A stretch of DNA of 64,000 nt from the human T2T-CHM13v2.0 reference genome, Homo sapiens: assembly GCF_009914755.1 (NCBI RefSeq), contig NC_060926.1, one strand, 5' to 3'. The number at the start of each line of letters is the position of its first letter. Position 1 is the stretch's first letter. The translations under genes were made by a program, and so were the position numbers. Below the pieces are notes generated by a model. It made no database searches. It saw nothing but the letters and a program-made list of their open reading frames with translations, and was not told where the DNA came from. Of this stretch, positions 1 through 64,000 are shown piece by piece.

Positions 1-2110
1 TATTCGCAGGCAACATGGTTATGTATGGAAAAATCCCAAGGAGTCTAAAGAAAAGAAAAAGTACGGTAGAACTAAGTGACTGTGACAGTCATAGGGTATA
101 GGTCCAATGTACAGAAGTCAGTTGTTTTTCTACATATTAACTGAAAACAATTGAAGGTGAAGTTTAAAATGTTATTTACCATACCTTCAAAAATAAAATA
201 CTTGGAATAAGTTTAATGAAAAATACGTAAAACCTCTGCAATGAAGACTATAAAACAATGCAGAGATAAATTTTAGAATAAGTAAATGTAGAGATAGAAC
301 CTGTGTCTGAATTGGAACTCTCAGTATTAAGCTCTCAGTTTCCCAGTCTGATAAATAGATTCAGTGCAATCCCAATTATAATTCTAGCTGACTTAAAAAA
401 AAATACAGTGGTTAAGTTGATTCTAAAATGTATATGGAAAAGCAAAAGACGTAGAAGATCCTTAACATTCTTGTAGTTACAACATGGATGAACCTTGAAA
501 ACATTATGTTAAGTGAAAGAAGCCAATCACAAAAGACCACATACTGTATAATTTTGTTTATATGAAAGGTCCAGAACAGACAAGTCCGTAGAGGCGGAAA
601 GTAGATCAGTGCTTGTCACAGGTTAGAGGAGGGGGAAAGTAAGGACTGACTGCTAATGGGTTTGGGGTTTCTTTGTGGGGTGATGAAAATTTTCCAAAAT
701 TGGAGAGTGGTGAATATCTCAAATCTCTGTGAATATCTCAAAATCTAACTGTACTTCAATATGGTATGCGAATTATCTCTCAATAAAATAAAATTAGTGG
801 ATTTATACTGATTTCAAGACATAATTATTTCAGATTACAGCAATCCAGACAGTGTGGTATTGGCATAAGGATAGAGAAATCCATCAAGGTAGTAAAATAG
901 AGTCCAGGAATAAACCCATGCATGTGTGGTCAGTTGATTTTTGACAAAGGCACCAAGGCTTACATGAAGAGAGGATAGTCTTTTTAATAAATGGTACTGG
1001 AACAACTGGATAAATGTGTAGGAAAAAAAATCATTAGACTTTTGTTGCACATCTCACAATCAATTCAAGATGGATCACAGACCTAATGGAAAAGCTTCAA
1101 CTGTTATTCTTCTAGAAGAAAAAAGGAAAATATTTTAATGACGTTGGATGGGGTAATTTCTTAGGACATGAAAAACAGTAACCATTAAATTAAAAAATGA
1201 GACTTTATCAAAATTTAAAATCTATGCTCATCAGGAAGAATTTAAGAAAATAAGAAGGCTAGCTACAGTGGGAGATAAAATATTCTCAGTACATATATAT
1301 CTGACAAAGGGCTTATATCCAGAATATAAGTAGAATTCCTGTAAATCAATAAATGATAACCTATGTTGCAAAAAATGAGCAGAAGACTAGTGTAGACACT
1401 TCAAAGAAGACATAGGAATGGCCAATAAACCCGTTAAAAGGTGCTCAATATAATCAGTCATCAGGGAAATGCAAATTAAGACCATAATGAGCTGCCACCA
1501 CACATCTGCTAGAATGGTTAAAATTAAAAAGTCTGATAGATAGCATGAACTATTGGAGAGGATGTGGAACAGCTGGCTCTCTCATACAGTACTTGAAGGA
1601 ATGTAGAATAGCATGACCGCTTTAGAAAGCAATGTGACAGCTTCTTACAAAGTTAAGCATATACCTACCATACAGTTCAACTGTTCCACTCTAAGGTTTA
1701 CCCAGAAAAATGAAGCAGATGTCTACAGAAACACAAGAATGTTTACAGCAGCTTTATTCTTAATAGTCCAAAACTGGAAGTAACACAATTATCTACAAAC
1801 AGGTGAAAAGATAAATAAATTGCCATATATCCATACAATGGAATACTTTTCAGTAATAAAAAGTAACCAACACTCTATAACATAACTTAATCTCAAAAAT
1901 GTTTATCTTGCATGAAAGTGTTGCATGATTTAGATGATTATCTAAATCAGAGCAGTGGTTGCTTTTGGTGAGGTGGGGATTGACCAGAAAGGAACTTAAA
2001 GAACCTTCTGTGATAATGGAAATGTTAACTGTATTGATTGGCATGGCAGTTACTCAAGTGTATATATTTGTCAGGTTTCTTCAGACTGTACACTTAAAAT
2101 TTGTAATATA
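1..2110 (+). mobile_element. Old L1 (L1M-type) ORF2 3' part and 3'UTR fragments in a TMEM87B intron; a second L1 3'-end piece at ~470-790
   Basis: Degenerate L1 motifs (gattcagtgcaatccc, cagttgatttttgacaaagg, atcagggaaatgcaaattaagacc, catacaatggaatact); no intact ORF. Confidence 0.8.
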
Positions 2111-2319
2111 TATATATATACACACACACACGCTTCAGTGTTCAAAAATCACTGTATTCCCCTTCTAAGAGAAATGTTGGGGTTTTGAATGTCCCAGGAA
2201 AACATTTTTGGATTGAGGAACCTCATTTTTATTTATTACATCAGCTTATGTTATAATTGTTCTAGTTTATGGAGAAGCAATATTTGCAAATTAGTGTAAT
2301 AACAAAAGTGACTACTTAC

Positions 2320-2480
2320 TGGGCATAGATTGTGTGTCAGGCATTTTATATGTGCTAACTTGTTCAATGGTCACTAGAACTCTATGAGGTAGAAATTATT
2401 ATTATCCCCAGTTTATAGTCAGAAACACTAAGTCACAGGAAGTTAATTGCCTTGCCCAAGATTCCAGTGAGGCAGACACT
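2320..2480 (-). mobile_element. MIR fragment
   Basis: Antisense MIR core: ctctatgaggtag...attatccccagttt...gaaac...cttgcccaag. Confidence 0.65.
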
Positions 2481-2978
2481 TAGCCTTTGCTCCACTGAAA
2501 CTGCAAACATGCAGAAGAGCCTTGGTCAAATATGAAAGAAATCTTGATCTTTCCTATCTTCTTTATGCCATACGCACATTTCAAAATTTGTACATCAGGG
2601 ATGTAAAGCATACCCAAAGATGTGTTTTGTTCTTGAATGTACCATGAATCCTGAAGATTTTTAAATCCATAAACTTTAAAATAATTGCAATTAAGGAAAT
2701 ATGTATGCATGTATACTTGTTTAAACTCTAAAACTAGGATTCAAACAAGAAACTTGAAAACCTGGTGGTTCTGACAAATAGTTTCCAAAAATCTGTGAAC
2801 TTTTTTCATATATTTTTCCTACATTCCCAAATGGTAAATCCAGCATCCTGCCTAAAGTTTCCATTATTAACCCTCCATTTCTAAAAAGATATAGTATTTT
2901 TTCTTATCAGATTATTAAATTTCTAAAGGAAAATATTATTTTGTGATTTTATATATATGTTTATAATGTCTCTCGTAG

Positions 2979-3052
2979 CCGAAGGAATAAAATTAAGAGC
3001 CTCAAAATCAGTTTCCAATGGAACAGCTAAGCCTGCCACTTCTGAGAACTTT
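2979..3052 (+). CDS. TMEM87B: TMEM87B coding exon (74 nt): (T)[24 protein letters not shown]
   Basis: Acceptor ctcgtag| at 2978 and donor |gtgagt at 3053; frame joins the next three exons into the TMEM87B cytosolic C-terminal tail. Confidence 0.93.
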
Positions 3053-3254
3053 GTGAGTATGGTATATATTTAGTACAATCTTAGTCTTCCTTAGTCTTCA
3101 CTACTTTAGAGAGCTATACGAGTGTCATATTCATTGACTCTCAGAAGAACAGTTTTTACTAAGATTTTGTTGTTGTTGTTATAAAAATTAGTGTTGCCAA
3201 GTGCCAAGTAGCAATCCTGGTTGTCCATAACTGAAATACCTTCATTGTAGATCT

Positions 3255-3415
3255 CACTTCTCACCTGCTGTTCCTAGGCCAGCAGCATGAGCATCATCTG
3301 GGAACTTGTTAGAGATGCAGAGTCTCAGGCCTACCCCGGACGCTCCTGAATTGGAATCTGCTTTTTGAAAAGATTCCATAGCCTGTTCATCTGCACATTC
3401 GAGATGGGAAAGCTT
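3255..3415. mobile_element. MER5A-like hAT-Charlie DNA transposon remnant
   Basis: cagcagcatgagcatcatctgggaacttgttagagatgcagagtctcaggcc...gaatctgc resembles the MER5A consensus as recalled. Confidence 0.7.
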
Positions 3416-3821
3416 TGTTCCAATAAAAGCTTGTGTTAACTTTTCAGCCTATGAAAGTGATTTTTGAAGCCATTTTAAAATAACATTTGTTATCTGTTGG
3501 TAAAGAACTTTATGTGTTACCTACACGGTTACCAAAATTAACAGATTTTTTTTTTTTTTGAGGTGGGAAGCTTGAATAAAATTGTAAAACATTGGGCAGA
3601 GATGAGCTAAAAAATATTTTCTGCATGTTATTTATGCATAAAAATGTTTTTGAAGACAACAATGTAAAATGGAAATGTCTATCATATAGTTTTATACTTT
3701 CCTTATAACTATATGTGCTGTGATTAATACTATGTAAAAATTTATGTATGCATATATAAGTTCTGACACGATAGATAATATGTGAAGACATTTTTTATCT
3801 GTTAGATTTGGCAGATTCTCT

Positions 3822-3952
3822 AATAGATTAGACAGATGGATAAATAAACAAGATGGATAACATAGACTGGAGGGATGGATAGAAAGGATAGATGGATGGA
3901 TAAAATAGATAGATAGGTAGTTAGATAAGATAGACAGACATAGACAGATAGC
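3822..3952 (+). repeat. Degenerate (TAGA/TGGA)n simple repeat
   Basis: Runs of gataga/gatgga/gacaga. Confidence 0.8.
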
Positions 3953-4055
3953 TATCTCAGCTGACCTGCTTTCCTTTTCTTGCCTCCTGTAGGGAGATGA
4001 GCATAAATGAGTGATACAAATAAATAGGCTTTTCTAAAGTTAGAATATTTGAGAT

Positions 4056-4393
<338 letters not shown>

Positions 4394-4764
4394 TCATTAT
4401 ATAAGAACTAGAACAAATTAGGAGGCATAATGAGTGTGGCAAAGCAAAAATTCAATATCCTTGCTATTTTCTATCTTACAAATGAACTTTGTGTTTTTAC
4501 TGTGATTTCTCAGGACAAAAAAAATAATATTTCATACATCCAACTAAAACCAAGAAGTGTAGAAATCTGAAATCTAATTTTTGCGTGTGTAAGAAAACAG
4601 TGGCATAATTTCTGTATGGCATGAGTGCCAACTTAGGACATATGTAGAAACTAAAAGAATGTCAAATATTTACATTTAAACACTTAAGTTATATATATAT
4701 TCTGTTTTAAAAATTCTGCTGTCAGGTGATATTAAGCAAATGCTAAGTATAAATATTTCTACAG

Positions 4765-4817
4765 GATGAAGATTTGAAGTGGGTAGAAGAAAATATTCCC
4801 TCTTCATTCACAGATGT
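4765..4817 (+). CDS. TMEM87B: TMEM87B coding exon (53 nt): DEDLKWVEENIPSSFTD(V)
   Basis: Acceptor ttctacag| and donor |gtaagt; DLKWVEENIP motif characteristic of the TMEM87 tail. Confidence 0.95.
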
Positions 4818-5339
4818 GTAAGTTATCTTCTGTTACAGTTTGATTGTAAATTTTAGGCTGTAGTTTAAAAGGGATCGTTCTCATCCTTTGTCATGTGCTT
4901 TTCAAACCTCGTACTTCCATGTACTTGGGTAAGCCCCTATCACCAGTACATGGCCCTTACAGAACTGCAAAGAAAACAAAACCCTGGCTTGTTTTGTTTT
5001 TCACGATACAGCAACCATTTTAAAACTAGTGGCCTCTAACCAACTCTAGCTTTTTCTGATCTGCCATTATCAGGATCATTTCATTTTTTATCTATTATGG
5101 AAAACGTCAAATGTATGTAAACTTTTTTTTTTTAAAGGTAACCACAGCACCATGTATTGTGAGGAGGCTTTTGGAGGAAAAACATGAGTATAGGAATCCC
5201 CTCTGGAAACTTTGAGCTATTCAGGATCCTCTTTATCTATGTTCTGTTTGACACAAGAATTCCAGATAGCTGTTTCCATAGTGAAAAATAGAATAGCCAA
5301 GTATGATAAAATTTTTTTACATATTGGTCTTTCCCTCCC

Positions 5340-7600
<2,261 letters not shown>

Positions 7601-9875
7601 TCAGTGCGCATGAATTGTAGTTTCTTTTATGGATGACGTTGATGGTATGGAGTAGGAGAGGTTGGTGTTGTTTTATTTTTCTTTTATTTCTGCAGACCTT
7701 CTCCCACCGCCCCCCCCAACTTTTTACTGTCTTCTTTTTATTTACTACACGATCACATCTCCAAGGAATATTCTTCTTTTTTATATATCATCCTTTCCTG
7801 AAAACAATGATCGTTCAAGGGTGCTGCTTTTTGTCCCACTCGATTTGAGCCCCTTCCGTGTAGCAGGTGCTGTGAACTTCTTCCAAGTCACTGGTTTTAT
7901 TCAGTCTGTTGGCACTAAGTGTTGGGCTTTTTTGGAGGGGTTGAATTTTGTCTACGGTTGTCTGAGTCCTCCCACCCCTCTACTATTTTTCCTAAAGTCT
8001 CTCAACCCTCTGTTTCCCTACTCTGTGTACCCATGAGCTTGCAGTCACAGCAGGGAATCTGTTGGAATTTGACATTTATTTCTCTATTTACATATAATTT
8101 CAAGTTTGTGGTGTTTTTTTGGTAATGCTGAAGGCATGTGTCTTTTGTGGTTTTGTTTGTGATCCTTAGTAATTTTATGGTTTTTTGAGCAAGACTATAT
8201 GGAGAGATTCAAATTAGGTGGCCACCATTATTTTCCAGATTTGGAAACTCATAACTAAGCATTTTAGAAGGAAATTATTTAAGCAGGCTTACCTCCTACT
8301 GTGCCATCACTTCTTGCTGGAAACCAATAAGGCTCCTAGGTAGTTCTCTTTGCATGTGAGGAAGTCACCATTCTCTACTATTTTTTTCTGTAGATAGAAA
8401 TATATTCTTGGTTACAAAAAATCCTTTGAAATATAGAAGACTGAACTTCTTATTTGATGTCTTCATGAACCATTTATGTGAAATGAGTAGAGCTCTATAA
8501 TCTAAGATGATTTCCAAAATTTTAGGTTCTTGGGAACCTTTGCTTCTTCACTTACGAAAACTTTAACACAAGAAATGTAGCCCAATACTATCCAAAATTA
8601 ATGTACAATTTACATAGCAAGTTTAGTATTTAGACTTTAAACACAGAGAAAAGCCTTCCCCTTATACATCTGTGGAAATGGAACAAAAATTTTATAAGTC
8701 ATGGGACATTTTAAACAGATCATGAATAACCACATGATATGTATTATGAGATATTGGTATGATATTCACTGTGAATTTCCTCATCTTCGATAACCCATGA
8801 AGGTGACATTAGCATAGCTTATCTCCCTCTTTAATGCACTGAATCGTTCTTAATAAGTTTTAAGTAGTCATTAACGTCATAGCAGGGACCGTTGTTGATA
8901 TTGCTAGTGTTTAGCTCTAAACAAGGTGCCAAGCGTGTAGCAGACTGCCTTCTGGTTCACCTTTCCTCTAACGCCGTCTTCTCCCCCATATTTTCCTTAA
9001 TCGTATTATTCCAAACAGTCTGCCTTGCCTCCTTCCTCACACCTAGTCAGTCTCCTGGCCCTCCTGGCTTCACCATGGACCGCACTGTAGGTAGCATCCT
9101 CTGGCGTTGTGCGTGGCTCTTTCATGGCAAAACTTTGGAACTTGGACATTTCCTTCAGGCTCTCCTCCCTCAGACCTCTGTCACACATTGAGGCTAGATT
9201 AAACTTACTTAACATTTGTTACATTCGTCTTTTCTTTATATCTATATTATCTTTGTTGAGCAAAAGTTCTGTTATATAACACTTCTCTCTGGTACCCTTT
9301 GCTGGCAGACATCCAGGCAGTGGTCATAATGACACAGAAGTTAAGCAAATGCTGGATTCTGTAAATACCGCCTTTCATAATGTGTTTACTCATAAATGGG
9401 TTAGGTCCGCAATAAAATTTTTGGATGAGCACATTTGTGTAATCGTCACCCAGATCAAAAAACAGAATAACACTAAGTGCTCTAAAAAGCCCATTTCCTA
9501 TTTCCCTTTCACATCAGGAGCCCACTTTCCCAAAGGTCCTGCTGTCCTGAAGTCTACAACTGTAGATTATTTGTGTCAGGTTTTAAAATGTTATCCCTCA
9601 ATAGATCATCCATTTGCTTTGCTGTATAGTATTCCATTGTCTGAATAACCCGCAATTTACCCATTGGGGTTATTTTCAGTTGAGTGCTATTGAGAACAGC
9701 ACTGCTGCGAAAACTCCTGCATGTCTGTCTGCGAGCCTAGATGCTCCCTTCTGTCACCTGTGGATACCCAGGAGTGAGAATTAGTGGGCCATGGCATGTG
9801 CCTGTATTCGGCTTTCGTGGATACACTGGCCTTACTGTTAACAACATTATCACCTTTTTTTCCCTTTTATTTCAG

Positions 9876-9906
9876 AGCTCTTCCAGTGTTAGTGGATTCA
9901 GATGAG
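9876..9906 (+). CDS. TMEM87B: TMEM87B penultimate exon (31 nt): (V)ALPVLVDSDE
   Basis: Strong pyrimidine tract plus ttcag| acceptor, donor |gtaaaa; phase matches both neighbouring exons. Confidence 0.93.
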
Positions 9907-10587
9907 GTAAAATATATTTTTGCATATTTCCTTGGAGCTGATATTTTCACAAAGTAGAGATGTATTTCAGAAAGAAGTTCTGAAAGCTACTTTTTAAGAT
10001 TATTATAAATTGAACAGACAGAAAGATGCTATGAATTGATTTGTGGGTAAAGTTGAAAGGATTTATGAATAAAGTCCCCATTTCAAACAAGAACAAGATA
10101 AATACTTACTGGTATGAAGGAAATGAAGGGTTATTTTATGAAATCTTGAGTTTAAACGATTTTAAGATGGCAGTTTGTCTAAATTAATCTCTGATACTTG
10201 TAGACATTTTGCTGAGATATTAAAGTTTCAATCTCATTTTCATTTACTAAGCAGGAAATTTGGATAGAGGATGTGGATTTAGGAAAGTTTTTGGGAAAAA
10301 AATTAGCTGTGGATCACTTGGACATTAAGTTGTGTGGCACAAGGCGGGAAGAAATCTGAAGTGTAAGAATTAAAGACTGGATGCACGGAACATTAACTTT
10401 CAAAAAGGACGAGTGGAGGGAAGTTAGTGGTAGCTAAGTTGTAACTTGTATGGTGGCTGTAGCACATAAGAGGGGCCAGAGCTGTATACGTTGAAAGAGA
10501 AGGAAATGATTTTGGCATCAGTCTGTTATTTGACTGTACTGGGATGGGAAGGTTTGAGAAGGCCTTGCTGCAAAACAGTTAAACTTC

Positions 10588-12441
10588 AAGATTCATAACT
10601 CTACAGAAAGATGTAGCATTACAGAAAGATTCATAACTCTACAGAAAGATGTAGCATTACAGAAAGATTCATAACTCTACAGAAAGATGTAGCATTACAG
10701 AAAGATTCATAACTCTACAGAAAGAGGTAGCATTACAGAAAGATTCATAACTCTACAGAAAGATGTAGCATTACAGAAAGATTCATAACTCTACAGAAAG
10801 ATGTAGCATTACAGAAAGATTCATAACTCTACAGAAAGAGGTAGCATTACAGAAAGATTCATAACTCTACAGAAAGAGGTAGCATTACAGAAAGATTCAT
10901 AACTCTACAGAAAGATGTAGCATTACAGAAAGATTCATAACTCTACAGAAAGAGGTAGCATTACAGAAAGATTCATAACTCTACAGAAAGATGTAGCATT
11001 ACAGAAAGATTCATAACTCTACAGAAAGATGTAGCATTACAGAAAGATTCATAACTCTACAGAAAGATGTAGCATTACAGAAAGATTCATAACTCTACAG
11101 AAAGATGTAGCATTACAGAAAGATTCATAACTCTACAGAAAGATGTAGCATTACAGAAAGATTCATAACTCTACAGAAAGATGTAGCATTACAGAAAGAT
11201 TCATAACTCTACAGAAAGATGTAGCATTACAGAAAGATTCATAACTCTACAGAAAGAGGTAGCATTACAGAAAGATTCATAACTCTACAGAAAGAGGTAG
11301 CATTACAGAAAGATTCATAACTCTACAGAAAGACGTAGCATTACAGAAAGATTCATAACTCTACAGAAAGACGTAGCATTACAGAAAGATTCATAACTCT
11401 ACAGAAAGACGTAGCATTACAGAAAGATTCATAACTCTACAGAAAGATGTAGCATTACAGAAAGATTCATAACTCTACAGAAAGATGTAGCATTACAGAA
11501 AGATTCATAACTCTACAGAAAGATGTAGCATTACAGAAAGATTCATAACTCTACAGAAAGAGGTAGCATTACAGAAAGATTCATAACTCTACAGAAAGAG
11601 GTAGCATTACAGAAAGATTCATAACTCTACAGAAAGATGTAGCATTACAGAAAGATTCATAACTCTACAGAAAGAGGTAGCATTACAGAAAGATTCATAA
11701 CTCTACAGAAAGAGGTAGCATTACAGAAAGATTCATAACTCTACAGAAAGAGGTAGCATTACAGAAAGATTCATAACTCTACAGAAAGATGTAGCATTAC
11801 AGAAAGATTCATAACTCTACAGAAAGATGTAGCATTACAGAAAGATTCATAACTCTACAGAAAGAGGTAGCATTACAGAAAGATTCATAACTCTACAGAA
11901 AGAGGTAGCATTACAGAAAGATTCATAACTCTACAGAAAGAGGTAGCATTACAGAAAGATTCATAACTCTACAGAAAGAGGTAGCATTACAGAAAGATTC
12001 ATAACTCTACAGAAAGAGGTAGCATTACAGAAAGATTCATAACTCTACAGAAAGAGGTAGCATTACAGAAAGATTCATAACTCTACAGAAAGAGGTAGCA
12101 TTACAGAAAGATTCATAACTCTACAGAAAGAGGTAGCATTACAGAAAGATTCATAACTCTACAGAAAGAGGTAGCATTACAGAAAGATTCATAACTCTAC
12201 AGAAAGAGGTAGCATTACAGAAAGATTCATAACTCTACAGAAAGATGTAGCATTACAGAAAGATTCATAACTCTACAGAAAGATGTAGCATTACAGAAAG
12301 ATTCATAACTCTACAGAAAGATGTAGCATTACAGAAAGATTCATAACTACAGAAAGATGTAGCATTACAGAAAGATTCATAACTCTACAGAAAGATGTAG
12401 CATTACAGAAAGATTCATAACTCTACAGAAAGATGTAGCAT
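10588..12441 (+). repeat. Minisatellite/VNTR, 38-bp unit GATTCATAACTCTACAGAAAGA[T/G/C]GTAGCATTACAGAAA, ~49 copies
   Basis: Direct count; period 38 (G10590 to G10628); one variable position; one unit with a 2-bp deletion near 12347. Confidence 0.98.
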
Positions 12442-12734
12442 GTAGATTAAAAGTACTTTAAATGCCCCTTTAAAAGGAATTTTATGCTACATCTTTCTGT
12501 ATTTAAAGTTTTAGTAAATAATTCATTTGTAATTTCAATAATACATTAATTTAGTAAAGTGAGGCAAATCTCTAGATGAGCTAGGCCTAAGAAATCCATT
12601 TTAGCTCTATTCCTGCCTCTCATTGGAGATTCTGAACTTGACATGTTTTCTAGCTAGCAGGAAGTTGAAGTTTTCTGAACTTCTCAGCAGATAACTGACT
12701 ATACATTATTGGAGAGTATGGATTATATGGTTAT

Positions 12735-12874
12735 TTTTTAATTTTTAAATTTTTTATAAGGATGAGGTCTCTCTATGTTGCCCAGGCCGGTCTCGAACTC
12801 CTAGCGTCAAGCAGCCTTCCCGCCTCGGCCTCCCAAAGTGCTGAGATTACAGGCATGAGTCACTGTACTTGGCC
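12735..12874 (-). mobile_element. Alu left monomer (FLAM-like), antisense
   Basis: Single arm ending ...gagtcactgtacttggcc. Confidence 0.85.
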
Positions 12875-13022
12875 TTTTATTTTCTGTATGTAATATTTCC
12901 ATGTATATTATGGAATATATTTAGTTTCCCTAAATGTGGCTGTTGAAAGATTAGAAAATTTTTGTTAGGGTTCTGGAAGTAGTATCAACATGTTGATACA
13001 TATCTTCTTTTTTTTTCTTCAG

Positions 13023-13082
13023 GAAATCATGACCAGATCTGAAATGGCTGAAAAAATGTTCTCTTCAGAAAAGATAATGTGA
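13023..13082 (+). CDS. TMEM87B: TMEM87B terminal coding exon: EIMTRSEMAEKMFSSEKIM*
   Basis: Long T tract plus cag| at 13022, TGA at 13080-13082; matches the recalled TMEM87B C-terminus. Confidence 0.95.
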   Translation, partial: EIMTRSEMAEKMFSSEKIM

Positions 13083-16000
13083 TTGGAACCCGTATAAGAA
13101 ATGTAGTTAAGCCTGAAGGACTATCCTTCATCAAGACTGAAAGTGAGCTTTGATTTGATATTGCCTAAAAATTTTTATTGTGTTATCTTGGAAGTCTGTG
13201 TATCAAAATGAAGAATTCAGATGGTAGGAGGTTCTATAGTCCTTTTAAAGCTGACTCTTGAGTGTCAGTTGAATATCCATTAAATTGGATTTGGAAATAA
13301 CCTGAGGAAAGTATTATGATAAAGATCTGCACAGATGCCTCTTAGCTGATAGGTGGCAGGCCTGTGGGTTTGGGTTCTCCCTCTTTTCTCTGGAACATAT
13401 GACAATTCCAGATTAAAGAAAAATGTTTTTTAATAAATACCCTTGGTCTTTCTTCTAGTCACCTTTGAGGTAGATATTGTGATTTTCTGGAGTATAGTAT
13501 ATCCGTGTCTCTGTGTCTTAGGTTTACTAGATGCAATAATACTTCTCTTTGACATTTGTACTGAAGTGATTTGATATTAAGTAAAACAGTTAATGTTTGA
13601 ATATAGGCATATTTATAGGTTTTTTCCGCTCCCCCCCAACCCACCCTTTTTAAAAAATCTATACAAAGCCCTTGTTTGAGTCTCATCATGCACATCAAAT
13701 CATGGAGTTAGGTCTTCTCTGAGCTCAGGGGAACACAAGTGCACAGAGAGAGATGTCTTGAGGGTCACTACCAAAGAATTACCCTCATTGTCCCTCACTC
13801 AGGCCATGTGTACATGCGATGCTGCTGAGTGTGCTGGGGTGGGTGGTGGCCACGTGGCTCCCCCAGAGCACTTCCTAACTGGCAAGCTGGGAGACCCATT
13901 ACTGGTGAACTTTGTGGAAATTAGAACTGTATCTTTTACATAATCTTGGCATATTACATTTCATAATAAAAACATACATTTAGTTGCATGCTACATCACT
14001 ATTGATTTTATAATTAATTTCTTAAGCTTCAACCATGTTTTATACCTTATTTCGTTACATCATATATTTGTAATGTGTAATATGAAATCTTTTGCTTTAA
14101 TGTCTTTTTTTAAAATGTAGAATGTTCTAAACTTGAAAGGCAATTGAATGTAGTATGATGAAAATGTGAATGTTTTGCTGCTTTCATGACCAAAGATACA
14201 GGGCTAGTGGACATTTAGAATAATAATTAAAGCTAGAGTCTTGTATGTCTTTTCTTTGAAGGAGTTCTAACCTTGTAAATTGAGAATGACTTCAGAGAAT
14301 TTTGATTAAGAAAACATTAAAATCTTAACCGGCACAAACACTCCAATTTTTTTCACTGTGAAGCCGCAAGCAATTTTTTTTCTTTTTCTTTCAAAAGCCT
14401 ACCTTCTGAATTTATTTCTTGTTTACTCATTTCAGAGAGGGTAGTAAAGAAGATCTATTTCTGGTAGTCATATCGCTTGAAAGGTATTGGTAAATGTGTT
14501 TTCAGTCGTGACCATGTGGAAAGTGAACAGTGTTGGCAAACATTACCGAGAAAATCATGCTTTTCAAGATGCCCTTGCTTTGGGATATCCTTCCTAGGGA
14601 GAAAAAAAAAAAGTAGTTTAACAATTGTGAATTCCATTTCTTATTTCAGTTTCTGCTGCAGTAATGGGTTCCCACCCACTATAATTCCCAGCATTTATGT
14701 TCTGTTGTATTCTCCCCTTAGCCCAGTAACATTTTTATCTAATACCCCATTCCCCAAGTTTTGAGACAGATTGACCCCCTACTCATTATGTGGCTCTAGT
14801 TGAATTTTAAAATGTGGAATATTGGGCTTGCAGGCAGTAGGAGCTGCAAATCTGGTAGAGTGGGAGTGTGGAGTTAATGGTGAGTATGTTAATAAAGGGA
14901 AACTGTCTCTGACAGAATCTCAGTAATGTTTACCAAAACATGTCTTTCTACAGCTGGTAGGATAAATGATGCTACCCTGTAGCTCAGCTACAGGCTGCAG
15001 TGCAAACTTTTCTTCCATCCAGAGAAAGCAGAATTCCCTCCTAGTAACCTCATTACAAATACTGTTACTAGAAGGGCATGTGCTGTCTGTCACCTTCAGT
15101 AATATTTGTGCCATCTCTTGATGACTGATGACCTGGATCGAGTATTTCTATGAAGGGTCTTCTTAGGCCCCTTACATACGCAAGAGGGGTGCTCTAGTGC
15201 CATAGCTGTAGTTCACAGGAAGGACACCAGGAGAAGTTATACCTAGGGCTACTGAGCAGCTCATCATCCCTGTTTCTGCACAGTTTCCTGAAACTGGCCA
15301 TCAGGGCCTCTGAGGCACTCAAATCAGTTTACTTTTAGCATGCCCCCATCAGGGTGGGTCTCACTGTTAGTGAGGATACGGGTCTGGTTTGATGTTTTTC
15401 TAGGCAAAATGCTTAAGTGTTCTGGTTATGCCATTCATTCATACGATGTGTGAAATTTGCTTAAAAGGGAATTTTCATGATTTGATTTAGATTAGTATTT
15501 AAATATCTGCTTTAGATAGCAATTAATTTTATTGTAAAAATAAGGAAAAATATGTGAATATGTGAATTTTTTAAGCCTGAGAGATGATAGAATGTTCCCA
15601 TATTTTTCTTGTAAAGAAAATAATATTTTAACTTACACATCCTGTAGAAAATACCACCTTTTCCCCTTGTATTACAGTACAATGTTTACATTACTATACT
15701 GTCAAGCTGAAAGTATAAAAAATGTACATATACATTTTGAGTTATGTATCCTTTTTTTAAAAAAAAGTTCGAGTCTGTTGCACTAGGCTGTACATGACTA
15801 AAGTTGACAGATGCTATGCTAGATTTATAATCACTAGTTCTGGTACTTGTGTCTTTGTATGATCAAAGCATGCAATAAGCAATACAAAATACCAAGCCTT
15901 ATACTTAAAAGAAGTTTAACATATTGGTTAATATACTGGTTAATATACTGGTTAAACATATTGAATGTATATAAGTGGCAAAACTAGATTTTTAAGGAAG

Positions 16001-16255
16001 TGTACATTATAATATTGGAGCTCAGTACTGCATGAAGAGACTTCATTAAAACTAAGAAAACATTTATTTGGGGAGAAATTTTAGGCATTTAAGAACTTGT
16101 ATTTTTCTATTTTAAAAAGTTAAATTATTCCGTAATTTGGAAGAAGTTTCGTTGAATGTAGGACATAACCGTTTGAAGGGTTTTCATTTGAAAAATTGAT
16201 GTATTTTGTGCCTTAATATTTTGTTCTTTTAATAAAAATGCTCTGAATTTGAATG
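13083..16255 (+). other. TMEM87B: TMEM87B 3'UTR (long form)
   Basis: AT-rich sequence with no obvious interspersed repeats after the stop, ending at AATAAA 16231; L1 and Alu sequence resumes shortly after. Confidence 0.75.
16231..16236 (+). terminator. Distal polyadenylation signal AATAAA (alternatives at 13432, 13965, 14891)
   Basis: Canonical hexamer with U-rich upstream and T/GT-rich downstream sequence. Confidence 0.7.
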
Positions 16256-17007
16256 ATTGATTCTTGATAGTATTTATTGGTGCTAGATTATATAAATCTG
16301 TAGGACATATAGACATATATAGACTCCAATAGATGGCAGGACATAAAATTCTTAAAACAGGAGGCACAGCTAATCAAACATGGAAAAGTGCTCAACCTCA
16401 GTAGTAGTAAAGAAATGCAAAACAAAAGATAGGGGATAGTTTAAAAAATCAAATTAACATAAGTTTGTACTATGGTATATTTGTAAAATCCTTTTGCTTT
16501 CAAAGTCTGATGAAATGAGCACACTTATTAATGATGGTAATATAGTTGATTTCCTTTTTTGTGAAAAGTTCAACAATGTGTTTATAACCTTTGAATAATG
16601 TCAATTCTGGTGATATTTTAAAAAATGATTCAAAATACAGAATAAAGTTTCTCCACAAAAGTGTTTATTATAATATTAAAGTAGAAATAAAATTAGAGAC
16701 AAACAATATCATAGTTAAGTGAATTATGGTTTAACCAGCTACTTTATGAGATATTGTATAGCCATTAAATTATGAAGAATTTATAATAAAAATACTTATA
16801 AGAACTGTGATGCAGTGGCACATATGTGAATGCTTATCTATGTAAAAATAAGGTAGAGCAACTTACTCTCATGGTTCAGAAAAAATGCATTCTATCTTCC
16901 AACTTTTCTGTAAAGTTACAGAATTAAGTAATTACATAATTCTTAATTACATAAATAATTACATAATTAATTATTATTTTGAAATAAAGATAATTTAAAA
17001 AAAAAAA

Positions 17008-17400
<393 letters not shown>

Positions 17401-17619
17401 TTAGCCTTTCAGAAACTTAAGACAAAAAGTTTATTTCTTGCTCATGTGACAATTCTTCAGTAGGTATAGAGGTGGGAAGGGCCACCCTCCTCCACATGTC
17501 CCTCAGACACCCGGGGTTTATTTCCATCTTGCGGACCCACCATACCCTAGGGCCTAATTTTTACCCCTAATTTTCTAAGAAACATATTCAACATAAATAT
17601 GTAAAAATAATAGTGCCTT

Positions 17620-17942
<323 letters not shown>

Positions 17943-20848
17943 TTAGACTATGTATCAGAAAATCTAGAAAAGTGTGTCTTGGTTCACAGCTTAATCTTAA
18001 TTAATTTAAAAAATCCATCTTGCTGTAAGTAGATGGGACATGGAGAATTTTCTTCATGGACATTCTCCCACCTTTGACATGTGAGGAGTGAGAGGGACAA
18101 GATGGATAGTCCCAGAGGGAAAGGAAGGGCTGTTGTCATAAGACTGATGACCATTTTGGCAGACTTGGGAGCACTTGCAGAGTGCCAGGCTTTGGTAACC
18201 ACTGTATTCTCACAGTAGCCAATGAAGTATTAGTTCCCTTGGTTCATAGATTAGAAAACTGAGAGAGAGGTTAAATAATTTGATAGTTTACCATCCTGGC
18301 AGGTGGCAAGGCTGGTATAATACTGGTGGGAATCATCCTAGAAGGGTTGTCCTCGAAGTCCTGAGGAGAGAGGAGTTTCGGTTAACAAAGTGCTGTTTGC
18401 TTGTTAGAGAAGGTTAAGTAAGACAATGTATCTAAAGTGCCTGGTGCATAGCCTTCAGGAGGCAGCTAAGGTTAATGTGAAAGGTACAGCAATGATTGAG
18501 GGGTGACTGAGACTCAATTGAAACAAATGGCATATGAAATTCAAACACATTCCAGGATTGATTCACTTGTATTAAGATGAAGTTACCCAGAGCAAGTTTT
18601 ATGCCCCTTAAGTGATAGGGAATGTACAGCTACATTAACAGAGGTGACCTGATATTTACATCTGGTCAGAGGCTGACCTGATTTATATCTGATTTCAGAT
18701 GTAAATAATTTTGACAGTATTTCCTTAAAATCATTTTGAAAAAACAAGAAGCTGCAATGGAAGTTTATGCACAGGAAAAAATGTGAAAGCTATCCAGCAG
18801 GTGGTGCCAAAGTAATGTCTCTTGAAGAGTTCTAATCTTTTTTTCTTTTCTCTAATTCTTCCCTTTACAGATTTTATAAATTTACTTACCAAATGCCACT
18901 AAACAAATTTGGGGATGAAGAAAAAAACTTAAAAATAATTCACACAGCACTGCCCTGGAAAAACAGTTATTTTGGTATATTTTAAAACTTTAAAGCTGGA
19001 AAGAGCCTCTAAGATCATCTTACAAATGAGGAAATGGAGGACCAGGAAAGTGTCACTGGCTACAGTTCCCTCAGACCAGGGTTGAAGACTGCCTCCTAGT
19101 TTGTTTTTCTCACCTCTGGTCCTTATTGTCAGGGGGAAAGAGATGCCACAGAAGGGTTGGACTGGGCATCAAAACTTGAAATACATTTTATATACTTTGG
19201 TGACCACTTGCTACGTCATTTCATATGACTTCATTGTCTTTTCAGCTTCCAAATTCTTGTTTCTACATGGTCATAATTCCAGTTCTCTGTTTCTTCATTT
19301 GATAAGTGGAGATTTTCTTGGGGTTCAGTGGAGTCTGCTGGAAAGGCTTGTCTTTATTTGACCTGAGTCACAGCTTTCCCAGTGCTAAATGCCTCTTTCC
19401 AGGGGATACTTATTAAAAATATTCACAGGCATGTTTTTTAATGTCACAGCTGCCTAAAGCAAAAAATAACATTCAAAGCAAACAACAGACTGACCAAAAA
19501 CCTTAAAAGGAAAGTCTAAAGAATGAGATGACCATAAGGCCTTTGAAAAACCTTCAACATACTTACAGGAATCTAAAAGGTCACATGCATGCATAGGGCT
19601 CTGCATGCTCAGCAAAGACCACAAACAAGAAGTGAAGGCTAAGGCAGAGTTAGTTGTAAACTGCCTGAATGAGTGCTGAAGGTGTGCCCCACCATACACA
19701 CAAGCACCTCGGCAAAGACTGGGAGATTTACTGGTTCCGAGAGGTTAAGAAAGTCTCTGTCCAATAATTGTCTAACCATTACATAACTGAGTAGAGACTT
19801 CAGTGACCACATATCACAAAATATACAGACTTTACGGAATTAGTTTAGAGAACTCACTAAACAACTACTACAACAAGTAGTAACAACAGCAAACCATTGA
19901 AGGGGAAGGAACTGGTTTTCAGAGTTACCACATTATATTATTTAAAATGTCTAGTATTTACCAAAAAATTATGACATAAGCAAAGAAATGACAGTGTATC
20001 TCTCACAAGAAAAAAAAGAGCATCAAAACAAAATGTTCCTGAGAAAGACCAGATGTTTGACTTACTAGACAAAAACTGTAAGCTGTTTTGTAAGTATTCA
20101 ATGAGCTAAAAAAGTATAAATGCAAAAGTATGAGAATGATGTTTGACCAAATAATGTCAATAGAGATAGCAATGATAAAAATGAACCAAATGAAAATTCT
20201 TATATTGAAAAGTACAATAACTGAGACAAAACATTTATTAGAGGGTGCTCAAGAGCAGATCTGAGCAGGTAGAAGAAAATCAGTGAATCTGAATATAGGT
20301 CAATTGAGATTATTCAGTGTGAGGAACAAAAAGAAGATAGAATGAAGAAAAATTAACAGAATCTCAGAGACCTGTGGAACAACCTCAAGCATACAGACAC
20401 ACACGGTGAGAGTACGAGAAGAAGAAGAGAGAGGAAGAAAAATACTTGAATAAATAGTGGTTGAAAACTTTTCAAACTTGACAAAAAACAGTCTACCTAA
20501 GCAGAAAGATTAGCAAACTCCAAATAAGATAAACTCAAAGAGATCTGTACTGAAACATCATAATCAAATGATGGAAAACCAGAACCAAAGATGGAGTTTT
20601 GAAAGAGAGAAGTGACTCATTGCCTAGTAAAAATCCTCTGTAACATTAACAACTAATTTTTCCCCCTCAGAAACTATGGTGGTAAGAAGGCAATGGGATG
20701 ATATATTTAAAGTACTGAAAGAAAAACCGTCAGTCAAGAATTCTATATCCAAGCAAACTATCCATTCAACATGAATAGAAATACAGACAGTTGAGATAAA
20801 AACTGAATTTGTTGTTAGTAGTTTTGCCATGCAAGAAATACTAAAGTA

Positions 20849-21160
20849 GGCCAGGTGCGGTGGCTCACGTCTGTAATCCCAGTACTTTGGGAGGCTGAGG
20901 CGGGTAGATCACCTGAGGTCAGGAGTTCGAGACCAGCCTGGGCAACATGGTGAAACCCCGTCGCCACTACAAATACAAAAAGTAGCCAGGCGTGGTGGTG
21001 AGCAACTGTGATCCCAGCTACTCAGGAGGTTGAGGCAGAAGAATCGCTTGAACTGAGGAGGCAGAAGTTGCAATGAGCTGAGACAGTGCTATTGCACTCC
21101 AGCTGGCAACAAGAGCAAAACTCCATCTCAAAAACAAACAAACAAACAAAAAAAACAAAA
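20849..21160 (+). mobile_element. Alu (AluSx-like)
   Basis: Full Alu, (CAAA)n tail, TSD actaaagta. Confidence 0.93.
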
Positions 21161-21450
21161 CTAAAGTAAGTACTTTGGGCTGAAATTAAAGAACACTAAA
21201 CAGTAATTTGAATACATTTGAAGAAATAAAACAGTACCAGTAAAGATAACTAGCCAAATATAAAAGACAGTATAAATGTATTTTTGTTTGTAACTCTTTT
21301 TTTCTCCTAGTATATTTAAAAGAAACATGTATTATTGATAAATCTAAGTTGATGGGCATATAATGTGTAAAAATACAACTCGTGACAATAGCAGCATAAA
21401 GGAGAGGAGGAGAGAAGCCATACAGGAGCAAGTGTTTTGCATACTATTAA

Positions 21451-21896
<446 letters not shown>

Positions 21897-22217
21897 CTAC
21901 TAAATTTTTTGAACAAAACAGGAGACAGCAGTGGAGGAACAAAGAAGATAAGACATACAGAAAACAAAGAGCAAAAAAGGAGAGGGAATATGTGAATATA
22001 ATGAATAACATTTTGTCAGTAAATCAACTTACATGAAATGGACAAATTCCTGGAAGATAAAAACTACTAAAACTGACTCAAGAATAAATAGGCAATCTGA
22101 ATAGACTCATAGTAAGTGATAAGATTCAATTAGTAATTTGTAAAAACTACCTACACAGAAAAGTCCAGGCCCAGATGACTTCACCATTGAACTCTACTAA
22201 ACATTTAAAGAAGAATT

Positions 22218-22690
22218 AGCCTGGGTGCAGTGGCTTATGCCTGCAATCCTAGCACTTTGGGAGGCCAAGGCAAGTGCATCACTTGAGCTCAGGAGTTCGA
22301 GACCAGCCTGGGCAACATGGCGAAATCCCTTCTCTACAAAAAAAAAAATTAAAAAATTAGCCAGGCATGGTGGTGTACACCTGTAGTCCCAGCTACTGAG
22401 GAGGCTGAGACAGGAAGATTGCTTGAGCCCAGGAGGTCAAGGCTGCAGTGAGCCATGATCACACTACTGCACTCCTGCCTGGGCAACAGAGTGAGACCCT
22501 GTCTCAAAAAGAAGGAGAAGGGAGGAGAAGGAGAAGGGAGAAAGAGGGAGAAGAAGAAGAGGAGAAGGAGGAGGAAGAGGAAGGAGGGAGGAGGAGGGAG
22601 GGTGGAGGAGGGAGACGGAAAAGACGGAAGAGAAGGAGGAGAAGGAAAGGAAGGAAGGAAGGAAGGAAGAGAAAGAGAAGAAAAAGAAGA
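22218..22690 (+). mobile_element. AluJ-type element with a ~180-bp GA-rich polypurine tail
   Basis: gcttgagcccaggaggtcaaggctgcag (AluJ-type), followed by GAA/GGA low-complexity sequence 22510-22690. Confidence 0.88.
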
Positions 22691-23180
22691 ATGATTAGTG
22701 CCAATTCTTCATGAATTCTTCCCAAAAATAGAAGAAGGCACTTCCCATCACATTTTATGAGGTCAGAATTACCCTGATGCTCAAACTGACCAAAGACAAC
22801 ATGAGAAAACTACAGACCAATATCTTTCATGAATATGGAAGCAAATGTTCTCAACAAAATACTAGCAAACCAAATCCAGCAACATATGAAAAGAATTATA
22901 CACCAGGACCAAGCAGGATTTATCCTGGGAATGCAAAGATGGTTTAACACCTGAAAATTAATGTAATACATCATATGAATAGGACAGAAACTCAAAAATG
23001 CTATGAGTATCTCAATAGTTGTAGAAAAAGCATTTGCCAAAATGAAATACCCTTTCATAATAAAAAAAAAAACCAACAAACTAGAGGCAGAGTGAAATCT
23101 CAACATGACAAAGGGTACCTACAGAAAAAAACCCATAGTTAACGTCATACTAAATGGCAAAAGACTAGAAGCTTTCCCCC

Positions 23181-23625
23181 AGTTATGGTCTGAATGTTTG
23201 TGTCCCCCACAAGTTCGTATGTTGAAACCTAATCCCCAGTGGAATAGTATTAAGAGGTGCGACCTACCTATGTAACAAACCTGCACGTTCTGCACATGTA
23301 TCCAAGAACTTAAAGTATAATTAAAAATAAAAAGAGGTGCAACCTATAGAAAGTGATTATGTCATGATGGCATCATCCTCATGAATTTGATTACTGCCCT
23401 TATCAAAGAGGCCCAAGAGAGCTTGTTTGCCCCTTCTGCCATGTGAGGATTCAATAAGAAGTTGCCATCTATGAGGCACAGACCAAACTCTTACCAGACA
23501 TTGAATCTACTGGCACCTTGATCTTGGACTTCCTAGCCCCCAGAGCTGTGAGCAATAAATTTGTGTTGTTAATAAGTTACCCAGTCCAAGATATTTTGTT
23601 ATAACAGGCCGAACAGACTAAGACA
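23181..23625 (+). mobile_element. MaLR solo LTR (MLT1A/MSTD-like) inserted in L1 ORF2
   Basis: ttatggtctgaatgtttgtgtcccc...cttgatcttggacttcc...aataaatt...gactaagaca, flanked by ccccc on both sides. Confidence 0.85.
23266..23331 (+). mobile_element. Very short 5'-truncated L1PA 3' end inside the MaLR LTR
   Basis: acctatgtaacaaacctgcacgttctgcacatgtatcc...aacttaaagtataa plus A-tail; 14-bp TSD aagaggtgcRacct. Confidence 0.88.
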
Positions 23626-23981
23626 CCCCCTAAGATCTGGAAAAGACAGGAATGTCCTCTCTCACCACTTCTGTTCAACATTGTATTGGAGCTTCTAGCC
23701 AGGGAAATCAGAAAAGAAAGAAAGAAAGAGAGAGAGAAAGGGAAATAAAAGTTATTGAAATGGAAAAATAAAAATATCTCTATTTGCAGATTTAATGATC
23801 TTGTATATAAAAATCTCTAAGGAATCCACTAAAAAACTATTAGAACAACAATGAGTTCTGTAAGGTTTCAGGATACAAGATTGACATATGAAAATCAATC
23901 ATATTTCTTAAGCTTGCAATGAATAATCCAAAAATGAAAGTACGAAACCCATTTACAATAGCATCAAAAAGAACAAAATAC

Positions 23982-24542
23982 AGTGGCTCATGCCTGTAAT
24001 CCTAACACTTTGGGAGGCTGAGGCAGAAGGATCGCTTGAGGCCAGGAGTTCAGAATCAGCCTGGACAATATAGGGAGACCCTACTAAAGATTAAAAGAAT
24101 TACTCGGCATTTTGGGAAGCCAAGGCGGGCAGATCACTTGAGGTAAGGAGTTTGAGACCAGCCTGGCCAACATGGCGAAAACCTGTCTCTACTAAAAATA
24201 TAAAAAATAGCTGGGCATGGTGGTGGGCGCCTGTAATCCCAGCTACTCAGGAGGCTGAGGCAGGAGAATCACTTGAATGCTGGAAGCAGAGGCTGCAGTG
24301 AGCCAAGATCATGTCACTGCACTCCAGCTTGGGTGACAAAGACTGTGTCTCAAAAAAAAAAAAAAAAGATTAACCAGGCATGATGATGGACATTTTTGGT
24401 CCTACCTATTCAGGAGGCTAGGGCAGGAGGACCACTTCAGCCCAGGAGTTGGAGGTTGCAGTGAGCTGTGATCACACCAGTGCACTCCAGCCTGGGCAAC
24501 AGAGTGAGACCCTATCTCTAAAATACATAAAATAAAATAAAA
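23982..24542 (+). mobile_element. Nested Alus: AluS-type (~24105-24367) inserted in the middle A-rich linker of an older AluJ
   Basis: Left arm, then a near-complete Alu with A-tail, then the right arm of the older element. Confidence 0.8.
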
Positions 24543-26730
24543 TACTTAGGAATGAATCTGACAAAGGAAGTGCAAAACTTATACACTAAAAACCGTAAAA
24601 TATTGTTGAAAAAATTAAATAAGCTATAAATGAATTGAACAAATTCCATGTTCACAGAAGACTTAACATTGTTAAGATAGCAGTCTTCCCCAAATTGACC
24701 TAGATTCTGATAATGCAATCCTTACCAGAATCCCTGCCAACTTCTTTGTAGAAATTGAGAAGCTGATTTTAAAATTCATATGCAATTTCAAGGGACCCAG
24801 AATAGCCAAAATAATGTTGAATAAGAACTAAGAGGAGGACTCACACATCTCAAAACTTACTTTAAAGCAACTATAATCAAGACAGTTAAGTAACTGCAAA
24901 AGGATAGTATATAGATCAATGGAATAGAATTCAGAGTCTAGAAATAAACCCATACATCTATGGTCAGATGACTTTCAGCAAGAGTGCCAAGACCATTCAA
25001 TGGAGAAAGAACAGTCTCTTTAACAAATAGTGCTGGGACAACTGCATAGCCACATGCAAAAGAATGAAGTTGGACTCCTACCTGAGAATATATACAAAAA
25101 TTAACTCAAAATGGACCAAAGACATAAATTTAAGAGCTAGATCCATAAATCTCTAAGAAGAAAACATACGGCTAAATCTTCATGACCTTATATTTGACAA
25201 ACTATTTTTAGAGTTCACGCCAAAAGCGTAAGCAACAAAAGAAAGAAACAGATAGATTGGACTTCATCAAAATTAAGAACTTTTGTGCTTCAGAGGACAC
25301 TATCAAAAAATGAAAATCAACCCACAGAATGGGAGAAACTATTTGCAAGTCATATATCTGATCAGGGACTTGTATCTAGACTGTATAAAGAACTCCTTCA
25401 ACTCAATAATAAAAGGACAAATAATCCAACCAAAACATGGCAAAGGTTCTGAATACACATTTTAGGAAGATATACGACAGGCCAATAAGCACATAAAAAG
25501 ATGCTCTAATCATTACTAATCAAGAAAATGAAAATCACAACCTTAATAAGATACCACTTTACACCCACTAAGATCGCTGTCATAATAGAAACAACAAAAA
25601 AGGAAAATAACAGTGTTCATGAGAATATGGAGAAACTGGAACTCTTCTAAACTGCTGGTGGGAAGTAAAATGGTACAGCCCCTTTGGAAAACAACCTGGC
25701 AGTTAATCAAATGATTAAAGAGTTACCATATGACCCAGCAATACCACTCCTAGGTATATACCTAACAGAAATGAAAACATGTCTACATAAAAATTTGTAC
25801 ACAAATGCTCATTGTAGGATTCGCCATAATAGCCACAAATTGTAAACAAACCAAATTTTCATCAGTTGATGAATGGATAACCCAAATATGATATATCCAT
25901 ACAACTGAATATTATTCAGCCATAAAAGTCAATGAAGTACTGTTAAATGTGACAACATAGATGATTCTTGAAGCATGTTAAGTGAAAGAAAAGCACTCAC
26001 AAAAGCCCCATATTTTATTATTCTGTTTTTACAAAATGCCCAGAATAGGCAAATTCATAAAGACAGAAAGTAGATTAGTGGTTTCCTAGTGCCAAAGGGA
26101 TAAAAGAATGAGGAATGACTGCTAATGGGCATAGGATACCTTTTTTGAATGATGAAAATGTTCTTAAATTAGATACTTGTGATGATTGCACAACTTTGTG
26201 AACATACTAAAAAGCCACTCTGTCATACTCTATAACGTGGTGAATTTTGTGGTAAATGAATTATACCTCAATTTTAAAAAGTTATATTCAGGGTAACACA
26301 ACAGAATAAGGAACATCTACAACATATCATTAACAATCCCTGGATACAATCCCAAATAACTAGGCATACTAGTAAACCAGAAAAAGTGACCTTTACTCAG
26401 AAGACAAGCAATAGCTGTTGAGCCTCAGAGCATACCAGATGGTAAATGACCAAAAAAAGGATTTTAAAACTGCAGTTATAACTATGCCCAAAGAGCTAAA
26501 GGGGAAGACAAAGTTTATAATAAATAACCAAATAGAAAATCTCAATAGAAAACAATATTTAAAAAAAAACAAAAACAATAACAAAAAATGGAAATATGAG
26601 ACCAACTTATATAATAAAAAATTCACTGGATGTGTTTAGTGACGGATTGAGGTGACAGAAGAGTCAATGAACTTGAAGTTCATAGAATAGAAAATATTCA
26701 ACCTTAAATACACGAAGAAAAAGAAAAAAG

Positions 26731-27018
26731 AGCCGGGTGCGGTGGCTCACGCCTGTAATCCCAGCACTTTGGGAGGCCGAGGCAGGTGGATCACAAGGTA
26801 AGGAGATGGAGACCATCCCGGCTAACACGGTGAAACCCCGTCTCTACTAAAATTACAAAAAAATTAGCCGGGCGTGGTGGTGGGCGCCTGTAGTCCCAGC
26901 TACTCCGGAGGCTGAGGCAGGAGAATGGCGTGAACTTGGGAGGCGGAGCTTGCAGTGAGCCGAGATGAGCGAGACTCCATCTCAAAAAAAAAAAAAAAAA
27001 GAAAGAAAAAAGAAAGAA
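26731..27018 (+). mobile_element. AluY with an internal ~29-bp deletion in the right arm
   Basis: AluY diagnostics; gagccgagat joined directly to gagcgagactcc at 26966/26967. Confidence 0.9.
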
Positions 27019-27819
27019 CAGTGCCTTGTGGACTTGTGGGACAATCATTAAGAGTTCTAACGCTAAACTAATTCTAAAGGGACAGGAAAGAGAGAATAAA
27101 GGAGAAAAATTACTGGGTTAAATAATGGCCCAAACTCCCTAAATTTGGTAAAAGACACAAATTTATAGATTCAAGAAGCTAAGTGCACTCCAACCAGAAT
27201 ATGCAGAAAAGTACATGTAGGCATGTTTTACCTGCAGAAATCCAAAGACACAAATATAATATTGAAACCACAATGAAGGGGAAGAAATGGCACACCACAT
27301 AGAGAGGAACAATGACAGAAATGAATCTGACCTCTCATCAGAAAGAATGGATGCTAGAGAACAGGTCAGTGATATTGTTAAAGTGCCGAATGTAAAAAAA
27401 GTCAACCCAGAATTCTATATCTACCAAAAATAGTCTTCAAGGACAAAGTCAAAATAAAGACATTTTCAGATAAATCATATTTTTAAAAATTTGTTGCTAG
27501 TGACCCTACAATACAAAGTATGCTAATGAATGTTTTTCCTGCTGAAGGAAAATGATATCAGAAGGGAACTTGGGTCTTCAAAACAAAATGAAGAGCACCA
27601 GAAATTGTAAATCTATCTATAAATATAAGAATATTCTTGCTAAAAATTTGTTAAAAACACATATGACTATTTAAAGCAAAAATTATAATATTACACCACG
27701 GGGTTTTTAACATATATGGACATAATATGCATATGACCACCATAGCATAAATGACAGGACTTGGTAATTGGCCCATTTCATTGAAAGCTTTTTACATTTT
27801 ATTTAATTTAGTTATTTAC

Positions 27820-28266
<447 letters not shown>

Positions 28267-28298
28267 TAAAAGAATTGAAGTGAAATTTTAAACATTCA

Positions 28299-28705
<407 letters not shown>

Positions 28706-28868
28706 GAGGAAACAAATAGAAAACAAATGATAAAATGGTAGGCCTAAATTCAGACATATCAATAATTACATTAAATTTAAATAAACCACTCAGCTTAAAA
28801 GGCAAAGATTTTTCACATTGGATAAAAAGGTGAGACTCAATTATATGCTATCTAAAAAAGGCACACTC

Positions 28869-28945
28869 AGTGACAGAGTGAGACTCTGTCTCAAAAAGAA
28901 AGAAAAAGAAAAGGAAGGAAGGAAGGAAGGACTGAAAACATATAG

Positions 28946-28984
<39 letters not shown>

Positions 28985-29032
28985 GGAAAGAAAGAAAGAA
29001 AAAGAAAGAAAGAGAAAGAAAGAAAAAGAAAA
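28869..29032 (+). repeat. Alu 3' tip followed by (GGAA)/(GA)/(GAAA) polypurine repeats
   Basis: gtgacagagtgagactctgtctcaaaaag, then GA-rich runs. Confidence 0.75.
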
Positions 29033-29396
29033 CATACAATGTCTTCTCTGACCACAGTGGAATTAAATTATAAATAAATAATAAGATATCTGAAAGAAAC
29101 CAAATATGTGGAAATTAAACCACACAGTTCTAAGTAACCCATGGATCAAAGAAAAAATTATGAGAAAAATTAGAAAGCATTCTGAACTACATGAAAATAA
29201 AAACACCATATATCAAAATTTATGGTATGCAGCTAAAGTAGTACTTAGAGGGAATGCTGTAACTTTAAGCACTTATATTAGGAAAGAAGAAAGGTATAAA
29301 GTCAATTACCTATATTTCAGTTTTGATAATCTAGGAAAAAAAGAGCTGAGTGAGTAAACCCAAAGAAAGAGAAAGCAATAAAATAATAATAAAGCT

Positions 29397-29972
29397 GTAT
29401 TTTCTTATTTTCTGTATTTTCAATATTCTTGCATCTGGGGCCTTACTGACCTGAAAGGACTGCTCCTCTGGAGTTTGCAAATTCTGAAAGATAGTAAATG
29501 ACTTGCTCTAGAGCATGCATTTTATATGCAAACCAAATAACCCCAAGTTCATACTCCTGCTTGTTTCCTTTTATCTGCTACGATATCCTTTTGCCCTAAA
29601 CACCGCAAAGCTGGGTGCTGGACAACTAGGGACTACCCCTAGAGCCTAGAGCCCATCCAAACTCTTCAAACTATCCAATCCTAAACCTGCTTAGCTTGCT
29701 TACCTTGTTTCAATTGTTCCTTCCTGCAAAAACCACAATAAAGTCACTTGTCCACAGTTCCTCTCTCTCTCTCTCTCTTTCTCTCTTTTCCTCTCTCTCT
29801 GCCTGCTCATCTCACCTGGGCATTTTCCTGTGTGATCCTGCATGACATACCATCCCTCTTGTTCTTAGGAGACTGTGAGTATAATAAAAACTTCTTTCTT
29901 CATGGAAATTATTTTCATGTCTATGTATCTTACCACATCTGATTAAAACAAATCCTAGGTGCTATTGAAACA
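29397..29972 (+). mobile_element. ERV solo LTR (LTR47-like) inserted in L1
   Basis: TG...CA ends, internal ccaat and aataaa; catctggggccttactgacc motif resembles LTR47 as recalled; L1 resumes on both sides. Confidence 0.6.
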
Positions 29973-30394
29973 AATAAAGATATGAGCAGAAACCAATGAA
30001 ATTTTAAACAAACACTTGAGAAAATTAACAAAGCAAAAAGTTGTCTCTTTGAGAAGAAAAACAAAATTTATAAATGTTTAGCTATAATAATTAAGAAGAA
30101 AGGGAAAGAGCACAAATCATCAATATTAGGAACAAAAGAAGGGCTACCACTACAGATCCTACAGCCATTAAAAAGATAAGTGAATAATACCATTTTATGC
30201 CACTACATTTGGCAAATTAGATAAAATTAAAGAATTCCTTGAAAACTATAATGTATAACTGACATAAGGTGAAATAAAATATTAAATTATACACACATTT
30301 ATTTAAAGATAATTTTAGACTTAAAAGTTGCAAAATTAGCACTTACACCTTTTATCCAGGTTTTCTTTTTGCTTAGCATTTACTCAATTTCAGT

Positions 30395-30800
30395 TTGATC
30401 TTGGGCAACCTACTGAAGCATTCTAAGCCTCAGTTTCACAATCTGTAAAATGAGATTAATAATGGGACCCATTTCACTGGGTTGTCATGAGAACAAATGA
30501 GAGCATTTGTGACTGGTTTACAGTAGGTGCTCAAGACATGTTTGTTTCCTTCTTATGTTGTCCCTGTATGAAGGACCATCAGTATAAGCAATGTCCCTTT
30601 AACTGAGCACTTACTTTATGCTCAGCATTGTGTTAGGCACTTTATTATTTTGAAATCTCATAATCTCTTTGATAAATACTTGTATTCTCATATATAAATC
30701 AAGAAGCTGAGGCCTGTAAAGATTAAGAGGTTACAAGTTCACACTGGCAGCAAGAAGGGGGTAAGATTTGGCCGAGGCACGTCTGACTTCAAAGGCTGTG
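30395..30800. mobile_element. Two MIR fragments in opposite orientations
   Basis: gcctcagtttcacaatctgtaaaatg (+) and gaagctgaggc...gattaag (-). Confidence 0.6.
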
Positions 30801-31503
30801 TGTGCCTGACTGCATCCACCATCTCTGCTGCTTCCAAAGGCATGTGGAATGGCATTCGTGGATGTTCAATGTCTTGCTCCTTTTGGCAGATGTTAACTGG
30901 TGTTTGGTCTTTAATCACAGCACAGTGAAATCTGCTTTTCTACAGGCTTTCATCTTGTAAAATTGGAAATGCTTTTCTAGGGGGAACGGTTTCTACTGGC
31001 AGTCCTGATATCATACATAAGTAGACAGTCTCTTCACCTTTCAGCACAGGACTGCACAGTTCTGTTGGCTAAAGCTCTAGATATAATGTGAGAATGTAGT
31101 GCCTGGTACAGGGCCATGCCCGGAGTTGGCACTTGATAGATATTTTTGTAGTGAATGAATTGGATGAAGTCACTGCACCTCTGCTAGACCGTTCTCCCTA
31201 CACGGTTTCTACCCTATTATCCTGTCAGGCTAACATGCTGGACTTTGTTCCTGGGACCTCTGTAGGTGCTTCGTAGGGGTTGATGACATTTAGAACCACA
31301 GAGAAATGTGGGGTAAAGGATGAAAAGGGAGAGAAGCAGCTGCAAATGAGCTGACAGTAAGACTCAGCCATAGCTGAATCAGTAAGTCCATGAACCCAAA
31401 ATGGTATGCAACATGGTATGGGGCACCACTGGGGACCCAGAGGAGCCCCCAGGACAGCTCTGGAAGGATAATTTCAGACTGGATCTTGCTTCTGCTAGCA
31501 TCT

Positions 31504-32112
<609 letters not shown>

Positions 32113-32360
32113 TCTGTTGGGGTCTTAAAGACAAATTTCTGCAACAAATCTTCCCATTTTGTGTTGCATGCCTATGTTACACAGAGAACCTGAATGTATC
32201 AGAGCACTAATCCAAGGAGATGGCAACTGATCTTACCAAAAGATGTTTAAAATACTTTCTGTAGACATGTTGAACCCCACCAAACCAATCCCCCGACACT
32301 CAGGAATATTCTCTTGAAAACTAAATAGAGGGGAAATAGAGGAATAAACTAGCTGATAAG

Positions 32361-32659
<299 letters not shown>

Positions 32660-33673
32660 GGCTGATAGGCCCATTGTATTCAGTTAAAGGTGAGGGTTGG
32701 GGGCTTAAAGGTAGAGCACCCAGCTGATTTTCATGGGCTGTCTGCTTGTAGACAGCCTTGGTAGGTTCTGGACTTGATAGGCTCTGCCTTGATTACTGCA
32801 GATCCAGGGCAGCTGAGGACAAAGACAGAGAAAGGACAGTGCTGCTGGGGCAGTCAGATCTTAGAAGGTTCATTCAGACCAGATGCCAGAACACTTAGAG
32901 GGAAGGCAGCCATAGGGAAAGGGTTACAAATATAAATAATTACATAGGAAAAAAAATCCTGTTGAAACTTAGAAATATTTGAAAAGTAAAAACAAAAGCA
33001 AAAACCCAAGAAAACAAAAAACAACAACAACAAAAAAACAGAAAACCCCCCATTACTGTAAATAAAATTCCTGAAATGCTATGATCATGTATTTAATATA
33101 AGCAACATAGTAGCCCTAAAATGAGAGGTGGGATAAAGTCAAAGGTAGTCTGTCCTAGAAACAGCACCGCTCTGGGAGGGGGATCTTGAGACCAGAGTTT
33201 GCATTCCTTGGGCAAGTCAGTCAACCATGCCCCGATTCAGCTTCTTCATCTGTGAAATCAAGAATCTCTTCCAGCTTTATGACTCCACAGAAAGGGCAGG
33301 AGAAGAGAAAAGAAGGCTTGCTTACATCTGCCCGATGTCTGGTTACCAGCGCATAGCCAGAACAAGGCTGAGAGCCAGAACAGCTGGCCTTCCAGAGAAG
33401 GTCGCCATGTAAACACAAGGTGGGATAGGACACAAAATATTAATAAATGCAGCCACACTGACCAGGAGGAAGCTTTTCAAGGATAGGGCAGAGGACAGAG
33501 AGACAGAGAGGGAGCAGGGCACTGGCTTTTGGTACAGACAGCAAACACATGAGAGATCGAGGCAGAAAACCACCATCTCCACAGGCTGCCCTGGATCGGG
33601 CCATGCTGTCCCGTCCTCTCCACCTGGATAGGGAGAAGCAGGGGTATGACCATGTCTCTCTTCAGGATGTTCA

Positions 33674-34000
<327 letters not shown>

Positions 34001-34126
34001 GATTTACATGGGTCCCGTTCCACCTCCTTTGCATGGGAAGGTTGGGGGAGCAGCACTGTAGGATTTCCTGGGCAACCAATGCCCAGGAGGCCAGCCTAAA
34101 CCATGTCCCCTGCTTTTTGGGGCACT

Positions 34127-34465
34127 GGCTAGGTTCTGAATGTTGGTGTCTCCCCTAAATTTATATGTTGGAAACCTCATTCCCAAGATGATGGCATTAG
34201 GAGGTGGGACCTTTGGGAGGTGACTAGGTCATGAGTGCAGAGCCCTCAAAATTGGGATTAGTGCCCTCAGAAAAGAGGCCCCAGAGAGCTGCCTTTCCCC
34301 TGTGAGGACACGGGAACCAGAACTCTGGCCCTCGCCAAACACCTAATCTATTGACACCTTGATCTTGGACCTCCCAGTCTCCAGAACTGTGAGAAACACG
34401 TTCTATTGTTTATAAGCCACTCAGTTTATGGTATTTTGCTATAGCAGTTTGAAGGGACTAAGCCA
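34127..34465 (+). mobile_element. MaLR solo LTR (MLT1A/MST-like), ~1.1 kb upstream of the FBLN7 start codon
   Basis: ctgaatgttggtgtctcccc...ccttgatcttggacctcccag...agaactgtgaga...ggactaag. Confidence 0.8.
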
Positions 34466-35149
34466 GGACTCCAGCTTTCCTTTCTGGCCTCTGCTGGGAA
34501 ACAGCTCCTGCTCTGTGGTCACAGTCTTGTGGGCTCCCCGTTCCCTGAGCTCTGAGTGGGCTCAACAAAGTGAAATGTGGAAGAGGAAAAAGAGATCTGG
34601 GGCTTGACCAGACTTGTGTGTCCCAGGACATCTGCAGTGACTGCCTTCAGAAAACCTTCCAGGAAGAACGTCAGTCATGCCTTCCGGGAGCTCAGGTCTG
34701 AGGCATCTGGTTGTACCACAGCCCTGATGGCAGGGGACTTCAGACTGCTCATGCCGGCCTGGCACTTCCTGATTCGACTTCAGCAAGGCAGGCAATGTTC
34801 TAGAACCTGACCTCCGATTTAAACTGAGTTTCTCCTTCCCTTGAGCAAGGAGGACAGTGAATCAGAAGGACGTAGATCCCCTCACTGTATCACTGTGTGT
34901 GTATCTACTCACTGTGCGTGCGTGTTCTCACGGCCCCATTGCATTATTTAAAGGGACACTAGTTTATTCGGATGGAGAGCTCAGTCCACCCCACGTCAAG
35001 CTTATGAAGCCCATTTCCTGGCCCCCTTCTAGGAATGTCGGGAGGAGGGTGTCGCGTGGGCTTTGAAGTAGGACAGACCTGGGTTTGGGTTTCTGTTCTG
35101 CCACTTGTCCTTGGTGACTGAGCCTCAGTCTACTTGGTTGGGAAATAGG

Positions 35150-35590
35150 ACGGTCGGGAGTGAACCCGCCCAGGGTGGGCTTCCAGTCACCCGCACATAT
35201 GCGGGGCACTGGCCGCCCATCCCTGCCAGGCCCCGAGGATGCCCGCGCTCGTCCTCGGCGTCGCGGGTTGGGCGCGCTCCCGGGCGCATTCCCGGCCGGG
35301 CAGCCCCTCCTCCCTCGTCCTTAGCCCAGGGGCCGGCGCCTCCCCGCCTCGCGCGGACTGTCTCGTGCGGGCAGCTGCGGGCGCACCTGGACCCTCGCAA
35401 GGCCCGGGCGGCGCCGATCCCCGCGGGACGCGCTGCGCTCGGGGCCTCCCGCCTCCCCCCCTGCCCCAGCCGCCCCCCGGCCGCGCGGCGCCCCGCACCC
35501 TGCAGGGACGGCTGCCGCATCGCTGGGACAAACTCGGCAGCGGAGGCAAAGTTATTTCCCCTCCCAGGCAGCGGGATTCCGACTGGCAAG
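35150..35590 (+). promoter_or_regulatory. FBLN7: FBLN7 CpG-island promoter and 5'UTR (island continues through the VNTR to ~37700)
   Basis: Very high GC and CpG density, GC-box-like motifs, no TATA box, directly upstream of a good Kozak ATG (gcaagATGG). Confidence 0.85.
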
Positions 35591-35665
35591 ATGGTGCCCA
35601 GCTCTCCGCGCGCGCTCTTCCTTCTGCTCCTGATCCTCGCCTGCCCCGAGCCGCGGGCTTCCCAG
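35591..35665 (+). CDS. FBLN7: FBLN7 (fibulin-7) exon 1 coding part: signal peptide MVPSSPRALFLLLLILACPEPRASQ
   Basis: ATG 35591, hydrophobic signal peptide, donor CAG|GTCAGT at 35666; phase 0 join to exon 2. Confidence 0.95.
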
Positions 35666-37195
35666 GTCAGTGTCCCTCCCGCCTCTCTCCAGGCCAGTGT
35701 CCCTCCCGCCTCTCTCCAGGCCAGTGTCCCTCCCGCCTCTCTCCAGGCCAGCGTCCCTCCCGCCTCTCTCCCCTGTCCCTCCCGCCTCTCTCCCCTGTCC
35801 CTCCCGCCTCTCTCCAGGTCAGTGTCCCTCCCGCCTCTGTCCCCTGTCCCGCGCGCCTCTCTCCACGCCAGTGTCCCTCCCGCCTCTCTCCAGGCCAGCG
35901 TCCCTCCCGCCTCTCTCCAGGCCAGCGTCCCTCCCGCCTCTCTCCAGGTCAGCGTCCCTCCCGCCTCTCTCCAGGCCAGCGTCCCTCCCGCCTCTCTCCA
36001 GGTCAGCGTCCCTCCCGCCTCTCTCCAGGCCAGTGTCCCTCCCGCCTCTCTCCAGGCCAGCCAGTGTCCCTCCCGCCTCTCTCCACGCCAGTGTCCCTCC
36101 CGCCTCTCTCCAGGCCAGTGTCCCTCCCGCCTCTCTCCAGGCCAGTGTCCTTCACGCCTCTCTCCAGGTCAGTGTCCCTCCCGCCTCTCTCCAGGCCAGC
36201 GTCCCTCCCGCCTCTCTCCAGGCCAGCGTCCCTCCCGCCTCTCTCCAGGTCAGCGTCCCTCCCGCCTCTCTCCAGGCCAGCGTCCCTCCCGCCTCTCTCC
36301 ACGCCAGTGTCCCTCCCGCCTCTCTCCAGGTCAGTGTCCCTCCCGCCTCTCTCCAGGCCAGTGTCCCTCCCGCCTCTCTCCAGGCCAGTGTCCCTCACGC
36401 CTCTCTCCAGGTCAGTGTCCCTCACGCCTCTCTCCAGGCTAGTGTCCCTCCCGCCTCTCTCCAGGCCAGCGTCCCTCCCGCCTCTCTCCAGGTCAGCGTC
36501 CCTCCCGCCTCTCTCCAGGCCAGCGTCCCTCCCGCCTCTCTCCACGCCAGTGTCCCTCCCGCCTCTCTCCAGGTCAGTGTCCCTCCCGCCTCTCTCCACG
36601 CCAGTGTCCCTCCCGCCTCTCTCCAGGCCAGTGTCCCTCCCGCCTCTCTCCAGGCCAGTGTCCCTCCCGCCTCTCTCCACGCCAGTGTCCCTCCCGCCTC
36701 TCTCCAGGCCAGTGTCCCTCCCGCCTCTCTCCCCTGTCCCGCGCGCCTCTCTCCATGCCAGTGTCCCTCCCGCCTCTCTCCACGCCAGTGTCCCTCCCGC
36801 CTCTCTCCAGGCCAGCGTCCCTCCCGCCTCTCTCCAGGTCAGCGTCCCTCCCGCCTCTCTCCAGGCCAGCGTCCCTCCCGCCTCTCTCCACGCCAGCGTC
36901 CCTCCCGCCTCTCTCCACGCCAGCGTCCCTCCCGCCTCTCTCCACGCCAGTGTCCCTCCCGCCTCTCTCCACGCCAGTGTCCCTCCCGCCTCTCTCCAGG
37001 CCAGCGTCCCTCCCGCCTCTCTCCAGGCCAGTGTCCCTCCCGCCTCTCTCCCCTGTCCCGCGCGCCTCTCTCCACGCCAGTGTCCCTCCCGCCTCTCTCC
37101 AGGTCAGTGTCCCTCCCGCCTCTCTCCAGGTCAGTGTCCCTCCTGCCTCTCTCCAGGCCAGCATCCCTCCTTCCTCTCTCCCCTGTCCCGCGCGC
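35661..37195 (+). repeat. GC-rich VNTR, 27-bp unit G[T/C]CAG[T/C]GTCCCTCCCGCCTCTCTCCA[G/C], ~57 copies with a few 22-bp variant units
   Basis: Direct inspection; period 27 (35666, 35693, 35720, 35747); the first unit overlaps the exon-1 donor. Confidence 0.98.
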
Positions 37196-39582
37196 AGGGG
37201 AGGCAGCACCAAGGCTGGGGGACCCGGGCTTGCCACTTTCCACTCGGATGCCTGGGTTGAGAGCTCGGAGCGATGCCTGGGCTGGGGTTCAGTTTTCAGA
37301 GAGAGGTGCAGGGTCCCCCACCTGTCACCTCAGATGCATCGCTGGCCGGGCCCCTGGGAGGACCCGGGCTGGGCTGCGAAAGCGTCGGTCCATTGTGGGC
37401 GAGGACTCCACGTGAGCACCGCCGGGAGGAAGAAGATTTCTCAGGGAGCTATGAGACATTGGTCTTTCCTGGGTCTCCATGAGAGCTCCAGGTCACCTAA
37501 TTAGCTTAGAGAACGTCCCCGCCCTCCAAACTCCGACATTTAAATTTCCAACCGAAGTATCAGAACACTCACGGGACTTTCTCAGCAGTTTGTGGCATTT
37601 CCCAGGCAGAGGTGGCCCGGGAGGTTTCCGAAGCGGTCCCTTCCCGAGCCGGCGAGGCCCTGGATGTGCGACTACATTTTCTTAAACACATATACAGGCG
37701 GCTTGCTGTTTAATTTTTCTGTTCTTGCCGTTGGCATTTGTTCGAATCTCACCGGATTTATTTGTTTAATACTTGACCAGATTCGCTTTTATGTTAACCA
37801 TTAGCAACTGATTTTTAAAATTAAGGCGAGAACTTGAATTGCCGAGTCCGGGACCCACATCCAGCAGAGTAGCCCTGGCAAGCCAGGGTGAGGGGCCCGG
37901 CCATGGACTGCCGACCCCGCTACCTGCACAATACCAACAGCGGTGGGCAGCGGAGAGCCTGCACACGGAGTGCCTGGTGCGCCTCAGGCTCCCTGCAGGG
38001 CATCTTCCAGTCACTTCATTCCCGGAGCTACCCTGTGAAGTGGGGACTGTTACCCCCATTTTGCAGATGATGAAAGTGAGGCCCAGGGAGGATGAGATGT
38101 ATTCAAGGTCACACAACCAGAAATGAGCGGAATAAACCCAGTCTCTCTTGTTGGGCTCCAAGATTTCTTCCTTGCCTGCAGACACTTGCCCATACTCCCT
38201 GGCCAGAGACTGACTTCCTGGGCCAGGCAGGCATGCCCATGGCCACCTAGAGGCCCCTACGGTGCAGGAAGGGATTCCAGGCAGGCAGAATTTGGCTCAG
38301 ACGAGACGTGGTGATGTTAGTGCAGAAGGTAGTGAGGGGGCACCACAGGGAGATACTCAGTGACCAGGCAGCAGAGGCCCAGTTTGGGGCCACGCTAAAC
38401 CCACCCAACAGAGCAATGGGGTCTCCTATCAACTTTGCAGGTTACAGAACAAAGTAAAACCCCACCTCAGACCTTGAGCCCAATGCCAGAAGCATAGGTG
38501 GGTACATCCCTAAGGCGGCTCCCCAGCCTAGGCTCCAAGGAGGCAGCGTGGACAGGATGTGTGATGAGATGCGTGAGAACCAGGCCCTGCCATTGTGTGA
38601 CTTTTGCTGCTCGGGGAATGAGGTAAACACCTGTCTCCTGAGGTTACCTAGAAACCAGGTGAGACCGAAGCACTTGTCATATGTTTGCAGCTGCTGCAGA
38701 GGCAAAGTGAGCTCACCCAGACTCTGTACCCGGAACTTCTGGGTCCAATCCCTGTCCCGCCACATCCAGTCTTTCTCAAGTTTCTTATCCTCTAAACCTT
38801 ACTGTCTTGAGCTGCAAAACACCTGTCTTAGGTGCTTTGTGAGGGGAAAGGGAACAAAAGAGATTGCCCATAGATGGTCATTTAAAAATTCTAGTGAGAC
38901 TCTCTTTCACCCACAGTCCTATGTGGCCAGGGGTCTCCCCTTCTCCACCCTCAACCCTGTCCGGGCAAGCGTAAAGGGTGAATTGTAAAGGAGGCCCCAG
39001 GGCCTGGTGCATGCTGGAACAAGCATTACCTGACTCCTTCCACGTTTTGGGTCTCTGCTCAAATAAGTAATCCTCTGCAGAGGCCTTCCAGAACTCTCTC
39101 TACTCTAAACAAGTCCTCTCTCTGCCCCTGTATTTCCTGTTTGGGTCCCCTGAAGGGCTCTGGCGTAGTACCGATCATCATTTGTAATGATATATTTTGG
39201 TAGGTTTCAAGTTTATTGTCTGTATTCCCACTATAGGGCTCCAGGGGCAGGGACCCACCTGGCCTTAAAGCAGTGTGAGCCCTGGGACTCCTGAACCCAC
39301 CAGTAAGAGCCATTGGTTGGTGGAGACTCAGCAAGTTTGGAGAATGAGCTGTGCCCACAGGATCATATCTTGCCATGGAGGAGATGAGATGGGTCAGGTG
39401 GGAGGCACTGAGGACAGGCTTCCTCGACCAAGGCCCATTGACACAGCAACTCCAAGGAGCTCTAGATGGAGACTGCGGTGCTCCTCATGGGGGTGGGCCA
39501 CAACCCTGTCTGGGGTTCCCGTTTGCTGGCAAATGTGCTTGCTTTGCGTTTTAGGAGACAGCGCAAGAGTAATATCATGAGC

Positions 39583-39815
39583 GTATGTGTGTGTTTGTGT
39601 GTGTGTGTGTCAATAGATGTATGTGTCTCTGTGTGTGGTTGTGTGTACACACCTTTTTTGCATTGGTACCTGTGGTTGTGTGTGCATCTGTCTGCGTGAG
39701 TGATTGTATGTGTGATGGTAAGTGTATGTGTGTGTGCATATCTGTGCTGTGTGTGTGATTGGGTATGCACATGTCTTTGTGTGTTGGTGATTGTGTCTCT
39801 GTGATTGTGTATGTG
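39583..39815 (+). repeat. Degenerate (TG)n repeat
   Basis: Interrupted TG dinucleotide runs. Confidence 0.85.
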
Positions 39816-40767
39816 TTACAGGGGAGGGGAGGCTGTGTGCTGCAGGGTCCAGAGCAGTGGTCCTGCGGGGATGGAGTCTCATCTCTCTCCTGCTCTCCTC
39901 TGTGGCTATCCACTGTGTCCCTCTTGTCAGCGCATCTGTCCCAAGTCACTTTGCAGGTTTTTGTCACTGGCTGATGAAGAGCAGGTGGTCATGGGGAAGG
40001 AAGGGAGGCTGAGAAGTATGGGGTGTGCAGAGAGCAGGAGCCCTTTCTGGACACTGTGCCCACCCTGTGGCCTTCCCACTGGAAGAGAAACACCTCATTG
40101 GGGAGATCAGAACAAATATCTAACCATCATCTCGCACTTCACCTTCAGCCCACAGTGGCTCTGGGCGGGCAGGGGATGCGGGCTCCCGGCCACCTCCTCG
40201 CCTGTGTGGGGAGCTGCTATGGTGTTTAAGCAGGCTTCCCTCCCTGACCCTCTCCCTGTGATCAGATGTCACAGGTCTCCAAATTCCACCATGAGAGGTT
40301 CATTCTTTTAGTTGCCTCCTCCCATTTGATACATTGCTTTTTATAATTAAATAAAAATAAATGTTGTTCATGTATAATTTCATGATTTTAACCATGGAAC
40401 TATATTCTATGTGTGGCAACCACCACCACAATCAGGGTACAGAACAGTTCCACCGCCCCCAAAACTACATCATGCTGCTCTTTGAAGTCACACCTACTAC
40501 CCACCCCAGCCTTGGCAGCCCTTATCTATTCTTTATCGTTACAATTTTGTCTTCTCCATCATGTCATACAATTTTTTATTTTATTTTGTTTTAGAGACAG
40601 GGTTTTGCCATGTTGCCTAGGCTGGTCTCGAACTCCTGGGCTCAAGCAATCCTCCCATCTCAGCCTCGTAAAGTGCTGGGATTATAGCTGTGAGTCACTG
40701 CACCCGGCCTCCACAATGTCATATAAATGGAAAAGAGTACATGGCCTTTTGGGTTTAGTTTCTTTAA

Positions 40768-41264
40768 TCTCATTTGCTCTGAGAATATGTGTTGGGCAGT
40801 GCTTGTGGCTGCAGCATTTACCCCGAGATAACTTTGTCACAAAATATCTTTTATTATTTTCACATTGCTTAGTATATCAACTTTGGAAATAACAGACATC
40901 ATTCTATTTATAGCATTCTGTTCTTAGTAGTGGTATTTCCATTTACAAAATATAGTAATTCTTGATCGCTGAAAATGTCAAATCCTAGAAATATAGCTCT
41001 CCTACGCGTGATATTAACATCGCTCTGGAACAGTTGTTGGCCGAAGATTCAATTGATGCATCCGATTTTTCCCAAATAGACGATTTTAATGATTCAGACA
41101 ATTCTGATGTTAGTTCTGCTTTGAAATAACTACAAGAACAGTTTTTATATTTTATTTTCACATTGAAAATCATTCAGATTTGCTTCAGCTTCAAAAAGCA
41201 TGTTTCTGTAAAATTAAATGAGCACTGGCAGCAAGCTGCACTTTTTTGATTCTAAATAAGAAAA
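40768..41264 (+). mobile_element. MER75 non-autonomous piggyBac element (PGBD4-related)
   Basis: TTAA at 40764-40767 and 41265-41268; body gctgcagcatttaccccgagataacttt...; frameshifted transposase start MSNPR.../LEQLLAEDSIDASDFSQIDD resembles the recalled PGBD4 N-terminus. Confidence 0.85.
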
Positions 41265-41268
41265 TTAA

Positions 41269-41651
<383 letters not shown>

Positions 41652-42865
41652 TCTACTGTTTATCGGTTCACCCACTGAACAACAACCACCGTGGTGTCAT
41701 TCCAGTTTTGGGCAATTGTGAATACAGCTGGTATAAGCATTCAAAATATGCTTTTCATGTGAATGTATTTTCATTTCTTATGGGCAAATACCTGGGAGTG
41801 GGATTGTTGGGTCATATGGTAAATGTGTGTTTAACTTCGTAAGAAACTGCCCAACTATATTCTGTATTAGTTTTACCGCTTTACATTTATGAAAGACCTC
41901 ACTACACTGCATCCTTACCAGAACTTAGAGTTCTCGGGTTGATTTGTTTTTCTCCAAGTCATTCTAGTAAGCATGCAGTGGTATCTCATTGCGGTTTTAA
42001 TTTCCATTTCCCTAATGACTAATGACATTGGACATCTCTTCATGTGATTATTTGCCAAATAGTCTATTGGGCAAAACGTCTGTTCGAGCCTTCTGCCCAT
42101 TTAAAAAATTGATTGTTTGTTTCTTTTTCTTTCTTTTTATTTTTTTGAGATGGGGTCTTTCTATGTTGCCCAGGCCAGCCATGGAATTACTGGGCTCGAG
42201 TGACCCTCCTGCCTCAGCCTCTGGAGTATTTGGGATTACAGGCAAATCCTGATTGTTTTTAATAAATTTTGAGCGCTCTTTATATATTCTAAATACAAAG
42301 CCTTTTTTGGATATGTGAGTTATAAATATTTTCTCTCAGTTTGTAGCTTAACAATGACTTTTGCAGATCAAAATTTTAAATTTTAATGAACTTTAGTTTA
42401 TCAATTTTTTATTTTAATGGATTGTGTTTTGGGTGTCAAGTCTAAGCACTCTTGGCCTAACCTCAGGTCATGAAAATTTTCTTCTAAAATTTTTATAGTT
42501 TTACATTTTTATTATGACCCATGTTGAGTTACTTTTTAAAAATGAGGTGTGAGATTCATCTTGAGGGCCAATTTTTCATGTGGATATCCAATTGTTCCAA
42601 TACCATTTGTTGTTGAAAGACTGCTGATTCACACACTTGCCTTAGCAACTTTGTCAAAAATCGTTCATCATACATGTATGGAGAAATTTCTGCCAATAAC
42701 ACACTTATCTTGATTACTGTAGCTTTACAGTAAGTGTTAAAATTGAGTAAAGTGGGTCCTCCAACTTTATTATTCCTTTTCAAAATCCCTTTGGCTATTC
42801 TAGTTTCTTTGCCTTTTCATTAACATTTCAGAATCAGTTGTCTATGCCTATAAGAAATTCTACTG

Positions 42866-43172
42866 GGCCGGGCACTGTGGCTCACGCCTGTAATCCCAGC
42901 ACTTTGGGAGGGCAAGGTGGGCAGACCACCTGAGGTCAGGAGTCCGAGACCAGCCTGGCAAACATGGTGAAACCCCGTCTGTACTAAAAATGCATAATTA
43001 ACCAGGCGTGGTGGCACATGCCTGTAATCCCAGCTACTCAGGAGGCTGAGGCAGGAGAATTGCTTGAACCCGGGAGGCAGAGATTGCAGTGAGCCACAAG
43101 CTGAGATCACACCATGGCACTCCAGCCTGGGCAACAAGAGCAAAACTCTGTCTCAAAAACAACAACAGCAAC
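42866..43172 (+). mobile_element. Alu (AluSq-like)
   Basis: Full Alu, (CAA)n tail, TSD agaaa.tactgg. Confidence 0.9.
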
Positions 43173-45344
43173 CAGAAACTACTGGAATTTGTATTGGGAT
43201 TGCATTAAATCTATAGATCAATTAGAGGAGAATTGGCATCTTAAATGTACTGAGTCTTCCAATCTGTGAACACAAAATGTCTTTCTACTTATTTAGATAT
43301 TCTTTGGTTTCTTTCATCAGTATATATATATTTTTAGTTTTCAACACAAACATGCTGTGTGTTAGACTTATACCTAATTATTTCATTTTTGAAGCTTTTT
43401 TTTTTTTTTTTTTAAATTCATTTCCAAGTGGATATCCCTAGTATGGAGAAATCCAATGGGCTTTTCTGCGTTGACCTTGTATCTTGTGACCCTGTGGAAC
43501 TCGATCATTATTTATAGGGAATTTTAAAAAATACATTTCCAGGGGTTTTTTTACATGGACAATCATGTCATCTATGTATTAGAGCAGTTTTACTTCTTCC
43601 TTTTTAATGTATGTGTCATTTATTTATGTATTTAGCCTTATTACATGGACTAAAATTTCAAGTACAGTTTTTAACAGGAGAGCGAACATTCTTGCCTTGT
43701 TCTAGAACTTAGGAAGAAAGGATTCGTTTTTTCAACATTGAGTATGGTTCTGGCTGTAGGTTTTTTGTAGGTGTTATTTGTCTGGCTAAGATTTCCTTCT
43801 TGTCCTAGTTTGATACAATACTTATTATGAATGGACATTGAATTTTTTCACATGCTTTTTTTCTACTTCACTTGATATGGTCCTGTGTTTTTTCTTTAGT
43901 CTGTTAATAAGGTGGATTTTCTGTCTTCTGGAAGAGATGGTGTAGAATTGGTGCCAGTTCCTGAAATGTCTGGTAGAATTTACCAATGAAACCATGTGGG
44001 CCTGGAGACTTCTGGAAAGTTTTAACTATGAATTCAATTTCTTAGATACAGAGCTATTTAGGTTGGCAATTTTTCTTCCCTGGGGTGAGTTTTGGTAGTT
44101 TGTATCTTTCAAGAAATTGGTCCATAGCACCTCTCTCTTGAGGCACCTACTTCTAAATACTCTGGGGACCACTCCGCATTTCTACACAATTGATCTCCTA
44201 TAATGACAGATAAGTGCTTTGTTCCATAATCCACTACAGAGCCAAGTAGTCCCCTATGATTAATTTCCTTTCTTGTGTAACTTTTTAATTTTCCTAGAGT
44301 TTATTCCCTTTTGCCTCAGTCTGCCGTCTACACAAGCACAATTGTTTCCAGGATCTCCTTCCCAGTCAGTGTTCTGCCAGGGCTGCTTGTCCCTGGAGCC
44401 CAGACTCCCCCGGCCTCTCTGCATTTGGCTCCCGCCTTGCTGCTGCCCTCCCTGGGCTCGTGGCCCTGCGGCTACACAGGGGCTTTGGGAGAGAGTCTCT
44501 CTGCTATCCTGAGCTGGAGTCTACATTTTCGAGATCACATGTCTTCCTCTTTCTTTGGCTTACTCCCTTATTTTTTTGAACCCATCCTTAGGAAAATGAT
44601 TTTTAACTCATTATTGCTGGACTTGTCAAATCACTTGCCTACAGTAGATATCACACTTTTTCTACACGGAAACTTTTAAGCAGCCAACAGTAGCATCATG
44701 ATCCCGGGTCGTAGGTGGGGGGTCTGCTGTGGCCAAAAAGAGTGGTGGCTGAATCCTACAGTTGGGAGCAAGGCCAGAGGAGGAAGTGAGAGGAGGAAAG
44801 CTGACCCGCGCTCTCTCCGACTCACTGCCCGCCAGCTCTCCTCCCCACTGACTTCCCAGCGAAAATCAAGACCTCGCGCTGGAGCAGGACTTGAGACTTA
44901 TTTCTTGGTCTGAGAAAAAAAAAATGAGCTGAAGGGTGGAAAAATGAAAACAAAAGCTTGCTCCTTTCCGGCCTAGTATGGCCTGGGAAGTCAGCCCATC
45001 AGTGTCAATTTAGCTGCCGATTCGGATTGATTGCCTGGGACTGCCTAGAGTCCAGGTTGAGATGGCTCCTCAGTCACTCTAGAGCTTGGCATGAAAGGAC
45101 ACCATGATTGACAGGGGTATCTGCCCTCATCCTAGCACCAGGAGTGTTCACTAACCCTGAAGTAGAGATTTTAATACTAATGCATGAAGATGAGCTGAAA
45201 CAGCAGGGGCTTGTGAATCATTCAGATCTATTGATCTGAGATAAATACCGCTATCTAAAATGAGGTATTTCATAAAACAGATATTTGGTGCCTACAATGG
45301 CCCAGGCACTGGGAACAAAACAGACAGTGATCTTGCTTTGATTT

Positions 45345-45845
45345 TAAGAGAGAAGCTCTGGATCTGAAGTTGGCAGGCCAGGGTAGCAATTTGAGCCAAG
45401 CTCAGCTGGTCTGCTGTGCTAGTCAGGGCCAGACTCAGCTCATCTGGACTGGCCTTGCTCGTTTGTCTGTAGTCAGCTGCCAAGCTAGCTGGGGCTGGTT
45501 GGTCTAGGGCAGTTCATCTGGTGCATGCAGGCTCTGCTCCGTGAGGCCTCTCATCCTCCAGGAGACTAGCTGGGGCTTTTCTCATGGTGGTTGTGGTGGT
45601 GGTGATGGTGGTTGTAGAGCACCAAGACTGAGCAGAAGCTCACAGACTTCTTGAGACCCAGGCTTGGAACTGGAGCATGACTTCCACTGCATCCTGTTGG
45701 CCAAAGCAAGCCACAAGTCCAGCCCAGATATGAAAGGTGGGAAAACAGACTTCCTTTTTGATGAAAAGAGAGCAGAGTCTCCTTGCATATGGCGTTGGCA
45801 CAGGGAGGAAGACCTGGGGTGATTTTTGCAAATCCTCCATCATAG
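45345..45845 (-). mobile_element. Old MaLR LTR (MLT1-type)
   Basis: ctctcatcctccaggagactagctggggctttt...cttccactgcatcctgttggccaaagcaagccacaag resembles MLT1. Confidence 0.6.
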
Positions 45846-48800
45846 TGACGCAAAGACTTACTCCCACAGGCACCTGTGTTTAGACAAATGGGTGGAATCA
45901 GGGCAGGGTGGTGATGGGGAGGTTCTCCTGGCATCTTCTGCTTTCTCTAGCAGCCTCCACTTCTCCCTGGCACATTCAAGAATGAGATCTACATCCTGTC
46001 AAGGGCAGCCCTGATTGCAGAGGAGAATGGAAGTCCCCTTGCTCCCTTGGGGTCATTTCTGGCCCTGGGGGCATTGGGCAGTGAGTGTAAAGGGCCTGAT
46101 CCACACCATGGCCCGCTGGGAAAGGAGACGTGGCCAGCCAGTTCAGTGGTTTCTTGGGCTAGCCTGGAGTCTTTCAATCAGGAACGGATGTCCTCCCAGG
46201 TCTGCTCACCCTGGGGAATCCTATTTGGCACTAGACTTGATTGCAGGCAGATCGAGCCAGATGCCTTTGAAGCTGCTCCCCTTCCCTTTGGGTACCAGCC
46301 CTCCCTCCATATGCTGGCTCAGACCTGCCTCTCAGCCAGCGGTGCCAGGATCAGGGTCCATTGTTTGGGCACAGCTGTTGACAAAGGCCTGACTGTGCTG
46401 GCCACTCTCCCCTGACCCATAGGGGCAAGGGTTTGTGCAGCCCTGGGGCTCCAGAGAAGACTCCCAGGGTGGGTTGAACTTTCTTTATCCTTTCAAACTC
46501 CCTGCCAGGACTTTCCATGCTCTTCAGTAACTGCCTGAAACCTAAAATAAGGACACGACACACATTTTTGTTAAAGAAAAAATAAGCACCCATAATTTGA
46601 CTGGACCCAAACCCATCCATTTGCACAAGTCTCAAGTACAATTTGTAACTCAAGTAAGTAAAATGTGTATCTCAAGGAAGTAATCATCTCTCCTCCTGTA
46701 TATAGGAAAATGTGTTCCTCTCTGGACACCAGAATCTCTCAAAGGAGGCAGCCTCGATGGGAAGTGAGACCCAAGGAACTCAGCGTGGGGCTGGGTGCCT
46801 AAGTACTAAGATTGAGACATGACAGTTGTTCACATCAAAGACCAGAGGCATGGGGGATATTGGTGGTGACTGGGAGGGAACTGGAAAGTCCCCGAGCCAC
46901 CCTTGGCCCCGTTCTTGCCATCTGGTTGGCCACTATCTGAGACGTTTCCCCGTCTGCTGGAGATTAGTTCCCTCTGGACCTTAGATGGAAGGGGAGGGGG
47001 TTATGAGCTCTGGAGCAGCCCTTTCCCATGCTCACCCCATCTCTGAAGGAGGGGCTGGGGTCAGAGAGCAAGACCAGCAACTGGTTGCATTGTCCAGAAA
47101 GCCTCAACTGCCCCTGGGGAGCTGAGAGCATCAGATGACTCCCGGGCTGATTTGAACAAAAACAGAGGACCACTGAGCTCCAAGACAGGGGTCTCTGCTG
47201 TACCAGAAGAAAAAAAAAATGCATCCAGAGAAGCATCAGACTGTAGTGTAAAAACATACAAACATGTTAGTATCTCCTGAACGGGTCAGTATCACCTCAG
47301 TCCTCCTGCAATTTAGGCCTTTTCTCTGATTGCATGACAAAAAGAATCTAACTAGTAAGATAATGTGCTCATTCCACAACTATGTCCTGAGAGGCTAGCA
47401 CAGGAAAAATGCTGTTCTGGGAGGCCTGAGGCAGCGTAGCACGTGGTGAAGACTCCCAGGCCTGGCTTGATCTTGGCTCGGATCCTTCCTGGTTGACTGA
47501 TCTGGGGCAAGTTCCTGCCCCTTGTGAATCAGTTTCTTCCTCTGAACAGTGGAGATAATAGACATTCCCATCTCATGGGGTCATAGTTGAAGAAAATGAA
47601 TAATATTCAAAGACCAGGTCCATAACAAATGCTAAATACGTGACAGGAGAGAGAAAGATGCAGCTGACACAGTCCCCACTGCCACTTAGCTCACCAAGCA
47701 GGAAGAGAAAAACCAGACAAATTAGAAAAGTATCAGAGGGCCAACGATTGCCTAAGCGGGGTGCTGCATTGGAGGGTGGCCACGAGCTACTCCAGGTTAA
47801 GCAAGCAGGTAGGGAACTCTCTAAGGAGGGGACTTCTAAGTCGAAGTGGAAAGACAACTCTAGAGGACTCCACTCTAGAGGACCTGGGGGCAGATTCTCC
47901 AGGCAGAGGGCCCAGCCGGTGCAAAGGCCCCAAGGTGGGTGTAGCCTGGGGAGGTTCATGGTAAGAGGGCCTGGATTCCACTGGCAGAACGGATTCCGCT
48001 GGATTCCGTGGGCAAACGGGAAGGGAAGGGTCAAATGATGGCGGTGTGCCTGAGTACATTGTCAGGGTCCGGGGTCTTGGAGTCTTTATTCTTGGAATAA
48101 CTAACATGAATGGTGATGATGGCTAAATAAAAAGTGGGGTGTGTTTTCTGATTTTCCTACTCTCTCTAGGGGAAAATCCCAAGTGTTTCTGAGTGGGTTG
48201 GCAGTGGTGCAACAGAAATTATCCTCTCCTGTACCACGGCAGTCCTGTCACATCTCCCCTCCCTGCATCCTCACTTGCTTTCGTAAAATCTGTATTTCCC
48301 AAAGACAGAGGTCAGAGGCCAGGCTGCATCACGCCCCTGCCTACATCCCACAAGTCTCCTCGCCGCTGAGAATAAAGGGAAACTCCTCACCATGGAGCTG
48401 ACAGAATGTATTAGTTTTTCATTGCTGCCTTCTTTGATTCCTTTTTATCTACTAAACTTTCTCTCCCTTCTATATTCATATTGTGTTAAATCCCAAAAGG
48501 AAATAGACAAAATGTGCTGCCATTTTTGCTGGTAGGAGGCTCTCAGGTTGTGAGATGTGAGGAGAAGGCTCATATACCCGGCTTGTGTACCTAGGAGGGG
48601 ATTGCAGCTGCTGGATGCCATGTGTGTGGACCCCAAGCTCCTTGCTTGGCTTGGGCATTGGGGACCTCAGAGACTTGCTGAAGATAATACCGAGGCTGTG
48701 AAAGGCACAACCCAATCCACAGGTGCAGATGGCCTCTGGACAAAGGTTAGCTGGGCAGCAAGCAGGTGAAATGGGGAAAGTGAGTTTGGTGGTAAGATGA

Positions 48801-49321
48801 GCAAGAGATTGTCTTTGGCTCATACTGACGCCATTCCTTCACTCCTCATTCACTCGTTCACTCGTTTGTTCATTCAAATGGGCATCTAGTGTACTTTCAA
48901 GGGGATGCTGTGAAGTGAGAGGATGAATGAGGCAGGACTCACGAAGGTTCTCTGTGCACCCCTCTCTAAGGTGAGTCCGGCCATCTTGTCACACCAGCGG
49001 CTGGAGAAGGCACACTGGGTTTTAAATCCTGGATAGGCCACCGTGGCTCAGAGACCTATGCGGCTTCCGCCCCTGCCAAGTGGGTGTTGTAATGGTGCCA
49101 CGTCCTGCGCTGTCATGGGTTCCTGTGTGAAGTGTGGCCGCAGTGCCGGCTCTGGGCACCCGCTGTTTTTGTCATCGCTCCTGTGGCTGTTTTAAAAACC
49201 AGACTGGAATTGCGCATGGAGTGTAAATGTAGAGTTACAGGCAGCCAGCAGGGTTCAAACTCAAAGTACCCTGAGCATCCTGGGGTGCAGAGCCCCAAAG
49301 GGAGGCTCCAGCTGGAGGGCT

Positions 49322-49847
49322 GGGGTGGTTAATTTTATGTGTCAATTTAGTTAAGACATGGTTTCCAGATATTTGCTCAAACACCAGTCCAGATGTTGCT
49401 GAGAAGCGATTGTTTAGATACGACTAGCATTTAAATCAGCAGCCTTTGAGAAAAGCCGATTCGCCTCCTAGTGTGGGTGGCCCTCATGCAAAAGACTGAG
49501 GTCCCCTGAGGAGGGAGTTGGGCCTCCACACTGCCTTCTGCCTTTGACCTTGAGCTGCAGCATCACCTGCAACTGGCCCTGGGTCTCCAGCCTGCTCCTG
49601 CCCTGCGGAGGTTGGACTTGCCAGCCCCCATAACTGCTCGACAGTTCCTTAAAATTCCTTAAAATTGGACTTGCCAGCCCCCACAACTGCGTGACAATCC
49701 CTTAAAATCTCTCTTTCTCTCTCCATATATTAATAAGTATGTTATATATTACAATATTACATATGTATACGTATGCATGTGTGTGTATATATAATATATA
49801 TCTCTTTCTTATTGCTTCTGTTTCTGTAGAGAGTTCTGACTAATCCA
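49322..49847 (+). mobile_element. ERVL LTR (MLT2-type)
   Basis: ggttaattttatgtgtcaa...ggacttgccagcccccacaa...ttctgtttctgtagagagttctgactaat. Confidence 0.8.
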
Positions 49848-52800
49848 AAGGCCTCAGGCAACTCCCCAAGTGAAATTCTCTCACTTCCTCCAGAAGCACC
49901 CACTTTCTCTCCTCATATATGTGGGTGCTGAGCAGAGGTCTCTGGCATGAAGAGTAGTCGAGGATTTATAACCCGCCTCTGGCTCAGTTGAAAAATAAAA
50001 ATAAGTTCTGTAGAGAGCACATTCACGAATTCGACATGACTCAGACGCTGAAGACTCCGAGCCTTGGCCAGCAGGCTCACATTTGGTAAGTTGCTCGGTC
50101 CTTTCAGAGACCTAAGGCATCAAAACATCTGTGTTCCCATTAACAAAATGCTGACGTGACGCATAGCTGTGGCTTGGGAGAAACCAGCGTGGGAGACGGC
50201 CCCTCCAAGTCTAGGGGTCATCCGTGGCCATCGGAGGTCTTGGAGCTCTATTGTCACCAAAGAGGCTCTCAAAAGGTGTCACTGTACCAAGACTGTCACT
50301 GTGAGGAAGACCATCGAGCCAGGTTACAGGAGAACAGAAGCCCCAGGGACCAGTCCCCATGTTTCCGTACATACTCCTGAAGCTTCTCTGTACCCTCTGT
50401 TGCCTTCAGAGCAGGTTCGGAGTGAGCCCAAACAGCATGGGGGCCTGGATGGGATGAGAGGGGTCAGGCCTGCTGGCAGGGGACCGGGTGAGCCGGGGGA
50501 CACACACCCATCTTTGGCTGTGTCCACCCTTGGACCAGGAGGTAGGGTCTGGGGGTACGAAATGTCTCTGGAGGCCCAGCCATCCTGCAAGTGGTAGTTG
50601 GTTCTCAGAGGAAGGGAGCCTGGTGATCTCTGAGGAATCTTCCGTGGACCCGCCGGAGTAAACACTGTGCGAGAAGGGGCTGGAGGGGAGATGGACAAGA
50701 ATTCCCGGAGAAGGGCAGGGGTGGATGGAGCGTTCCATGGGCCTTCTTGCTTCCAAGAGCCTTAAAACCAGCTCCTCCCCTCGCCCAGCTCTCAGCACTG
50801 GTCTGCGTCTTCCAGAACCATCCATGCCACCTCTACTCCAGCTTGGAAAAACCTGGATGGGGTGACATCTGTTGTTCCTTCTCTAACTGGTTCTCTGCAA
50901 ACATTGCCATTGGTGTCAAGTTAGATGAAGTACTCACCCCTTTAAAGAGTTTCATAACAGAAACGGTAAACCTTGATATTTTTCTACTCAAAGATGGAAG
51001 GTTTCACTGCATGTCTCCTCTTAGTTCCATTTCAAAGAAGTTATTAATTCAAAGAAATGGAAACTATTCGTCATTATTTATTGTCAATGACATAAGTTGG
51101 GCCACGACTGGTTTTGAAGGGATGAAAATTTATACCATTTGAGGGGATCTCTCTAAGAAAAAGATTTAAAACGGGGCGCCTCAAGAGCCCTGGAAGAGGC
51201 CTGGGAAAGTGAGGACCCAGACATGGCAGCTTCCTCAGCTTCGAGGGGACGGCCTCTGGAACACGCTCTGTCCTTCCTGGTGTGCAGGGGCCTCCCCTTG
51301 CTGCCCTGTCTGGATCTGACCTTCACCCACTCCCACCTTGGAGAGTGGGAGGTCAGCTTCGAGGGCTGTGCGGAGCCTGGGGTTGCTTTTCACTGTTGGG
51401 ACCTGGAACCCTGAGATGGGAAAGCCTCACCCAAAAGCCAGCCCTTCACTGAGCAGCAGGTGGACAGCCCTTGAGGGTCCGGCCGGCTTCCTGTCCATCC
51501 CATAGCCCCTCACAGCACCCTTGGCCTGACCTCAGCAAGGACCACATGTGCATGGAAGGAAATGGCCTGCTTCCATGCATGGCTCAGAGCAGGGGAGGGT
51601 GGTGGGTTTGGGAGGGGAATGGCAGACAACTGTGGCTGTGGGCAAGGAGCCCCCTGCCCAGACTGAAAAGAGTGCATTGAGGAATGAGAATTGAGACTCA
51701 GAGACAGGCCGGTTGCTCTGCTCGTTAACATGAAAATGATGCCACAGCCAGTGTTGAGGGGAAAGAGCTGACATAGAGCCTGCATCCTGTGGGGCTGCAT
51801 GGTGACGTCTGTGCAAGGGAGCACCTGTGTCTAACCCAAGACTTGAAACCCAACGAAAAGTTAACAGTGGTTGTCTCTGGTTGTGGGACTTGTTCTTTGT
51901 TTGAATGCATTTTTCTGTATTTTGAATTGTTTTGCAGAGATTATGCTTTCTTTTTATGATCAAGCAAAATGATAAAGCTTTCTCAGCTTGGAAAAAGGGG
52001 GCACTGGGGTCTCAGGCCCCTCACATGACCTCATTTGTCCCCATAATGTGGGTCTCATGGGTGCATGTCTTGGTATGTAAGGATTCCAGCTTCATCATCT
52101 AGCTTTGCAAAGGAGCTCGGTGATGCCTGTGCCTATACCAACTCAGGTGACAGATGAGCATGGCATCCAGGACCTGCCCTGTTAGGAGCAGCTGCAGCTC
52201 AGACCCTCAAACCTCATGTCAAAGGCACGGATACTCTCTGCTTCTCGGGCTCCCTGGCCCCAGCCCCGGCATGCTGGCTTGCCGAGAGCAGCAAGATGCT
52301 TCCTTGTACCACGCTCTGTTTCATCAGCCTCACCCCAGAGAGGTTGGAGGCTGGGATGGGCCACAGCCTCCTCACCTTCCCTCGGCAAGTCAGCCTGGAG
52401 CCTTCCTGTCTCCCTCCCCGCCTGGGACGGAGATGCAGCCTTGGTTTGCTTGGTCTTGAAGATGTTTAAGGTTTTTCCGTGGTAACTGGCAAGCTGGGCA
52501 CATCTCACCCTCAATGAGCACCGGGGAGAAAGCAGCTGGCGCCTGTTGCCCACGGAGCAGGAAGTGGCACCGGAAGCAGAGGGCAGTTGTGCCTGGAGCC
52601 AGCAGCACTGGGGTTAGAAATACTTGGCTGCCCAGCGGCCAAGTAGAAGACAAGACCCTGTCCCTCCACACACACTCCCCTGCTTCCTTTACTTCCTGGA
52701 GCCCCAGGCCATCACCCCAGGTTCCTGGCAGTATGCTTGCCCTTCCCAGCGCAGCCTTTGGCACAGATTTCTCCCGGCTTCAAAACTGAGCCCTCCATGT

Positions 52801-53913
52801 ACCCGGGGCAGCTGCGGCTCCGCGAACCCACTTTCAGCTGTCAGGGCCTGGCCAGCTCGTAGCGCAGGAGGCAGCTGTTCGCCTGGCTGGATGTGGGCAA
52901 GGACGTCTCCTCCACCTTCCCTTCACGCTTCCTGCCCCCGCTGCCCAGGTGCCCAACCTGAACTTTGCACGGGAGTGAGAAATCTACTGTGGGGCATTTG
53001 GGCTCAGTCCTATCAATCCCTAGTGCAAATTCATCAATAAGATCATTCACCACACAGGAGCCTGTGAGAACAAAGGAGGCAGTCCATTGGGGTGGCCGGC
53101 GGGGCTGGGTGGGAGTCAGACTTCCTGGCCTGGCTCTACTGCTCCTAAGCCCCATGATTTGGGGGAAGGTGTTTGACTTTCAGCCTCCATATCTTTCTCT
53201 ATGAAATGGAGACAAGCCCCGTTTCTCCACGGGGTTGCTGCCGGCCAGTAGCTGAACTATTCTTTGTTACAGCGAAGAAGCTCTTTGTAGACTGAAGTAC
53301 ACAAATGCAATTGACATATAAACCATGAAGTCATCTATAAAAGCAGAGCCCCCCTTTTTTAAGGAAGGGGACGTGGGTGTGGGAAATCAGGTTTGGGTGG
53401 CAGGGCTGCACGGTGCTGGGCAGGTACGGGGTTGCAGGAGGTCGCTCCTGAGTGCCCCAGGACCTGCGTGGGAGGGACCACAACGTGGGAGGAGGAAGGA
53501 AAACAAACCAAACTTCTCTTCCGAGCAATTGCGTTTGGGGCTGTGCCTGGTCAGGCCCTGGGTATGGTGGAGGCCCAGGAGCCCCCGGGATTAACGAATT
53601 CCAGGGGCAACTGGGGATTCAACTGTGTCAAAAGCATCCATTCAGTCTGGCCAGTGAGTCATCTGTTTGGTGAAATCTCCACGGTGCAGAGGCCTGGCAG
53701 CCTCCCTGGGAGAGCGGCAGTGGCTCCATTCCCACCGCGGTGGTGGTGGTGGTTGTGGTTGTGGTGCTTCGTTGGTGAGGCTGGAAGCCACCCTGGCTGT
53801 GGGGGCCACACACCTCCCTGCCACTTTACTGTTCCACTGTATTTTAGAGAGTTTTTTTGAATTATAAAACCAATACTCAGTAGAAAAAAAATTAAGTAGA
53901 AAAAATAAAATTA

Positions 53914-54222
<309 letters not shown>

Positions 54223-54459
54223 AACATAATCCATAAGCCTATCCCTAAAGATAACCATCATCGTCTTGATGTGTCTCCTGTCTCCTGTGCAGGCAGCAGA
54301 GTCCAGGCTGTGCTGTTGTAACACACAGCCCCCAGTGAATGTGAATGGCCTTAGTAGAGACCTGCTTGCTCCACAAGGCCGAGGTCCCATCCCTCCCCAC
54401 TTGATTCACCCCTCCTTTACTATTTTTCATGTCCTGGCTCTTTTTCTTAATTAGGTAAT

Positions 54460-55024
54460 TAATTTTTTTGAGGCAGGGTCTCACTCTGTCACCAAAGCTG
54501 AGTACAGTTGTGCAATCATGACTCACTGCAGCCTCAACCTCCCAGGCTCAAGTGATCTTCCTGCCTACAGGCGAGCACCACCATGCCCAGCTAATTTTTT
54601 ATTTTTTGTAGAGACAGGGTCTCAGTCTGTTGCCCAGGGTGGTCTTGAACTCCTGGATGCAAGTGATCCCAAAGTGCTAGGATTACAGGCGTGAGCCACC
54701 GCACCCAGCCTGTCCTGGTTCTTTGGTTCTTTTTTTTTTTTTTGAGACGGAGTCTCGCTGTCGCCCAGGTTGGAGTGCAGTGGCGCGATCTCGGCTCACT
54801 GCAGGCTCTGCCCCCCGGGGTTCACGCCATTCTCCTGCCTCAGCCTCCTGAGTAGGTGGGACTACAGGCACCCGCCACCTCACCCGGATAATTTTTTGTA
54901 TTTTTAGTAGAGATGGGGTTTCACCGTGTTAGCCAGGATGGTCTCGATCTCCTGACCTTGTGATCCGCCCGCCTCGGCCTCCCAAAGTGCTGGGATTACA
55001 GGCGTGAGCCACCGTGCCCAGCCT
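54460..55024 (-). mobile_element. Internally deleted AluJ (54460-54710) followed by a younger AluY of probable Ye lineage (54728-55024), both antisense
   Basis: The second element reads gaaccccggggggcagagcctgcag and gcgacagcgagac on its own strand (AluYe5-like as recalled); TSD tgtcctggttctt. Confidence 0.8.
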
Positions 55025-55064
55025 GTCCTGGTTCTTAAAGGCAGTTGAGATTGGAAATATTTAG

Positions 55065-55777
<713 letters not shown>

Positions 55778-56391
55778 TCACCAGAAACTAACACTGCCGA
55801 TGCCTTGATCTTGGACTTCTAGCCCCGGAACTGTGAGGAAATAAGTTTCTGTTGTTTGAACAAGCAAACAAAAAGTATGATGCTTGATGCTGCTTTAAGT
55901 TAGGTAGCCTTTATCATGATAAGCATGATCCTCCATTTTCTGCCTTTCTATGGCTTAAAAAAAAAATCATCAGAACTGAACATTGACTTTTATTGAATGC
56001 CTCTTTAACTCTAGTGAGTTTTTTTTTTTCTTATTTCCCATGTTATATGTCTTTAAAGAATAGGAACCATTGGGCATTCCTGTTTTGCCTGTTTTACATG
56101 TATTATTGGCCCTTTGCTTTTAAAAATGTCTAAGAGTGACAGAAAGAAAATGTTTGCCAAGGCCCAGGGTTTTCAGAGCATTAACTTAGAGTGAAGAATT
56201 AGAGAGAATCTCTCAGAGTGGCAGCGTGGTGATTATAAGGCTCTTTGGGTTCAAATAACTGTTCATCCACCCGGTCATTTAGAGTCATCCGTCCTGCCTG
56301 CATTTTGTTTTTGTCAAGGGGTGAACTGGGGCTACCATGCATGTACTTGGGGCTGTCCAGCGGCAGGTCACTTTTACGTTGCGTTGAGTGA

Positions 56392-57116
<725 letters not shown>

Positions 57117-57455
57117 AATCTGTGGCCCATTTGTAAGCCTGGTTGGTGGCAGTGGGGGTGGGGGGAGCACATTAGAAAGGCAGCTGCCCCCTTTCTTCTC
57201 CCTCAGCCTCAATGTCACCCCTTTTCTTCTTCAGCCTTTTCATTCTGGCCTTAACAACTATCACGTCTTCATACGGACCAAACTGTTGCAAGGCGCCACT
57301 TTTAGATCACGCACTGCTTTTCCCTTCCCCGTCCACAAGTTGGATCCAGTTTTGGTTTTGTTTTCATTTTTGATTTTACTTTAAGATAATTTTTTAGAGC
57401 AGTTTTAAGTTCATAGCAGAGTTGAGTGGAAAGCACTGCGTTCCTCCACACCCTC

Positions 57456-57682
57456 TGTGCGTGCACACACACGCGCACGCACACGCACACGCAGACGCAC
57501 GCACACGCACACACGCACGCACACACACAAGCACGCGCACACGCACGCACACGCACACACGCGCACGCACACACGCACGCACACGCAGACGCACACGCAC
57601 GCACACGCACACACGCACGCACACACACGCACACACAAGCACGCATACACGCACGCACACGCGCACACACACACACACACAC
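57456..57682 (+). repeat. (CA/CG)n alternating purine-pyrimidine compound microsatellite
   Basis: cacgcacacgcacac... runs ending in (CA)n. Confidence 0.93.
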
Positions 57683-58844
57683 TCAGCCCGAGCCAGTGCA
57701 ATACACTGGTTCCAGTCCATGACCAAGGTTGGCTCCAGTGCTTCAGGCGTGAAAGTGCACCCTCCAGGGAGTCCCCGTTAGTACCAGGACGGTTGGGAGG
57801 GAAGGGCTGCTGAGGACAAGTTCCACTTGTCTGATGAGGCTACAGCCGACACCCCAGACTCCCTCCCATGAGGGCAGGACTCTGACAGACACAAGGGCAC
57901 TTTTTCATGCTTGCCCTGTAACAGCTTTCACACCGCCAAGACCCAGAGATGGGCGGCTGGTTTTCCTCCGGTGTCTTAGGGTGCTGGGGGACAGGGGCCA
58001 GTCATCATGTTCATTCAAAGTCAGGAGCCTGTGGAATATCTGACATCATTTACTCACTGCAGACACATTTATCAAGGGCTGTCTTTGTTGAGTGAGTTGA
58101 AGTTTCCTGGGGAAGGCGTTGGATTTCCTACCTTCTCGGAGATGATGGTGGCAAATCCAGCTCTCAACGGCACTGAGTCCGTTCCTGTTTTCCTTGGCTC
58201 CACAGCTGCAGAAATAACCACCAGCCAAGCCTCACACTTTCCAAGGCACTGTGAGGCCCAAGCCCTCACTGGGGCTCCACACACCCCAACTCCATGGTGC
58301 AGGCAGGGTGTCTTTCCTTCCTGCCTCAGATGGGGAAACTGAGGCCAAGACAAGTAAGTTAGCGGTCAAGGCCTGACTCCACAAAGCCTTCCTTGTTTTC
58401 ATGGGGTCAGAGCTGCCTGCGGTCCCTGGGAGTTTCAGTGGAGCCCACAGGGAATGTTATACAATTCCCCTGCCCATGTGAGAGGGCCCTGCCCATGTGA
58501 GAGGGCCCTGCCCGCTAGACAGATAGAAAGGCAGTTATTATTACATTATTCATCCTCCTTCCCAAGATTCAGGGGCTTTCATCTCTGAAATGTACAACAT
58601 TTTTTAAAGTGCCAAATTCTCTTTTTAAAAAATCGCCATCATGTATTGTATTTCTAAGTGTGTGGGGGACCCCGTGCTGGGTACTTTATGCGTGCAGAGG
58701 CTGATCCTGTGACAGCCCTGCAGAGGACAGGCAGCTGTCAGGATCCCTTTTCAGGGTGTGGTGGGGGTTGGGCCCGCACCTGGAGGAAAGCCAGACACCT
58801 GCCCAGATCAAATGGCACATAGTGGGAAAACTACCTTATTGCTT

Positions 58845-59123
58845 TTTAAAAGAGAGACAAGGTCTCGCTCTGTCACCCAGGCTGGAGAGCAGTGGAGTGA
58901 TCCTAGTTCACTGCAGCCTCCCAGGCTCAAGCGATCCTCTCACCTCAGCCTCCTAGGTAGCTAGGATTACAGGTGCACACCACTGCACCTGATTTTGAAA
59001 ATTTTGTAAAGATGGGGTCTCACTATGTTGCCCAAGCTGATCTTGAACTCCCAGGCTCAAGCGATCCTCCAGCCTCAGCTTCGCAAAGTGCTGGGATTAC
59101 AGGCGGGTGCTCCTGTGCCAGGC
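58845..59123 (-). mobile_element. AluJ-type, antisense
   Basis: Reverse Alu with ggctcaagcgatcctc in both arms. Confidence 0.85.
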
Positions 59124-60629
59124 CTGTTTTGCCTTTTTTTTTTTTTTTTAAGGGAATTTGCTGGGAGTCAGGAAGAATAATTTCCAGTTCTGGAGAATTC
59201 TTGGTCTTCCTCTCTGGCTTCCATATGAAGTACCTCCCTCCTGTTTCCTGGGTGCATCATCACAACCCATCAGCTTCAGGGTTCATCCAGAGCAGCCTCA
59301 GCGGATTCATGTCCCCATGTTGCTGAGACTGCTTAACTGTGGGTCTCACTCCTTACATGCTAACTTCACCTCGGAAGGCGCAGGGAGCTTCGCTGTGGCT
59401 CTGCACACTCAGTAGGATGTGCTTCTCGCCAACAGAATCAACCAAAGGACACGTTCCCCTTCTGTCACTAGAGAAGGGCCTTCAGCTCCCATTTGGGATG
59501 TGACTACAAATTGATTTTTAATTAATTTGTATCCATTAATCCACTCCATTCACATTTATTAAGCATCTATTAAGTGCCAGATACTGTTCAATCTATTCAG
59601 GTATGGTGTATTTGTGAGTTGCAGGTAGTTTTCTTTTGTCGAGGTTTTTAAAGATTTTTCATCCCCAAAGAGACCCTACTATTTTCCCCCAATGCATTTT
59701 AAAACTCTTTAACGCAATAAAGTACTAGATGTAAAAAAAAAGAACTATAAAGTAATTTATTTCAGAGGCTGAGGCAGAACCCCGGGAGCAGCCGAGTCCT
59801 GGGATGTGAGCTCTCACTCGCTTGCTACTCACAAGGTTATTACCACTGGGGGCCAACTTGGAGCTTTACTCAAGGAAGGCGATGCAGCAATGGGCAGATA
59901 TTCCCCAATCACCAAAGGCCACCGAGCATCCTCGGAGGGTCCGGCACCTCCCTCCGCCCCAGCTCAGGCTGCCACGGCTGCTCCTCAAAGAACCCTAGGT
60001 TGTGTCCGGCCCAGGTGGGATTTTGGGCAGGGCTACACCATCCTGCCAGCTGCACTCCTGGACAGGGAGGCCCATCACGCTCCTTAATGGCCTCTGGTCC
60101 AGGACACCCCTGATCAGTGCATCCTCATGGGGGATGCTCAGTGACTCTGTCACTTGCTTTGACCTGCACAGTTGAAGCAACAGTTCTGTTTGTGCCTGTT
60201 TAAAATATGAACATGGCAAATGACACTTGGAATTTACCTTAAATGCATTTTAGAAGTGGCTCTGAATTTCCATCTAAACTGAATCCAAATCCAAGCCATT
60301 CTAACTTTGGGCATTCCCTCGTCGCCCATGCGTGATGCTCTGTTGCAAAAAGAAGAGGAACAGGCTAGCTTCACCCCGTCTCTCTCCAACCACATCAGTC
60401 CTTCGGGAAATCTTCACAGAGCAGCCAGGATTCGAACCATGTCCCTCATGCTCAGCTACTACCCTGGCCTGAGCTTCCCTCCCCTTCCTCTTGTACGGGC
60501 ACTTCACAATCAAACCGCAGCAGGAGTGCTGCTGAGAGAGACCTCCAGAGGCCCGGTCTCACACGGAGAACAAGTTGCATGGCCTTTTTGTTTTCTTTCC
60601 AATGCCCCGTGTAACTCTGAGCTGTCTTG

Positions 60630-61060
60630 ATCCTGTTGCCTGACTCATGTCTAACTACTTTCCACCTCGTCCACTCTATTCCAGTCCTGTTGCCTCCTTG
60701 ACATTCCTCAGACCTGCCAGGCACATCCCCACCTCAGGATGTTTGACCAGCTGTCCCTCTGCCCTCCCCAGACATCTGTCTGGCTGTGCCTTCACCTTCA
60801 ACTCGTTCTGGTGAGGCCTGCCCTGACCACTGTATTCAAAATGATGCCCTCTCTCCAGCATCTCCAGCATCATTCCCTGCTTTCATTTTCTACATGGCCC
60901 CACACTTCGCCATTGCTTATTATCTCCCCTGCTAGATGGTGGGCTTCCTGAGGGTTGGGTTTTGTCTATTTTGTTCATGGATATAGCCCAAGTCCCTAAT
61001 ATAGTGCCTGCCTAAGTCCCTAATATAATGCCTGGCACATAGTAAAGATGCAATAAATAA
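60630..61060 (+). mobile_element. L2 3' end
   Basis: Ends tgcctggcacatagt...caataaata, typical of the L2 terminus. Confidence 0.75.
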
Positions 61061-61065
61061 GGCTC

Positions 61066-61510
61066 CATTCATTCATTTGTTCAAGAATGATTTATGATTT
61101 ATCCAGTATTCACTATGTGCCAGGCAGTGGGCTGGTGCTGGGGATACACAGGAACATAGGCCAGATGCATTCTGATGGAGAGGACTGACCGCATATCTAG
61201 AAAGAGGCAAGTCAATAAGAAAGTTCGGATGGTTACAGATACTGAGAAGACAGCAGAGTGAGCACCTGGGGAAGAGTGTCTGGGGAGGTCTGGGTTAGGC
61301 ACGGTGGCCAGGGAACACGCGGGGAGGTGGTGGCATATGAGTGGAAACCTGGAGAGTGAGAAGGAGCCAGTTGTGGAAGCTCTGAGGAAAGAACATTCCA
61401 GGCAGAGAGAAGAGCAAAATCCCAGGCCTGGAGCTGGGGCTGAGCCCGGCCTGTTCAGGAGACCTAAAGAAACCCAGGGGGGCTGGAGCCCCAGAAAATC
61501 AGAGTGAGTA
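61066..61510 (-). mobile_element. L2 3' end, antisense (tail-to-tail with the preceding L2)
   Basis: cattcattcatt...actatgtgccaggca...ctggggatac...gaacattccaggcagag. Confidence 0.75.
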
Positions 61511-61815
61511 GGTGGCAGTGATGAAGCGGATCATTGCAGGGTGGGCCTCCCACGCTTCGAGGCCTTGCACACAGCACTTAGTGTCTCTGAGCCCCAGTCT
61601 CATCACCTTTTGCTAAGCAGGCATCGTACCACCCATCCCCAAGAGAGCTTTGAGGACTTGATGAGACGCAGCATGCAGAATGACCAGCACAGTGCACAGC
61701 CTGCAGCAGGCATGCAACAGAGGGCACTTCGAGATGGGAAGTCCTGTAATTCAGTAATGTCTAAGGGCTGTGGTCCAGGATGAGGAGCTCGTAATCCTTC
61801 CATCTCTCCTTACAG

Positions 61816-61986
61816 TTTCCTGCCCGGCTCTGAACACCCCCGCAGACGGCAGAAAGTTTGGAAGCAAGTACTTAGTGGATCACGAAGTCCATTTTACCTG
61901 CAACCCTGGGTTCCGGCTGGTCGGGCCCAGCAGCGTGGTGTGTCTTCCCAATGGCACCTGGACAGGGGAGCAGCCCCACTGTAGAG
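61816..61986 (+). CDS. FBLN7: FBLN7 exon 3 (171 nt), sushi/CCP domain (V)SCPALNTPADGRKFGSKYLVDHEVHFTCNPGFRLVGPSSVVCLPNGTWTGEQPHCR
   Basis: Acceptor ctccttacag| and donor AG|GTATCG; phase 1-1 module; CCP consensus C-P...F-C..GF.L.G...C...G.W....P.C. Confidence 0.96.
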
Positions 61987-62644
61987 GTATCGTCTCTCCT
62001 TCCCATCCCACTGCGCTGGACCCATCACAGTATAGCAAGGGTTTCTTGCATAGAAAGGGTCATTCCTTGGAACATTTTCTGCTTGGTTCTTTAATCATTC
62101 CTCAACCACAGAACAGCAGCCAATGTGCCTGATCACTCACCTCCATGCCAGGTTGGCGCTGGTCTCTATCTGTATGAGCTCACTATATCTTCACAATAAT
62201 TTAGTCTTGTTTTGCATATGGGGAAACTGAGGCACACAGAGGTTCAAGAACTTGCCTAAGGTTACACAGCTAGGGGGTGGGCGGCACAGTTAAGATGCTT
62301 GGCACCTGGACACTCTGACCCCAGAGTCTGCGCTCCTTCACACCACTCTCTGCTCTGGACACCAGTGACTTGTTCTTATCAATGTGAGGGCAAGAAGCTG
62401 CTCATGGGTTGGGGAAAGGGACCAGAGGAAGGTACTGCAGGATGATGCTGCTGTGGCTGCTCCGTTCTGGGCCTGCAGTCTGTCTGTGAGGCTGCTGGTA
62501 ACCTCTGGGGCTGAGGAAACTCCTCAGGTGTCCTTTCTGTCTGCATTGGGACTTGGTATCAAGAGGCTCCAGGAGAGTCCACTGTGTCGGGGAGGCATGA
62601 GAAGGCTTCTCTCTGTGCTAGGTTTAAAAACAGCACTTTTTTGA

Positions 62645-63231
<587 letters not shown>

Positions 63232-64000
63232 TAAAGATGAGTATGGATTGCCATGAGAAGCTCAGGGAAACCAGAATCACATTTACAATTTAGGCTTCTC
63301 TTTCCTGACCCCTGGAAAGAGTGATGATGGTTCAAAGGTTGATGACTGGCTCTCAGACCCACCTAGGAACCAGTCAGGAAGTAAAAGTCATGTAACATGC
63401 GAACAAAACAGGGGAAATGCCAATATCTGGTATTTACTTACTTGACTCTGAAAGATCTCAAGCCAGGTTAAGCACCTCCTGGGTGATAACCCATGGCGGG
63501 GGAGATGGGTACACACAGATATTTCATTTTTATTGTTTTGGGTGTCAGTATTTTTAACTTACAGATTGAGTTACAGACCCTGGTTGGTTTCCTTCTCGGT
63601 CTACTCCGCACTTTCAGGACCCATTTGCATTGCCACGTGCAGTCTGCTCCAGTGCCTCTGATAGCTGCCTCGTCCTCTCTGGGGTGCACCCCCACATCTG
63701 ATCTGTCCACCCCCTGCCATGGGCACCTGATTGCAGTCAACTCCCGGCCACCACAAACAATGTTGACAAGGCCTTCTTATCGCCCTACTTTGTCTCTGGG
63801 CTGTGTATCTGTGGCTGGAGAGGGCCTACTGGCTTCAGGCTCGCTTTGAACTGAGCACTGCCTGCCACTCAGCAGAAGGGCTGCACCTGCCCACGCACCC
63901 CCAAGCGGTGCTGCAAGCGAAAGCACATCTTACTTATGTGTGTGCTGTTTTTTCTTGCTTGCTCAGATATTATCCAAATATTCTGTCCTCAATGGCGACA

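What the first reader, a model, noticed from the sequence alone, without database searches (positions are those of the whole stretch)
35661..37195. A VNTR built from the FBLN7 exon-1 splice donor: tandem array of AG|GT splice junctions
Seen: the array starts exactly at the true donor (CAG|GTCAGT, 35666). The unit GTCAGTGTCCCTCCCGCCTCTCTCCAG begins with a 5' splice site and ends with a ~17-nt pyrimidine tract plus CAG, so every junction is an acceptor abutting a donor. There are 12 extra GT donors. Exact CAG|GTCAGT copies sit at 35818, 36168, 36330, 36411, 36573, 37103 and 37130. CAG|GTCAGC copies sit at 35948, 36002, 36249, 36492 and 36838. Most other junctions are CAG|GC, and some have the AG destroyed (CAC|GC). 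Established: YAG|GT is the recursive-splicing (zero-length exon) motif, and duplicated donors compete for U1. Inference: the two most variable positions toggle donor (GT/GC) and acceptor (AG/AC) activity. The allele's variant string could therefore tune correct FBLN7 splicing, recursive removal of the 21-kb intron, or diversion to nonsense-mediated decay (NMD). I know of no description of this, but cannot search.
Basis: partly seen in the sequence, partly recalled or inferred. Interest (0 to 1): 0.85.

Follow-up and report, generated by a model that had tools for sequence, protein, structure and literature searches.

The report
FBLN7 intron-1 minisatellite repeating the splice donor
A 57-copy, 27-base repeat begins at the end of FBLN7 exon 1 and so copies the exon's splice signal into the intron; repeats of this kind are known in other human genes, where the extra signals are mostly silent.

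Summary
A 27-bp tandem array occupies 35662-37181 (57.1 copies). Its first unit is the last 4 bp of FBLN7 exon 1 plus the first 23 bp of intron 1. Twelve further CAG|GT junctions sit at the stated coordinates.

- The kind is already in print. Minisatellites whose first monomer spans an exon-intron boundary are described for F7, IFI6, CBS, LMNB2 and PDGF (PMC1557585) and for ABCA7 (PMC5954066).
- Tandem arrays of dual-use AGGT sites are described for UBC and VCX3A (PMC10809524).
- In F7 the repeated donors are functional but silent, and the most upstream one wins.
- This locus is already catalogued as a length-polymorphic VNTR. It has one weak expression association: one GTEx tissue, p 7.6e-5.
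- The GT/GC and AG/AC pattern reflects block duplication (243-bp higher-order repeat, GT every 81 bp), not position-specific toggling.
- No RefSeq transcript in the hub table has an exon boundary in the array.

Best reading: an ordinary donor-spanning intronic VNTR, removed with intron 1, with at most low-level cryptic donor use. I class it as a new member of a known kind, of modest interest. No RNA data could be examined.

The parts
35320..35665 (+). FBLN7 exon 1 (coding 35591-35665, 25 codons, signal-peptide region). Its last 4 nt, CCAG, are the first 4 nt of the array.
   Evidence: Hub gene table; translation; TRF start at 35662.
35662..37181 (+). 27-bp minisatellite (VNTR), 57.1 copies, consensus CCAGGCCAGTGTCCCTCCCGCCTCTCT. 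GC 0.71, CpG o/e 0.67, continuous with the promoter CpG island.
35666..35692 (+). First unit, holding the authentic donor CAG|GTCAGT.
   Evidence: hub annotation of the exon end at 35665.
35693..35817 (+). Units 2-6. All lack GT (three GCCAG heads, then two 22-nt units). The donor-proximal 152 nt therefore hold no pseudo-donor.
36168..36599 (+). Block where CAG|GT recurs every third unit (81 bp: 36168, 36249, 36330, 36411, 36492, 36573). It lies inside a 9-unit (243-bp) higher-order repeat.
37184..37195 (+). Partial end unit TGTCCCGCGCGC running into unique intron. The same variant recurs inside the array at 35845, 36735 and 37054, so 3'-flank sequence was carried into larger duplicated blocks.
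56503..56662 (+). FBLN7 exon 2, whose acceptor is the annotated partner of the donor at 35665.
   Evidence: Hub gene table.

Best explanation
This is an ordinary, length-polymorphic, GC-rich intronic minisatellite of a known kind: one whose first monomer spans an exon-intron boundary.

Origin. It arose by tandem duplication of a 27-bp segment made of the last 4 bp of FBLN7 exon 1 (CCAG) and the first 23 bp of intron 1. Every copy therefore carried CAG|GT. The donor happens to be CAG|GT and the intron start happens to be C/T-rich, so each junction also looks like an acceptor. That look is a by-product of the duplication, not a designed feature.

Later history. A GT-to-GC variant and a CAG-to-CAC variant spread by block duplication. 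Only 13 of 57 units now keep GT.

Behaviour in the transcript. The cap-proximal, most upstream donor (35666) is used and the whole array leaves with intron 1, as shown experimentally for the F7 intron-7 minisatellite. I expect the downstream copies to be silent or used at a low level. In this allele, 10 of the 12 would then give frameshifted or stop-containing mRNAs, and 2 would add an in-frame Pro/Ser-rich insert after the signal peptide.

Status of each step. Shown: the anatomy, the copy census, the frame consequences, the length polymorphism and a weak length-expression association. Inferred: the origin, the dominance of the upstream donor, and the silence of the copies.
For: Anatomy.
- TRF starts at 35662, 4 nt before the exon end.

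Precedent for silence.
- In LMNB2 and PDGF only the authentic donor is used. [quoted passage not shown]
- In ABCA7 one cryptic donor, one unit into the intron, is used.
- In FBLN7 units 2-6 have no GT. The positions most likely to be used by those precedents are therefore disarmed, and the first pseudo-donor is 152 nt downstream.

Annotation. The hub's RefSeq table lists no exon boundary inside the array for any of the 10 FBLN7 transcripts.

Block-duplication history.
- In the indel-free stretch 36087-36734, identity at a lag of 9 units is 96.5% (14 mismatches of 405).
- At a lag of 1 unit it is 94.5% (34 of 621).
- GT recurs with an 81-bp period.

Polymorphism.
- Lu 2021 supplementary table: ref.len 1627, asm.len 1370.8, asm.len.std 119.7, 17 assemblies.
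- This assembly has 1520 bp.

Expression.
- Lu 2023 supplement lists it as a length eVNTR for FBLN7 in Heart_Atrial_Appendage only: slope -0.207, p 7.6e-5, q 0.025.
- It is not an eQTL in the 2021 table.

Weak acceptor features.
- 10 of 12 AG|GT junctions have as their only branch candidate within 18-40 nt an A in GCCAG, with no U at -2.
- 35818 has no A within 67 nt.
- The tract is C-rich, with 5-7 T in 20 nt.
Against: - No RNA evidence was examined. The silence of the copies rests on analogy and on the absence of annotated isoforms.
- Transcripts using 10 of the 12 copies would carry premature stops and could be hidden by NMD.
- The seven exact copies are as complementary to U1 as the authentic donor, at -9.9 kcal/mol. 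That is the second strongest of the 7 annotated donors in the window.
- Duan et al. report that AGGT sites work as both donor and acceptor more often than expected, and that such introns are enriched in tandem repeats.
- ABCA7, IFI6 and CBS show that some pseudo-donor use does occur.
- The top four variable columns (+6, -1, +2, -2) all lie in the 9-nt donor window. Naive chance is about 0.007, computed after the fact. This could reflect selection on splice signals rather than drift.
- A negative length-expression association exists, though it is weak.
Confidence: 0.6

Rival explanations
1. The repeated AG|GT junctions are active splice sites. Downstream donors compete for U1, junctions act as recursive (zero-length-exon) sites, and the allele's string of GT/GC and AG/AC variants tunes correct splicing against NMD-bound products.
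For: - 12 AG|GT junctions exist. Seven have the same 11-mer and the same U1 duplex energy as the authentic donor.
- 10 of 12 extensions carry premature stops.
- ABCA7 shows use of one cryptic donor and splicing that depends on VNTR length.
- Dual-specific AGGT sites are used more often than expected and are enriched in tandem repeats.
- There is a weak negative length-expression association in one tissue.
- Variation is concentrated at the junction columns.
Against: - F7 experiments show that identical downstream donors stay silent.
- No annotated isoform uses the array (hub table).
- The variant string is explained by block duplication.
- The 26 CAG|GC junctions share the upstream acceptor signals and would be dead ends if array acceptors were efficient (inference).
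- Branch candidates are poor.
- The review passage read describes recursive sites as belonging to very long introns. Here the sites lie 152-1464 nt into a 20.8-kb intron.
- No motif-composition signal for this locus appears in the held part of the Lu 2023 eMotif table, a file that was cut when stored.
Confidence: 0.15
2. The array works at the RNA level as a protein-binding platform rather than through its splice motifs. Its 56 CUCUCU and 111 UCCC motifs would load PTBP1 and poly(C)-binding proteins just downstream of the authentic donor. This would reinforce the upstream donor and mask the copies, and copy number would set the strength of the effect.
For: -
- Hamid and Makeyev (PMC4222953, abstract read) show that Ptbp1 bound to pyrimidine-rich sequence between an upstream and a downstream 5' splice site activates the upstream site. 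Loss of Ptbp1 shifts use to the downstream site, with NMD.
- That CUCUCU is a PTB motif is recalled, not taken from a call.
Against: - No binding data were seen.
- The F7 work found no autonomous regulatory element in the neighbouring intron sequence and no cell-type dependence (section headings; Discussion).
- The Hps1 case concerns a weak upstream site, whereas here the sites are equal.
Confidence: 0.12
3. Any effect is at the DNA or chromatin level. The array extends the promoter CpG island by 1.5 kb, abuts a RefSeq-annotated enhancer (37029-37742), and puts G-runs on the template strand. Its length would then alter methylation, transcription-factor occupancy or early elongation, not splicing.
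For: - GC 0.71 and CpG o/e 0.67 across the array, continuous with the 0.79-0.83 GC promoter.
- 59 two-tetrad G-run motifs on the minus strand and 0 on the plus strand.
- The enhancer annotation is in the hub table.
- The published association is with length, not with motif composition.
Against: - The association is weak: one tissue, p 7.6e-5.
- Two neighbouring VNTRs carry far stronger FBLN7 signals (p 2.2e-25 and 8.9e-22), so linkage could explain it.
- There are no canonical three-tetrad G4 motifs and no match to the recalled recombination-hotspot 13-mer.
Confidence: 0.2

Closest known systems
F7 (coagulation factor VII) intron-7 37-bp minisatellite (Borensztajn et al. 2006, PMC1557585)
   Same: The first monomer is the last 4 bp of the exon plus the start of the intron. 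The authentic donor is followed by copies identical in sequence. The array is polymorphic in copy number.
   Different: - F7 has 5-9 copies, and its donor is UGG/gugggu, so no AG|GT junction is formed. All copies keep the donor, and the exon is internal.
- FBLN7 has 57 copies after a first exon. Its donor is CAG|GT, so junctions also look like acceptors. Only 13 of 57 units keep GT.
ABCA7 intron-18 25-bp VNTR (De Roeck et al. 2018, PMC5954066)
   Same: A C-rich VNTR that starts at the exon's donor GT. A cryptic donor one unit into the intron is used. VNTR length is linked to splicing and expression.
   Different: In this same assembly the ABCA7 array has 88.6 copies. Of its unit heads, 91 of 91 keep GT and none forms AGGT. 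U1 duplex energies are weaker, at -1.7 to -5.8 against -9.9 kcal/mol for FBLN7.
Tandem arrays of dual-specific AGGT splice sites in repeats: UBC, VCX3A (Duan et al. 2024, PMC10809524)
   Same: The AGGT core recurs at unit boundaries of a tandem repeat whose unit length is a multiple of 3. The authors argue that such expansions are tolerated because they can be spliced out.
   Different: In UBC and VCX3A the sites are seen in use in RNA and lie in coding repeats. For FBLN7 no use is documented, the array is intronic, and the gene is not named in that paper's 2 held supplementary files.
Vertebrate recursive splice sites (Sibley et al. 2015, as cited in PMC13196383 and PMC10809524)
   Same: A pyrimidine tract followed by YAG|GT, which regenerates a donor after the first splicing step.
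   Different: Recursive sites are described for very long introns of long genes (passage). Here 12 sites sit within 1.5 kb of the donor in a 20.8-kb intron, with poor branch candidates. Conservation and RNA evidence were not testable.

Membership tests
Minisatellite whose first monomer spans an exon-intron boundary (F7, IFI6, CBS, LMNB2, PDGF, ABCA7 type) | The first repeat unit contains the exon-intron junction. | tested here: met
   TRF starts at 35662 and the exon ends at 35665 (hub table).
Minisatellite whose first monomer spans an exon-intron boundary (F7, IFI6, CBS, LMNB2, PDGF, ABCA7 type) | The donor sequence is reiterated in the intron. | tested here: met
   There are 7 exact and 5 near copies of CAG|GTCAGT. 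However, 44 of 57 units have lost GT.
Minisatellite whose first monomer spans an exon-intron boundary (F7, IFI6, CBS, LMNB2, PDGF, ABCA7 type) | Copy number is polymorphic. | tested here: met
   Published table: ref.len 1627, mean 1370.8, s.d. 119.7 bp over 17 assemblies. This assembly has 1520 bp. The 106-bp offset of the next VNTR downstream agrees.
Minisatellite whose first monomer spans an exon-intron boundary (F7, IFI6, CBS, LMNB2, PDGF, ABCA7 type) | The authentic, most upstream donor is used, and the copies are silent or only the proximal ones are used. | not testable with these tools
   Only indirect evidence: no RefSeq exon boundary lies in the array (hub table).
Tandem array of dual-specific (AGGT) splice sites (Duan et al. 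2024) | An AGGT core recurs at repeat-unit boundaries. | tested here: met
   There are 13 CAGGT including the authentic donor.
Tandem array of dual-specific (AGGT) splice sites (Duan et al. 2024) | The same site is seen used as both a 5' and a 3' splice site in RNA. | not testable with these tools
   No RNA data were available. FBLN7 is absent from the paper's 2 held supplementary files.
Recursive splice site | A pyrimidine tract plus YAG directly followed by a GT donor motif. | tested here: met
   16-18 pyrimidines of 20 upstream, CAG|GTCAG(T/C).
Recursive splice site | A usable branch point upstream of the AG. | tested here: inconclusive
   For 10 of 12 junctions the only A at 18-40 nt is in GCCAG. 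One junction has it in GTCAG. 35818 has none within 67 nt. Two junctions also have a (C/T)TCAC A at 14 nt.
Recursive splice site | Located deep in a very long intron, with sawtooth or lariat RNA evidence and conservation. | tested here: not met
   Location was tested and not met: the sites lie 152-1464 nt from the donor in a 20,837-nt intron. RNA evidence and conservation were not testable.

The most novel reading that the evidence does not exclude
The FBLN7 array would be a tunable splice-decoy. The number and placement of intact AG|GT units in a person's allele would set how many transcripts are diverted to exon-1 extensions. In this allele those extensions are mostly NMD substrates, and two are in-frame forms carrying a 94- or 112-residue Pro/Ser-rich insert after the signal peptide. 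Alternatively, the intact units would set how often the array is removed stepwise through dual-use sites. FBLN7 output would then depend on VNTR composition rather than on length alone. The loss of GT in 44 of 57 units, including all five units next to the authentic donor, would be the trace of selection against strong decoys. This contrasts with ABCA7, where 91 of 91 weaker copies keep GT.
Probability: 0.12. Interest if true: 0.55.

Novelty: new member of a known kind. Interest (0 to 1): 0.3.

Why it matters
As it stands, this adds FBLN7 to a short list of human genes with a minisatellite that reiterates a splice donor. Its particular features are:
- a strong CAG|GT donor;
- dual-use-looking junctions;
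- a first exon;
- 57 units, most of them disarmed.

It would be a good natural test case for two questions. How is the most upstream of many identical donors chosen? Are strong decoy donors purged from such arrays?

If allele composition affected FBLN7 output, it would bear on traits linked to this extracellular-matrix gene. Nothing seen here shows that.

Tried and rejected
- Main-text search for FBLN7 with VNTR: 0 papers.
- FBLN7 with 'tandem repeat': 3 papers, none on this array judging by titles and abstract openings only.
- FBLN7 with sQTL: 2 papers, unrelated by title and abstract opening.
- FBLN7 with splice: 55 papers, 30 listed. I opened two, PMC5007100 and PMC7238533. Neither mentions the array. 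The intronic SNP in the first lies by my rough estimate tens of kb downstream.
- FBLN7 is absent from the held supplements of PMC10809524, PMC11701250 and PMC8024321.
- Hamanaka et al. (PMC10078293): FBLN7 is not in the main text. Its supplements were not searched.
- A recalled recombination-hotspot 13-mer: 0 matches in the array on either strand.
- Canonical three-tetrad G4 motifs: 0.
- Coding potential: long stop-free frames exist on both strands across the array. This is expected for a low-complexity 27-nt repeat and I do not take it as evidence of a gene.
- MaxEntScan and SpliceAI scores could not be computed, because no models are on the machine. I used U1 duplex energy and comparison with the 7 annotated donors and 7 annotated acceptors of the window instead.
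- Other primates and other human haplotypes could not be examined with the collections on hand.
Full report
**1. What is in the sequence**

Tandem Repeats Finder reports one array at 35662-37181: period 27, 57.1 copies, 91% matches, 3% indels, score 2395. The consensus is CCAGGCCAGTGTCCCTCCCGCCTCTCT.

A 23-nt core of the unit, with up to 3 mismatches, occurs 53 times in the 64-kb window. All 53 lie inside 35670-37156. None of 100 dinucleotide-preserving shuffles gave a match.

In the whole assembly, a 243-bp piece of the array finds matches of 89% identity or more only at this locus. Six weak matches (68-72%) lie on four other contigs.

Cutting the array from the annotated donor gives 57 units: 51 of 27 nt, 5 of 22 nt and 1 of 31 nt. 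A partial end unit runs into unique sequence.

- CAG|GTCAGT at 35666 (the authentic donor), 35818, 36168, 36330, 36411, 36573, 37103 and 37130;
- CAG|GTCAGC at 35948, 36002, 36249, 36492 and 36838.

The 56 internal junctions are 26 CAG|GC, 12 CAG|GT, 12 CAC|GC, 1 CAT|GC and 5 CCC|TG.

**2. How the array is built**

The array starts 4 nt before the end of exon 1. The repeated segment is therefore the last 4 bp of the exon (CCAG) plus the first 23 bp of the intron.

Any tandem duplication of such a segment places CAG|GT at each junction. The first 23 nt of this intron are C/T-rich, with unit positions 8-25 holding 17 pyrimidines of 18. The junction therefore also looks like a pyrimidine tract followed by AG. 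I read the 'acceptor abutting donor' design as a by-product of duplicating a CAG|GT boundary. That reading is an inference.

The end-unit variant TGTCCCGCGCGC recurs inside the array at 35845, 36735 and 37054. So 3'-flank sequence was swept into larger duplicated blocks.

**3. Variation among units**

Among the 51 27-nt units, the most variable columns are:
- +6: T31/C20, 0.97 bit;
- -1: G37/C14, 0.85 bit;
- +2: T13/C38, 0.82 bit;
- -2: A46/C5, 0.46 bit.

All four columns lie in the 9-nt donor window. The naive chance of that is about 0.007, but I computed it after seeing the data.

The variants are not independent:
- GT units recur every 81 bp from 36168 to 36573.
- In the indel-free stretch 36087-36734, identity is highest at a lag of 9 units: 96.5%, or 14 mismatches of 405. 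At a lag of 1 unit it is 94.5%, or 34 of 621.

The variant string is thus a few old variants copied in blocks, not repeated toggling.

Both T-to-C changes, at +2 and +6, go from a weak to a strong base pair. GC-biased gene conversion would favour that direction. It is a neutral alternative to selection, and it is my inference.

**4. Splice-signal quality**

*Donors.* The authentic donor and its seven exact copies share the 11-mer CAGGUCAGUGU.
- Eight of nine positions match the consensus.
- The computed duplex with the 5' end of U1 snRNA (a recalled short motif) is -9.9 kcal/mol.
- That is the second strongest of the 7 annotated donors in the window, whose range is -5.4 to -11.4.
- The five GTCAGC copies give -6.9.

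*Acceptors.* The 20 nt upstream of the four junctions examined hold 16-18 pyrimidines but only 5-7 T. The 7 annotated acceptors hold 10-19 pyrimidines and 6-15 T.

*Branch candidates* are poor:
- For 10 of the 12 AG|GT junctions, the only A at 18-40 nt sits in GCCAG.
- One junction has it in GTCAG.
- The junction at 35818 has no A within 67 nt.
- Two junctions also have a (C/T)TCAC A at 14 nt.

*'Destroyed' acceptors.* All 13 CAC|GC or CAT|GC junctions keep another CAG 5 nt downstream, behind the same tract. Losing the junction AG therefore does not remove acceptor-like signals.

*Dead ends.* The 26 CAG|GC junctions have upstream signals like those of the 12 CAG|GT junctions. If array acceptors were efficient, these more numerous junctions would join exon 1 to sequence that lacks a donor. 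This argues that array acceptors are weak (inference).

**5. Consequences if a copy were used**

I extended exon 1 to each of the 12 extra donors and joined it to exons 2 and 3.
- Two donors give in-frame products with no stop: 35948 (+282 nt) and 36002 (+336 nt).
- Ten give a frameshift or an in-frame stop.

Diversion to NMD is therefore likely for most copies but not for all.

**6. What is in print**

*The class of array.* The Introduction of Borensztajn et al. [quoted passage not shown] It gives these examples:
- IFI6/6-16: 25 pseudo-sites, of which the two most proximal are used.
- CBS intron 13: two pseudo-sites are used.
- LMNB2 and PDGF: only the authentic site is used.
- F7 intron 7: the first 37-bp monomer is the last 4 bp of exon 7 plus 33 bp of intron.

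With 50 constructs, the authors show that the F7 pseudo-sites are functional but silent, and that the most upstream site is chosen in all cell types tested.

*ABCA7.* De Roeck et al. 2018 (PMC5954066, passages read) describe a C-rich 25-bp VNTR in ABCA7 that starts at the exon-18 donor. A cryptic donor one unit into the intron is used, and splicing depends on length.

*Dual-use sites.* Duan et al. 2024 (PMC10809524; abstract and two sections read) describe dual-specific AGGT sites, a tandem array of them in UBC, and an excess of such introns in tandem repeats.

*PTB.* Hamid and Makeyev 2014 (PMC4222953, abstract only) show that Ptbp1 bound between two 5' splice sites favours the upstream one.

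*This array by name.* I found no paper that discusses the FBLN7 array itself. FBLN7 with VNTR gave 0 papers, and searches gave nothing relevant. The searches cover main text only.

**7. The locus in VNTR catalogues**

In Lu et al. 2021 (PMC8275641, supplementary file 2; the row was seen and the header), the VNTR at GRCh38 chr2:112138725-112140352 lies 340 bp after the FBLN7 gene start. In the window the array lies 342 bp after the start. The row gives ref.len 1627, asm.len 1370.8, asm.len.std 119.7, 17 assemblies, and eqtl False.

In Lu et al. 2023 (PMC10234305, supplementary file 3), the same locus is a length eVNTR for FBLN7 in Heart_Atrial_Appendage only: slope -0.207, p 7.6e-5, q 0.025. 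It does not appear in the held part of that paper's eMotif file, which was cut when stored. One file and the PDF were not readable.

Two neighbouring VNTRs carry far stronger FBLN7 eMotif signals:
- window 10588-12441: p 2.2e-25;
- window 57463-57682: p 8.9e-22.

Linkage could therefore explain the weak length signal.

The third VNTR lies 106 bp nearer the gene start in this assembly than in GRCh38. That agrees with an array about 4 units shorter here.

**8. Comparison with ABCA7 in the same assembly**

I located ABCA7 exons 17 and 20 with the primers printed in the paper and fetched the interval.

The ABCA7 array has 88.6 copies of 25 bp. Of its unit heads, 91 of 91 keep GT and none forms AGGT. 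U1 duplex energies are -1.7 to -5.8 kcal/mol.

FBLN7 differs in three ways:
- its donor is stronger;
- its junctions are AG|GT;
- only 13 of 57 units keep GT, and units 2-6, next to the authentic donor, keep none.

This fits selection against strong, proximal decoys, but it does not show it.

**9. Verdict**

It is wrong about novelty, and its functional claims are untested.

The best-supported reading is an ordinary donor-spanning intronic VNTR in which the most upstream donor is used and the array leaves with intron 1. Cryptic use would be at most low-level. My confidence is 0.6.

The decoy or recursion model keeps about 0.12-0.15. No RNA data, other haplotypes or other primates could be examined here.

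Noticed in passing
window 10588-12441: A 38-bp VNTR (48.8 copies, 98% matches) lies in a TMEM87B intron. It corresponds to the Lu 2023 locus at GRCh38 chr2:112113609-112115500. A motif of that locus is associated with FBLN7 expression in tibial artery (p 2.2e-25), far more strongly than the array under study.
   Followed up: partly
window 57463-57682: A (CACGCA)n-type array lies in FBLN7 intron 2. It corresponds to GRCh38 chr2:112160634-112160865 and is an eMotif/eVNTR for FBLN7 in several tissues (for example fibroblasts, p 8.9e-22).
   Followed up: partly
L008 603-2902 (G000:C19, ABCA7 intron 18): In this assembly the ABCA7 VNTR has 88.6 copies of 25 bp. All 91 unit heads keep GT and none forms AGGT.
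   Followed up: yes
G000:C17:44694912-44695424, C22:50915321-50915435, C23:174593-174824, C24:178511-178715: These stretches match the array weakly (68-72% identity). I presume they are other C-rich minisatellites, but I did not read them.
   Followed up: no
window 36141-36167, 36384-36437: Units 19, 28 and 29 carry a C-to-A change that makes TTCAC or CTCAC. This is the best branch-point-like pentamer in the array. In two cases it lies 14 nt upstream of an AG|GT junction (36168, 36411).
   Followed up: partly
window 35662-37195, minus strand: There are 59 two-tetrad G-run motifs on the template strand and none on the coding strand. There is no canonical three-tetrad motif on either strand.
   Followed up: partly
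window 36438-36443: The single GCTAGT unit head creates the only in-frame stop met when exon 1 is read through the array, at codon 283 of the read-through.
   Followed up: yes
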